From assembly GCA_025963875.1 (NCBI GenBank), contig JAOPZY010000162.1, positions 1 to 43,988 on the forward strand: 43,988 bases of DNA, given 5' to 3'. Positions 1 through 43,988 of the stretch are shown here, piece by piece. Origin of the DNA: Actinomycetota bacterium. Lineage in GTDB: Bacteria; Actinomycetota; CADDZG01; JAHWKV01; JAOPZY01. Numbering within the stretch: the stretch's first letter is position 1; each line of letters begins with the position of its first letter. The notes below the pieces were generated by a model. That model was not told the DNA's origin, made no database searches, and saw only the letters and a program-made list of their open reading frames with translations. Made by a program: the position numbers and the translations under genes.

Positions 1-25
1 GTCATGGCGGAGGCCGGCCGGCACC

Positions 26-31
26 TACAAT
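26..31 (+). promoter_or_regulatory. Probable -10 element (TACAAT) of the tRNA gene
   Basis: TACAAT ends 18 nt upstream of the mature tRNA 5' end; no clear -35 is visible. Confidence 0.45.
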
Positions 32-49
32 GAGGATCGCTGGGAGCTC

Positions 50-123
50 GCTGGTGTGGCGCAACTCGGTAGCGCAACCGACTTGTAATCGGTAGGTTCC
101 CGGTTCGAATCCGGGCACCAGCT
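50..123 (+). tRNA. tRNA-Thr (anticodon UGU)
   Basis: Cloverleaf: acceptor GCTGGTG/CACCAGC, D arm GCGC..GCGC, anticodon stem ACCGA-CTTGTAA-TCGGT, T arm CCCGG-TTCGAAT-CCGGG. CCA is not encoded. Confidence 0.97.
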
Positions 124-334
124 CAACTATGTATGGGCGGTTGCGGGCCGCTGCATTCTTTACTTGTCCTACCGCGCTATGCGCGGTCAGAGAAGCAGAG
201 AATCCTTGGACCCACCACTGCACCTCCACAACGAGCGCCACTACGCGGCCGCGTAGTCGTACTGCCCTCTCGAATCAGAGGGGCACCTCCGGGTAGCACA
301 ATGGGAGAGCCCACACTCCACCCGGGAGGTCCTC

Positions 335-1717
335 ATGCCCATCGCAACCATCGACCCCACCACGGGCGAGACGGTCAAGGTCTACGACGCGCTATCGGAC
401 TCGGAGCTTGAAGCCCGGGTCGCCCTTGCCGCCAAGGCGTTTCCACAGTTTCGGGCCACCACGTTCGCCGAACGGGCAGAGATCCTCAACTCGGTGGCCA
501 AGATCCTCGACAGCGAGATCGAGGACTCGGCCCAGATCATCACCCTGGAGATGGGCAAGCTGCTGAAGGCCGCCCGGGCGGAAGTGGCCAAGTGCGCCCA
601 CACGTTCCGCTACTACGCCCGCCACGGCGAGGCGTTCCTGGCGGACGAGCCGGCCGACGCAAAAGCCGTGCAGGCCCAGCAGGCGTACGTCCGCTACGAG
701 CCGCTCGGCCCCGTCCTGGCGGTCATGCCGTGGAACTTCCCCCTCTTTCAGGTCACCCGCTTCCTGGCCCCCGGCCTCATGGCCGGCAACGTGGCGCTGC
801 TGAAGCACGCGTCCAACGTGCCCCAGACCGCCCTGTACCTCGAGGACGTCTTCGAGCGGGCCGGCGCCCCCCGGGGCGTCTTCCAGACGCTGCTCATCGG
901 TTCGGATGCTGTGGAGCGCGTGCTGCGCGACAAGCGCATCCGGGCGGCCACCCTCACCGGTAGCTCCCCCGCCGGCTCCGCGGTGGCGAAGGTAGCCGGC
1001 GAGGAGGTCAAGAAGACGGTGCTGGAGCTGGGAGGCAGCGACCCGTTCGTCGTGCTGCCGTCTGCAGACCTGGAAGCCGCGGTCAAGGTCGGCGTCGCCG
1101 CTCGGTGCCAGAACAACGGCCAGAGCTGCATCGCCGCCAAGCGCTTCATCATCCACGAGGACATCGCAGATGAGTACGAGCGGCGCTTCATCGAGACGAT
1201 GTCGTCGCTCAAGGTGGGGGACCCGGTCGACCCCTCGACCGACATCGGCCCGCTCGCCACCGAGCAGGGCCGCCAGCTCGTCCAGGAACAGGTGGGCGAC
1301 GCCATCAGCAAGGGCGCGGTCCTGCATTGCGGCGGCCAACCGTTGGAGGGTCCGGGCTGGTTCTATCCGCCGACCGTCCTCAGCGGCATCACCCCGGACA
1401 TGCGGTTGTTCCAGGAAGAGGTGTTCGGTCCGGTGGCCCAGCTCTACCGGGTGGGCAGCGTCGGGGAAGCCCTCGACCTGGCCAACATCACCGACTACGG
1501 GCTGGGCTCCAACGTGTGGACCACCGATCCCGGCGAGCAGCAGCAGTTCATCGAGGGGTTCGAGGCCGGCCTGGTGTTCGTCAACGGCGCCACCACGTCC
1601 TATCCGGAGCTTCCCTTCGGCGGGATCAAGGCGTCCGGCTACGGTCGGGAGCTCGCTGACCACGGCATCAAGGAGTTCTGCAACGTCAAGACCGTGTGGG
1701 TCGGCGAACGGAGATGA
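335..1717 (+). CDS. gabD: NAD(P)-dependent succinate-semialdehyde dehydrogenase-like aldehyde dehydrogenase
   Basis: ALDH motifs PWNFP, LKHASNVP, LELGGSDP, NNGQSCIAAKR (catalytic Cys), EEVFGP, PFGGIKASGYGREL; GGAGG RBS. Confidence 0.9.
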   Translation: MPIATIDPTTGETVKVYDALSDSELEARVALAAKAFPQFRATTFAERAEILNSVAKILDSEIEDSAQIITLEMGKLLKAARAEVAKCAHTFRYYARHGEAFLADEPADAKAVQAQQAYVRYEPLGPVLAVMPWNFPLFQVTRFLAPGLMAGNVALLKHASNVPQTALYLEDVFERAGAPRGVFQTLLIGSDAVERVLRDKRIRAATLTGSSPAGSAVAKVAGEEVKKTVLELGGSDPFVVLPSADLEAAVKVGVAARCQNNGQSCIAAKRFIIHEDIADEYERRFIETMSSLKVGDPVDPSTDIGPLATEQGRQLVQEQVGDAISKGAVLHCGGQPLEGPGWFYPPTVLSGITPDMRLFQEEVFGPVAQLYRVGSVGEALDLANITDYGLGSNVWTTDPGEQQQFIEGFEAGLVFVNGATTSYPELPFGGIKASGYGRELADHGIKEFCNVKTVWVGERR

Positions 1718-1718
1718 G

Positions 1719-2234
1719 ATGACCGACGACGCTACCCCCCAGGTCAAGCTGCTCCACATCTACCTGAACGACCACCTCGCCGGCTCGGCCGCGGGCTCGG
1801 AGCTCGCCCGACGGTGCCGGGACAACAACCGGGGCACGCCCCTCGCCGAGTTCCTCGACGGGCTGCTCAGGCAGATCGAGGAGGACCAGCTGGCTCTGGA
1901 GGGAATCATGGACGTCCTTGGAGCCCCCAGGAACCCGGCGAAGCTGGCCGCTGCATGGCTGGCCGAGAAGGTTGGCCGCCTCAAGCTGAACGGCCAGCTG
2001 CTCCAGTACTCCGACCTGAGCCGGTTGCTGGAGCTGGAGGGCCTCGGCCTCGGCATCCACGGCAAGATGGATCTGTGGCGGGCGTTGATCGCAGTCCGCG
2101 AGGCGTATCCGCCGCTTGCAGATGCCCCGCTTGAGGCACTCGAGCGTCGGGCCGTCGACCAGCTTGCGGGCGTCGAGGAGCAGCAGGCACGGGCGGCGGA
2201 GGTAGCGTTCAAGCCCAGCCGGGTGCCTGCCTGA
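1719..2234 (+). CDS. Conserved helical hypothetical protein (possibly ferritin-like fold)
   Basis: ATG 1 nt after the gabD stop; YLNDHLAGS...EKVGRLKLNG...LSRLLELEGL sequence. The provided ORF start at 1170 is an over-extension. Confidence 0.75.
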   Translation: MTDDATPQVKLLHIYLNDHLAGSAAGSELARRCRDNNRGTPLAEFLDGLLRQIEEDQLALEGIMDVLGAPRNPAKLAAAWLAEKVGRLKLNGQLLQYSDLSRLLELEGLGLGIHGKMDLWRALIAVREAYPPLADAPLEALERRAVDQLAGVEEQQARAAEVAFKPSRVPA

Positions 2235-2294
2235 TCCTAAGAGGCGGTCGCCTGCCACACCGTCTGCCCGACCGGCGGATGGCACCATGGCACG

Positions 2295-2840
2295 GTGCGA
2301 CGTGTGTCGGTGGTGGGGAACTCCGGATCGGGTAAGTCGACGTTGGCAGCCCGGCTTGCCGCACAGCTCGGTGTCCCTCACGTCGAGCTCGACGCCCTCT
2401 TCCATCAGCCCGGCTGGACCGAGCTTTCTGGCCCCGAGTTCCGTCGCCACGTCGCCGCGGCCACCGACGGCGAGGGCTGGGTGATCGACGGCAACTACTC
2501 GGCGGTGCGCCCGCTGGTGTGGCAGCGCGCCGACACCGTCGTGTGGCTGGACCTGCCGAGGGCAGTCGTTCTGCGCCGGATCGTCGGGCGGACCCTCGCC
2601 AGAGCCATCCTGCGAACGACGCTGTGGAACGGCAACCGGGAGCGGTGGCGCAACCTGACGACCCTCGACCCCGAGCAGTCGGTCATCGCCTGGTCCTGGA
2701 CGCACCACGCCACGTACCGGGAACGGTATGGCGGCGCCATGGAAGACCCGGCCTGGGCTCATTGCCGCTTCGTCCGTCTCCGGTCCGCGCGCGAGGTCGA
2801 CGCGTTCCTGGCGGGGGTGGGGGCCGCCCGTAGAACCTAG
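2295..2840 (+). CDS. Adenylate kinase-like / FlaR (topology modulation) family P-loop kinase
   Basis: Walker A GNSGSGKST, ELDALFH, WVIDGNY; CACCAT -10-like hexamer 6 nt before the GTG. Confidence 0.85.
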   Translation: MRRVSVVGNSGSGKSTLAARLAAQLGVPHVELDALFHQPGWTELSGPEFRRHVAAATDGEGWVIDGNYSAVRPLVWQRADTVVWLDLPRAVVLRRIVGRTLARAILRTTLWNGNRERWRNLTTLDPEQSVIAWSWTHHATYRERYGGAMEDPAWAHCRFVRLRSAREVDAFLAGVGAARRT

Positions 2841-2921
2841 TCCGTGGCCGCGCGTCTATGCGCGATTTCGTACTAACTAACGTCGGTCCGGGCTGCTTCA
2901 GGTTCTTGGCGGGAAGCCATC

Positions 2922-2950
2922 TTGGCAATGCCTATTTGCCTGCGTACAAT
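2922..2950 (+). promoter_or_regulatory. Sigma70-type promoter of the TetR gene with internal inverted repeat (putative operator)
   Basis: TTGGCA-17 nt-TACAAT, 6 nt before GTG 2957 (leaderless geometry); GGCAA..TTGCC dyad overlaps the -35 and spacer. Confidence 0.7.
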
Positions 2951-2956
2951 GCAGCC

Positions 2957-3571
2957 GTGGCGACATCGGAGAACGGCAGGCCCTACCACCACGGCGACCT
3001 TCGGCGTGTCCTGCTGGAGGAGGCGGTCGCCTCGCTCCGCGAGTCGGGCCCCGCAGCGTTGAGCCTCCGCGACCTCGCCCGCCAGGCCGGTGTGTCGCAT
3101 GCCGCCCCGGCCCACCATTTCGGGGACAAGCGGGGTCTGCTGACCGCGGTCGCCGCGGAGGGGTTCCGCCGCCTTTCCGCCTCGTTGGGAGCCACCTACG
3201 AGGCGACCCGGGACTTCGCCGAGGTGGGGGTCGCCTACGTCACGTTCGCGGTCGAGGAGCGTCCCTACTTCGACGTCATGTTCCGTCCCGACCTCTACGA
3301 TCCGCATGACCCCGAGCTCGTGGCTGCCCGCTCGGCCTCGGGCGCAGCACTCTACGGACCGGCCGCCGCGCTGCCGGAGACCCCGCTGGAGGCCGGCATC
3401 GCCGCCTGGTCGCTGGTCCACGGGCTGGCGACGCTGGGGCTGGCCGGCAACCTGCCGCCCGAGGTCGGAGGCGACCTGCCCGCAGCGGCACGGCAGGTGA
3501 CGGGCTACCTGTTCCAGGCACGGGAGGCCCCGGAGCGGCCGGCGAAAGCGAAGAAGAAAAAGAAGAAGTGA
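2957..3571 (+). CDS. TetR/AcrR family regulator (WHG-type C-terminal domain)
   Basis: YHHGDLR start, HTH SLRDLARQAGVSHAAPAHHF, C-terminal AWSLVHG. Confidence 0.92.
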   Translation: MATSENGRPYHHGDLRRVLLEEAVASLRESGPAALSLRDLARQAGVSHAAPAHHFGDKRGLLTAVAAEGFRRLSASLGATYEATRDFAEVGVAYVTFAVEERPYFDVMFRPDLYDPHDPELVAARSASGAALYGPAAALPETPLEAGIAAWSLVHGLATLGLAGNLPPEVGGDLPAAARQVTGYLFQAREAPERPAKAKKKKKK

Positions 3572-3607
3572 GACCCCGAGGCGCCCTTCAAGGCGCCGGA
3601 TAAATCG

Positions 3608-3979
3608 TCAGCCCGCCGGGTCGAACCAGAGTCGTTTGCGGCTGCGCGGGTTGCCGTTGTAGTTGATCGTGATCTCGCTGCCGGGGCTGATCCGCCGGAT
3701 GGCGCTGATGATCAGGACCGGCCCCTGCCCCGCCTGGTCGTAGCGGGCCGTCGGCTTGTAGGAGTGGTTGTAGAGGCTTCCGAAGCCGAGGGCGAGGGCA
3801 CCCTCCCCCTGCCCCCACTCGTAGTAGTAGCCGCTGAAGACCGTCCGGTCGATCAACTCGCGCTGGGGGGAGGGGATCACCAGCACCGGGCACTCCTCGA
3901 TGGGATCACCCGAGGAGAACGGCTCGTCGGTGAAGACCCCGAACCCGTGCAGCGGGGACGGGGCGACGTACAGGCTCAC
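3608..3979 (-). CDS. Bacterial SET-domain protein-lysine methyltransferase
   Basis: SET motifs SPLHGFGVF, LYNHSYKP, GSEITINY; GTG start 11 nt after the upstream gene stop. Confidence 0.88.
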   Translation of the reverse strand: MSLYVAPSPLHGFGVFTDEPFSSGDPIEECPVLVIPSPQRELIDRTVFSGYYYEWGQGEGALALGFGSLYNHSYKPTARYDQAGQGPVLIISAIRRISPGSEITINYNGNPRSRKRLWFDPAG

Positions 3980-3990
3980 GTTTACTTCGG

Positions 3991-4929
3991 TCAGGGGGTG
4001 ATTTCGACGGGGGTGCCGAGGGGGATGGTGTGCATGAGCTTGGCGAAGTCGCCAGGCCCCATCCGGACGCAGCCGTGCGAGGCCGGGGTGCCGAGGATGC
4101 TCGTGTCCTGCCAACCGTGGATGCCGGTCCGACCCCCGCCCGGCCAGTTGTCGAGCACGGGTGAGAAGCCCGAGAGGGCGAAGATGCCGACCGCATACGG
4201 AGCAGAGTTCCAGTCCTGGGTGGCCCAGACGAAGAAGTTGCCGTTCGGCGTCGGGGTCGACGGGGCGCCGACCGCCACCGTGAAGGACTGCTGCACGGCG
4301 CCGTTGTTGTAGAGGTCCAGCTTGAACTGCGACTGGTGGACGCGGATGAAGTACGTCACCGTCCGGGTGGTCACGCTCGAGGCCTGAACCCAGCCGGTGG
4401 AGCCGTTTGGCTTGACCGGGAGCTCGACCTGGTACCAACCCGGCACCGAGGCGTCGGTCACCAGGAGCGCCTCGCGCTGGCCCAGGACGTTGGAGCCGGC
4501 GATGTGGTTGACGACGGGGCCGCCGGTGGGGTTCGCGTAGACCGGCACCGAGGAATCCAGCACATCGGCCACGAGCGACGTGCCGGGGGCCTCTGGCGGC
4601 GGCGCCGGCGGTGGGGCTGGGGGCGCCGGTGGGGCAGGCGGGGGGAACAGGGCATCGAGCAGAGCCTGGAGGCCGTTCTGATCGGCGCTGGTGGCGGCGG
4701 TCGTCGCGGCGCTGGCGACGGCCGCCGACTGGGCGGCGCTGCCGGCCTGGGCCGAGGACGAGAGACCGACAGCCCCCACCACCGCGGAGGCGACCAGCGT
4801 GATCCCCGCGCCGATGGCGAGGGGGAGCCGCAGCCTCGGCGGCACGCTCCAACCCATCCCGTGACGCTGCGGCTCGGCCGGGACGCTGCTCTGCGGTCGC
4901 CAACCGGTTGGTTCGGTGTTCCTCGCCAT
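3991..4929 (-). CDS. L,D-transpeptidase (YkuD family), membrane-anchored
   Basis: N-terminal TM helix, Ala/Pro linker, VAVG..TPTPNG, IHGW...SHGCVRM catalytic motif; GGAGG RBS. Confidence 0.92.
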   Translation of the reverse strand: MARNTEPTGWRPQSSVPAEPQRHGMGWSVPPRLRLPLAIGAGITLVASAVVGAVGLSSSAQAGSAAQSAAVASAATTAATSADQNGLQALLDALFPPPAPPAPPAPPPAPPPEAPGTSLVADVLDSSVPVYANPTGGPVVNHIAGSNVLGQREALLVTDASVPGWYQVELPVKPNGSTGWVQASSVTTRTVTYFIRVHQSQFKLDLYNNGAVQQSFTVAVGAPSTPTPNGNFFVWATQDWNSAPYAVGIFALSGFSPVLDNWPGGGRTGIHGWQDTSILGTPASHGCVRMGPGDFAKLMHTIPLGTPVEITP

Positions 4930-5031
4930 GGCCTACCTCCTGACGGAAATCTGACCTACGTCGCCCTGTGCTGTCAAAGCCGAGTTCTACCCGTTCTGGC
5001 GCCGTCACCTTTCCCGGTTCGAATCGGCCGC

Positions 5032-5062
5032 TTGACTCTCCAGTAACTGGAGGCTCCACAGT
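5032..5062 (+). promoter_or_regulatory. MerR-type promoter/operator
   Basis: TTGACT-19 nt-CACAGT with the perfect dyad CTCCAGT-A-ACTGGAG (5038-5052) in the spacer; ATG lies 6 nt downstream. Confidence 0.8.
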
Positions 5063-5068
5063 GTTCCC

Positions 5069-6028
5069 ATGAACGCAGCAACCACCCGCTTCCCGATCGG
5101 AGAGCTCGCCCGCCTGACGGGGCTTTCCGTCCGGACGATCCGGTTCTACTCGGAGAGCGGGCTGGTGCCCGAAGCCGGCCGGACGCCGGCCGGGTACCGC
5201 ATCTATGACAGGGATGCCGTGGAGCGCCTGGGCCTCGTCCGGACCCTCCGCGACCTCGGCATCGACCTGCCGACCATCCGCAAGGTGCTGGAGCGGGAGG
5301 TGTCGGTGGCCAGCGTGGCCGCGGCCCACGCCGCCGCTCTCGACGTCCAGATCCGGGGACTCAGGCTGCGCCGGGCGGTGTTGCGGGCCGTGGCGGAGCG
5401 AGGTGCAACCAACCCACAGGAGGTGGAGCTGATGAACAAGTTGGCACAGTTGTCCGACGCCGAGCGCCGGCGGATGATCGAGGACTTCCTCGACGACGTC
5501 TTCCGCGGCGTCGATCTCGACCCGAAGTTCGAGCAGGGGATGCGGACCGCAATGCCCGACCTCCCCGAGGAGCCAACGACCGTCCAGGTCGAGGCATGGG
5601 TCGAGCTTGCAGAGCTGGTCGCCCAACCGGATTTCCGCCGGAGGCTCCGCGAGATGGCGGAGCGGGCAGCCACCGAACGGACGGAAGGGCGAGGTCGGGA
5701 GGAAACCTCCGAGACCGCCATCGCCACCGCCAAGATGGTCGCCTCGAGGGCAGGCGAGGCGAAGGCGGCCGGGATCGATCCCGGATCGCCACAGGCCGCC
5801 CCGATCGTCGCCGAGATGATCAGGGACTACGCGGACTCCCTCGGCAAACCTGACAGCCCCGAGTTTCGCCGGTGGCTCATCGGAATGGTCGACACCTTCA
5901 CCGATGCCCGGGCAGAGCGGTACTGGCAGCTGCTGGCGACGATCAACGGCTGGCCAGCCATTCCGAGCGTCGTCCCCGCGTGGGAGTGGTTCGTAGCGGG
6001 GGTCCGGGCCTCGCTCACTGGGAACTAA
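5069..6028 (+). CDS. MerR family transcriptional regulator with long C-terminal effector domain
   Basis: IGELARLTGLSVRTIRFYSESGL...GYRIY HTH. Confidence 0.93.
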   Translation: MNAATTRFPIGELARLTGLSVRTIRFYSESGLVPEAGRTPAGYRIYDRDAVERLGLVRTLRDLGIDLPTIRKVLEREVSVASVAAAHAAALDVQIRGLRLRRAVLRAVAERGATNPQEVELMNKLAQLSDAERRRMIEDFLDDVFRGVDLDPKFEQGMRTAMPDLPEEPTTVQVEAWVELAELVAQPDFRRRLREMAERAATERTEGRGREETSETAIATAKMVASRAGEAKAAGIDPGSPQAAPIVAEMIRDYADSLGKPDSPEFRRWLIGMVDTFTDARAERYWQLLATINGWPAIPSVVPAWEWFVAGVRASLTGN

Positions 6029-6066
6029 GGAGCACATCGCGCACGGACGCGCGACAGGCTCCTAAG
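6025..6066. repeat. REP-like imperfect palindrome between convergent genes
   Basis: CTAAGGAGC..TCGCGC-ACGGAC-GCGCGA..GCTCCTAAG; the core resembles elements at 2849, 24644 and 34935. Confidence 0.65.
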
Positions 6067-6072
6067 CTCGCA

Positions 6073-6930
6073 TTAGAAGTCCGGGGCCGCGGCCAGGTGC
6101 CGTCCGTTGCCGATGGCGCGGGCGGCCCGGGCCGCGGACCTCCGGGGCACCGCCGGCGGCAGTGCGGCGGTCAGGGTGTCGGACCGGAGGCCGAGCCGGA
6201 GGGTCTCGACCCCGATCACGTCGCCGGGGGCCACGTTGCCGAGGTTCACGTTCGGGCCGATCCGGCGGATGAACGCGGCCTGGAGGTCCTTCGTGGGGGC
6301 TTCGAACAGCAGCCGGTCGACGTCGATGCCGGACCCGAGGATCGCGTCGAGCACGTCCGAGCGGAGCTTCCCGTCGGGGTGGCAGATCCCGCTGCGGCCG
6401 CTCTCCCGGGCCTCGGCGATGACCAGGCAGGCGCCGGCGTCGAGGTCCTGGCGGATGTACTCGACCCAGTCCCAGGCCTCCATCCGCTCCGAGCGGGCCG
6501 TGTCCTTCAGCCCCACCTCGGAGAAGACGGTGAACTCGCCGGCGAGCTTGGTCACATAGCTCGCCTTCTCTTCGTTGCTGAGGGCGACGGTGCCATTCGA
6601 GACCTCCACCACCCGGCAGCCCCACGCCCGGCAGAACGCCTGGTACTCGTCGAAGCGGTCCTGCAGCACGTGCTTCTCGAAGAGGGTGCCGCCGAAGAAG
6701 AAGTCGATGCCGTGCTCTTCGAGGGCCGCGATCTTGGCGCCGATATCCGGCGTCGCCACGACGGTGCCCCATCCGAACTTGACGACATCGATCAGCCCGG
6801 CAGTGCTGGCGACGTAGTCCCGGAACGCGCCGGTTGGCAGGCCGTTGTCGATGACCATCGTGATACCAAGAGCTCGAGGCTTGGCCGGCCGGAACGGCAG
6901 GTCCAGGGCGGAGCGGACCAACGGGGTCAT
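6073..6930 (-). CDS. comA: Phosphosulfolactate synthase (ComA family)
   Basis: KPR..GITMVIDNG, KFGWGT, GGTLFE, EVSNG, SEVGLK, EARESG, FEAP, NVNLGNV, ETLRLGLRSDT. Confidence 0.9.
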   Translation of the reverse strand: MTPLVRSALDLPFRPAKPRALGITMVIDNGLPTGAFRDYVASTAGLIDVVKFGWGTVVATPDIGAKIAALEEHGIDFFFGGTLFEKHVLQDRFDEYQAFCRAWGCRVVEVSNGTVALSNEEKASYVTKLAGEFTVFSEVGLKDTARSERMEAWDWVEYIRQDLDAGACLVIAEARESGRSGICHPDGKLRSDVLDAILGSGIDVDRLLFEAPTKDLQAAFIRRIGPNVNLGNVAPGDVIGVETLRLGLRSDTLTAALPPAVPRRSAARAARAIGNGRHLAAAPDF

Positions 6931-6996
6931 CGGGCACCTCCTGGGGCGCTGGTCGATGGATCGGGTAGACGGGGCATGCGGCTCGGGGGGTCGAGG

Positions 6997-8388
6997 TCAG
7001 GCGACGATCGGATAGCCGGAGGTGGTCCACGCACTCATGCCGCCGGCAACGCTCAGCACCCGCCCCGGCCGCAGCGGGGCGAGAAGGCTGGCGGCTACCG
7101 TTGACCGGTAGCCGGTCGAGCAGATGAAGGCCACGGGGTTGTGGTTGGGCACCTGGTCGAGCCGGGCGGGAAGCTCGGCCCCCGTGATGAAGGTGGCTCC
7201 CTCGATGTGGCCGCCCGCCCACTCGGCGGGCTGGCGGACGTCGACCACGTTGACCGCGCGGGCCTCGATCCGGCTACGCAGCTCGTGCACGTCGAGCAGC
7301 GGGAGCATGTCCATCTCCCCGGCGCTCGCCCGCCAGGCGGCCATGCCGCCCGACAGCCAGCCCTCGGGGAGGTCGTAGCCCACGCGCAGCAGCTGCCACG
7401 CGGCTTCCCAGAGCTGCGCCGGTCCGTCGAGCACGAGCAGGACCCGGGCGCCCTCCGGAAGGACCGTGCCGGCCCAGGTCGAGAACGACGGGCCGAGCCC
7501 CACGTTGAGCGCACCGGGGATGTGCCCGCCGGCGAACGCCTCCGGGGACCGGGTGTCGACCACGATCGCCCCGGCGTCGCGATGGCGGCGGAATTCCGAG
7601 GGAACGAGCGCGGGCGGCTCCCAGAGGTCGATCCCCGGCGGTCCGCCCAGGTTCATGCCGCGCATCCGTCGCCAGTAGGGCGGTACGGCCGGGAGGTGGT
7701 CGAGCCGGAGGCACTCCTCGACGAACTCCTCCGAGGAGCTGATCCGGGACAGGACCGGGTTCGTCCGCCGCTCGTACCCGACGGTTGTGGACAGCCGGCT
7801 GCCGATGGTGCCGCCGCAGAGCGACCCCCGGACGTGGGTGGGATAGACCGCCACGTGGTCGCCGAGGCGCCACAGGAGCTGCTGGATGGTGTGGCAGGAA
7901 TCCTGGGCAGCGGAGCGGACGGTGTCGGGGCTCCCCAGCAGGTCGGGCCTGCCCACGTCGCCGACGAGCAGCGCCCCCCCGGAAAGAAGCAGCACCGGGT
8001 CCTCGCCGCGGGAGCGGTCGTAGACCAGCAGGCTCACGTGCTCGGGGGTGTGGCCGGGGGAGTGGATCACTTCGAAGGCGACGTCGCCCATCTCGATGAC
8101 CTCGCCGTCGGTGACGCTGCGGTTGTCGTAGCCGAGGTCGGCACCGGCGAAGCCCAGCACCTCGATGTCCTGGCGGAGGCGCAGCTCCGACAGGCCGCTC
8201 AGGTAGTCGTTGTGCCCGTGGGTGTCGATGGCGTAGGCGATCCGCAGCCCGTGCATCCGGGCGGACTCGAGGTAGACCTCCACGTCCCGGCGGGGATCGA
8301 GCACGAGCGCCCGGCCCGTCCTCTCGTCACCGACGAGATAGGACGCATGGCCCAAACTCTCCAGATAGAACTGCTCGAAGATCATCAT
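6997..8388 (-). CDS. MBL-fold persulfide dioxygenase-like domain fused to two rhodanese domains (CstB/Blh-like)
   Basis: DTHGHNDYLSG, SPGHTPEH, GDVGRPDL, YPTH..GSLCG; two GHIPGA/GHIEGA rhodanese repeats; final CSTGYRS active loop. Confidence 0.9.
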   Translation of the reverse strand: MMIFEQFYLESLGHASYLVGDERTGRALVLDPRRDVEVYLESARMHGLRIAYAIDTHGHNDYLSGLSELRLRQDIEVLGFAGADLGYDNRSVTDGEVIEMGDVAFEVIHSPGHTPEHVSLLVYDRSRGEDPVLLLSGGALLVGDVGRPDLLGSPDTVRSAAQDSCHTIQQLLWRLGDHVAVYPTHVRGSLCGGTIGSRLSTTVGYERRTNPVLSRISSSEEFVEECLRLDHLPAVPPYWRRMRGMNLGGPPGIDLWEPPALVPSEFRRHRDAGAIVVDTRSPEAFAGGHIPGALNVGLGPSFSTWAGTVLPEGARVLLVLDGPAQLWEAAWQLLRVGYDLPEGWLSGGMAAWRASAGEMDMLPLLDVHELRSRIEARAVNVVDVRQPAEWAGGHIEGATFITGAELPARLDQVPNHNPVAFICSTGYRSTVAASLLAPLRPGRVLSVAGGMSAWTTSGYPIVA

Positions 8389-8560
8389 GGACCCCCATTT
8401 TTACCCGGGCCGCTCCCTACATCTGACAGTCTCAGTAGGCCAGGGCTGCCTGGGATATCCGTGAGAGCCGCTTGAGGATTGGCTGTGGATTTGCGGCCCT
8501 TCAAAAACGGCTCTCGCGAGGGCCGCGGGCTATGATCCGGCCTGGGGCGCCCAGGACGAT

Positions 8561-8581
8561 TATGATCGAACAGACGTTCGA
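8561..8581 (+). promoter_or_regulatory. LexA (SOS) box overlapping a TATGAT -10 element
   Basis: TCGAAC-AGAC-GTTCGA (8566-8581) matches the actinobacterial consensus TCGAAC-N4-GTTCGA exactly; TATGAT at 8561-8566. Confidence 0.85.
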
Positions 8582-8628
8582 GGTCAGTGGAGCCAAGGGG
8601 CCCTCAAGCCCCGGATGGGAGCAAACAG

Positions 8629-10059
8629 GTGGCGGAACGGCGGGAACCGACCCAGACGTCGCGCTTCGGCGTCTCCCGCCGGGAGAACCACGACGCCAGC
8701 GCCTTCTATGCGCGGTTCACGCCCCCCAAGCTCAGCGCGGACAACGCAGTCCACCCAGACAAGGCCATCGACGAGATCTTCACCGGCGACGCCCGCGAGA
8801 TGAAGCATGTCCCCGATGCGTCGGTGGCGCTTGTGGTGACGTCGCCGCCCTACTTCGCCGGCAAGGAGTACGAGGAGGCCCTCGGGGAGGGCCACATCCC
8901 GGCCACCTACCTCGAGTACCTGCAGATGCTGGAGGACGTCTTCGCCGAGTGCGTGCGCAAGCTGGAGCCGGGCGGGCGCATCGCGGTCAACGTCGCCAAC
9001 CTCGGCCGGCGGCCGTACCGGTCGCTGTCCTCGGACGTCATCGGCATCCTCCAGGACAAGCTCCGCCTCCTGCTGCGCGGCGAGGTGATCTGGCAGAAGG
9101 CCCGGGGCTCCTCCGGCTCCTGTGCCTGGGGATCCTTCCAGCGGCCGGCCAACGCCGTCCTGCGTGACCTGACCGAGCGGGTGGTCATCGCCAGCAAGGG
9201 CCGGTTCGACCGTGCCCTGACCGCCCGTCAGCGGCACCGTGAGGGCCTGCCGTCGTCGGCCTCCCTCTGGCGCGACGAGTTCATGGAGGCCACCACCGAT
9301 GTCTGGGAGATGCCGCCGGAATCGGCCACGCGGGTCGGCCACGCCGCCCCCTTCCCGGTCGCCTTGCCGAGGCGGCTCATCCACCTGTACACCTACTACG
9401 ACGACCTCGTCCTCGACCCCTTCATGGGCTCGGGGACCACCGCGGTGGCAGCAATCGGGACGCGGCGCCATTTCGCCGGCTACGACATCGACGCCGCCTA
9501 TGTCCAGAAGGCCCGTGCCCGTGTCGCCCATGCACTCCAGCAGCGCGCCGGCCTTGACGAGGAGACGCTTTCGGTCGAACTCCCGGCCATCCCGGCGAAG
9601 GCCCATCCCGACGAGGACTTCCAGGCCCGGGCGGTCCGGGAGGGCCGGGCGGCCCGGGACGTGGCGGAGGCACTCCTGCACCAGTGCGGTTTCGAGGGAG
9701 TCCAGCGCAAGGTGCGCCTCCCGGTGGGGGTCGAGGTCAACTTCCGCGCCTACGACCGGGACGGCGGCGAGTGGTTCTTCGACGTGTCCGGCGGCTTCAC
9801 CTCCACTCGCCCGGGGCTCATGCGCACGGACACGCTCTGGAAGGCAGTGGGGAAGGCGGCGGTTCTCCACGAGGCGTACCCCAGGATCCCGCTGGTCCTG
9901 CTCACCACGGACTCGCCGAAAGGCGGGGCGGGCGGGGCGGCGCTTCGGGTGGTGCGTGGCCCCGACAAGCCCATCTTCGACGTCCTGCAGATGACGTCCT
10001 CGACCGATCAACGCAAGCTCCATGCCTACGCGCACGGGGTCCGGCCGGAGGGGACCTGA
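8629..10059 (+). CDS. Beta-class amino-DNA methyltransferase (probably m4C) fused to a C-terminal degenerate PD-(D/E)XK domain
   Basis: VVTSPPY precedes HAAPFP and VLDPFMGSGTT; C-terminal ~140 aa are colinear with the nuclease at 10423. GTG 8629 has a GGGAG RBS (alternative start 8587). Confidence 0.9.
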   Translation: MAERREPTQTSRFGVSRRENHDASAFYARFTPPKLSADNAVHPDKAIDEIFTGDAREMKHVPDASVALVVTSPPYFAGKEYEEALGEGHIPATYLEYLQMLEDVFAECVRKLEPGGRIAVNVANLGRRPYRSLSSDVIGILQDKLRLLLRGEVIWQKARGSSGSCAWGSFQRPANAVLRDLTERVVIASKGRFDRALTARQRHREGLPSSASLWRDEFMEATTDVWEMPPESATRVGHAAPFPVALPRRLIHLYTYYDDLVLDPFMGSGTTAVAAIGTRRHFAGYDIDAAYVQKARARVAHALQQRAGLDEETLSVELPAIPAKAHPDEDFQARAVREGRAARDVAEALLHQCGFEGVQRKVRLPVGVEVNFRAYDRDGGEWFFDVSGGFTSTRPGLMRTDTLWKAVGKAAVLHEAYPRIPLVLLTTDSPKGGAGGAALRVVRGPDKPIFDVLQMTSSTDQRKLHAYAHGVRPEGT

Positions 10060-10066
10060 GGCCCCG

Positions 10067-10426
10067 TTGGGTGCATCCGGCGGGACCCTGGGTTGGCCCG
10101 GCAGGGTCGCCGTCGGCGTCCTCCACGGCGACACGCCCGAGGTGTTCCTTGCGGAGTCCGATGCCGTGCTGGGCCGGCTCCTCGCCCTCCGGCTCGTGGG
10201 GCCCTCCCGCCCGGAGGACTTCGGGCCGGGGATCCTGGAGGAGATCCGGTCCGCCCTCCTCGAGCAGCGCTGGGCGGACGCCGTGACCGCGTGGATGCTG
10301 GCATCCGGGGAGGTCCTCGACGGCTACCCCGACGAGGAGGTCGTCACCGAGGAGATGCTGGACGACGAGCGGGCCTCGATGGAGATCCGGCTCTCGCCGA
10401 TCTTCGGCGGCCAGGCCGGCCCGTGA
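10067..10426 (+). CDS. Small acidic hypothetical protein
   Basis: Fills the gap between the MTase and the nuclease; GC3-rich codons; TGA overlaps the next GTG (GTGA). Start codon uncertain (TTG 10067). Confidence 0.7.
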   Translation: MGASGGTLGWPGRVAVGVLHGDTPEVFLAESDAVLGRLLALRLVGPSRPEDFGPGILEEIRSALLEQRWADAVTAWMLASGEVLDGYPDEEVVTEEMLDDERASMEIRLSPIFGGQAGP

Positions 10427-10842
10427 GCCTCTTCCAGTCGGCCGCTTCCCTGCAGGGGCGCCAGTTCGCCGACCAGTGCGACCTCCTGCTCCGCAACTCA
10501 GGCTACGAGGTGGGCTCCCGGGTGCTGGTCACCACGATCGGCATCGAGATCGACCGAGAGGCGGTCAGTCCCACCGGGCGCATCATCTGGTTCGAGTACA
10601 AGGGCAGTGTCCAGGGGTCCCGGCCGGGGCTGCTTCGTACCGACACCCTCAAGAAGGCCATCGCCAACGGGGCACTCCTCAAGGCCATGGGGGACCGGCC
10701 CCCCTTCGTCGTGCTGACGTCCCATCTGCCCGAGGCGGGGGCCGGGCTCGCCATGCTCGAGACCGCCGTCGCGCTCGGCTACCTCGACGACGTCATCTGC
10801 GTCTACAAGCCCGCCGACACCGTCCGCCTCAAGCGCCTCTAG
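10423..10842 (+). CDS. Stand-alone PD-(D/E)XK endonuclease (restriction endonuclease-like)
   Basis: GRQF..helix, IEID, WFEYKG catalytic arrangement; GTGA coupling to the upstream gene. Confidence 0.8.
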   Translation: MSLFQSAASLQGRQFADQCDLLLRNSGYEVGSRVLVTTIGIEIDREAVSPTGRIIWFEYKGSVQGSRPGLLRTDTLKKAIANGALLKAMGDRPPFVVLTSHLPEAGAGLAMLETAVALGYLDDVICVYKPADTVRLKRL

Positions 10843-10854
10843 AGCCTTCGCCAT

Positions 10855-10909
10855 GATCTTCTTTGGGTGAATAACGCTGATATACGTTGTTCATCACCCA
10901 AAGAAGGTC
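10855..10909. terminator. AT-rich inverted repeat between convergent genes (bidirectional terminator or REP-like element)
   Basis: CTTCTTTGGGTGA / TCACCCAAAGAAG arms with an inner AACG..CGTT stem. Confidence 0.65.
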
Positions 10910-10913
10910 CGCC

Positions 10914-11930
10914 TCAGAAGTTCTGCTTGGCGCCCGGCCCCTTGGTCTTCCAGCCGTAGACCCGTTGCGGGCCGCAGCTCCCCGTCCGGGGCGGCAGCTC
11001 GATGACCTCGGGCACGGGGTGGCGGAAGGAGGCTTCGAGCAGCGGGGCGGGATCCTCCCCGGCGCTCATGGCCAGGCAGGGCGCCACGAAGGCGCACGGG
11101 CCGCAGTGTTCCGGGGCCGGATCGGGGTAGATGGGCACCGCCGGGTCGCACATCTCCAGCGCAGCCGCTGCGAACTGACGCCGGAGTCGCCGGATCTCCT
11201 TGGGCGCCTTGCGAATCCGGGCCCTCCGGAACCACCCGTCGGGGTCCCCGACGACGGTGACGCCCCGGCGCCTCGGTCCCGCCGTGAACGCCATGGACGG
11301 CGCCGGCGGTCCCGGCGCCAGGCGGAGCTCGTTGATCATCACCCCGGCCACCGGCGCGTCGTACTGGGACTCGAGCGCCCAGCACAGGCAGGCGCTGCGG
11401 TGATCGAGCACGAGGGTGTCGAGGTCGGCCCACTCGCCGTCGACGATGCGGTGCTCCACGAGCCACAGGCGGTGGTGCTCGTCGACGACCACCAGCTCGA
11501 AACGGCCCCGGAACCGCACGGCTCTCCCGTCGGCGGCCACGAGCCCGGCCCCCGCCTGCGCGGGGTGGGGGACGACGACGTTGAACTCGGTGGTGACCCG
11601 CACGGCCGAGAAGTCGTCCACGCCGGGGGCCCAGTCGAAGTACCGAGAAAGCGCCAGGGCGCCGCGCTCGGTCGCGGACGCGTCGGCGTGCTGGGCACGC
11701 ATCGACTTGTGGAACGCCTCCATGGCGATGGGACGCACGAGGGAGCGGTCCCAGCCGCGCATGGCCGGGAAGTACCAGGCAGCGAGACCGTCGCGGACGG
11801 CCCGCCCCACGTCGACGGGCCGGAGCGGCTCGACGGGCTCCAGGTTCTGCCGTGCCGCGGCGCCGAAGTCCCATGCCCGGCGGCACCGTTGGAACGTCTC
11901 TGCATCCGTCAGGTCGATGACGTGGTCCAT
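10914..11930 (-). CDS. Cas4/AddB-like PD-(D/E)XK family protein with Fe-S cysteines and atypical catalytic motifs
   Basis: N-terminal FQRCRRAW, RGRFELVVVD..LVEHR, C-terminal HCGPCAFVAPC. The provided ORF start at 13451 is an over-extension. Confidence 0.8.
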   Translation of the reverse strand: MDHVIDLTDAETFQRCRRAWDFGAAARQNLEPVEPLRPVDVGRAVRDGLAAWYFPAMRGWDRSLVRPIAMEAFHKSMRAQHADASATERGALALSRYFDWAPGVDDFSAVRVTTEFNVVVPHPAQAGAGLVAADGRAVRFRGRFELVVVDEHHRLWLVEHRIVDGEWADLDTLVLDHRSACLCWALESQYDAPVAGVMINELRLAPGPPAPSMAFTAGPRRRGVTVVGDPDGWFRRARIRKAPKEIRRLRRQFAAAALEMCDPAVPIYPDPAPEHCGPCAFVAPCLAMSAGEDPAPLLEASFRHPVPEVIELPPRTGSCGPQRVYGWKTKGPGAKQNF

Positions 11931-11980
11931 GCCAACGGAATGGTACCCGCCGGGCTCGCCTCTGCCGCCGCCCGAAGAGG

Positions 11981-13555
11981 TCAATGTGTGGGGTCCACGT
12001 CCGGCGGGAACAGGTGGGCAACCACCGGTGGGCCCTCTGCAAGCGCCAGCGCCGCCTTCTGGAACTCGCGGTCCGTCCCGGTCATCCGCCCGGTGTGCTG
12101 GCGGAGATGCTCCTCCCAGGACCGCACGAGGTACAGCTCCACGAACCGCCGGGGTTCCTCGCCGTCGCGGTAGAGCTCCCAGCGGACGGCGCCGGTCCGG
12201 CGACGGGAGCGCCGCACCCTGTCCATGGCCTGGAGGAAGGCCGCCGCGTTCTCCGGAGCCACCGTGTACGTCAAAGAAACGAGGACCGGTTCGTCCGCCG
12301 CCGGCTCCAGCACCATGTGCGGCTCCGGCCAGTAGACGGCGGGACTGCGATCGAGGCCGCCGACGTCGGCGAGCGGCCAGCGCACCAGCGCCAGGGCGCT
12401 CAGTCCCAGCAGCCCGCCGGCGATGCGCAGGGCCCAGGCCACGCTGGACTGCTCGGCGACGAGTCCCCACCCGGCGGAGGCGACGGCCATGCCGCCGAGC
12501 AGCACGATCTGGTAGATGGAGAGGCCACGTGCCCGCACCCAGCCGGGGAGAAAGAGCTGCATCTCGGCGTTGAGGGTGGCGAGGACGGCGATCCAGGCGA
12601 GGCCCGCCGGCACCAGGAGCAGCGCCACGATGGGCGTCGATCGTGTGGAGGCAAGGGCCGCCATCACGGCGGCGTAGGTGCAGAAGGCCAGGAGCAGCAT
12701 CCGGGCGTCGCTCAGTCCCGCCCGCAGCCGGGGCAGGGCGATGGCGCCACCGACCGCGCCCACGCCGAGGGCGGCGAGGAGCACGCCGTAGCCCCCGGCG
12801 CCGAGACCGAGCCGGTGGCTCGCGACCACCGGGAGGAGGGCCCAGATGGCGCTCCCCGGGATCGAGAACAGGGCGGCGGTGAGCAGGATGCGCCGGACCA
12901 CCGGGGAATAGCGGATGTAGCGGGTGCCGGCGAGCAGGGCAGCCCCGAGGCGCTCCCGGCCCTCCCGGACCGCGCGAGGAGGGTGCCAGGCCGCCAGCAC
13001 GATGGCGAAGGCCACGAAGGACACAGCGTTGAGGCCGAAGACGGCGCTGGCCCCGAGCCTCGCCACCGCGGCTCCGGCCAGCGCCGGCCCGACGGCCCGG
13101 GCAAGGTTCTGGTTCATGCCACCGAGCGCCGACGCGGACGCGAGGTCGGCCCGGGGGACCAGGTCCGGAATGATCGCCTGCTGGGCAGGCAGGCTGAAGA
13201 TGGCCCCGCAGCCCAGCAGGAACGTCAGCCCGAGCAGGAGGGCAGGGTGCAGATTGCCCCTGGCCGAGAGCACGGCCATCACCCCTGCCACCACCGTCTG
13301 GAAGACCTGGCTCCCGATGAGCAGGCGCCGCCGGTCGACGATGTCGGCGAGCACCCCTGCGGGAAGGGCGAAGAGCACCACCGGGAGGGTCGTGGCCGTC
13401 TGGACCAGGGCGACGAGGGCCGCAGCATTGGGCTGGTGGACCAGCAGCCACTGGGCACCCACGGTCTGCATCCAGGTCCCGATGTTGCTGACGAGGGTGG
13501 CGATCCAGATCCAGCGGAACATCGTCAGGCGGAGCGGCTTCCAGGCCGAGTCCAC
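11981..13555 (-). CDS. MFS transporter (MFS_3-like) with C-terminal soluble domain
   Basis: FRWIWIATLVSNIGTWMQ, GVLADIVDRRRLL, many TM helices, C-terminal RRRTGAVRW..SWEEHLRQH. Start approximate. Confidence 0.9.
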   Translation of the reverse strand: MDSAWKPLRLTMFRWIWIATLVSNIGTWMQTVGAQWLLVHQPNAAALVALVQTATTLPVVLFALPAGVLADIVDRRRLLIGSQVFQTVVAGVMAVLSARGNLHPALLLGLTFLLGCGAIFSLPAQQAIIPDLVPRADLASASALGGMNQNLARAVGPALAGAAVARLGASAVFGLNAVSFVAFAIVLAAWHPPRAVREGRERLGAALLAGTRYIRYSPVVRRILLTAALFSIPGSAIWALLPVVASHRLGLGAGGYGVLLAALGVGAVGGAIALPRLRAGLSDARMLLLAFCTYAAVMAALASTRSTPIVALLLVPAGLAWIAVLATLNAEMQLFLPGWVRARGLSIYQIVLLGGMAVASAGWGLVAEQSSVAWALRIAGGLLGLSALALVRWPLADVGGLDRSPAVYWPEPHMVLEPAADEPVLVSLTYTVAPENAAAFLQAMDRVRRSRRRTGAVRWELYRDGEEPRRFVELYLVRSWEEHLRQHTGRMTGTDREFQKAALALAEGPPVVAHLFPPDVDPTH

Positions 13556-13596
13556 CCCCAGCCCGCCGGCGGCGTCGACGGGACGCTGGTTGCGGT

Positions 13597-14379
13597 TCAG
13601 TCGAGGTAGGTGACGTCTCCCGCGGGAATGACGTCGCCCGTGTCGAGCACGAGGCCCCCGTACTCGTCGACGTCGACAGCGGTGGCCTTGATGACCTTGC
13701 CGTCGATCCTCACGGAGATCGCCTTGCCGATCGTGTCGCACATCTGCCGGTACTGGTTGAGGATCGGGCCGATCCTGCCAGCCGCGATGTCCTTGAGGGC
13801 CGAGTCGAGGTGGATGAGGATCCCGGCCAGCACCTCGGACCGGTCGTAGCTGCGGCCCGTTTCCACGACGCAGCTTGTCGCCGTCGCCTGGAGTTCCTTG
13901 GGGAACTGGTCCCGGGTGATCCGCATGTTGACGCCAACCCCGCAGACGACGAAGTTGACCTTCCCGTCCTGGATCTCCGTCTCGGAGAGCATGCCGCCGA
14001 GCTTGCGGCCCCGGGTGACGATGTCGTTGGGCCACTTGAGCTTGTTGGCCTGCCGGCGTTCCGCCAGCGCAAGGGAGGTCGAGATGCCCATCGCCATGGT
14101 GACGATGCTGACCTGGTCCGGGGGCAGCTTTGGCCGGAGGATGACGGAGAACAGCAGGGAGCCGAGGTTCGGCTGGCTGAACCAGGTGCGGTCGCCACGG
14201 CCACGTCCCTCGGTCTGGTGATCGGCGACCACGAGGGACCCTGACTTGGCCCCCGCCCGCGCCCACTCGACGGCCCGGTCGTTGGTGGAGTCGGTTACCT
14301 CGTAGAACTTGACCGGCTTCGCCCACCGCCACGTGGCCATCTCGATGGCGTCTTGGGAGATGTCGTACACGGTCGTCAT
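13597..14379 (-). CDS. birA: Biotin--[acetyl-CoA-carboxylase] ligase (no HTH domain)
   Basis: DSTN, QTEGRGRGDRTW, LKWPNDI, KLGGML, GVGVN. Confidence 0.93.
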   Translation of the reverse strand: MTTVYDISQDAIEMATWRWAKPVKFYEVTDSTNDRAVEWARAGAKSGSLVVADHQTEGRGRGDRTWFSQPNLGSLLFSVILRPKLPPDQVSIVTMAMGISTSLALAERRQANKLKWPNDIVTRGRKLGGMLSETEIQDGKVNFVVCGVGVNMRITRDQFPKELQATATSCVVETGRSYDRSEVLAGILIHLDSALKDIAAGRIGPILNQYRQMCDTIGKAISVRIDGKVIKATAVDVDEYGGLVLDTGDVIPAGDVTYLD

Positions 14380-14416
14380 AGCGCAGTCAAGAATAGGGTA
14401 GCCGTACCATGGCTGC

Positions 14417-15484
14417 ATGGCCGCCTCTTCTTCACCCGGCGCCTCGGGCCAGACGCCGGTGCGCTACGACGTCGCTCGCTCGGATCTCGAACGTCTTCTC
14501 GACGGAGAGCCGCGCTACCGGGCCGATCAGGTGTGGCGCGGGCTCCACCAGCGAGGTCTCGACCCGGAGGAGATGACCGATCTCCCGAAGGCCCTGCGGG
14601 CGCGCCTCGGGGAGGTGCTGCGCCCGGCGTTGGCGCTGGTGGCCGAGTCCGAGAGCGACGCCGGGGACACCGTCAAGTCCCTCTGGTCCCTCGCCGGCGG
14701 CCGGCGCATCGAGACCGTGCTGATGCAGTACCACGACCGCGTCACGGTGTGCATCTCCAGCCAGGCCGGGTGCGGCATGGGCTGCGTGTTCTGTGCGACT
14801 GGCCAGGCCGGCCTCAGCGGCCAGCTGACGATGGGCGAGATCGTGGAACAGGTCATCCGGGCCCGCCGCCGGGCCGAACCGCGGCGCCTCGGCAACGTCG
14901 TCTTCATGGGGATGGGCGAGCCGCTCGCGAACTACGCAGCGGTCTGGGCGGCCATCGAACGCCTGCACGACGACGTCGGCATCTCCGCCCGCCGCATCAC
15001 GGTGTCGACGGTCGGTCTGGTCCCGGGCATCCGCCGCCTGGCCGGCGAGCGCCTCCCCGTCAATCTCGCAGTCTCGCTCCACGCCGCCAACGACACGCTG
15101 CGCGACCGCCTGGTCCCCGTCAACCGCCGCTACCCCCTGGCCGTGCTGGCCGCCGCCTGCCGGGAGTACACCGAGGCCACCGGGCGACGCCTCTCGTTCG
15201 AGTGGGCCATGATCGCCGGCGTCAACGACCAGCCCTCCGATGCCACGGAGCTGGCCGCCATCGCACGGCCCCTCCACGCCCACGTCAACCTCATCCCGCT
15301 CAACCCGACACCGGGGTATGCGACCCGGGGGACCCCGGCTGCGGGCGTGCAGGCGTTCAGGGACCGGCTGGAGAAACTCGGTGTCAACGCCACCGTGCGG
15401 GACAACCGGGGGACCGACATCGACGCCGCCTGCGGCCAGCTTGCCGCGTCGGCCATTGCAGCGCCGGCGAATCTGACGCCGTAA
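14417..15484 (+). CDS. rlmN: 23S rRNA m2A2503 / tRNA methyltransferase (radical SAM)
   Basis: IETV, CISSQAGCGMGCVFCATG, FMGMGEP, SLHA, DIDAACGQL; TACCAT 6 nt before the ATG. Confidence 0.96.
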   Translation: MAASSSPGASGQTPVRYDVARSDLERLLDGEPRYRADQVWRGLHQRGLDPEEMTDLPKALRARLGEVLRPALALVAESESDAGDTVKSLWSLAGGRRIETVLMQYHDRVTVCISSQAGCGMGCVFCATGQAGLSGQLTMGEIVEQVIRARRRAEPRRLGNVVFMGMGEPLANYAAVWAAIERLHDDVGISARRITVSTVGLVPGIRRLAGERLPVNLAVSLHAANDTLRDRLVPVNRRYPLAVLAAACREYTEATGRRLSFEWAMIAGVNDQPSDATELAAIARPLHAHVNLIPLNPTPGYATRGTPAAGVQAFRDRLEKLGVNATVRDNRGTDIDAACGQLAASAIAAPANLTP

Positions 15485-15578
15485 CCATCTCAGGGGGATG
15501 CTCCCTTTTCTTTGCGTGCCAAGCCGCGACCCCCTTGAGCATCTGTTTGGACGGGGGTAACCCGGGAATCTCCCTACC

Positions 15579-17180
15579 ATGGGCACCGACACCGTGAACG
15601 ACACGGTCCTGGACGCCGCATCGCCGCTCCCACTCGACGCCCATGTCTCGACGGAATCGGAGGACAAGCTCGAAGCGGCCGCCGATTTCGAGATCCCAGA
15701 CCTGACCGGCGTCGCACCTGGCGTGGAGGTGACGGTCCTTCCTGAGGCCCTCCTGGACGCGGCGTACTTCGACACCCCCGACCTCAGGCTCGCCCGGAAC
15801 GGCATCACGCTGCGCTACCGCCGTGACCGCTCCCTTGGCAGCACCGACGAGGGGACCTGGACACTGAAACTTCCCGAGGATGCTGCCGGTGTGGGGCTGG
15901 TGCGCCAGGAGCTGACCTGGGCCGGCTCCCCCGACACCGTGCCGCCCCAGGCTGCCGCCCTGGTCCGGGCCACGACCCGGGGCGCTCCCCTGCAGCGCGT
16001 GGCCAGGCTCACCACTCAGCGGCGCCGCCTGCAGCTCCGCGACCGCGGGGGCCACCCTCTGGCAGAGATCGACGACGATCTCGTCAACATCGCGGAGCCC
16101 CACGAGGAGCGGTTCCGGGAGGTCGAGGTGGAATGGACGGAGGAGGCCAAACCCAAGCTCCGGAAAGCCGTGCTGGATCGCCTCGTCCGAGCCGGTGCCA
16201 GGTCGGGCTCGGCAACGCCGAAGGTCTTCCGTGCGCTGGGCCTGGCGGAGGGGGCGAAGCCCGACATCGAGATCCCCCAGCTCGACCGGCACTCCACGAT
16301 GCGTGACGTCGTGGCGGCATCCATCGGAGGGGCGGCGAAGACCATGATCGAACACGATCCGGGCGTGCGCCTGGGCGACGACATCGAGCATGTCCACAAG
16401 GCAAGGGTCGCGACGCGCCGCCTTCGCTCGGACCTCCGGACCTTCCGGCCGCTGCTGGACCCGGCCTGGGGCCGCCAGGTGGGCAATGACCTCCGATCGG
16501 TGGCGAACGCCCTGGGAGAGGTAAGGGACGCCGATGTCCTCATGGAGGAGTTGAGGGGCCAGATCGAGTCGCTCGAAGGGCCGGATGCCGATGCCGCAGG
16601 AGCGCTGCTCGCATATCTCGGCAGTGAGCGCGAACGGGTCAACGCAGACCTGCTCGTGGTGCTCGACAGCGAGCCCTACGCAGTGCTGCTCGACCGGCTG
16701 GTCGCGGCGGCCGCCAACCCGCCGATGGCGGACCTCGCCGCGGGCGGTCTGCCGGCGTTGTGCACCTTGCCGGGGCTCGTCGCCAAGCCGTGGAAGCGGT
16801 TGCGGCGCTGGGTCGCCGGCCTCGGCGACAACCCTGCTGACGACGCCCTGCACGAGGTCCGCAAGCGTGCGAAGCAGCTCCGCTACGCCTCCGAGGCCGC
16901 GGCACCGGTGAGGGGACGACCGGCGGTGAAGCTGGCACGGGCGGCGGAGAACCTCCAGGAGGTGCTCGGGGAGTTCCACGACGCAGTTGTCGCGGCGGGC
17001 TGGCTCCGGGAGCACGGCGGCAACGCCGGCGGTTCGACGGCGCTCGTTGCAGGGAGGCTCGTCGAGCGGGAGGAGCTCCGGAGGGCCATGCAGCGTTCGG
17101 CCTGGCCGAAGGCCTGGAAGCGGCTGAAGAGCAAGAAGCGCCGCCGTTGGCTGAAGACCTCCACGACGGCGGCGACCTGA
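15579..17180 (+). CDS. CYTH and CHAD domain-containing protein
   Basis: ESEDK, YFDTPDLRL, LRYR, WTLKLP, REVEVE (CYTH); VHKARVATRRLRS, LGEVRDADV, HEVRKRAKQLRY, LGEFHD (CHAD). Confidence 0.92.
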   Translation: MGTDTVNDTVLDAASPLPLDAHVSTESEDKLEAAADFEIPDLTGVAPGVEVTVLPEALLDAAYFDTPDLRLARNGITLRYRRDRSLGSTDEGTWTLKLPEDAAGVGLVRQELTWAGSPDTVPPQAAALVRATTRGAPLQRVARLTTQRRRLQLRDRGGHPLAEIDDDLVNIAEPHEERFREVEVEWTEEAKPKLRKAVLDRLVRAGARSGSATPKVFRALGLAEGAKPDIEIPQLDRHSTMRDVVAASIGGAAKTMIEHDPGVRLGDDIEHVHKARVATRRLRSDLRTFRPLLDPAWGRQVGNDLRSVANALGEVRDADVLMEELRGQIESLEGPDADAAGALLAYLGSERERVNADLLVVLDSEPYAVLLDRLVAAAANPPMADLAAGGLPALCTLPGLVAKPWKRLRRWVAGLGDNPADDALHEVRKRAKQLRYASEAAAPVRGRPAVKLARAAENLQEVLGEFHDAVVAAGWLREHGGNAGGSTALVAGRLVEREELRRAMQRSAWPKAWKRLKSKKRRRWLKTSTTAAT

Positions 17181-17287
17181 GAGACGGCAAAACGGCAGAG
17201 GCCATCTAGTCGGGTAGGTGAATCTACTTCGGTACCTCCACCCGAGGGGGGGCGGTTGAGGCGGTCGCGATGTGCGAAGCTCCTTCG

Positions 17288-18160
17288 ATGAGCATCTATC
17301 GCGTCCTCAAAGAGCCCGAACTCGAGTCCCCAGCTCTGGTGGCCGCGCTGAACGGCTGGGTCGACGCCGGTGCCGCCGGGACCACCGCAGCCTCGTACCT
17401 CGCCAGCGACGGGGAGATCGTCGTGGAGTTCGATACCGATGCTCTGGTGGACTACCGGGCTCGCAGGCCCACCCTCGACATCCATGACGGCATCCTGACC
17501 CGGATGGGATGGCACGAGCTCAACATCCGCTCCGTCCGGGCCGACACCCGTGACCTCCTGGTGCTGACCGGCCCCGAGCCCGACTACCGGTGGCGGGAGT
17601 TCGAGGAGGCCATCGTCGAGGTCGCCCTCCGTCTCGGCGTGACGGAGAGCATCTGCCTCGGGGCCATCGGTGCGATGGTGCCCCACACCCGGGCGACCCC
17701 GCTCCTCGTGACCGGCAGGGAGCGAGGAACGCTGGAGAGCGACATGCCGTTGCCAGCCGATCACATGCAGGTCCCGGCATCCGCCCTCAACATCATCGAG
17801 ATCGCCCTGGCGGAGAAGGGGATGCGCAGCGTGGGGATCTGGGCCCAGGTCCCCCACTACGTGCACGGCACCTACTTCCCCGGCGCCCTGGCCCTGGTCG
17901 AGCGGACGCTCGGGCACCTCGGCGTGCGCCTTCCGCTCGACTCGCTGGTCGATCTCGCGAAAGAGGAGCGCGCCCGCCTCGACACGGTGGTGGCGTCCAG
18001 GCCGGAGGCTTCCGCCTACCTCGACCAGCTCGAGGCCACCGGCCCGCTTCCGCCCGTCCCACCCGGCGAGGACATCGCCGAGGAGCTGGAGCGCTTCCTT
18101 CGGGAGGCGACGGGCGACAACCGCAACCCCTTCGAGGACCCGGGCCAAGACTCCTTGTAA
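17288..18160 (+). CDS. PAC2 family (proteasome assembly chaperone-like) protein
   Basis: GWVDAG, DYRARRP, GPEPDYRW, VPHTR, WAQVPHY, ELERFLRE. Confidence 0.92.
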   Translation: MSIYRVLKEPELESPALVAALNGWVDAGAAGTTAASYLASDGEIVVEFDTDALVDYRARRPTLDIHDGILTRMGWHELNIRSVRADTRDLLVLTGPEPDYRWREFEEAIVEVALRLGVTESICLGAIGAMVPHTRATPLLVTGRERGTLESDMPLPADHMQVPASALNIIEIALAEKGMRSVGIWAQVPHYVHGTYFPGALALVERTLGHLGVRLPLDSLVDLAKEERARLDTVVASRPEASAYLDQLEATGPLPPVPPGEDIAEELERFLREATGDNRNPFEDPGQDSL

Positions 18161-18207
18161 CGCCGCTTCGTAACTCGATTGCAACTTTCGGGTGATAGAA
18201 CCGCGGA

Positions 18208-19314
18208 ATGGCAGTCAAAACCACCTTCGACATCGGCGTCGAGGAGGAGTACTTCCTCATCGATCCCGTGACGCGTGCGCTGTCGCCCGCTGTCGATCGG
18301 GTGCTTCCCCGGGCAAGGGACCTCGCCGGAGACTCGGTAGCGACGGAGATGCAGCAGGTGCAGATCGAGATCGGCACCGACGTCTGCGGGACCCTCCGTG
18401 AGGTGCGAGCGGAGCTGGTCCGGCTCCGGGCCGCCGTGGTGAGCGCCGCGGAGTCTGCGGGCACGGTGATCGCCGCCTCGGGCACGCATCCGTTCTCGGA
18501 CTGGCGGGCCAGCGACCTCACGCAGAAGGAGTCCTACCTCCGCCTCGGCCGCGACTACGGCCAGATCGCCCGGGAACAGCTCGTGTGTGGCTGCCACGTC
18601 CACGTCGGCATGCCCGGGCGGGATGAAACCATCGAGATCCTGAACCGGGCCAAGCCGTGGCTCTCGCCGATCCGGGCCCTTGCCGTCAACTCGCCGTTCT
18701 GGGCCGGTTCCGATACAGGGTACGCCAGCTACCGCAGCGCGGTGTGGCTGCGGTGGCCGATGGCCGGCACGCCGGATGCGTTTGCCTCCTGGGAGGACTA
18801 CGAGGACCTCGTGCGGACCCTCGAGGACACCGGGAGCATCGACGAGCCGGCCCGCATCTACTGGGACATCCGGCCCTCTGCGAAGTTCCAGACGCTGGAA
18901 TTCCGGGTGACCGACGTCTGCATGACGGTGGACGAAACCGTCATGGTGGCCGGGCTCATCCGTGCCCTTGCCCGAGCCTGTCACCTCGATGCCCTCAGGG
19001 GCACGCCGCCGCCGTCCGTCAGGCCGGAGCTGATGCAGGCTGCCACCTGGCGTGCCTCCCGCTACGGCCTCGACGGCGATCTCGTCGACGTCATCGAGCG
19101 GCGGTCCATGCCGGCAGGGAAGATGGTCGCCGCCCTCCTGGACTTCGTCGGCCCGGCCCTCGACGAGTTCGGCGAGCGGGACGAGGTGGCCAGCCTGGTC
19201 GAGGCAACGCTGCGTGACGGCACGGGGGCCGCCCGTCAGCGAAGGTCGTTCGCCCGGGCCGGGCGCCCGGAGGACGTCGTCGACTACCTGGTGGCGCAGA
19301 CCGCCGGCGCGTAG
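18208..19314 (+). CDS. YbdK family carboxylate-amine ligase (glutamate--cysteine ligase 2)
   Basis: IGVEEEYFLID, SGTHPF, GCHVHVG, NSPFW, WDIRPS..TLEFRVTD. Confidence 0.93.
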   Translation: MAVKTTFDIGVEEEYFLIDPVTRALSPAVDRVLPRARDLAGDSVATEMQQVQIEIGTDVCGTLREVRAELVRLRAAVVSAAESAGTVIAASGTHPFSDWRASDLTQKESYLRLGRDYGQIAREQLVCGCHVHVGMPGRDETIEILNRAKPWLSPIRALAVNSPFWAGSDTGYASYRSAVWLRWPMAGTPDAFASWEDYEDLVRTLEDTGSIDEPARIYWDIRPSAKFQTLEFRVTDVCMTVDETVMVAGLIRALARACHLDALRGTPPPSVRPELMQAATWRASRYGLDGDLVDVIERRSMPAGKMVAALLDFVGPALDEFGERDEVASLVEATLRDGTGAARQRRSFARAGRPEDVVDYLVAQTAGA

Positions 19315-19320
19315 ACGTGT

Positions 19321-19369
19321 GAGGTTAGGTAAAAAACTGCTGCTATAGCTGACAAATTTACCTGACCTT
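19321..19369. terminator. AT-rich inverted repeat between convergent genes
   Basis: GAGGTTAGGTAAA / TTTACCTGACCTT arms with a central GCTATAGC. Confidence 0.6.
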
Positions 19370-19372
19370 GCG

Positions 19373-21769
19373 TCACCCAGCCCCCGAGGACTCCAGCACC
19401 AGCACCTCCAATTCCGCGGCCGGAACGGGACGCCCCACGAAGTAGCCCTGCGCCCGGTCGCAGCCGTTGGCACGGAGGAAGGAGAGCTGCTCCACGTTCT
19501 CCACTCCCTCGGCGACCACCTGCAGGTTCAGGCTGTGCGCCATCGCGATGATCGCGAGCACCATGGGGGCCTCGGGCGAGGCGCCGCCGATCGGATCGAT
19601 GAAGGACTTGTCGATCTTCAGCACGTCGATGGGGAAGGTGCCGAGGCGCGCCAGGGTGGAGTGGCCGGTCCCGAAGTCGTCGATGGCCACGCAGACCCCG
19701 TGGTCGCGGAGCTCCTGCAGGACGAGGCGGGTCGCCGGTCCGTCCTGGACCGCCACGCTCTCCGTCACCTCCAGCTCGAGCTGCGAGGCGGGGACCTCGT
19801 GCGCGTCGATCGTCGCGAGGATGCTGGCGGCCAGCCCGTGGGCGCCGAGCTCGGCGCCGGAGAGGTTGATGGCGATGCGCAGGGCCGGGAAGCCGGCGCT
19901 CCGCCAGGCCTGGGCCTTTTCACACGCCGTGCGCAGCACCCACCGGTCGATGAGCCGGATGAGCCCGAGGTCCTCGGCAAGGGGGATGAACCGGCCGGGG
20001 GTCAGGAGCCCCTGCGTGGGGTGCTGCCACCGCACGAGCGCCTCGGCACCGACCACCACCCCCGTGGTCAGGTCGATCTGCGGTTGGTACATCAGCCGGA
20101 ACTCGTCCCCCTCGAGCGCGGCCCGCAGGTCCGCCTCCAGGCTCACCCTTGCATCGGTGAGGGCGCTCATGCTCGTGGTGTAGAGGCGCCAGGTCCCGCG
20201 GCCGCGGATCTTCGCCTCGTAGAGGGCCAGGTCGCTCTTCTGGAGCAGGCTGCCGTACTGCGTTGCGTGGTCCGGGTACAGGGCGATGCCCACGCTGGCG
20301 GTGCAGAACACCCGCTGGCCGGCCACGTGGAAGGGTTCGCGGAAGGCATCGACGAGCTTCTGGCCCACCCCGGCCGCGTCGTCCGGCGAACGGACGGTCG
20401 GCAGGAGGAGCACGAACTCGTCGCCGCTCATGCGGGCGACGGTGTCGCTGGCCCGGGTCGCTTGACTGAGGCGCAGGGCGGCGGCCTTGAGTACCTCGTT
20501 GCCGGCGGCGTGGCCCAGGCTGTCGTTGATGCGCTTGAACGTGTCGAGGTCCAGGTAGGCGATGGCTGCCCGCGAGCCGATGCGCCCCGCCTGGGAGATG
20601 GTATGCGTCACCCGGTCCTCGAAGAGGACCTGGTTGGGGAGCCCGGTCAGCGCGTCGAACAGGGTCTGGCGCTTGATCTCCTCGAACAGGCGGACCTTCT
20701 CGACGGTGGTCGCCGCCACCTCGGCGAGGGTCCCCGCCAGCTGGCGGTCCCGGTCCGTCCAAGCACGCTGGCCGCGCGCCCGGACGACGTCGAGGACGAC
20801 GTCCGGGCCGACGCTGGTGCGCAGAGCGCCGCCGGCGGCGACGGTCGTCGGATGGCCGAGGGCTGCGGTCTGGGCCTCGAGGAGGTGGACCGAGGCGCTC
20901 CGGAACCGCTCGAGGATGTCGGCGACGTCGTTGCCCGACCGCACGGAGGTCGAGGCCGCGAACAGATCCTCGGCCCGGCGCCGTTCCCGCCGCTGACCCG
21001 AGGCACTGGAGTACCCGGCCTGCAGGGCGACGATCGGCGCCACGGTGATGAGCACCGCCCACGCCGAGCGCGTGACGGCCAGGAACACCATGATCCCGAA
21101 GGAGATCGAGCCTCCCCACGTCGCCGCCCGGAGCCCCGCCCCCCTGAAGAGGGCGAGCCGCAGCGGTTGCCGCCGGACCAGGGCGATGATGCCGGCGACG
21201 GCGAGCGACGAGGCGACCGCATAAGCGAGCCCGCCGGCCGCGGCTGCGGCGATGGTCCGCGGCGATCCGCCGGGCGCGCCGGCGCGCACCGCTTGGAACA
21301 CCACCAGGCCCACCGCGGCGGACACCAGGGCCTGGCCAACGTTGAACACGGCCTTGAGCGGCGGTGACCGCTTGAACACCTGGCCCGCGGCGATGCTGAC
21401 CCCGAGCGCCAGGATGGTCTCGAAGGGGGTGAGCAGCATGGCCATCGGAACGAAGAAGGCCTCGTCGAGGGCCAGGTCCTCGCCCTCGTCGTCGTGCGCG
21501 AGCCGGACCGGGATGATCTGCAGAATCGCCAGCTCCACGCAGAAGAACGCGAAAAGCTCGACTCGGTGCCAGAGCCCGGAGCGGGCGAGGGCGGCGCTGG
21601 CGCCGAGCGCGAGGGCACCCGCAGTCGCGGCCGTCAGGCATCCGAGGGTGACGCGTTCGCGCCACCAGGGGGCGGGGCGTTGGGGGCGACCGGGGCCGTG
21701 CCGGGTCGCATGCCCGTCGATTCGCTGCCCGCCGCTTTGTCTGTTGCCGTTTCGCCCGTTGCGGCTCAT
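19373..21769 (-). CDS. Membrane-bound GGDEF-EAL bifunctional diguanylate cyclase/phosphodiesterase
   Basis: Multi-TM N-terminus, degenerate GAF-like linker, DALTGLPN, RASD I-site, SGDEF, EALVRW, DDFGTG, AEGVE, QGY. Confidence 0.93.
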   Translation of the reverse strand: MSRNGRNGNRQSGGQRIDGHATRHGPGRPQRPAPWWRERVTLGCLTAATAGALALGASAALARSGLWHRVELFAFFCVELAILQIIPVRLAHDDEGEDLALDEAFFVPMAMLLTPFETILALGVSIAAGQVFKRSPPLKAVFNVGQALVSAAVGLVVFQAVRAGAPGGSPRTIAAAAAGGLAYAVASSLAVAGIIALVRRQPLRLALFRGAGLRAATWGGSISFGIMVFLAVTRSAWAVLITVAPIVALQAGYSSASGQRRERRRAEDLFAASTSVRSGNDVADILERFRSASVHLLEAQTAALGHPTTVAAGGALRTSVGPDVVLDVVRARGQRAWTDRDRQLAGTLAEVAATTVEKVRLFEEIKRQTLFDALTGLPNQVLFEDRVTHTISQAGRIGSRAAIAYLDLDTFKRINDSLGHAAGNEVLKAAALRLSQATRASDTVARMSGDEFVLLLPTVRSPDDAAGVGQKLVDAFREPFHVAGQRVFCTASVGIALYPDHATQYGSLLQKSDLALYEAKIRGRGTWRLYTTSMSALTDARVSLEADLRAALEGDEFRLMYQPQIDLTTGVVVGAEALVRWQHPTQGLLTPGRFIPLAEDLGLIRLIDRWVLRTACEKAQAWRSAGFPALRIAINLSGAELGAHGLAASILATIDAHEVPASQLELEVTESVAVQDGPATRLVLQELRDHGVCVAIDDFGTGHSTLARLGTFPIDVLKIDKSFIDPIGGASPEAPMVLAIIAMAHSLNLQVVAEGVENVEQLSFLRANGCDRAQGYFVGRPVPAAELEVLVLESSGAG

Positions 21770-21860
21770 GCTCCCGTCCCTGCTTCAGGGTCGGCTTCCA
21801 GCCGTGGGAGCTGGGGTTCGATGGGGCTCCGCCGCCTCGGTTACCGCAGCCGGCGGGCTG

Positions 21861-22001
21861 CTAGCGCCATGTGCTCCCCAGCGGCCGAGCGGTCGTGGCT
21901 CCGACGCCCTGCGATGCAAACTTCGCAACCCCTCCAGCCATCGTAAACGCAAAAACGCTGACAACGGTTATTCCCAGCGCCAACCGGCGGAACAGTGCCA
22001 T
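21861..22001 (-). CDS. Unannotated 46-aa putative secreted peptide MALFRRLALGITVVSVFAFTMAGGVAKFASQGVGATTARPLGSTWR
   Basis: GAGAGGGTG RBS shortly before the ATG; basic N-terminus plus hydrophobic stretch; lies between the riboswitch and the GGDEF-EAL gene. Below the size cutoff of the ORF track. Confidence 0.65.
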   Translation of the reverse strand: MALFRRLALGITVVSVFAFTMAGGVAKFASQGVGATTARPLGSTWR

Positions 22002-22044
22002 ACGAATCACCCTCTCGTGTCGGGCGTCTCGCAGGCGAGGTATT

Positions 22045-22136
22045 TGCCGATTCGGTAGCTGGCTGCCCGGGATCGCTCCTTGGGGCCCTCTAGCGTTGCG
22101 TCACCGGGTTTCCCCGGTTTTGCCTTTGTCGTCGGC
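22045..22136 (-). ncRNA. Cyclic di-GMP-I (GEMM-I) riboswitch
   Basis: Minus strand reads AAAGGCAAA-ACCGGG-GAAA-CCCGGT-GACGCAAC-GCTAGAGGG..GGA-GCGA-TCC..AGCCAGC-TACCGAA, with flanking GCCGA/TCGGC pairing. Confidence 0.88.
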
Positions 22137-22294
22137 GAAACGCTTTGTGTGGCTGCTCAATAGATCGACCCCCCAGGGGTAGAAGTTGAGGCAAAGCATC
22201 CGTTTGCATGTGGCTCCCCATGTGTCCCCTTATGTATCCCCCGGAACGGCCACCATCCAAGCCCGGCGCGTACCCGCTGGGTATCGTTGCGGGA

Positions 22295-23452
22295 GTGAAC
22301 ATCGATTTCCACGCATCCGAGCGATCCAGCCTGGGGATCGAGATGGAGTTGGAGATCATCGACCGCGCGAGCCGCCAGCTGACCAGTGCCGCCTCCGAGA
22401 TCCTCGCCGCCATGGCCGACAGCCGCGGGGGCGAGGACCCTCGCAAGGCCAAACACGAGCTGATGGAGAACACGATCGAAATCAACACCGATGTCTGCGC
22501 GACGGTGGCAGAGGCAAGGGCGGACCTCCAGGCGAGTATTGCTGACATCACCACGCACACCGAGCCGCGCGGCCTCGCGCTCATGTGCTCGGGCACCCAT
22601 CCGTTCTCCCACTGGGTGCACCAGAAGATCACCCCCAACCCACGCTACGAGCGGCTCGTCGAGCAGATGCAGTGGCCGGCCCGCCAGCTCCTGATCTTCG
22701 GTATCCACGTGCACGTGGGAGTGCGTTCCGCTGAGAAAGCCATCGCCATCTCCAATGCCCTGACCGCATACATCCCGCACTTCCTCGCTCTGTCCGCCTC
22801 AAGCCCGTTCTGGCTGGGTCAGGACACGGGCCTTGCATCGAGCCGCTCGAAGATCTTCGAGCATCTCCCGACCGCCGGGATCCCCTACCAGCTCAGCGGC
22901 TGGAGCGAGTTCGAGGAGTTCATGACCACCCTGGTGGCGGCCCGCTCCATCGAGACCATCCGCGAGGTGTGGTGGGATGTGCGGCCCCACCCGGACTTCG
23001 GTACCGTGGAGCTGCGGATCTGCGACGGCTTGCCGACGCTGAGCGAGGTGGCTGCCATCGGGGCACTCAGCCAGTGCCTCGTCGAGTGGATGGACAACCT
23101 GTGCGACCGCGGCTTCGCCCTTCCCCACCCCCGGCAGTGGATCATCCGCGAGAACAAATGGCGCGCCGCGCGCTACGGCGTCGACGCGCAGATCATCGTG
23201 GACGAGGGCGGCGGGCTCGTGCCCGTCCGGCGGGCCGTCGAGGACCTTGTCGAGGAGCTCGGTCCGATCGCCTCGCGGCTGGCGTGCGTGGACGAGCTGC
23301 ACTTCGTCCTGGACATCCTCAAGACCGGGCCCTCGTACGTGCGGCAGCGGGCGATGGCGAACGAAACCGGCAACCTGCAGGGCGTCGTGGACGCCCTCGT
23401 CACGGAACTCGAGACCGACACCCCGCTCCTCGGCGGCGGGCTCGATCCCTGA
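22295..23452 (+). CDS. YbdK family glutamate--cysteine ligase (second paralog)
   Basis: SLGIEMEL, SGTHPF, FGIHVHVG, SSPFW, WWDVRPHPDFGTVELRICD; probable GTG start 7 nt after TATCGT. Confidence 0.93.
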   Translation: MNIDFHASERSSLGIEMELEIIDRASRQLTSAASEILAAMADSRGGEDPRKAKHELMENTIEINTDVCATVAEARADLQASIADITTHTEPRGLALMCSGTHPFSHWVHQKITPNPRYERLVEQMQWPARQLLIFGIHVHVGVRSAEKAIAISNALTAYIPHFLALSASSPFWLGQDTGLASSRSKIFEHLPTAGIPYQLSGWSEFEEFMTTLVAARSIETIREVWWDVRPHPDFGTVELRICDGLPTLSEVAAIGALSQCLVEWMDNLCDRGFALPHPRQWIIRENKWRAARYGVDAQIIVDEGGGLVPVRRAVEDLVEELGPIASRLACVDELHFVLDILKTGPSYVRQRAMANETGNLQGVVDALVTELETDTPLLGGGLDP

Positions 23453-23571
23453 GCCCGTTTTTGCTCATTCCCATCATTTCCGACAGGAACCTACGTGTCT
23501 GCGGGATGCCAGGGGCAAACCGACCCGCGACCCTGGTCAGACGAGCCTTTCGATGAGGCCCCTACCAGGAC

Positions 23572-24330
23572 GTGCCAGTGGCGAAGTCGAATCCGACCGA
23601 CGTGCCGGCCATGGCAGCCAAGGCCGCCAAGGCCAAACATGAGATCCGCAAGGCCCGGGCAGCGGCGCATGCCGCAGCGCGGGACCTCCGGCGCGCGGTC
23701 GTCTCCGGCATCGGCGCCCTTGCCTCGATTGCCGTGGGCTCGGCCTTCGGCGACATTCACGGCCACGGGCTCCGCCCCAGGCTCATGGCGCTCGGGGCGG
23801 CCGCCGTCTTCCTGCTCCTGGCGCAGTTCTCCATCCGCTACGCCGCCAGCGGGCTCGGCAAGGTCGTGGCCGCGACCGGCGGCAAGGCGGCGGGCGTGGC
23901 GCTGCGCCTCGTCACGCTGGTGGTCGGGTACCTCTTCATCGCGCTGATCCTGCTCGGGATGCTGGATGTCCCCGTCGGGCACCTGTTGTTGGGGGGCGCC
24001 GTGACCGGCGTCATCGTCGGGATCGCCGCGCAGCAGAGCCTGGGCAACGTGTTCGCCGGGATGGTGCTCCTCATGACGCGGGTCTTCCGGGTGGGCGACC
24101 GTGTGCGGATGCGTTCCGGCCCCCTGAGCGGCGAGATCAACGGCGTCATCACGGGCATGGGGCTCTCGTACGTCGTGGTGGAAACCGAGGATGGAAGGCT
24201 GCATGTGCCCAACAGCACGGTCCTCTCGGCTGCGGTCGGACCGCAACTGGCGCCCAAACGGGAGCCCAGCCCCTCCGAGCAGCACCACGCGAGCACGACC
24301 CAAACCTCTGCTGCGGTGAAAAATCCTTAA
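23572..24330 (+). CDS. Small-conductance mechanosensitive channel (MscS family)
   Basis: GIAAQQSLGNVFAG..FRVGDRV..G...MGLSY...VPNS. Confidence 0.88.
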   Translation: MPVAKSNPTDVPAMAAKAAKAKHEIRKARAAAHAAARDLRRAVVSGIGALASIAVGSAFGDIHGHGLRPRLMALGAAAVFLLLAQFSIRYAASGLGKVVAATGGKAAGVALRLVTLVVGYLFIALILLGMLDVPVGHLLLGGAVTGVIVGIAAQQSLGNVFAGMVLLMTRVFRVGDRVRMRSGPLSGEINGVITGMGLSYVVVETEDGRLHVPNSTVLSAAVGPQLAPKREPSPSEQHHASTTQTSAAVKNP

Positions 24331-24393
24331 GGTTTTCCTACCCGTGTCCGGTGGAATCCCTCCTGTAGTGCGGAACCGGGAAAGGAGTCGGCA

Positions 24394-24624
24394 ATGGGCC
24401 TCGGTACGAGCCTTGTCCTGATAGCAATTGGGGCCATCCTGGAATTTGCCATCAGGGTGAGCACGCCGGGATTCAACATCCATACGGTCGGCATCGTCCT
24501 CATGGTCGTGGGTGTCCTCGGGCTGCTGGTGTCCCTGGTGTTCTGGAACACCTGGGGCGGATTCGGCAACGGCGCCGCCAGAACTGGTACCCGGCGGCGG
24601 GTGGTGGAGGAAGACCTCCCCTAG
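24394..24624 (+). CDS. Small two-TM membrane protein (DUF6458-like)
   Basis: MGLGTSLVLIAIGAIL..A....GFNIHTVGIVLMVVG; AAGGAG RBS. Confidence 0.85.
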   Translation: MGLGTSLVLIAIGAILEFAIRVSTPGFNIHTVGIVLMVVGVLGLLVSLVFWNTWGGFGNGAARTGTRRRVVEEDLP

Positions 24625-24643
24625 GGAGCCCGGCCCCTGGTCC

Positions 24644-24691
24644 GAAGTTGGGAGCGAATTGCGCGTATGCGCGCTCTAGGCTCCCAACCTC
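24644..24691. repeat. REP-like imperfect palindrome
   Basis: GAAGTTGGGAGC..GCGCGTATGCGCGC..GCTCCCAACCTC. Confidence 0.65.
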
Positions 24692-24781
24692 CTCCTCCGC
24701 CCCCGGGTGGCGCGGGGCTCCCGAGAAGCCATACCCCCGGCTCGCCATTTGCGACGGCCTCCGATGAGCGCGAAGAACTCC

Positions 24782-25810
24782 TCACTTCTGGGCGAGCCGG
24801 CGCCTCCCCCGGATCATCCATCCCGCGGCAGCGCCGGCGAGCAGGATCGCCACTGCGGCGAGGCCGAGCGCGGCGGCGGTGCCGAGGGGACGGGCGCGCT
24901 GCACATCCACAAGGGTGCTGAGCGTCGCCCCACACTGCGCCACGACGGGGTACCTCCCGGCACGCAGCGACGAGGGCACGTGGAAGCTCAACTGGAATGC
25001 CCCGTCGGACCCCGCGGTCGTGGTGCCGGTGACGGATCCCGGCAGGGCAACCGTGGCCGCGGCGTCGGGTGTGCAGCCGGTGCCCGAGACCCGCAGCGTC
25101 TGGCCCGCCTTGAGGACGGGATGGTCGAGCACGAGGCCGGGGGCCACACCTCCGGCGGCCACCGCCGGCGAAGGGGCGGAAAGGCTCGGGGTGGGCGTCG
25201 CCGGCTGGGTGCCGGACGGGCTCGTTGCGGTCGGGACCGCCGTCCGGAGCGCGCTGCGTGACGGGGTGGGGGCCACCCGCGGCGCCTGTGACGTGGGGGC
25301 CGGGGCGGTCGGCATCGGGGAGGTGAAGGGTACGGTCTCGACCGGGACCGGGCCCCCGGTCACGACGACGGTCCAGCTCTTGGTCTCGATGGGTTGGGCA
25401 TTGCGGATGTCCGGCCCCATCGAGCAGCCGGGGGTTGGGCAGATCTGGAACACGATCGTGTACGTGCCGGCGGGTGTCGCCGGGATGGTCCGGACGGTCA
25501 TGGAGGACGACCACCCTGTCTGGGCACCGCAGGGGACGGAGAAGGAGACGGAGAGGTAGATCGATGTGCCGCTGGCTGCCTCCACGCAGCCCAGATCGCC
25601 GGCGGGGACCGGCAGGTTGCTGAGGGTGCCCGTCGCCAAGTCACCGGCCTGGATGGTGAGTGAGGCCGGGGAGACATCGAAGGCAGGGAGGGCCCCGGGA
25701 GCGGCGGGCGAAAGGCCGGCGGCGAGGCCACAGAACAGGGCCGACGTGAGCAGAACCAGCGCCGCTCCGCGGCGTGCCACCCTGTTCAGCCGAGCCCTCC
25801 CAAGCTGCAT
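24782..25810 (-). CDS. Exported protein with beta-rich domains, Pro/Thr linker and C-terminal membrane anchor
   Basis: Signal-like N-terminus, TPAGTYTI motif, paired Cys residues, C-terminal TM helix followed by RGRRR. Confidence 0.75.
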   Translation of the reverse strand: MQLGRARLNRVARRGAALVLLTSALFCGLAAGLSPAAPGALPAFDVSPASLTIQAGDLATGTLSNLPVPAGDLGCVEAASGTSIYLSVSFSVPCGAQTGWSSSMTVRTIPATPAGTYTIVFQICPTPGCSMGPDIRNAQPIETKSWTVVVTGGPVPVETVPFTSPMPTAPAPTSQAPRVAPTPSRSALRTAVPTATSPSGTQPATPTPSLSAPSPAVAAGGVAPGLVLDHPVLKAGQTLRVSGTGCTPDAAATVALPGSVTGTTTAGSDGAFQLSFHVPSSLRAGRYPVVAQCGATLSTLVDVQRARPLGTAAALGLAAVAILLAGAAAGWMIRGRRRLAQK

Positions 25811-26169
25811 CCGGCGTAACTATGGGCCGTTGGAACGGCGGTTTACAAGGGGCCGGCAGCTGTGGGCTTTGCCAAGGGGCTGGACGGACAGACCCTGCTA
25901 ACTAGTCAAAACCTCCTACTCCTGATAGCCTGACCCCGGCTGTGACCCAGCGGTGGTACACACGGTTCTCTGCCCGGAAGAACCAAGTGAGCCTTGTGGG
26001 TGAAATGTCCAATTAGGGATTCTCAACATTATTACGCTTCGTAGATGCCGAACATGACTCGCCATAATTAAGATTCCTTTAGAAAGGGTCATTTTGGTCA
26101 TCGGGAGGGTAGTTCTAATTAGTATGGTGGTTGGCCTACGTAACACGAACTAGAGGGGGGACCGTAGAG

Positions 26170-26544
26170 ATGAATGTACGTACCTGGGCCGTCGGCGCAC
26201 TCGTTGGCGGCATGCTCATTGTTGTGCCCGGAGCGGCCTTTGCGAACAGTGCCAACGGCGGCGTCGGCCTCGGCGGCATTCTCGGCGGCGACGGCAAGGG
26301 CGCCCTGCTCGGCAACGGCTGCAACGACGGTGAGCTCGTGAGCGTCGCCGGTGGCGCCGGCCTCATTGGGATCAACCTGGGCGGCCTTGACGGCCTGAGC
26401 CTGAGCCCCACCCTCGGCCACGACGACGGCCAACTGCTCGGTATCGGCGGACAGAACGGGGATGACGCAGGCAACGCCCTGATCACCACGGGTGAGGCCG
26501 ACCTGGGCAATGGCCTCATCGGGATTGCGCTCTCCAACTGCTAG
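26170..26544 (+). CDS. Small secreted Gly/Leu/Asn-rich protein with two Cys
   Basis: GAGGGGGG RBS; signal peptide ending AAFA; repeats DGELVSVAGG/DGQLLGIGG and GLIGIN/GLIGIA; terminal Cys. Confidence 0.8.
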   Translation: MNVRTWAVGALVGGMLIVVPGAAFANSANGGVGLGGILGGDGKGALLGNGCNDGELVSVAGGAGLIGINLGGLDGLSLSPTLGHDDGQLLGIGGQNGDDAGNALITTGEADLGNGLIGIALSNC

Positions 26545-26694
26545 AACCGGGGCAGCCTGAGAAGTAATCAAACAGGCGTTCCGCTTCATAGATCCGCAGA
26601 CTTGCACCGGCCTCAGCCCGGGAATGAGTGAATTCCCGGGCCGAGGCGGTGACTCGCCGCGGCGCAACCGCACACCGTCGGGGGGTGGACGAGG

Positions 26695-27483
26695 ATGAGG
26701 CAGACGACGTGGGTCACGGCCTTGCTCCTCGTTCTCGCCCTCTCCCTCAGCGCCTGCAGCGCAACCCCCCAAAAGGAAGGTGCCGCCGCCAGTTCCGGCT
26801 CACCAGGGACCGCCGGGTCCCCAGGGGCCCCGGCCGCGGGGACCGGCACCGGACCAGCGGCGGCCGCTGCAACGAAGGCCCCGGGATCCTCCGGCACCTC
26901 GGGAGCCAAGCCGGCTGCCCACCCGGGCACCACCACCACGACCGCCGGCAGCGAGGCCGCTCGACCCGGATCGGCGCCCGGGCCCGCCTCCACGTCCGGG
27001 AGCGTCACCGGGGCCCCGGATCCCTCGACCGATACCGGTTCGTCCGATGGTTCGGATCCCTCTGTCACGATCGGAGGCTTCACCTCGAATTCCGGGGGTG
27101 CGACGCCGACGCCGGCTCCGACGTGCGATCCAACGGTTCAGCCCGTGCAGCAGGTCGGGATCACGGACGTGCAGATGGCCAGGGTGGATTCCTCTGGGAC
27201 AATCCACCTCACGAACAGCTTCTCATCGGCCACCGACCGCAAGATCATGGCCATTCTGGCGCTGAACGACAAGGTGGCGGTAGCGGGGACGCTCATCACC
27301 TTCGTTCGCATCCTCGGATGCACGTACACCCCCTCCCAGACCTACACGCTGACGAAACCCCTCACGCACTTCGAGGTGCAGTTCGACGCGACGGCGGGCA
27401 AACCGTTCGCCCTCGGTCACTACCGGCTCCGGTTCTACGTGAATAAGCAGGCCGGCTGGGACATCGCGTACGACGTCCACTGA
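26695..27483 (+). CDS. Lipoprotein with low-complexity linker and C-terminal beta-sandwich-like domain
   Basis: Lipobox LSAC; Gly/Ser/Pro/Thr linker; GHYRLRFYVN. Confidence 0.8.
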   Translation: MRQTTWVTALLLVLALSLSACSATPQKEGAAASSGSPGTAGSPGAPAAGTGTGPAAAAATKAPGSSGTSGAKPAAHPGTTTTTAGSEAARPGSAPGPASTSGSVTGAPDPSTDTGSSDGSDPSVTIGGFTSNSGGATPTPAPTCDPTVQPVQQVGITDVQMARVDSSGTIHLTNSFSSATDRKIMAILALNDKVAVAGTLITFVRILGCTYTPSQTYTLTKPLTHFEVQFDATAGKPFALGHYRLRFYVNKQAGWDIAYDVH

Positions 27484-27595
27484 ACTGCCGGAACTCCTCC
27501 CCGGTGGCGACCAGCGGAAAGCAGCGGGAATGATTGAGACGCGGTGATAAGTTGTACGGGCGTTCGTTCACCGGTTGGCACGAGGGGGAGGCGGG

Positions 27596-28366
27596 TTGCC
27601 CGAAGCTCTGGATCGCAAGGGCGACCGCGCGCTCTACCTCCAAATTGCTGACCAACTGCGTGAGCAGGTTGTGACCGGGAAGCTGGCCCCAGGCAGCAGG
27701 CTGCCGAGCGAGCATTCGTTGATGGCGGCATACGACGCCAGCCGGGACACGGTCCGCAAGGCCATCGGTGTCCTCAAGGCCGAGGGACGCCTGGACTCCG
27801 AGCGGGGCCGAGGGGTCACGGTCCGGACAGCGCCACCGGTCGAGCGACTCGGAAGTGACCGCCTTGCCCGGAAGCACCGCAAGGCCGGCAAGGGGGCGTA
27901 CCTCGCGGACCTGGAGGCCTCCGGGAGAACGGCCGAAATCGCGGTCACGGTCTCCACGGAGAAGGCTTCCCGCGAGGTCGCTGCCCGGCTCGGCCTCAAG
28001 GCCGGCGAGCGGGTGCTGGTCCGAAGCCGGCGGATGCTCGCCGACGGGCAGCCGCTGCAGCTGGCGGTGAGCTACCTCCCCCTCGAGCTGGTGAAAGGGA
28101 CGCAGATCGAACAGCACGACACCGGCCCGGGAGGCACGTACGCCCGGCTTGAGGAGATGGGCCACCGTCTCGACCGATTCGAGGAACGGGTCACGGCACG
28201 GATGCCGTCGCCGGATGAAGCGAAGTCCCTGGACCTCGGGCCGGGTACGCCGGTGATCCTGGTCGCTCGAACCGCCTATGCGGTGGGGAACCGGCCGGTG
28301 GAGCTCTGCGACACGACCATGGCCGCTGACCGCTACGAACTGCTGTACGAAATTTCTGCACAGTAG
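27596..28366 (+). CDS. GntR/HutC family regulator with UTRA domain (KorSA-like)
   Basis: LYLQIADQLRE..LPSE..SRDTVRKA..GRGVTVR; DTGPGGTYARL; ARMPSPDE; GGGGGAGG RBS before TTG. Confidence 0.9.
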   Translation: MPEALDRKGDRALYLQIADQLREQVVTGKLAPGSRLPSEHSLMAAYDASRDTVRKAIGVLKAEGRLDSERGRGVTVRTAPPVERLGSDRLARKHRKAGKGAYLADLEASGRTAEIAVTVSTEKASREVAARLGLKAGERVLVRSRRMLADGQPLQLAVSYLPLELVKGTQIEQHDTGPGGTYARLEEMGHRLDRFEERVTARMPSPDEAKSLDLGPGTPVILVARTAYAVGNRPVELCDTTMAADRYELLYEISAQ

Positions 28367-28393
28367 TTGTCGCTCAGGTAGGGCCCGGCGTAC

Positions 28394-28446
28394 TTGACAC
28401 AGTTGTACGGACATACGTATCGTCTCGCGCGAGGTTATACGGACAA
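28394..28446 (+). promoter_or_regulatory. Promoter with tandem GntR-type operator sites
   Basis: TTGACA-18 nt-TATCGT; GTTGTACGGACA (28402) and GTTATACGGACAAC (28433); related GTTGTACGG upstream of the GntR gene (27551). Confidence 0.7.
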
Positions 28447-28482
28447 CCGTACAGGCTGCGACGAGGGGAGGGACACGTACCG

Positions 28483-28779
28483 ATGCCGATGGACAGGTCG
28501 AACATGTGGACCGCTGGCAACCGATCCCACCGGGCCTCGGCTGCCAAACCGACTGGGTCGAGCCCGATGAAGCCCCAATCGCACTTCCTCACCATTTGCT
28601 GGGACGGCACGGCGGAGGACGGAACGCCGATCACGTTGCAGGCCACGCTCTGCAAGGCGCATCGCCAGGTGATCGCGCTCCGGTCCGCCAGCGCCCGAGG
28701 CGTTCGCCGGCAGTTCGGCGAATCATGTGACCTGTGCGACGGCCGGGAACCAAGGACCCTGGCCGCAGAAGCAGAATAG
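28483..28779 (+). CDS. Small hypothetical protein with Cys/His motifs (possible Zn binding)
   Basis: GGGGAGGG RBS; LCKAH and SCDLC motifs; strong upstream promoter. Confidence 0.6.
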   Translation: MPMDRSNMWTAGNRSHRASAAKPTGSSPMKPQSHFLTICWDGTAEDGTPITLQATLCKAHRQVIALRSASARGVRRQFGESCDLCDGREPRTLAAEAE

Positions 28780-28835
28780 GGAGGGCGGCGGTCCGCCGTC
28801 GCAGACCGCCGCCCCCCAAGAGCCGGAGCGTGGAG

Positions 28836-30173
28836 TTACGGCCTGGTGACGGTGTTGGAGTCCATCGTCACTGCGGCGTTGCGGGCAAGCGCCCGGCCGT
28901 CCACGGTCACGCCCGTCGTCAGGGTGATCGAGGCCAGCGCAAGGATGCTGCCCGAGAGCTGGGAGTAGGTTCCCAGGGTGGCGGAGCTGCCGACCTGCCA
29001 GAAGACGTTGGACGCCTGAGCGCCGCCTGTCAGCACCACGTGACTTGCGGAAGCGGTGATGAGCGTCGAGCCCATCTGGAAGATGAAGGCGGCGTTGGGG
29101 TCGCCCTTGGCGTCCAGGGTGAGGGTCCCGGTGATCCCGAGGGACGAGGCGGAGCTGTAGACCCCCGGCGTGAACGTCTGCCCTCCGAGGTCGCCGGCGA
29201 GGACGGCATCCGGCGACCGCCCGGCTGCGTCGTTGTAGGCGGTGACCAGGTCGGCCTGCGCCTGGGCTGCGACGGCGTCGGCCGCGTGGATCGTGCCGTA
29301 CGGCGTGAGCGACCCTTGACCGGTGATTGCGGTGCCCGGGCTCAGGCCGATGTCGCCGGTGATCGTCGTCGGGCCCGTGTTGGTGATGGTGGCGGCGGCC
29401 ATGACGGCAAAGTCCTTCGCGGACCCGAGAGCGACGGCGCCCCCGGTGGCGGGCGGGGTGACGACCGGCGTCCCCTGCTTGCCGACGGTGTTGGAGTCCA
29501 TCGTCACTGCAGCGGTGCGGGCAAGCGCACGGCCGTCCACGGTCACGCCCGTCGTGAGGGTGATCGAGGCCAGCGCCATGATGCTGCCCGACAGCTGGGA
29601 GTAGGTCCCCAGGGTGGCGGAGCTGCCGACCTGCCAGAAGACGTTGGACGACTGGGCGCCGCCCGTCAGCACCACGTGACTGCTTGAAGCCGTGATGAGC
29701 GTGGAGCCCATCTGGAAGATGAAGACGGCGTTGGGGTCACCCTTGGCGTCCAGGGTGAGGGTCCCGGTGATCCCGAGGGACGAGGCGGAGCTGTAGACGC
29801 CGGGGGTGAAGGTCTGGCCGCCGATGTCGCCGGCGATGACGGCGTCCGGTGTCCGGCCGGCTGCGTCGTTGTAGGCGGTGACCAGGTCGGCCTGCGCCTG
29901 CGCTGCGGCGACGTCGGCGGCGTGGATCGTGCCGTGCAACGTGAGCGACCCCTGGCCGGTGATTGCGGTGCCCGGGCTCAGGCCGACATCGCCGGTGATC
30001 GTCGTGGGCCCGGTGTTGGTGATCGTGGCGGCGGCCATGACGGCAAAGCTGTCCGCGGTCCCGAGGGCGACGGAGCCGGTGGCTGCCTTCGCTGCACCGG
30101 CCAGGGATGAACCGACGACAAGCAGCGCAACCGAAAGCGATCCCACTTGTGCGCAAAGTCTTTGTAGCTTCAT
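28836..30173 (-). CDS. Secreted ice-binding protein with two tandem DUF3494 domains
   Basis: Signal peptide, then twice VALG.A..FAVMA...ITNTGPTTITGD.GLSPGTAITG..AQADL.TAYNDAAGR..TPGVY..LTLDAKGDPNA.FIFQ..NVFWQVGSSATLG..GRALAR. Confidence 0.93.
   Translation of the reverse strand: MKLQRLCAQVGSLSVALLVVGSSLAGAAKAATGSVALGTADSFAVMAAATITNTGPTTITGDVGLSPGTAITGQGSLTLHGTIHAADVAAAQAQADLVTAYNDAAGRTPDAVIAGDIGGQTFTPGVYSSASSLGITGTLTLDAKGDPNAVFIFQMGSTLITASSSHVVLTGGAQSSNVFWQVGSSATLGTYSQLSGSIMALASITLTTGVTVDGRALARTAAVTMDSNTVGKQGTPVVTPPATGGAVALGSAKDFAVMAAATITNTGPTTITGDIGLSPGTAITGQGSLTPYGTIHAADAVAAQAQADLVTAYNDAAGRSPDAVLAGDLGGQTFTPGVYSSASSLGITGTLTLDAKGDPNAAFIFQMGSTLITASASHVVLTGGAQASNVFWQVGSSATLGTYSQLSGSILALASITLTTGVTVDGRALARNAAVTMDSNTVTRP
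28849..30070. repeat. Near-identical tandem duplication of the DUF3494 coding unit (period 636 nt)
   Basis: ACGGTGTTGGAGTCCATCGTCACTGC occurs at 28849 and 29485; long identical tracts continue through both copies. Confidence 0.9.
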
Positions 30174-30576
30174 AGAGAATCTCCCTAAGGGACTAGGTGT
30201 TTGGCGCCGTAAATGCTGGCGATTTCGATTCAGACTAAGTAGTGCTCCCGTCTCACTCTCAATAGTGTTTAGCGCGATTGAATCAGTCTCGTAATGTATC
30301 GGCATTGAGCCAACATAGCCATGTGGCAAATGCACCATCATTGGGATAGATGGGGTACTCGCGGCCCAACTTTCGTCGGGACTATCCCATCGCGGCGTTT
30401 CGGTCCCGATCGAGCTCGCCCGCAACGCCGGGTGGTTGGGGCTCTTGAAACTTGCTACGCTTGCCGCAGGTGTCCCTAAAGGGTCGCCGTCTGGCTCCGG
30501 CCCCTGGCCAGTCGATGTGAGGCGCACTCGGGTCCGAGTGATGATTCGAGTTCGATGACCTATCGGAGGTGCGCCC

Positions 30577-32988
30577 ATGCGGGCTGGGCATCCGGCCACC
30601 CATCACGCCATCGAGGACCACAGCCTCCGGCCGGCACCGGCCGGCCCCCTGGGCGATGGCGAGCTGCAAGCCATCGACGCCTGGTGGCGAGCCGCCAACT
30701 ACCTCTCCGTCGGCCAGATCTACCTGCTGGACAACCCGCTGCTGCGTGAGCCCCTGTGTCCCGAGCACGTCAAGCCACGCCTCCTCGGGCACTGGGGGAC
30801 CACGCCCGGACTCAACTTCGTCTACGTCCACATGAACCGGGCGATCCAACGGCGGGACATCAGCGCCATCTATGTGGCAGGGCCGGGCCACGGAGGGCCG
30901 GGGCTCCTCGCCAACGTGTACCTCGAGGGCACCTACAGCGAGGTCTACCCGACGGTCACGCAGGACGAGGCAGGTATGCGGCGGCTCTTCCGGCAGTTCT
31001 CCTTCCCCGGCGGCGTGCCGAGCCACGTCGCCGCCGAGACGCCGGGTTCCATCCACGAAGGCGGCGAGCTGGGCTACGCCCTCGCTCATGCCTACGGAGC
31101 GGTCTTCGACAACCCGGACCTGGTCGCCTGCTGCGTCGTCGGCGACGGCGAGGCGGAGACGGGTCCGCTGGCGACGAGCTGGCATGCCAACAAGTTCCTG
31201 AACCCCGTCCACGACGGCGCCGTGCTCCCGATCCTGCACCTGAACGGCTACAAGATCGCCAACCCCACGGTCCTGGCCAGGATCCCCGATACCGAGCTTC
31301 TGTCGCTGTTGGAGGGCTACGGCTACCGTCCCCTGGTCGTCGACGGGCGGGACCCGGGACCCGCCCACCAGCGGATGGCTGCCGTCCTCGACGAAGCGCT
31401 CGACGAGATCGCCGGCATCCAACGCGCGGCCCGGAGCGGGGGCTTCGCGCAGCGGCCCCGGTGGCCCATGATCGTCCTCCGCACGCCGAAGGGGTGGACC
31501 GGGCCGAAGGAGGTGGACGGCCAGCCGGTCGAGGGCACCTTTCGGGCTCACCAGGTGCCGCTCAACGAGGTGCGGACCAACCCGGGCCATCTGGCCCTCC
31601 TCGAGACGTGGATGCGGAGTTATCGCCCTGGGGAGCTGTTCGACGACGAGGGCGCCCCGGTGGCGAGCCTCAGGGAGCTCGCCCCGGCCGGCGAGCGGCG
31701 GATGGGGGCCAATCCCCACGCCAACGGGGGTTTGCTCCTCCGGCCCCTGTCGATGCCCAACTTCCGCGACTACGCCATCAAAGTGCTCAACCCCGGGACG
31801 GCCCTCAGCGAGCCGACCCGGGTGCTGGGTGCGTTCCTGCGCGACATCGTGGCGGCCAACCCCCGCACCTTCCGTATCTTCGGACCGGACGAGACGGCCT
31901 CCAACCGCCTGGGCGCGGTCTTCGAGGTAACCGACCGCGTCTTCGTCGGTGCCACGCTGCCCACCGACGACCACCTGTCCCCCGACGGGCGGGTCATGGA
32001 GGTGCTGTCCGAGCATCTGTGCCAGGGGTGGCTGGAGGGCTACCTCCTCACCGGCCGCCACGGGCTGTTCAACTCGTACGAGGCCTTCATCCACATCATC
32101 GACTCGATGTTCAACCAGCACGCCAAGTGGCTGAAGGTTTCCAAGTCGATCCCCTGGCGGCGGCCGATCGCGTCCCTCAACTACCTGCTCAGCTCGCACG
32201 TTTGGCGCCAGGACAACAACGGCTTCTCCCACCAGGATCCCGGGTTCATCGACCACGTCGTCAACAAGAAGGCGGAGATCATCCGCGTCTACCTGCCGCC
32301 CGACACCAACTGCCTGCTGTCGGTGGCCAACCACTGCCTGCGCAGCCAGGACTACGTGAACGTCATCGTGGCCGGCAAGCAACCATCCCACGACTGGCTC
32401 TCGATGGAGGCGGCGGTCCTGCACTGCACGCGCGGGGCCGGCATCTGGGACTGGGCGAGCAACGACGAGGGGGAGCCGGACGTGGTGATAGCCGCCTGCG
32501 GCGACGTCCCAACCCTGGAGAGCCTCGCCGCGATCGACCTGCTGCGTCGCCATGTGCCGGAGCTCAAGATAAGGATGGTCAACATCGTGGACCTGATGCG
32601 CCTGCAGTCGGCGGACGAGCACCCGCATGGCATGTCTGACGCGGAGTTCGACTCGCTCTTCACCACCGACCGGCCCGTCGTCTTCGCCTACCACGGCTAT
32701 CCCTGGCTCATCCACCGGCTGACCTACCGCCGAACCAACCACGGCAACCTCCACGTCAGGGGCTACAAGGAAGAGGGGACGACCACGACCCCTTTCGATA
32801 TGGTCATGCTGAATGACCTCGACCGTTTCCACCTGGTTATGGATGTGATCGACCGGGTTCCCGGCCTGGGCTCCAGGGCGGGCCACGTGCGCCAGCTCAT
32901 GGTCGACCGCCGTCTGCAGGCACGGGCCTATACCCGGCAGGTCGGTGAGGACTCCCCGGACGTCAGCTCCTGGACCTGGCCGCACTGA
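30577..32988 (+). CDS. xfp: Xylulose-5-phosphate/fructose-6-phosphate phosphoketolase
   Basis: [71 protein letters not shown]. Confidence 0.97.
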
Positions 32989-33008
32989 GCTCCGCGCCTC
33001 GGTGTCCC

Positions 33009-34118
33009 ATGCGGGTCCTCGTCGTCAACGCCGGCTCCAGCAGCCTGAAGCTGCGCCTGCTCGATGCCGGCGATGCCGTCGTCGGCACCCGCAACCTGGG
33101 TCCCGGGCCGCCTGACCGTGGGAACCTGGGGGCCTGGATCGGCTCCCTGGGCGGCATCGACGCGGTAGGCCACCGCATCGTCCACGGGGGGACCGACTTC
33201 TCCGAGCCCGTGCTCATCGATGCCGTGGTGGAGGAGCGCCTCCACGCACTGGCGGACCTCGCGCCTCTGCACCAGGCGAAGGCCCTCGATGCCCTGCACG
33301 CGGTCTGCGCCGTCCTTCCTGGCGTTCCTGCAGTTGCCTGCTTCGATACAGCCTTTCACGCCGGGCTCCCGGCCCCGGCGGCTACGTATGCCCTGCCGGC
33401 CGAATGGCGCAGCCGCTGGAGACTGCGGCGCTACGGCTTCCACGGCATCTCGCATGCCTACGCCACCCGCCGCACCGCCGAGCTGCTGGGCCGCCCCGCC
33501 GCCGAGCTGCGGATCGTGACCTGCCACCTGGGGGCGGGCGCCTCGCTGGCCGCCGTCTCGGGCGGCCGCTGCGTGGACACGACGATGGGCTTCACGCCGC
33601 TGGAAGGCCTCGTCATGGCGACCCGCTCGGGAAGTGTTGACCCCGGGCTCGTCCTGTGGCTTCAGACCCACGCCGGCCTCTCACCCGGCGAGCTGGCCGA
33701 GGCCTTGGAGTACCGCTCCGGCCTGACGGGACTCGCGGGGACCGGCGACATGGCCGTGCTGCTGGCCCGGGCGGAGGCGGGCGATGGCGACGCTCGCCTC
33801 GCGGTCGAGGTCTACCTGCACCGGCTGCGCGCACTGATGGCCGCGATGGTCGCCGCCATGTGCGGCGTCGATGCCGTCTCCTTCACCGGCGGTGTGGGCG
33901 AGAATGCCCCGGCCATCCGTGCCGGGGCTGCGGCGGGGTTGGGGTTCCTCGGCATCGACCTCGACGCTACCCGCAACGAGCAGAGGGCGGACGGCGGGCA
34001 GGTCGATCGTGAAATCGGCCAAGCGGGCGCCCGGGTGCGCTGCGTGGTCGTCGCCGCACGCGAGGATCTCGAGATCGCCCGCGAGGTGCGGGGACTGCTG
34101 GGGGCGACGCGCTCATGA
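33009..34118 (+). CDS. ackA: Acetate/propionate kinase
   Basis: NAGSSSLK, GHRIVHGG, APLH, FDTAFH, YGFHGISH, HLGAGAS, TMGFTPLEG, FTGGVGEN. Confidence 0.96.
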   Translation: MRVLVVNAGSSSLKLRLLDAGDAVVGTRNLGPGPPDRGNLGAWIGSLGGIDAVGHRIVHGGTDFSEPVLIDAVVEERLHALADLAPLHQAKALDALHAVCAVLPGVPAVACFDTAFHAGLPAPAATYALPAEWRSRWRLRRYGFHGISHAYATRRTAELLGRPAAELRIVTCHLGAGASLAAVSGGRCVDTTMGFTPLEGLVMATRSGSVDPGLVLWLQTHAGLSPGELAEALEYRSGLTGLAGTGDMAVLLARAEAGDGDARLAVEVYLHRLRALMAAMVAAMCGVDAVSFTGGVGENAPAIRAGAAAGLGFLGIDLDATRNEQRADGGQVDREIGQAGARVRCVVVAAREDLEIAREVRGLLGATRS

Positions 34119-34921
34119 TTGGCTTCAAACGGCACAACGAGCGGCCTCCTCCCGTGCGGATGGCCGGGAGCGTTGCAGCGGGCGCCGTGACGACATGGGA
34201 GCACTTGGCGCGTCCAACCCACAGCCCGGCCCGGTTCTATCCTTCGCTTGTCGCTGAGTTCCCGGAATCGGCCCGGCGCTGGCTCACCCATGCCGTGGCT
34301 CCGGGTGCGCCACTTGCCCGGGGAGTGATCCTGCAGATGGAAGGACGGATCCGAGTACGGCGTTGGCTGCCATTTGAAGCCACCCAGATCATTGTCCCGC
34401 CGGAAGGCTATGTGTGGGCGGCGAGAGCCCGCTTCGGGCCGTTTTCGATCCGGGGCTACGACCGTTACTCCGACGGCATCGGGGCGATGAGGTGGCGTCT
34501 TGCCGGCAAGATCCCACTCGTGACCGTGGACGGCCCCGACGTTGACCGAAGCGCTGCGGGTCGTCTGGCGGCCGAGGCCGTGTGGGTCCCGACTATGCTT
34601 CTCGGACCAGACGTCAAGCTCCGCGCCGGGCCCGACGCCGACACCACGACTGCCGGGTGGAGCATCGGACCGCACACGCTCACTACCGACATCCATCTGG
34701 ACCCGGTCGGCGCGCCTCGGAGCGTGAACATGATGAGGTGGGGCAACCCTCTCGGGGAGCCATTCGGCGAGTACCGTTTCGGAGCCGACCTGGACGACGA
34801 AGCCACCTTCGACGGGATCACGATTCCGACGCGAATCCGCGCCGGCTACTTCCACGGAACGCAGCGCTGGTCAGAGGGAGAGTTCTTCCGCGCCCAGATC
34901 ACAGAAGCTCGCTTTATCTGA
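34115..34921 (+). CDS. DUF6544-like hypothetical protein
   Basis: ATGA overlap with ackA; WLPFEATQ, WAAR, GYDRY, RLAAEAVWVP, RWGNP pattern. Confidence 0.7.
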   Translation: MIGFKRHNERPPPVRMAGSVAAGAVTTWEHLARPTHSPARFYPSLVAEFPESARRWLTHAVAPGAPLARGVILQMEGRIRVRRWLPFEATQIIVPPEGYVWAARARFGPFSIRGYDRYSDGIGAMRWRLAGKIPLVTVDGPDVDRSAAGRLAAEAVWVPTMLLGPDVKLRAGPDADTTTAGWSIGPHTLTTDIHLDPVGAPRSVNMMRWGNPLGEPFGEYRFGADLDDEATFDGITIPTRIRAGYFHGTQRWSEGEFFRAQITEARFI

Positions 34922-34934
34922 ACCCCTGGGCCAG

Positions 34935-34985
34935 CGAAGTGAGGAGTTTTTTGCGCGTCATACGCACAATTTCCTCCTCGCTTCG
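34935..34985. repeat. REP-like imperfect palindrome / terminator
   Basis: CGAAGTGAGGAG..TTGCGCGT-CAT-ACGCACAA..CTCCTCGCTTCG. Confidence 0.65.
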
Positions 34986-35021
34986 GAGGTCGGTGCCTTT
35001 GGAACACGAGAGGAGGAAGCC

Positions 35022-35495
35022 ATGGAGGAAGCAGCAGGCTCACAGCCGGCCACCCTCGGGGAGCGGCCGCTGTCCGTGGTGCTCGCTACGGACGGGTCCG
35101 AGCACAGCGTCAAGGCGGCACGCGTTCTGGTGGAAGTCCTCGGCGGCCGCTCGGCCGAGGTCCGCCTGGTGACCGTGCTCAGCATGGAGATGAAGCCAAC
35201 GACCTACATGGGGGACCTGAGCGATGCGGACGAACGCCGTGCCCATATTGCGGAGGAGACGGAGAAAGCCGTGGGTGATGTACGGCGCATCCTGGAGGAG
35301 GCCGGTCTCTCCGTATCGGTCCACCACCGATTGGGTAACCCGCCCGACGAGGTGCTGGCGGAGGTCGACGAAGTGGTTCCTGATCTGGTCGTGGTAGGCC
35401 GGCGCGGGCTCGGCCGGGCCGCGAGCCTCGTGTTGGGGAGCGTGTCGTCATCCCTGCTGCGCCATTCGGCGGTCCCCGTCCTGACCGTTCCCTGA
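35022..35495 (+). CDS. Universal stress protein
   Basis: ATDGSEHS, DLVVVGRRGLG..LGSVS...VPVLTVP; AGGAGG RBS. Confidence 0.93.
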   Translation: MEEAAGSQPATLGERPLSVVLATDGSEHSVKAARVLVEVLGGRSAEVRLVTVLSMEMKPTTYMGDLSDADERRAHIAEETEKAVGDVRRILEEAGLSVSVHHRLGNPPDEVLAEVDEVVPDLVVVGRRGLGRAASLVLGSVSSSLLRHSAVPVLTVP

Positions 35496-35502
35496 CGCGA
35501 CG

Positions 35503-35901
35503 TCAACTGTCGGGGACCCGGCTGCCGGAGATGTCTTCGATCGTGATCCGGATCCAGTGCTCGGCCTCCGTGGTCCCCCAGGGCTTGAGCGGGCCGCGCC
35601 GCAGCATCTCGACCTCATCGGGGTCGACCACCTCCTGGGCAGTGCCCTGCACGATCACGCTCCAGCCGGCGTTGTAGAGCGGCCGGATAGCGTCCACCTC
35701 GAAGGCGACGGGTGCGACCTCCCGCAGGGCGCTGACGTTTTCGCCGGGGATCGTGCAGAACACGACTGTCTTGTCGTCGGCCAGGTAATTCACCGGGAGA
35801 ATCACCGGGCGCCCGTCGGAGACGAACGCCACCCGGCCGACGTACGACTCGTGCTGGAGAAGTTCCAGGCACTCCTCTTTCGAAAGCTCCTCGATGCTCA
35901 T
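35503..35901 (-). CDS. Pyridoxamine 5'-phosphate oxidase-like FMN-binding protein
   Basis: ELSKEECLELL, VGRVAF, PVILPVNY, VAFEVD, GWSVIVQG. Confidence 0.9.
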   Translation of the reverse strand: MSIEELSKEECLELLQHESYVGRVAFVSDGRPVILPVNYLADDKTVVFCTIPGENVSALREVAPVAFEVDAIRPLYNAGWSVIVQGTAQEVVDPDEVEMLRRGPLKPWGTTEAEHWIRITIEDISGSRVPDS

Positions 35902-35946
35902 CCGCTTGCCCTCCCATCACGGCAGTGTGAGGTTCACGGATTGACC

Positions 35947-36888
35947 TTACGGGAGTGGCTGAGGGGAGGTCGCCGCCACCAGGCGATTGCGTCCGGCCTC
36001 CTTCGCCTGGTACAGGGCGGCATCGGCACTGCGGACCAGCTCTGTCGGAGGCTTTGTACCCGCAGCGCAACCGCCGCTCACGGTGATGTCGACCTGGTGG
36101 CTGCCCACGGCAAAGGTGGCTCCGGCGATGGCCGAGCGGACACGCTCGCCGACCACGTAGGCGCCTTCGATGCCGGTTTGCGGCAGCACGAGAAGAAACT
36201 CCTCCCCGCCCCAGCGACCGACGACGGAGTCACCCCATCGACCAAGGATGTCGTCGGCGCGGACCACCGTCAGGACTCGGCGAGTGAACTCCCTCAGCAC
36301 CGCGTCGCCAGCTTCGTGGCCGTAGGTGTCATTGATCCGCTTGAAGTGGTCGATGTCGAACATGACGACGGCGACAGTGTCTGCGTGCCGGCCGGCGAGA
36401 CGCACGAACCGGCCCAGCTCTTCGTCGAGGTGGCGGCGGTTGAACGCACCGGTGAGCGCGTCGGTCCTGCTCATTCGGTCGAGCTCGGCGCTTCGCTCTC
36501 GCAGCGCGTCCTGCAGCCTCTTCGTCCGGACGGCGGCGCCGACGCGGGCAATCAGCTCGGCGGGCTCGAAAGGCTTCTTGAGGTAGTCCTGGGCGCCCGC
36601 CCGGAGGCCGGCAACGATCTGCTCGCTGCCCGTCTGGCCCGTGAGGAAGACCACCGGCGTGCCCTCGAGTTCCTCGTCGGCTTTCACTCGGCGCAGCACC
36701 TCGTGCCCGTTCAGGCCCGGCATCTCGATGTCCAGCAGCACCATGTCCGGCCGGTGGTGGCGCATCATCTCGATGGCGTCGGGTCCGTTGACGGCCTCCA
36801 CCACCTGGTAACCCTCCTCTTCGAGGTGGTGGCGCAGCACGGCGCGGATCACCATCGAGTCGTCGGCGATCAGGACCGTTGCACCCAC
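35947..36888 (-). CDS. Response-regulator diguanylate cyclase (REC-GGDEF, WspR-like)
   Basis: IADDS, LLDIEMP, KP; DALTGAFNRR, DIDHFKRIND.YGH..GD, GGEEF. Confidence 0.93.
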   Translation of the reverse strand: MGATVLIADDSMVIRAVLRHHLEEEGYQVVEAVNGPDAIEMMRHHRPDMVLLDIEMPGLNGHEVLRRVKADEELEGTPVVFLTGQTGSEQIVAGLRAGAQDYLKKPFEPAELIARVGAAVRTKRLQDALRERSAELDRMSRTDALTGAFNRRHLDEELGRFVRLAGRHADTVAVVMFDIDHFKRINDTYGHEAGDAVLREFTRRVLTVVRADDILGRWGDSVVGRWGGEEFLLVLPQTGIEGAYVVGERVRSAIAGATFAVGSHQVDITVSGGCAAGTKPPTELVRSADAALYQAKEAGRNRLVAATSPQPLP

Positions 36889-36890
36889 CC

Positions 36891-37271
36891 TCAGAGCCGC
36901 TTCGCCAGGGCGGCCGGATCCGCCAGGAACTCCAGACCCTGCTCGCGGCCGATGACCCCGCAGATCAACGCCTCGTGCTGTCCCTCCGGGGGGCTTCCGA
37001 TCTCCGCCTCATCGATGCTGCTCAGCCCCGTCACCTCTTCGACGAGGAGGCCGAAGGTGGACCCCACGGCTGCGATCACCAGGATGCGGTCCCCGCCCGA
37101 TCCGAGCACCGACAGCACGGTCAGCGGCGGATCGGCCGGGAGGACCCCGATCACGCCGGGGCGAGGGACGGGCAGCGGCACAAGACCGGCAGCGGTGCGG
37201 ACGCCGACCGTGGCCTCAACCGGGACGCAGTACCGGCCATCTCCCGTCAGGAAGTGAACCAGGGTCCTCAT
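36891..37271 (-). CDS. cheW: CheW-like coupling protein (short, divergent)
   Basis: LVPLP..PGVIGV, FGLLVEEVTG; ATGA overlap with cheR. Confidence 0.75.
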   Translation of the reverse strand: MRTLVHFLTGDGRYCVPVEATVGVRTAAGLVPLPVPRPGVIGVLPADPPLTVLSVLGSGGDRILVIAAVGSTFGLLVEEVTGLSSIDEAEIGSPPEGQHEALICGVIGREQGLEFLADPAALAKRL

Positions 37272-38458
37272 GGAGGCCCGCCGTCCTGTTTGCCGTCGAG
37301 CAGCCGGATCAGCTCCTCCACCCGGTAGCCGCCGAGGGCCGACTGGACGGATGAAGCGTCGCAGCGCCCAAGGGCGGAGCGGGCAGCCCGGTAGGCCCGC
37401 TGGGCGGAAGGCCAATCACCAGCAGCCTCCAGAGCGAGCCCGAGTTGCAAGTGGGCAATCGGCTGATCGGGCTCGAGGTAGGCGTGCCTGCGGAAGGCCC
37501 CGATCGCGGCCTGGTGATCCCCGGCGGTGGTGGCCTGGCCCGCTTGCTCGAGAGCCGATGCCCCGGGGGGTCGCCGGACAACCAGAGGAGCCCGGGGGGG
37601 CGGCCGGACCGCCCTGGCTTCAAGGGGGGGTGGCCCGGGGCGGCGGACGGAACTCCTGGGACTGTCCCGCCTGCGGTGGTACTCGAATGCATCGCCGATG
37701 CGGATGGGTTCGAAGAGATCCGTCACCTGCCAGATCGTCTCCGCGTACCCCAGGAACAGGCACGCACCGGGGGGGAGCTTCTGGGCCAGACGGGTCAGAA
37801 ACGCCGTGACGTGTTCCGGCGAGAAGTAGATGAGGACGTTGCGGCAGAACACGGCGTGGCAGCGTTCCACGTGGTCGGGTAGTGGATCGGCGATCAGGTT
37901 GTGGTGTTGCACCTTGACCCGGTCCCGCAGCACCTTGCGGATCTCCCAGTCGTCGCCCGAGTCACCGGTGAGGTACCGGTCCCTGCGGGCGGGAGAGAGC
38001 CCCGTCAGTTCCCGGCTGCGGTACGACCCCTCGGACGTTCGCCCCAGGGCCCGCGTGGATACATCCGTGGCGATCACCGACCCCGGCACCGCCTGCTCGT
38101 CGAGGACCATGGCCAGACTGTAGGGTTCCTGGCCGTTGGAGCAGGCGGCGCTCCAGATGACCGCCGGGCCGTCGATGCCGGGGAGCACCCGTTCTGCGAG
38201 GGCCTGGAATTGGCCGGGGTGGCGGAAGAACGCCGTCTCCTGAACGGTGAGGCGGTCGTAGAGGCTCTGCCGGGCCTCAGGATCCACAGCAAGGCGGCCC
38301 ACGTACCGCTCGAGGCCCTCCCTCCGTGCCGCCGCCTCGTCCCGCAGGCACCGCTGAAGACGGCTGAGCAGCGAAGGGTCGGGCCGCAGCCCCAGCTCGC
38401 GATGCATGAGCTCGGCCGCACGGTCCAGGAGCACGTTGGGGAACGAGGCGAGGTTCAC
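37268..38458 (-). CDS. cheR: CheR methyltransferase with C-terminal TPR (WspC-like)
   Basis: TVQETAFFRHP, WSAACSNGQEPYSLAM, FCRNVLIYF, LGYAE; TPR AYLEPDQPIAHLQLG. Confidence 0.93.
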   Translation of the reverse strand: MNLASFPNVLLDRAAELMHRELGLRPDPSLLSRLQRCLRDEAAARREGLERYVGRLAVDPEARQSLYDRLTVQETAFFRHPGQFQALAERVLPGIDGPAVIWSAACSNGQEPYSLAMVLDEQAVPGSVIATDVSTRALGRTSEGSYRSRELTGLSPARRDRYLTGDSGDDWEIRKVLRDRVKVQHHNLIADPLPDHVERCHAVFCRNVLIYFSPEHVTAFLTRLAQKLPPGACLFLGYAETIWQVTDLFEPIRIGDAFEYHRRRDSPRSSVRRPGPPPLEARAVRPPPRAPLVVRRPPGASALEQAGQATTAGDHQAAIGAFRRHAYLEPDQPIAHLQLGLALEAAGDWPSAQRAYRAARSALGRCDASSVQSALGGYRVEELIRLLDGKQDGGPP

Positions 38459-39507
38459 GACCGCCGCTCCCGCGCGGCTCGCATCACAGCAGCGGCGATG
38501 TCGCCCAGCGCGAGAAGCTCTCTGACGGCACCGAGCCGCTGCGACGCTTGCGGCATCCCGAAGACGGCCGACGTGGCTTCATCCTGGGCCAACGTCCGGC
38601 CGCCCCGTTGGCGGAGGGCGAGCAGGCCCCTCGCGCCGTCGTCGCCCATACCGGTCAGCACCACCCCGATGCCGGCCGCGCCGGCGTGCTCCGCAACCGA
38701 CCACAGGAGCTCGTCGGCGGAGGGTCGGTGGAGCGTCTCGGGGAGCGACGAGAGCGACAGACGGCGGTGGGCGTCGAGACGCAGGTGCACGCCTCCGCCC
38801 GCGATGTAGACCCGACCGGGCAGCGCATGCTCTCCGTGACGGGCGAGCTGAACGGGGAGGGGGCAGGCTCGGGCCATCCAGGCAACCAGGCCCGGCACGA
38901 AGTCCTGAAGAATGTGCTGGACGACGAGCACGGGGGCACCGAGGCCTCCGAGGCCCGAGAGGACCTCCGCGAGTGCGGGGGGGCCGCCCGTCGAGGCGGC
39001 CAACGCCACAACGGGTGAGGTGGTTGCCGCTGGTGGGACCAGAGCCACCCTGCCGCCGGCAGCGGGTGCCTGCGGCGAACGAACCGGGCCGGCCTTGTGG
39101 AGACCGCGCACACGACGGCGAAGCCGTGCCTCATCGAAGGCCGACCACGACGACGGCCTGGGGAGGACGTCGAGTGCCCCCGCCCCGAGGGCGTCCAGGG
39201 CCGGCACCGAGTGCGGCCCCAGGAGGGCTGGGTAGAGCGCCAGGATGGCGGTCGGGGTGCGGGCCATGATCTGTTCGATCGTGGTCCTGGCCCGGGGGTC
39301 CTGCTCCTGCAGGCCAAGGGCGACGACATCCGGCCGGATCCGGCCGACGAGCTCGATCGCTTCCCCGGCTGTGGTCGCGAGGCCGACCACTTCGATGTCC
39401 CCATCGGCTTGGAGGATCCTGACCAGCCGGGTCCGCTGCGTAGGGGATTCGTCGATCACGAGGGCCCGGATCGACACCCGATCGGCTGCCTTTCCGTTCT
39501 CGTTCAA
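38455..39507 (-). CDS. cheB: CheB methylesterase with degenerate receiver domain (WspF-like)
   Basis: AASTGGP, VQHI, RPSAD, LTGMGDDGA, AQDE, VFGMP. Confidence 0.93.
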   Translation of the reverse strand: MNENGKAADRVSIRALVIDESPTQRTRLVRILQADGDIEVVGLATTAGEAIELVGRIRPDVVALGLQEQDPRARTTIEQIMARTPTAILALYPALLGPHSVPALDALGAGALDVLPRPSSWSAFDEARLRRRVRGLHKAGPVRSPQAPAAGGRVALVPPAATTSPVVALAASTGGPPALAEVLSGLGGLGAPVLVVQHILQDFVPGLVAWMARACPLPVQLARHGEHALPGRVYIAGGGVHLRLDAHRRLSLSSLPETLHRPSADELLWSVAEHAGAAGIGVVLTGMGDDGARGLLALRQRGGRTLAQDEATSAVFGMPQASQRLGAVRELLALGDIAAAVMRAARERRS

Positions 39508-41504
39508 CCCCGGCTCCCGAGCAACTGCTCGACCGCCGTCAGCAACCCACGCTCGTCGAAGGCGCTTTTGATGATGTAGCCGTCCGCACCGGCTTCCATC
39601 CCCCGGACGCGGTCCTCATCGCTCGCACGCGAACTCAGGATCAGCACGGCGGTGTTCGCCAGAGCGGGATGGGATCTGATCGCTTCGGTCAGGCCGAAGC
39701 CGTCCAGCCTGGGCATCTCCACATCGGTGAGGACCAGGTCCACGGGCTCGCCGATCAGCGCGGCAAGCGCCTCGGTGCCGTCGCTCGCCAGGCGGACGCG
39801 ATAGCCCGCCCGCTCCAGAATGCTCCGCTGCAGCTCACGGACCGTCAGGGCGTCGTCCACTACAAGGATCACCCCGCCCGCGGGCGGGGGCTCCCGGACG
39901 GCACCGGTGGGGGGCGAGTCGGCGGGGGCCGCTCCGCTCCGCCACGCACGTTCGATGAGGCCCGAGGCGTCGAGCACGACCAGGACGGCTCCGTCGGGGT
40001 CGACGCCGGCCCCCTGGACGACCCCAAGGCGAGGCAGAAGCTGGCCCAGGTCTTTCACCACCACGTCCCGCTGGCCGACGAGCGCATCCACCTGGAAGCC
40101 GTAGCGGCGGGCCCCGCTCTCGAGGATGACCACGGGACCCGCCGGTGGGGTCGACGGCATCCCGAGGGTACCGACAAGGCTCGAGACGACCACGGGCATC
40201 CCGCCGATCCAGACGGCAGACCTCTCCTCGGCGTGAGCGGTGTCGCCGGCGTGGTCCGCCCGGGCCAGGATCACGCTGTGCATCGGGAGTGCGAAGTGCT
40301 GGTCGCCTGCGGCCACGACAAGGCAGGGCAGGACCGCCAGGCTGATGGGCACGATGAGGCGGAACTCCGTCCCCTTTCCTGCGACACTGCGCACCTCGAT
40401 CCGGCCTCGGGCAGCGCCGACGCTGGCCTCGACAACGTCGAGGCCCACACCCCTGCCGGAAACATCCGAGACGAAGTGCGCTGTCGAAAGGCCCGAGCGG
40501 AACACGAGCTGCAGCGCCTCCTCGTCGCTGAGCCCTGCCGTCTCGATCCCCTGGCGTTCCGCCTGGCTGCGGACACGGCTGACGTCGATCCCCCGGCCGT
40601 CGTCGGTGACGGCGATGACCACCTCGGATCCCAGTTGCATGGCGTGGAGGAGGATGTGCCCCTGTGGCGGCTTGCCGGCGACCACCCGCTCCTCGGGGAT
40701 CTCCACCCCGTGGTCGACCGCGTTGCGGACCAGATGCAGCAACGAGTCTGAGAGTTGGCGCAGCACGCCCCGGTCGAGCTCGGTGTCCCCGCCCCGCACC
40801 TCCCATGCGACCTCCCTGCCGAGCGTCCGGGCCAGGTCTCTCACTGCCCTGTGGAGTTGGTCGGTCATGGTGGCGACCGGCACCATCCGGGTCCGCATCG
40901 TCCGCTCCTGAAGGTCGTTGAGCGTGCGGGAGAGCTCCGAGAACTCGGGGATCCCCGCAGGCTCGAGACCCAGCCGCTCCCAGAGCAGGCGCCCCACGCG
41001 CAGGTGGGCCGCGGCGGATTCGCCCACCAGGCGGATGAGCTCGTCGAGGCGCTCGAGGGGGACCATGACAACGCCGGCGTCGTGGGCTCCGGCAGGTGGA
41101 CGGACCGCCGGAGCCGCCGGCGAGGGGAGCGACACAGTGGGGATGGTGAGCGGCTTCAACCCGACCTCGGCAACCTCTCCTCCCACGGCTTGGGCCGTCA
41201 ACGCACCGAGTTCGTCCAGAGCCTGGAGAAGGGCGTCGACCAGCTCGGATGAGACGGGCGAGGCTCCGGAGCGAAGGGCTTCCAGGCGCTGCTCCAGCCG
41301 GTGGGCGCAGCCACTCACCTCCCCGAACCCGACGACGGCGGCAGACCCCTTCAGCGTGTGGACCTCGCGAAAGATCGCGGCGATGATTCCCTCGTCGTTG
41401 CCGGCAGCCTCCAACTCGAGGGCGAGCTGGCCGAGCGTGGCCAGGCGTCCTTCTGCTTCCTGCGCGAACAGGACACGGAAGCTCTCCACGTCGAGGATGC
41501 TCAT
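39504..41504 (-). CDS. cheA: Hybrid CheA-receiver histidine kinase (WspE-like)
   Basis: Hpt FREVHTLKGSA, HLVRNAVDHG, DDGRG, SGRGVGLDVV, CheW domain, C-terminal REC (VVDDA, LTDVEMP). Confidence 0.95.
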   Translation of the reverse strand: MSILDVESFRVLFAQEAEGRLATLGQLALELEAAGNDEGIIAAIFREVHTLKGSAAVVGFGEVSGCAHRLEQRLEALRSGASPVSSELVDALLQALDELGALTAQAVGGEVAEVGLKPLTIPTVSLPSPAAPAVRPPAGAHDAGVVMVPLERLDELIRLVGESAAAHLRVGRLLWERLGLEPAGIPEFSELSRTLNDLQERTMRTRMVPVATMTDQLHRAVRDLARTLGREVAWEVRGGDTELDRGVLRQLSDSLLHLVRNAVDHGVEIPEERVVAGKPPQGHILLHAMQLGSEVVIAVTDDGRGIDVSRVRSQAERQGIETAGLSDEEALQLVFRSGLSTAHFVSDVSGRGVGLDVVEASVGAARGRIEVRSVAGKGTEFRLIVPISLAVLPCLVVAAGDQHFALPMHSVILARADHAGDTAHAEERSAVWIGGMPVVVSSLVGTLGMPSTPPAGPVVILESGARRYGFQVDALVGQRDVVVKDLGQLLPRLGVVQGAGVDPDGAVLVVLDASGLIERAWRSGAAPADSPPTGAVREPPPAGGVILVVDDALTVRELQRSILERAGYRVRLASDGTEALAALIGEPVDLVLTDVEMPRLDGFGLTEAIRSHPALANTAVLILSSRASDEDRVRGMEAGADGYIIKSAFDERGLLTAVEQLLGSRG

Positions 41505-41938
41505 CCGGTTCCCTGCATCGATGGCCTTGCAAGCAGATGGTTGCCGCGACGGCTCGCGCCCCCGAGCAGTTCTTCGATGTCGAGAAGGACGGCCAGTCGC
41601 CCGCCGACCGCATAGGTCCCGGCCGTCGCCGGTGACTCCGAGGGCCCGACGGGCTCCCCGAGGGCGGCGGGTTCGGGAAAGGCGGTGGCTGCCAGGCCCG
41701 CAAGGCCGAGGGATGACCGCACGACCGCCACGAACGGCCAGTCCGGGATCCGGCTGAGCCCCATGAGGGCCGGAGTGTCGAGGAGCGGGACGATCTCGCC
41801 CCGCAGATTGAACAGACCGAGGACGAGGGCAGGGGCAGTCGGGAGCCTGGTGAGCAGAGGTGCCCGCACGACCTTCCGCACCCCGTCCATCGGCACGGCG
41901 TAGAGGTCCGGGCCCACAGGAACGAGAAGAACCCTCAA
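41501..41938 (-). CDS. cheW: CheW coupling protein
   Basis: LTRLPTAPALVLGLFNLRGEIVPLLD. Confidence 0.9.
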   Translation of the reverse strand: MRVLLVPVGPDLYAVPMDGVRKVVRAPLLTRLPTAPALVLGLFNLRGEIVPLLDTPALMGLSRIPDWPFVAVVRSSLGLAGLAATAFPEPAALGEPVGPSESPATAGTYAVGGRLAVLLDIEELLGGASRRGNHLLARPSMQGTG

Positions 41939-41942
41939 CCCG

Positions 41943-43796
41943 TCACCGATGCCGTCCTTTTGCCCCGTTGGCAGATGCCTCGAGATTGCCGGCGAGGTCC
42001 GAGAGGCTCCCCGCGGCAGAGGCCATCTCCTGAGCCGTCATGGAGACCTGCCGGCTCGCGTCGGAGAGCTGCCCCATGGTCTCGACCACCTCCGCCGTTG
42101 CGCCGCGCTGCTGCTGGGTGGTGATCCGGACCTGCCCGGCGGCATCCGTGACCGCCTCGAGCAGGACGAGGCTCTGCTGCATCCGCTTCGCGCCCTTCTC
42201 CATGGCCATGACCGTTGCGTTGGTCTCGCCTCGGACCGCCTCGACGATGGCGGCGATGTTGGCTGCGGAGGCTTTGGAGCGCTCTGCCAGCCGGCGGACC
42301 TCGTCCGCGACCACGGCGAAGCCCCGCCCGCCTTCGCCGGCGCGGGCGGCCTCGATCGCGGCGTTGAGTGCCAGCAGGTTGGTCTGGTCGGCGATCTCGT
42401 TGATCAGCAGGAGCAGCGCGTCGATGTCCTTGACCCGGCCGGCCAGGGCGAGGGTGCTGTCGCTCGACGTCTGCATCTCGGCCTCGGCCTGCTCGAGGTT
42501 GTCCCTCGTCTCGGCGGTCTGCCGGGCGACGCCGTCGACGGTGTCGGCAATGGCAGCCGACGCCCGCGCCAGCTCCTCCGTCGTGGCCGACGCCTGGGTC
42601 ACCGCAGCGCTCTGCTGGATGGTGGTGGCCGCCAGCTCGTCCGAGGAAGCCGACAGCTCGGCCGCGGCAGAGTTCACCTCGACACCGGCGCTGCGCACCT
42701 GGGCGACCAGGACCTCGCAGGTGCTCAGCATGGCGTTGAAGGACTCGGCCAGGACCACCAGCTCCGTGGGTCCGCTGGGTTGGATCCGTACGTCGAGGTC
42801 TCCCTCTGCCGCCCGGCGGGCGCCGGCGGTGAGCCGCCGGAGGGGTCGGGTCATCCCCCGGCCGAACCAGAGGGAGAACGCGACGGCCAGGACGCCGCCG
42901 ATCGCAACCAGAAGGGTCGCACGGCTTCGCTGGCCAGCGACCGCCGCCAGAGCAACGTTGGTCTTGTCCTGGGCGAAGATGACCCAGCCGAGACCCTCCA
43001 CGTTGTCGAAGCCACCGATGACGGCGTTGCCCTGGAGGTCGGTGAACGCTGCCGTACCCACATCCTGCGTCTGGGCCAGGCGGGTGCCGGCGTTCTCCAC
43101 GACGGTGTGGAGCGTGCCGGCCTTGAGCATGGCGGCGTCGCTCCCGGGGATGCCCAGGGCGCTGTCGTAGAGCAGGAGGTGCTGGTGGTCGACGGCGATG
43201 ACCTCGCTGCCCTGGCCGAGGTCGGGATTGAGCAGACTGGCGAGGACCTCCGCATTGAGGTCGGCAACTGCCACAGCCTGCGGGCGGCCGTCGGGGCCCA
43301 GGATGGGCTCGGCGATCGTCCACCGGATCTGGCCGTCCAGCTCGGCGGGCGAGTTCAGCACGGGCTGGCCCGCCGCGGCGGTGCGGAACCAGTCCTGGCC
43401 CGCGGGGCTGAACGCCATGTCTGGACTGCTGGAGGAAAGCACCTTTCCGGTGAGGTCGGCTACCTCGATGACGGCAAAGTCACCGTGCTCGGCACTTGCG
43501 AACTGTGCCAGGAGGGTCGCGGTGCGTGGGTCGGCGGGCTGGCCCGCGGCCAGGCCTGCTACGACGCTGAGGTTCTCTCGGCGCTCGGTGACCCAGTCCT
43601 CGAGTCGCAATGCCACGGCCCGCGCGACGCTGAGGCCCTTGCGCTCGGTGTCCGTGGTGAGGCTGTCGGACGACCTGGTGGTGAGGAGAATGGCCAGCGC
43701 CGACATGATCGGCAGGGAGACCAGCAACATCCCCGCCACGAGCTGCACCGCGAAACGTCGGCGTCCGGCTTGCCAGGCTGCGCGCAGATCCGGCAT
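41943..43796 (-). CDS. Methyl-accepting chemotaxis protein (TM-dCache-TM-HAMP-MA; WspA-like position)
   Basis: Two TM helices, Cache-like [59 protein letters not shown]. Confidence 0.95.
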
Positions 43797-43988
43797 CAAT
43801 TCCTCGCCTTGGCGCTGGTTGCAGCGCATCCGATGTTGCCGGCAAAGCCGGCCAGTTGGGGAAGGCTGGCTGCCATGATTCCGCTCTCCTGGCTCTCGAA
43901 GGACGCACGTGTCGCAGAGAGCCGGGGTCGCGGGACGCGGCCCTGGACCGCTTCATCCAGTGTCGTCCTTCGGCCACGCGAAGACCAT

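Follow-up and report, generated by a model that had tools for sequence, protein, structure and literature searches.

In restriction–modification (R-M) systems a given DNA site is normally recognised by methylase and nuclease alike, but through unrelated protein parts, and the origin and upkeep of this matched specificity is an old question. PvuII and BamHI are classical Type IIP systems with β-class N4C/N6A methylases. Solitary methylases also occur in pairs with nucleases, as in Dam/MutH and Dcm/Vsr. The CglI R-M system is a member of the LexA regulon.

In Type IIT or two-subunit enzymes (BbvCI R1/R2, the large and small subunits of BspD6I, and BtsI) the nuclease subunits, which are related or complementary, must pair, and inactivation of one site yields a nickase (PMC6326814, PMC3017599, PMC2909958). 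Fused enzymes of Types IIG and IIC, such as BpuSI and MmeI, contain nuclease-fold and methylase domains in one polypeptide (PMC3185434), and inactive REase (iREase or inREase) sensor domains are PD-(D/E)xK folds that lack catalysis and are reused for DNA binding or sensing (PMC12065111). CglI is described as a 'stress-sensitive', stress-linked actinobacterial system of Corynebacterium glutamicum (PMC4267653), and Caulobacter ScmA, with a Vsr-like protein, as a conserved chromosomal methylase accompanied by a small mark-reading nuclease (PMC12907096).

The locus considered here lies in a window of 43,988 nt (the whole stretch of DNA that was analysed) from the 3.84-Mb genome of a soil actinobacterium. 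In the parts of the literature that were covered, no account was found of a methylase that carries, as a fused domain, an inactive paralogue of the nuclease with which it is paired, which is the arrangement encoded by this locus. The reading preferred in this study, which we consider to have about an even chance of being correct, is that of a chromosomal, LexA-controlled operon forming a Type II R-M-like module with a pseudonuclease-bearing methylase.

The operon and its LexA box

The three genes of the operon are situated on the plus strand, and GC3 is 0.91–0.94 in all three frames. Each element named in the preliminary description of the operon was found at the position given for it. The features are as follows.

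8561..8566, plus strand: candidate −10 hexamer TATGAT, putatively assigned from the sequence, abutting the operator
8566..8581, no strand assigned: LexA (SOS) operator, TCGAAC-AGAC-GTTCGA, a perfect palindrome in the sequence
8587..10059 (more likely from 8629), plus strand: DNA methyltransferase (MTase)–pseudonuclease fusion, from PF01555, PADLOC MTase_II and motifs
9592..10056 (homologous core ~9613–10029), plus strand: C-terminal pseudonuclease domain of the MTase (CTD), residues 336–490, from homology, signature and tree
10067..10426, plus strand: ORF2, small acidic protein of 119 aa from TTG, with 74 homologous clusters and an AF2 model
10423..10842, plus strand: stand-alone 139-aa PD-(D/E)xK nuclease with a GTG start, from AF2 model, VIA and invariant residues
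10850..10912, no strand assigned: strong terminator-like hairpin without a U tract, from folding energy compared with shuffles

As judged from its sequence, the MTase is a β-class N4-cytosine/N6-adenine DNA methyltransferase. Residues 80–309 match PF01555 (N6_N4_Mtase) in Pfam with an E value of 3.4e-35, and the protein matches PADLOC MTase_II (PDLC03350) with an E value of 2.5e-85. Its nearest solved relative is 2zie (E 2e-30), and N4-cytosine MTases and M.PvuII are found among the other solved relatives. SAM-binding and catalytic motifs (SPPY and FxGxG) are both present, with TSPPYF and DPFMGSGTT in β-class order. GTG 8629 (giving 476 aa) is more likely to be the start than GTG 8587 (490 aa), because the database homologues are 475–476 aa long and the boxes of relatives fall within the longer frame. 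A scan of the whole genome for avoidance of palindromic sites revealed no clear outlier beyond the usual CTAG, the hexamers with the lowest O/E being CAGCTG (0.58) and GGGCCC (0.67); the scan was uninformative, and a recognition site guessed from it was rejected.

The operator, TCGAACAGACGTTCGA, matches TCGAAC-N4-GTTCGA, which we take to be the LexA consensus of this lineage; the assumption is backed by the occurrence of the same motif before recA, a UvrD-like helicase gene and lexA in this genome. It is one of only four perfect sites in the genome, with GTG 8587 situated 6 nt downstream and GTG 8629 48 nt downstream. Other sites that are perfect or have one mismatch precede genes for the UvrD-like helicase, RecA, DnaB, a ligase and a WYL regulator, and the boxes upstream of lexA are GAAC-N4-GTTC-like. 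Perfect boxes with different spacers were found in the same place in both of two same-genus genomes. A box with no more than two mismatches is situated at the 5′ end of the MTase gene in 13 of 28 adjacent loci, as against approximately 1.1 expected from the background density. None was found in G108 and G102 or near 18 separated nuclease genes, and 0–1 of 20 nuclease-less loci have one. The SOS box noted in the preliminary description is present at this operon and in its two congeners, but it is restricted to some lineages.

The candidate −10 hexamer was not called in a sigma-70 scan. The scan did identify a promoter-like site on the minus strand, at 8587–8559; since this site covers the operator, the latter could also serve the divergent gene at 6997–8388. 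In RNA-labelled libraries, contig starts were found at 8547, 8565 and 8583, which is a weak hint in favour of the −10 hexamer, two of the three libraries being probably DNA; these contigs are short and cover the 5′ part of the MTase gene only. At the other end, the hairpin separates the operon from a convergent gene (−31.5 kcal/mol, z −6.2, equalled by none of 200 shuffles). A scan for T-tract terminators found none at the operon and missed this hairpin.

The neighbours of the operon are housekeeping genes, and no mobile-element genes were found near it. Flanking genes are common only to the closest relative, locus L003, with, in addition, the convergent nuclease gene in L005. Synteny was rejected as a guide to vertical or mobile inheritance, as sharing with these two loci only did not discriminate between them. 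The housekeeping neighbourhood, together with an operator common to recA, the UvrD-like helicase and the ligase, favours an alternative that is on balance improbable, namely that the operon serves genome maintenance. The MTase would then be a lineage-wide solitary methylase like Dam or CcrM, its dead domain would serve for DNA binding, and the nuclease, drawn into the SOS regulon, would act in methylation-guided repair or strand discrimination, like MutH with Dam or Vsr with Dcm. Most loci, however, are without a LexA box, and no repair partner genes linked to the operon were found.

The pseudonuclease domain and the stand-alone nuclease

It is apparent that the tail of the MTase is homologous to the nuclease over the full length of the latter, as had been proposed. 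MTase residues ~343–481 (nt ~9613–10029) align with nuclease residues 3–139. In BLASTP, 41 of 109 residues were identical (38%), ungapped, with an E value of 2e-21, and profile–profile alignment of the two domains with hhalign gave a probability of 99.6% and an E value of 8.3e-24 over 137 columns. When the nuclease was searched against the whole genome, it matched only itself and the MTase tail.

The stand-alone copy keeps its catalytic residues (E42-x-D44...E58-x-K60), whereas the fused copy is degenerate (E-x-N...D-x-S), the catalytic Asp and Lys being replaced by N and S, so that an E-N-D-S signature stands against E-D-E-K. The inactivating substitutions are conserved: among 120 fused homologues, Lys is lost in all and Asp in 119. 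The RPGL-RTDT-K motif is invariant and is retained by the fused and stand-alone groups alike. Because the former active-site residues E383, D399 and S401 of the dead domain are also invariant or nearly so, residual or altered chemistry is possible. The domain matched none of the Pfam inactive-REase models.

The preliminary description had taken the fused domain to be a copy of the neighbouring nuclease, and here the tree disagrees. The fused domains form a separate, old clade nested among active stand-alone clades; the tree, from a quick IQ-TREE search of 137 columns, leaves many forks unresolved, although the SH-aLRT of the fused clade is 99. Judged by this tree, the two domains are ancient paralogues and not recent duplicates, and its topology led us to reject the idea that the dead domain arose by tandem duplication in recent times.

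The stand-alone protein is a predicted, active-looking PD-(D/E)xK nuclease. Its AF2 model (pLDDT 88.5) has an α-β-β-β-α-β core in the expected order, with E42-x-D44 on strand 41–48 and E58-x-K60 on strand 54–60. The best VIA matches are all PD-(D/E)xK nucleases: AF1548 (Z 9.3, rmsd 3.1, 111 aligned), BsoBI (9.2), BstEII (8.9), PspGI (8.7) and NucS (8.0), with several Type IIP enzymes at Z 7–9, and the small subunit of R.BspD6I and BbvCI as weaker neighbours (both Z 6.5). The presence of the mismatch nuclease NucS/EndoMS in this list is a point in favour of genome maintenance. Foldseek probabilities were 0.94–0.99, none with E≤0.001. E42, D44, E58 and K60 are invariant in all 29 aligned sequences. 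Every one of the 121 close stand-alone homologues retains the E-x-D...E-x-K signature, and at least 125 of the 150 representatives listed conserve D and K. No model in Pfam, NCBIfam, PADLOC or PHROGs names the protein, and among PDB sequences nothing better than E 0.047 was found. The ESM Atlas returned unnamed actinobacterial clusters only, with MunI, PDDEXK_3, Mrr_cat and PDDEXK_11 as weak leads at 0.86–0.87.

An active/dead heterodimer had also been proposed. The nuclease would then pair with the dead domain and form no homodimer, giving an MTase-tethered, damage-induced complex with one active site that nicks, or that cuts only where two such methylase-targeted complexes meet. We regard this as unlikely, though with an appreciable chance of being right. 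It is consistent with the retention of the same invariant RPGL-RTDT-K segment by the paralogous domains, and with P0130, an independent fusion to an MTase that lies close to the clade of the nuclease itself and has likewise lost its catalytic residues (E-S-A-H), a hint that MTases do not tolerate a fused active nuclease. Complex prediction for the nuclease and the dead domain gave an ipSAE of 0.45 (runs 0.49, 0.45 and 0.43; best control 0.01). In calibration, 116 of 157 solved complexes attained the mark, as did 2 of 215 mismatches; those attaining it with a score of 0.60 or less were only 18 of the 157 solved complexes but both mismatches, so that, unless there is a strong prior, a pass at this level is wrong more often than not. 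The runs agreed in at least 97% of contacts, and the partner pLDDT was at least 80, but the weak score may only mirror a homodimerising habit of the family.

A related and somewhat more speculative proposal, which we also hold to be unlikely, is that the dead domain is a docking and recognition twin, through which the methylase captures nuclease monomers, the resulting asymmetric complex having only one active site and LexA setting the ratio after damage. If so, cutting would be coupled in space and dose to the site-protecting enzyme, with a built-in restriction-alleviation or nicking switch. Such a system would constitute a new subtype of R-M, with a single recognition fold serving both modification and restriction, and it would explain why the fusion outlives the nuclease.

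Distribution of the fusion, the nuclease and ORF2

Gene linkage was surveyed in 55 genome loci of the nuclease family, with fetched flanks. The MTase-CTD is directly upstream of the nuclease in 31 of these; in one, an MTase without the CTD abuts the nuclease, in three the MTase is situated ~2 kb off on the other strand, and in 18 no MTase lies inside the fetched flank, the remaining two being distant homologues. Whole-genome searches for five of the 18 located a full MTase-CTD 4–14 kb away or on another contig in four, and one that is diverged or broken in the fifth. In Aquihabitans-type genomes the nuclease is separated from the MTase in this manner, and its neighbours in Aquihabitans are unrelated (a two-component system, CMD and DUF480).

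Matches were found in 74 of 113 genomes of the window's own class, mostly to the fusion only, and in 99 of 301 of a sister class. The nuclease is patchy (9 of 113 and 16 of 301 genomes, respectively), and it is both linked to the methylase and dependent on it: all seven own-class genomes with a close nuclease also carry the fusion, as do 15 of 16 nuclease-bearing genomes of the sister class, the sixteenth being on a short contig. The fusion thus greatly outnumbers the nuclease and is mostly found in its absence, while the nuclease almost never occurs without the fusion. In a sample of the phylum the fusion was found in 44 of 401 genomes, 28 of them from the own class, and all six stand-alone nuclease genes were beside an MTase. 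In a Pseudomonadota sample the family appeared in one of 401 genomes, the sample's centre itself. The fusion is restricted to a few related classes. In all, fused proteins make up at least 1065 clusters when grouped at 90% identity, and the nuclease family 308 when grouped at 50%.

These data bear on the alternatives above. The near-complete absence of the nuclease from genomes without the fusion favours the heterodimer. However, most fusions occur without any nuclease, which requires a separate function for the dead domain, and in several genomes the two genes are kilobases apart. Distant active homologues, moreover, are partnered by PF01555 MTases devoid of the dead domain (G072, convergent; G001, tandem; L055, from Iamia), as is an active homologue at L050; the dead domain is therefore not needed by the family. 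Another MTase at L055 bears a PF22722/Mrr_cat-like tail. For genome maintenance, the near-core status of the MTase in its class, its confinement to few classes and its conservation (the MTase domain is 61–75% identical across 20 fetched nuclease-less loci) are favourable, as is the strong conservation of the nuclease; across the two classes identity is 56–80% for the nuclease and 60–75% for the MTase domain. Against it, the patchiness of the nuclease is odd for repair tied to a common methylase, and the distant homologues occur in plain MTase and nuclease pairs, which are typical of R-M.

The three-gene order noted earlier recurs elsewhere, ORF2 being present in 22 of 27 complete adjacent loci; one of the five that lack it is a same-genus genome. 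The start of ORF2 is more likely to be TTG 10067, since conservation starts at WPGRVAV; an alternative ATG at 10022 would overlap the MTase end. Its acidity (pI 4.2; D+E 21, K+R 8) and its translational coupling to the nuclease, in which the TGA stop overlaps the GTG start (GTGA at 10423–10426), are as previously reported. The homologous clusters are all unnamed and without Pfam assignment, no model in Pfam, NCBIfam, PADLOC or PHROGs names ORF2, and no fold match was found for its AF2 model (pLDDT 88), the best values being E 0.44 in Foldseek and Z 4.6 in VIA. ORF2 follows the MTase in 11 of 20 loci without the nuclease, and hence is not a partner or inhibitor specific to the latter. Its distribution tracks the methylase and not the nuclease, and it is best read as a small acidic accessory protein belonging with the methylase.

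Acidic ORF2, when set beside a basic nuclease (pI 8.7) and dead domain (pI 9.2), could also indicate an addiction or abortive module, in which a nuclease toxin would be restrained by the dead domain, by ORF2 as a DNA mimic or antitoxin, or by both, and damage-induced expression would shift the balance to killing. The translational coupling, and the fact that the nuclease is not found without the fusion, are in keeping with this. We nevertheless regard it as very improbable: ORF2 is missing from loci that have the nuclease, including the same-genus genome, and present in loci that do not, an antitoxin role needs no intact, highly conserved methylase domain, and there was no toxin–antitoxin or abortive-infection match in PADLOC.

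Under the preferred R-M-like reading, the methylase would mark a short DNA site and so protect the chromosome, and the nuclease would cut the same site when unmarked. The dead domain would give the methylase a DNA-binding module of the nuclease's kind, and may also dock the nuclease. LexA would keep the operon low, and DNA damage would raise its expression. Several observations do not, of course, fit easily. For the nuclease, searches of PADLOC, Pfam, NCBIfam, PHROGs and PDB sequences yielded no match to a known REase, and its distance from the MTase in Aquihabitans-type genomes is unusual for R-M. Both proteins show a degree of conservation that is unusual in defence, which, with a near-core MTase and no mobile elements, would suit a housekeeping-like pair. 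No marked palindrome avoidance is evident in the genome, even for CAGCTG. Under repression by LexA the genome would be short of methylation until the operon was induced, a difficulty unless basal expression is enough, and the (nearly) invariant E383, D399 and S401 leave room for chemistry in the dead domain.

Comparison with known systems

A methylase with a conserved, degenerate relative of its partner nuclease offers a testable route to matched specificity, through a recognition fold common to both enzymes, through the capture of subunits, or through the two together. No library searched has a name for this large family, which is near-core in one actinobacterial class; it would also be a clear instance of an R-M-like module placed under the SOS response. 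The nuclease and ORF2, the latter without a known fold, are small, well-modelled proteins that are easily expressed.

The Dam/MutH, Dcm/Vsr and ScmA pairs differ from the present one in that other families are involved. CglI comprises a C5 methylase, an R protein and an ATPase, of families unrelated to those of the operon, and has no pseudonuclease. Among iREase domains, examples are Pfam PF22722 (NA-iREase1) and the N-terminal domains of Menshen NsnA; unlike these, the domain described here matches none of those Pfam models, and a predicted-active paralogue is encoded alongside it. Type IIG/IIC enzymes combine an active, N-terminal nuclease domain with a γ-class MTase, whereas the domain here is C-terminal, has lost Lys and Asp in nearly all members, and is accompanied by a separate, predicted-active nuclease.

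The likeness to Type IIT enzymes lies in related nuclease subunits, R.BspD6I (small subunit) and BbvCI being structural neighbours. Neither Type IIT partner, however, belongs to a methylase, and natural heterodimers keep both sites active; in the present operon, pairing is predicted with a weak score (ipSAE of 0.45). As in Type IIP R-M, a PF01555 methylase and a small PD-(D/E)xK nuclease are encoded together, and the nuclease is methylase-dependent. In contrast to Type IIP, the methylase bears a dead paralogue of the nuclease, an acidic gene and a LexA operator are added, the proteins are conserved across classes and mostly chromosomally inherited, and the methylase usually survives alone. The architecture was not recognised as a named system in the preliminary description, and PADLOC, Pfam, NCBIfam and PHROG name neither the nuclease nor ORF2, but the operon is best filed as a variant of Type II R-M and not outside the known kinds.

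Organization of the operon and its putative LexA operator

The window is a complete contig of 43,988 bp from an actinobacterial genome of 3.84 Mb that was assembled from a soil metagenome. Positions 8587-10842 are occupied by three genes in the same orientation (GC3 0.91-0.94), and the region is arranged as follows.

Features of the operon and its immediate neighbours
6997-8388, minus strand: MBL-fold/rhodanese gene, divergent, upstream of the operon
8587-10059, plus strand: gene 1, DNA methyltransferase (MTase; PF01555 over residues 80-309, E 3.4e-35; PADLOC MTase_II, E 2.5e-85)
10067 (TTG; or ATG 10022) to 10426, plus strand: gene 2, ORF2, acidic, about 119 aa
10423-10842, plus strand: gene 3, stand-alone nuclease, its GTG start overlapping the gene 2 stop (GTGA)
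10850-10912: strong hairpin closing the operon (-31.5 kcal/mol, z -6.2)
10914-11990, minus strand: PDDEXK_1 nuclease gene, convergent, downstream of the operon

The nearest solved relative of gene 1 is 2zie, a putative modification methylase from Thermus (E 2e-30); N4-cytosine MTases and M.PvuII come next. The order of its motifs, with TSPPYF ahead of DPFMGSGTT, is that of the beta-class, and the SPPY motif presumably points to N4-cytosine methylation. The true start of the gene is probably GTG 8629, since the recorded homologues are 475-476 aa in length and the operators of relatives fall within the longer frame.

The convergent neighbour (about 358 aa; PF12705, E 1.5e-4) has a C-terminal cysteine cluster, CGPCAFVAPC, of the Cas4/AddB kind, and its position beside the operon is conserved in just two loci, the closest relatives L003 and L005. 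Further upstream, a frame of 809 aa (3608-6037, minus strand) that has a SET domain at its C terminus (PF00856, E 2.4e-10) is overlapped on the opposite strand by a MerR-family regulator frame (5069-6028, plus strand; PF13411, E 2.6e-18); one of the two must be at least partly spurious.

The preliminary description had placed an SOS box ahead of the operon, and this was confirmed: TCGAACAGACGTTCGA, at 8566-8581, is a perfect match to the consensus of the actinobacterial LexA box. A TATGAT hexamer abuts it. Four perfect sites, including this one, were found in the genome; the other three precede a UvrD-like helicase gene, an HNH/DUF222-type gene and one further gene, and sites with one mismatch precede recA, dnaB and genes for an ATP-dependent ligase and a WYL-type regulator (all identities being read from N-terminal sequences). 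The genome also contains lexA, on contig C182, with boxes of the GAAC-N4-GTTC type about 100-170 nt upstream. The recA-like frame (contig C8, 68-2236, minus strand) is 722 aa long, about twice the usual length of RecA, which suggests that it holds an intein or a fusion. A 453-aa frame behind a perfect box (contig C260, 10801-12162, minus strand) resembles the HNH/DUF222 '13E12-repeat' proteins, which are SOS-induced in mycobacteria.

Two genomes of the same genus have a perfect box in the same place, with spacers GAAG/CTTC and GAAC as against AGAC in the window, as would be expected if the operator is conserved. Boxes with at most two mismatches, between -200 and +60 of the MTase start, were found in 13 of 28 loci in which the MTase lies next to the nuclease, against about 1.1 predicted from the frequency of such boxes in the 598,622 bases fetched in all; GAAC and GTTC are both intact in eight of the 13. 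No box was found at the MTase in genomes G108 and G102, none or at most one among 20 loci that lack the nuclease, and none near 18 nuclease genes lying apart from the MTase. Three loci (L009, L024 and L054) have in common, at the 5′ end of the MTase, a half-conserved box, TCGAAC(A/G)TATGCGCGA, which may be a variant operator. It is very probable that the unit is under LexA control in the window's genus, and such control is a feature of the lineage, not a property of the family.

The box might also control the divergent MBL/rhodanese gene, since a sigma-70-like match (CTGACC-17-CATAAT; 8559-8587, minus strand) overlaps it. Contigs from RNA-labelled libraries, two of the three being probably DNA, span the 5′ part of the MTase gene, with starts at 8547, 8565 and 8583; these starts near the box are a hint at most.

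Homology, active site and ancestry of the methyltransferase tail

The C-terminal portion of the MTase (residues 336-490, hereafter the tail) is homologous to the gene 3 protein over the whole length of the latter, as the preliminary description had proposed. A BLASTP alignment of the two gave 41 identities in 109 gap-free positions (E 2e-21), and a profile-profile comparison gave a probability of 99.6% (E 8.3e-24) over 137 columns. In the whole 3.84-Mb genome no further match was found.

The model of the gene 3 protein (pLDDT 88.5) comprises a helix, three strands, a helix, a strand, a helix, a strand and a helix. When 48,161 chains were searched with it, independently of Foldseek, the top ranks were occupied exclusively by PD-(D/E)xK nucleases: AF1548 (Z 9.3), BsoBI (Z 9.2), an XisH-like protein and BstEII (both Z 8.9), PspGI (Z 8.7), BsaWI (Z 8.6), then Cdn1 and Can2, and NucS (Z 8.0). 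Foldseek returned like kinds of match at probabilities of 0.94-0.99, none with E < 0.001. Values of Z 8-9 are near the background stated by the search tool for models with no clear match; the predicted PD-(D/E)xK fold is therefore assigned on the uniformity of the matches and the presence of the motif.

The motif residues, E42-x-D44 on the second main strand and E58-x-K60 on the third, are invariant in 29 diverse sequences. The E-D-E-K signature was found in all 121 close stand-alone homologues among the database matches, and of the 150 representatives listed at 50% identity at least 125 retain the Asp and Lys. The best 120 fused homologues comprise 109 with E-N-D-S, six with E-S-D-S, three with D-N-D-S and one each with D-S-D-S and E-D-D-S, so that the Lys is lost from all 120 and the Asp from 119. 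On these points the preliminary description holds throughout: the stand-alone protein retains the catalytic residues, and the inactivating substitutions noted in the fused copy are conserved across its homologues. The segment RPGL-x-RTDT-x-x-K is kept in both groups alike.

A quick maximum-likelihood search on 152 rows and 137 columns left many forks of the tree unresolved. All of the MTase tails nevertheless form one clade (SH-aLRT 99), sister (92) to three proteins of about 320-350 aa with an equally degenerate N-terminal domain (E-N-E-T), and both groups are nested among active stand-alone clades. Since the tails form a clade of their own and the window's nuclease falls in another, the tail is judged from the tree to be an old paralogue, and its origin as a copy of the neighbouring nuclease gene is ruled out. 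The dead copy of the downstream nuclease envisaged initially is thus homologous and dead, but not a copy.

The three sister proteins (P0251, P0253 and P0260), whose C-terminal halves have no assigned family, indicate reuse of the pseudonuclease module outside methylases. In P0130 (497 aa), a separate MTase fusion, the domain shares 51% identity with the nuclease, lies near the nuclease's own clade and has lost the motif independently (E-S-A-H). P0159 (478 aa) joins a family nuclease domain with E-D-E-K to apparent ankyrin repeats, as read from its sequence. Distant homologues with the active signature are paired with tail-less PF01555 methylases (convergent in genome G072, in tandem in G001 and in Iamia locus L055). 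Upstream of that pair in L055 (120-1502, plus strand) lies a different PF01555 MTase, the C-terminal tail of which matches PF22722 NA-iREase1 (E 2.6e-7) and Mrr_cat; it is a second, unrelated example of a methylase with an inactive-REase-like domain.

Distribution of the fusion, the nuclease and ORF2

The nuclease family is large and unnamed: 732 clusters (E <= 0.001) were found among proteins of similar length, and a set of 1.84 billion representatives yielded 308 clusters at 50% identity. The fused form is more numerous still, with at least 1065 clusters at 90% identity, annotated solely as DNA methyltransferases. Fifty-five species-representative loci, nearly all of Acidimicrobiia type or from unclassified Actinomycetota, were compared. 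The MTase with its tail lies directly upstream of the nuclease in 31; a tail-less MTase abuts the nuclease in one; in three the MTase lies on the opposite strand at a distance of about 2 kb; it is absent from the fetched flank in 18; and two are distant homologues. In locus L050 (3078-4459) a tail-less MTase domain runs straight into an active-signature nuclease gene in another frame, an arrangement that would fit either a frameshift or a deletion in which the two paralogous domains recombined. When the whole genomes of five of the 18 flank-negative cases were searched, four proved to have a full fusion, either 4-14 kb distant or on a different contig, and the fifth only a diverged or broken copy.

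In the window's own class, the family was matched in 74 of 113 genomes (19 flagged as unpublished) and a stand-alone nuclease-type gene was found in nine; all seven genomes with a close nuclease (>=75% identity) contain the fusion. The sister class, which holds Aquihabitans, was sampled as 301 genomes of >=90% completeness, of which 99 gave a family match and 16 the nuclease, after exclusion of three ambiguous or broken matches (G264, G315 and G415). The fusion is present in 15 of the 16 (14 of 15 without the unpublished G285), and the sixteenth nuclease is on a short contig. Cultured carriers include Aquihabitans sp. G128 (L020/L078) and Aquihabitans daechungensis DSM 27986 (L036/L079). In 20 nuclease-less loci of the own class the fusion was found in every case, its MTase domain being 61-75% identical and its tail 44-66%. 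A phylum-wide sample (including 9-10 unpublished genomes) contained the family in 44 of 401 genomes, 28 of them from the own class and 16 from outside it; among the genomes searched, several large families gave no match. All six stand-alone nuclease genes of this sample adjoin an MTase. In a Pseudomonadota sample the family was found in one of 401, namely the centre genome. The fusion is common and often solitary, and the nuclease is rare and hardly ever found outside genomes that carry the fusion; as kin are not independent, these counts describe a pattern, not a statistic.

ORF2 is present in 22 of the 27 complete loci with adjacent MTase-tail and nuclease genes and missing from five. The three-gene order is conserved to that extent, but the fusion often occurs without the nuclease. 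Homologues of ORF2 form 74 clusters, all unnamed and without a Pfam assignment. Its structure was modelled with confidence (pLDDT 88) as two strands, three helices, a strand and a helix, and gave no structural match, the best Foldseek E being 0.44 and the best Z 4.6. It follows the MTase in 11 of the 20 nuclease-less loci, and is missing from one same-genus genome that holds both other genes. ORF2 thus occurs with the MTase whether or not the nuclease is present, and can be absent within the genus. The most fitting view of it is as an accessory to the methylase-pseudonuclease that can be dispensed with. The acidity and the stop/start overlap with gene 3 noted in the preliminary description hold; as ORF2 (pI 4.2) is acidic and the tail (pI 9.2) and nuclease (pI 8.7) are basic, a DNA-mimic-like binder is conceivable.

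Possible roles of the pseudonuclease and comparison with known systems

The most economical reading of the operon is a Type II restriction-modification-like module. Gene 1 would encode a true DNA methylase and gene 3 a small nuclease with an intact active site, tied to methylases in that it lies beside one throughout the family and practically never occurs without one, the methylase often persisting as a solitary enzyme. The new feature, as the sequences indicate, is that the main methylase lineage bears a conserved pseudonuclease of the nuclease's own family. Retention of the tail in genomes that lack the nuclease argues that it works for the methylase itself. Its simplest role would be that of a DNA-binding or recognition module, by analogy with CcrM, which uses its C-terminal domain to recognize DNA; we know of little else in beta-class MTases of such size that would serve this purpose.

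An active/dead heterodimer had also been suggested. A complex of the tail and the nuclease, both supplied as alignments, was predicted with an ipSAE of 0.45 (0.49, 0.45 and 0.43 over three runs), as against 0.00-0.01 for three controls, with contact agreement of >=97% and partner pLDDT of >=80. In calibration, the mark was reached by 116 of 157 solved complexes and two of 215 mismatches, but at ipSAE <=0.60 there were only 18 of the 157 together with both mismatches, so that a pass in this range is more often wrong unless the prior is good. The prediction thus lends weak support to binding, and paralogues of a family that probably homodimerizes could score in this way without binding in the cell. 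That the tail also captures the nuclease is considered rather unlikely.

Several features weigh against a plain defence system: both proteins are conserved to an unusual degree over two classes, the methylase is near-core, the surroundings are housekeeping genes, MTase and nuclease lie kilobases apart in some genomes, and the nuclease matches no known REase model. Because of these five points, a repair-type pairing of methylase and nuclease, analogous to Dam/MutH or Dcm/Vsr, is kept as a rival to the restriction-modification-like module.

The architecture had not been recognized as a named system, and in the portions of the literature available no description was found of a methylase that carries a dead paralogue of the nuclease with which it is paired. 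Inactive REase domains are named as sensors in PMC12065111, and PMC4752239 deals with conserved orphan MTases in Actinobacteria. The operon is made of ordinary parts in an unusual arrangement and lends itself readily to testing.

Follow-up and report, generated by a model that had tools for sequence, protein, structure and literature searches.

A locus in an uncultured actinomycete carries a c-di-GMP-I riboswitch, then a gene for a 46-amino-acid peptide, then a gene for a membrane enzyme with SGDEF and EAL domains. The best explanation of the locus as a whole, to which we assign a probability of roughly 0.55, is that the riboswitch gates a peptide that acts as a partner of the enzyme's sensor domain and feeds back via c-di-GMP. 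The two genes would then form one unit under riboswitch control. When ligand is absent, a hairpin would conceal the Shine-Dalgarno sequence of the peptide gene; when c-di-GMP is bound, the aptamer and a helix enclosing it would seize one strand of that hairpin, leaving the ribosome-binding site accessible. The peptide would take the Sec pathway and be cut after GGVA to leave ~20 residues (KFASQ...GSTWR), or it might instead stay anchored with its tail outside the cell. In either form, the free G-S-T-W-R end would serve the sensor domain as an extracellular partner or ligand, setting the balance between c-di-GMP synthesis and breakdown. Because the riboswitch reads c-di-GMP, the loop between peptide and enzyme would close. 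The feedback may be positive or negative, since the enzyme carries both cyclase-type and phosphodiesterase domains.

The window is a stretch of 43,988 nucleotides (contig JAOPZY010000162.1) from a soil organism. The features discussed below all lie on its minus strand and are given from upstream to downstream, the enzyme's domains following its gene.

22132..22143, minus strand: 5' arm (GCGUUUC plus GCCGA) of the predicted helix enclosing the aptamer, complementary to 22046-22050 and 22024-22030
22051..22134, minus strand: GEMM-I (c-di-GMP-I) aptamer, a match to the full RF01051 model (1-87)
22002..22050, minus strand: predicted expression platform, made up of a sequestor hairpin and the two segments (22046-22050, 22024-22030) that form the 3' side of the enclosing helix
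21861..22001, minus strand: 46-aa peptide gene, product MALFRRLALGITVVSVFAFTMAGGVAKFASQGVGATTARPLGSTWR
21770..21860, minus strand: spacer of 91 nt, in which the enzyme gene has its ribosome-binding site (AGGGA/GGGAG)
19373..21769, minus strand: enzyme gene, 798 aa, with MASE9-like, SGDEF and EAL domains
20960..21667, minus strand: the enzyme's MASE9-like sensor domain in the membrane, spanning approximately residues 35-270
20195..20662, minus strand: GGDEF domain (SGDEF variant), Pfam PF00990, E 4.5e-44, residues 370-525
19427..20134, minus strand: EAL domain, Pfam PF00563, E 1.6e-76, residues 546-781

An earlier note on this DNA had read the leader as a GEMM-I riboswitch and proposed a search with the Rfam c-di-GMP-I model. 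Applied to the window, the Rfam covariance model RF01051 matches over positions 1-87 with 56.4 bits (gathering score 35, E 1.6e-08). The same note had placed a G at the equivalent of Vc2 G20, and this agrees with the alignment: model position 11, which we take to be Vc2 G20, falls at window position 22124 and is a conserved, unpaired G preceding a GC pair. The riboswitch carries G, not A, at the position where c-di-GMP is discriminated from 3',3'-cGAMP; according to PMC6140456, cGAMP-sensing GEMM-I variants have A in place of G20. The succession of riboswitch and peptide ORF recurs in six of six other a-type peptide loci. Elsewhere in the same genome, two further GEMM-I riboswitches precede secreted CAP-domain proteins, and the c-di-GMP regulon of this organism thus includes exported proteins.

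Folding energies of two alternative structures suggest that the element is probably a translational ON switch. The minimum-free-energy fold (-64.7 kcal/mol) sequesters the start region of the peptide gene: nucleotides 22022-22032 are paired with 22002-22012 in a hairpin that covers the Shine-Dalgarno sequence GAGAGGGUG (22008-22016), and the G's of this sequence have a ligand-free unpaired probability of ~0 in both the window's genome (G000) and that of a sister species (G002). The segment GAGACGC serves both this sequestor and the enclosing helix, so that the two pairings are mutually exclusive. A fold constrained to contain the enclosing helix has -54.8 kcal/mol, 9.9 kcal/mol above the sequestered form; ON logic therefore needs energy from the ligand or folding during transcription. 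The 5' arm of the enclosing helix is identical in the two genomes, and differences between them in the 3' arm preserve pairing. Because the helices of the enclosing form are invariant, two-sided covariation is absent. No terminator-like site was found on the minus strand in the expression platform or the 91-nt spacer, and a consensus scan found no promoter, actinobacterial promoters lying outside the consensus model of that scan.

The peptide's stop codon (21861-21863) and the enzyme's start at 21769 leave the 91-nt gap that had been described before. The N-terminal 370 residues of the enzyme are hydrophobic and multi-helical, and Pfam recognizes both GGDEF and EAL domains, which agrees with the reading of this gene as a multi-TM SGDEF-EAL enzyme. 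The active site of the former domain reads SGDEF rather than the canonical GG[DE]EF, likewise in G002, and an RxxD site is present as RASD, five residues upstream of SGDEF. Some SGDEF enzymes are active. The EAL domain has EAL, DDFGTG, EGVE and KIDKSF motifs, among which we presume the catalytic residues to lie.

The Pfam model MASE9 (PF20972) matches the membrane domain below threshold, with 14.1 bits against a cut-off of 24.3 (E 0.045), and over residues 109-161 only. A kinase from a related genome (locus L101, G050:C78) matches this domain with E 2.2e-9, and that kinase and another (L105) exceed the MASE9 cut-off with 30.7 and 30.9 bits, respectively. Because the domain is homologous to kinases that pass the cut-off, while its own score is below it, we call it MASE9-like. 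A profile of 29 such domains has matches in 180 of 401 sampled genomes of Actinomycetota. An AF2 model of the domain (pLDDT 90.5) was compared with 48,161 chains by VIA-align. ECF S-components occupy the first 14 places (Z 11.1-15.5), followed by a match with Z 8.1; the best, 4m5c_A, has Z 15.5 with 191 aligned residues and an rmsd of 3.3. Foldseek gave weak matches, of which the best was TmRibU with E 0.014. According to the model, then, the membrane domain has the fold of the small-ligand-binding ECF S-components, a statement about fold and not about transport.

Across Actinomycetota, the usual upstream partner of the MASE9-like domain is a secreted S8 protease with C-terminal Trp repeats. 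A same-strand Trp repeat of period five lies upstream of the sensor domain in 51 of 69 loci (22/29 in the class, 29/40 in the phylum), compared with 2/69 on the opposite strand and 10/2000 random stretches. Partners with such repeats beside homologous sensors were among the things that the earlier note had proposed to look for. Sensors with a kinase output and those with a GGDEF-EAL output both have the repeat upstream (loci L056, L057 and L064). This genomic association supports a functional link between Trp tail and MASE9-like domain. In four relatives, GEMM-I precedes operons composed of a receiver, an S8 protease with Trp tail and a MASE9 kinase. No GEMM-I was detected in the stretches of 20 class and 40 phylum loci, which stop 100-400 nt short of the protease gene; a riboswitch farther upstream would be missed. 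An S8 protease with a Trp tail is absent from the window's own genome by tblastn, the sole S8 match (35% identical, on contig C199) stopping short of the tail. Searches of the literature turned up no account of Trp-tailed proteases with sensors or of peptides under riboswitch control next to GGDEF-EAL genes, though the supplements of the MASE9 preprint or of the S-component paper may contain examples.

From 49 tails a weight matrix was derived whose five-residue consensus is G-[STA]-[ST]-W-S. The C-terminal G-S-T-W-R of the peptide equals one such repeat unit and is encoded directly upstream of the sensor on the same strand. By this matrix, GSTWR, GSSWR and GSKWE rank 34th, 32nd and 44th, respectively, among the 46,052 ORF ends of this genome (top 0.07-0.1%), and the background frequency of W as the last residue but one is 1.6-2.7%. 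The peptide, with its one W, and locus L036 are both negative when a repeat is defined by at least four Trp at five-residue spacing. Since there is one unit and no repeat, the likeness rests on five residues, noticed post hoc. A free W-x end is also not universal among the proteases, given that the tail ends in W-x-stop in 15 of 28 phylum tails. Nevertheless, with an end that matches the Trp-tail unit and a gene upstream of the same sensor family, the peptide resembles a minimal Trp-tail partner that has one unit and no protease.

The peptide consists of a basic N-terminus, a hydrophobic core, GGVA-x-FA, a variable stretch of 12 residues and the C-terminal G-S-T-W-R. Read by eye, it has a signal-peptide n-region MALFRR, an h-region LALGITVVSVFAFTMAGG and a cleavage site at V-A, or at A-F-A in the b type. 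Sec export and cleavage are predicted on this basis. A twin-arginine (Tat) signal, considered for the RR, was rejected in view of the strongly hydrophobic core and the single R of family member P0004. In an alignment of 13 family sequences, G42 and S43 are invariant, W45 is present in 12 of 13 and positions 30-41 are variable, which makes the Trp-bearing end the best-conserved part of the predicted mature region. The G-S-x-W-x end as a whole is likewise found in 12/13; the exception, P0006, known from a single contig, ends in GSEGE and lacks the W.

The same alignment bears on a rival explanation that we hold to be unlikely, namely that the product is an uncleaved single-pass membrane protein that modulates the sensor by intramembrane helix contacts (compare MgrB-PhoQ), with the Trp as an interfacial anchor. 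At ~20 residues, the hydrophobic core is long by the standards of Sec signal peptides, and it is conserved as well as the tail is, F17, T20 and G24 being invariant. Moreover, the authors who defined MASE9 suggested in their preprint (10.1101/2021.11.05.467447) that ligand is bound inside the membrane. However, in all types the end of the core has small-x-small sites (GGVA and AFA) that suit signal peptidase, and G-S-x-W-x is a unit of soluble secreted-protease tails that have no adjoining helix.

The peptide family is narrowly distributed. An hmmsearch against 1.84 billion representative proteins gives exactly three clusters, all of 45-46 aa, and the family represents about three independent lineages. 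As found, it is restricted to one genus: a profile search of 113 class genomes yields G000 and G002, plus four weak matches within long ORFs, and a single-protein search of 61 relatives has G002 as its sole match. The peptide was not found in G001, a genome of the same genus that is 98% complete. A scan of genome contigs located it in one other species, and a metagenome scan produced five peptide loci, all a-type. Close homologues in JGI gene calls are annotated "hypothetical protein," and neither Pfam nor NCBIfam has a family matching the peptide.

Pairing with the enzyme is seen twice in the sister species. Its genome has a second 46-aa peptide, 44% identical and ending in GSKWE, that lacks a riboswitch and is directly ahead of a second enzyme, 58% identical. 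Both known peptide types (a and b) thus directly precede paralogous MASE9-like enzymes. Phylogenetic analysis unites the two peptide-linked sensors in one clade (100/99), whose sister group consists of the protease-linked sensors of L037 and L038 (96/95). The enzyme gene of the sister lineage has frameshifts that differ between assemblies, and it may not be intact there. A pseudogene reading was set aside: the indels vary among near-identical assemblies and fall in GC runs, and are provisionally treated as assembly or population noise.

This pairing weighs against a second rival, which we judge rather unlikely, that the c-di-GMP regulon includes the peptide as a secreted product in its own right (for example, for matrix, surface or antimicrobial use), whose gene adjoins the enzyme gene through operon economy, not signaling. 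The secreted CAP-domain proteins downstream of the two other GEMM-I riboswitches provide a precedent for such a product. But an independent product would not obviously account for two peptide types each placed directly ahead of a paralogous MASE9-like enzyme, or for a tail that fits the motif with which this sensor domain is associated in 51/69 loci.

Sequence comparison indicates that the ORF is a genuine conserved coding gene under purifying selection, whereas the earlier note had counted lack of conservation as a possible refutation. That note's ribosome-binding site and 46-aa ORF downstream of the riboswitch are both in place: GAGAGGG lies 8 nt ahead of the ATG at 22001, and the frame runs through 21861-22001. 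The ORF listing starts the peptide at an upstream GTG, giving 49 aa instead of 46 aa. Between G000 and G002, the NG86 method gives dN 0.225, dS 0.658 and dN/dS 0.34, with 8/9/19 differences at the three codon positions. The 141 nt of the ORF are free of indels; the leader has gaps of 5 nt and 4 nt between the same genomes, and the weakly conserved 91-nt spacer has indels as well. Indels in the spacer are also seen in an RNA-library contig. One contig of 166 nt covers 21767-21901 (the spacer and part of the ORF) and is weak evidence; RNA-library contigs across the peptide ORF are possibly DNA-derived.

It is quite improbable that the ORF is a leader only, whose riboswitch-gated translation shields the transcript or blocks Rho termination while the peptide itself is functionless. 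Such a role would suit an ORF positioned between riboswitch and enzyme gene, an expression platform aimed at the ORF's ribosome-binding site and the lack of a terminator. However, the amino-acid sequence is under purifying selection, the length is constant at 45-46 aa with a conserved tail, and the paralogous peptide is retained ahead of the paralogous enzyme where no riboswitch is present. That the ORF is untranslated and owes its conservation to structure in a long leader RNA is very improbable: although the host is uncultured and translation is predicted from sequence, substitutions are concentrated at third codon positions, the ORF is indel-free between two flanks with indels, and the frame is open in 13 of 13 sequences, with ribosome-binding sites at both a- and b-type loci.

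The preferred reading, a riboswitch-gated peptide partner of the sensor, retains much of the circuit in the earlier note, namely the riboswitch, the coding ORF, its tie to the enzyme and a link between Trp tail and sensor. The "quorum-like" role given to it there has nothing in its support, and a tethered peptide acting on its own cell fits equally well. A complex prediction for the membrane domain with the peptide gave a score of 0.01 and a mark of 0.32, with the fold of the partner uncertain, and carries no weight for binding or against it. A broader idea, which we regard as doubtful, is that MASE9-like sensors have the G-S-x-W-x end as their natural class of ligand: in most Actinomycetota, secreted S8 proteases would display many copies or cut them from their own tails, and in this genus a single peptide of 20 residues, released only at high c-di-GMP, would be all that is left of the system. 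If true, this would be a second-messenger-gated autoinducer whose receptor has a vitamin-transporter fold, coupling internal c-di-GMP to cell-cell signaling.

The element resembles Vc2-type GEMM-I RNAs (RF01051) in its full-length match and in the G that reads G-alpha of c-di-GMP. It differs in that the platform sets a hairpin sequestering the Shine-Dalgarno sequence against an aptamer-enclosing helix and is not a terminator, and in that the first regulated gene encodes a 46-aa peptide. With the pairs of Trp-tailed S8 protease and MASE9-like sensor, the locus shares sensor family, gene order, strand, an N-terminal export signal on the partner (predicted for the peptide), a C-terminal five-residue unit and, for some operons, a preceding GEMM-I. 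In contrast to them, it has no protease domain, one unit instead of a run, an SGDEF-EAL output and a riboswitch directly before the partner gene, with no intervening receiver gene.

Small exported regulators of membrane sensors are known. In the YfiBNR system, the small periplasmic protein YfiR is encoded beside the membrane cyclase YfiN (TpbB) and regulates it directly. DbfQ, likewise small, periplasmic and encoded beside the membrane kinase DbfS, regulates that kinase directly, according to PMC12714742. Here too, a small product, predicted to be exported, is encoded adjacent to a membrane sensor, and the output of YfiN is c-di-GMP synthesis. However, YfiR and DbfQ are folded proteins that act on periplasmic domains, whereas the present partner would have ~20 residues after the predicted cleavage and its sensor is nearly devoid of a periplasmic domain, having an S-component-like membrane fold; there is no homology. 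The 5TMR-LYT sensor kinases have an ECF S-component fold (Partipilo and Slotboom 2024, PMC11109136) and similarly fuse an S-component-fold membrane sensor to PAS, GAF, kinase or GGDEF-EAL outputs. That paper deals with Pfam PF07694, and the word MASE does not occur in it, whereas the fold match here concerns a MASE9-like domain. This domain also has an extra N-terminal helix, and its best match is of the NikM/CbiM type.

Gram-positive peptide autoinducers such as AgrD and ComX are encoded by genes adjoining those of their receptors, AgrC and ComP, and the PDZ domain of DegS senses YxF at the C-terminus of outer-membrane proteins. The present locus is proposed to share with these systems a membrane-associated sensor that reads a short exported peptide or a free aromatic end. 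It differs from the Agr and Com systems in its unrelated receptor, its output of c-di-GMP turnover and its riboswitch gating, and no peptide-maturation enzyme of the AgrB or ComQ kind was recognized among the window neighbors.

Hundreds of kinases and c-di-GMP enzymes begin with a MASE9-type membrane domain, and this locus offers a route to the signal of these domains. With the usual neighbor, a large S8 protease, tests are difficult, since the protease, its tail and the sensor cannot easily be separated; here, the same sensor domain is accompanied by a partner of ~20 residues that can be synthesized (KFASQGVGATTARPLGSTWR). If the peptide alters c-di-GMP turnover, the input of the whole sensor family would be identified, and a riboswitch would be seen to gate the making of the very ligand that a sensor reads. 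Should the peptide prove inactive, the locus would still be a clean translational c-di-GMP riboswitch ahead of a c-di-GMP enzyme. The neighboring genes in the window encode GCS2 ligases, a PAC2 protein and an MscS-like channel.

The element that the earlier note took for a GEMM-I (c-di-GMP-I) riboswitch matches the corresponding Rfam model over its full length with 56.4 bits (gathering score 35). The claimed G at the discriminating position is present at window 22124, aligned with model position 11, which we take to be Vc2 G20. According to PMC6140456, Vc2 G20 forms a pair with one of the two guanines of c-di-GMP, and cGAMP-sensing variants have A in its place. The ribosome-binding site and small ORF described behind the riboswitch are also in place, with GAGAGGG preceding an ATG at 22001, 49 nt past the riboswitch, and the frame running to 21861. 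The membrane GGDEF-EAL gene begins after a 91-nt spacer, at 21769.

22051-22134, minus strand: GEMM-I riboswitch
21861-22001, minus strand: 46-codon ORF, encoding MALFRRLALGITVVSVFAFTMAGGVAKFASQGVGATTARPLGSTWR
19373-21769, minus strand: gene for the 798-aa enzyme, with GGDEF at residues 370-525 and EAL at residues 546-781

The GGDEF motif of the enzyme reads SGDEF, with RASD five residues earlier, and the EAL domain appears intact. On the plus strand, the riboswitch unit has a paralogous gene for a GCS2-family carboxylate-amine ligase on either side (18208-19314 and 22208-23452), and the sister species, G002, also has the same GCS2 gene upstream of its riboswitch (locus L006).

Judged from sequence comparison, the peptide ORF is a real gene. 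In G002 the riboswitch (57.3 bits) is likewise followed by a 46-aa ORF, 67% identical to that of the window. The two ORFs align without gaps, whereas the leader has gaps of 5 and 4 nt and the spacer is poorly alignable. Differences at codon positions 1/2/3 number 8/9/19; 12 differing codons are synonymous and 15 nonsynonymous, and the NG86 method gives a dN of 0.225 and a dS of 0.658 (ratio 0.34). A four-member profile compared with all 1.84 billion representative proteins yielded exactly three clusters, all of 45-46 aa. Residues M1, R5, L9, G10, F17, T20, G24, A26, F28, A29, G42 and S43 are invariant in a 13-sequence alignment, in which positions 30-41 vary and W45 is kept in 12 members; the one member without it, P0006, stems from a single contig and has GSEGE at its end. 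Peptides of the window's kind (a-type) appear as hypothetical proteins in JGI gene calls, and the window locus was seen in soil metagenomes of 14 studies, possibly counting the source study of the window DNA itself. The family was not found outside one genus among 61 relatives and 113 class genomes, and G001, of the same genus, lacks it. Contigs of three RNA libraries, from three studies, cover the ORF.

21847-22081: RNA-library contig X19
21806-21944 and 21921-22081: RNA-library contig X20
21767-21901: RNA-library contig X18

These contigs carry two indels in the spacer and none in the ORF. Such libraries can contain DNA, and their coverage is at most a weak hint of transcription.

The ORF might instead be a mere leader ORF. 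However, G002 encodes a second GGDEF-EAL enzyme (contig C551; 58% identical over residues 73-795) that is directly preceded by a second 46-aa ORF, MTTLRRIVLGTSVLFALTMMTGNAFAMTSSNYPTVAPTAPNGSKWE (b-type), with its own ribosome-binding site and 44% identity to the window's peptide. No riboswitch is present at this b-type locus, whereas GEMM-I is found at all six other a-type loci. The peptide-enzyme pair is thus conserved independently of the riboswitch, which argues against a leader ORF.

In the G002 lineage (L006, L096, L097, L098 and L100), the a-type enzyme gene is broken by single-base indels at three sites in GC-rich runs (around residues 180, 378 and 517). At any one of these sites, some assemblies are frameshifted and others keep the frame, four near-identical assemblies differ, and the L096 gene also has an in-frame stop; the indels may reflect assembly noise or decay. 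The small ORF and riboswitch are identical across the five loci.

The window's genome (G000) and G002 are nearly identical in sequence between the aptamer and the Shine-Dalgarno region. With no ligand, the minimum-energy fold in both species pairs GCGAGACGCCC with the bases that run from the Shine-Dalgarno G's up to the one ahead of the AUG, and the unpaired probability of these G's is ~0 (-64.7 kcal/mol for G000). An alternative partner of GAGACGC is GCGUUUC, just upstream of the aptamer; the resulting helix would stack on the GCCGA/UCGGC helix that closes the aptamer. When this enclosing form is forced (-54.8 kcal/mol), the Shine-Dalgarno sequence is open. The three differences between G000 and G002 in the 3' arm are all pairing-neutral or better (G-C to G-U; A-A mismatch to A-U), and variants in the RNA-library contigs fall in loops by our own mapping. 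The helices are invariant, and hence carry no two-sided covariation. From these predicted folds we infer a translational ON switch, in which c-di-GMP would raise peptide synthesis. No terminator-like site occurs on the minus strand from the aptamer through the end of the enzyme gene, and the enzyme gene is probably on the peptide's transcript.

The first 370 residues of the enzyme match Pfam MASE9 weakly (E 0.045). Homologues of this membrane domain occur in 36 of 61 related genomes, and two of them, the kinases of L101 and L105, pass the MASE9 cut-off of 24.3 bits (30.7 and 30.9). Among 28 homologues scanned for outputs, 22 have a histidine-kinase ATPase domain, with HisKA also listed in 21 (E threshold 1e-05) and PAS, GAF or HAMP ahead; of the other six, five combine GGDEF with EAL and one has just GGDEF. 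G000 holds a second, distant MASE9-like match (contig C179, from 11722; E 8.3e-10), at the head of a protein whose C-terminal part resembles a histidine kinase on visual inspection; neither a Trp-tailed ORF nor a W-x-stop peptide lies upstream of its gene.

The S-components of ECF transporters, small proteins of the membrane, take up vitamins or metal ions in a binding site on the outer face. An AlphaFold2 model of the sensor domain, built on a 29-row alignment (pLDDT 90.5, pTM 0.84), has S-components as its top 14 matches in a full scan of 48,161 chains: Z is 15.5 for NikM-type 4m5c, 13.5 for CbiM and 11.1-13.1 for RibU, FolT, BioY, ThiT and PanT, against 8.1 for the best other entry. Foldseek again places this family first, weakly (E 0.014). 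The S-component fold has already been reported in 5TMR sensor kinases (PMC11109136), in a paper that does not mention MASE domains; the MASE9 preprint (10.1101/2021.11.05.467447) does not mention ECF. An outward-open ligand pocket would be compatible with a short exported tail as input; fold likeness alone is no proof of function. F113 and N114 (alignment numbering) are invariant in all 29 domains. Residues 59-70 of the model, m9c8da286b6d8 (protein ~88-99, HDDEGEDLALDE), form an acidic beta-hairpin that lies between helices 2 and 3 and may be the short re-entrant segment of MASE9 descriptions.

Most homologous sensor genes are preceded by a long ORF ending in five-residue units with one Trp each, such as GRGWA, ARRWA, WYGSS, GNSWS and ASTWK. 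At L101 and L105 this ORF is a secreted Peptidase_S8, mycosin-like by NCBIfam with a score under that model's cut-off. Neighbouring proteins with Trp repeats, which the earlier note proposed to seek, were found at frequencies well above those of the controls.

Trp repeats (40-residue open window, four or more Trp at intervals of 5 or 10 residues) upstream on the same strand, all loci
Class loci: 22/29
Loci of other classes of the phylum: 29/40
Control, other strand of these stretches: 2/69
Control, randomly chosen stretches of G000: 10/2000

Seven class loci are negative: L036 has the b-type peptide, L051 is truncated where its contig stops, and the other five show neither repeat nor peptide. 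Unpublished genomes supply ten of the 29; the published ones alone give 15/19, plus the peptide locus and the contig-cut one. The repeat accompanies kinase outputs as well as GGDEF-EAL or GGDEF outputs (L057, L064, L056). As read from listings, 18/19 large class tails end in W-x-stop, but only 15/28 phylum tails. A literature search found no description of this protease-sensor pairing. In one subtype (L040, L047, L117), internal repeats (GGTWT, GTSWT) are followed by an extra C-terminal segment sharing an EYDE-FLTAFWG motif, so that the repeat is not the end of the tail.

The peptide end resembles one unit of such a tail. A weight matrix from 49 tails, with equal weight per protein, has the consensus G (57%), S/T/A (65%), S/T (64%), W, S (52%). 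In G000, stop-to-stop ORFs of 40 aa or longer supply 46,052 ends, 1,225 of them with penultimate W, which occurs in 1.6-2.7% of ORFs. GSSWR, GSTWR and GSKWE, the ends of the three peptide types, rank 32nd, 34th and 44th in both sets, which places them in the best 0.07-0.10% of the full set. A maximum-likelihood tree of 29 domains (L049 omitted for an internal stop; midpoint root for drawing only) unites the two peptide-linked sensors in one clade (100/99), sister to L037 and L038 (96/95; L038 genome unpublished), both behind WYGSS-tailed proteases. No Trp-tailed S8 protease is present in the window's genome. Read most simply, a signal peptide with a single tail unit took the place of a protease partner, or is what that partner was reduced to. 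Comparative evidence of this kind ties the peptide to the sensor, and to a widespread protease-sensor unit. Of the proposed peptide-signalling circuit, the real peptide gene and this tie stand; that the peptide is processed, its tail sensed and the module quorum-like are hypotheses, which a synthetic 20-mer would put within direct test.

GEMM-I occurs in 53 of 61 class genomes. At L101 (G050, C78), L102 (G047, C277), L105 (G015, C48) and L103 (unpublished G038, C19), it heads operons ordered as stand-alone receiver, Trp-tailed S8 protease (GRGWA, ARRWA or GRYWA) and MASE9-PAS-histidine kinase, the aptamer ending ~16 nt before the receiver gene. By gene content, each is a complete riboswitch-gated two-component unit. 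The window is thus not alone in linking a c-di-GMP riboswitch to this sensor unit.

G000 has four GEMM-I copies. One (C215:8523-8598, L003; 56.8 bits) lies 66 nt from a contig end, and its regulated gene is therefore not assembled. Two others, on C126 (L001/L002; L001 425-512 and 1501-1587; 58.0 and 59.1 bits), each lie ahead of a gene for a secreted CAP/SCP-domain protein whose tail is rich in Pro and Ala, and these two genes are arranged in tandem.
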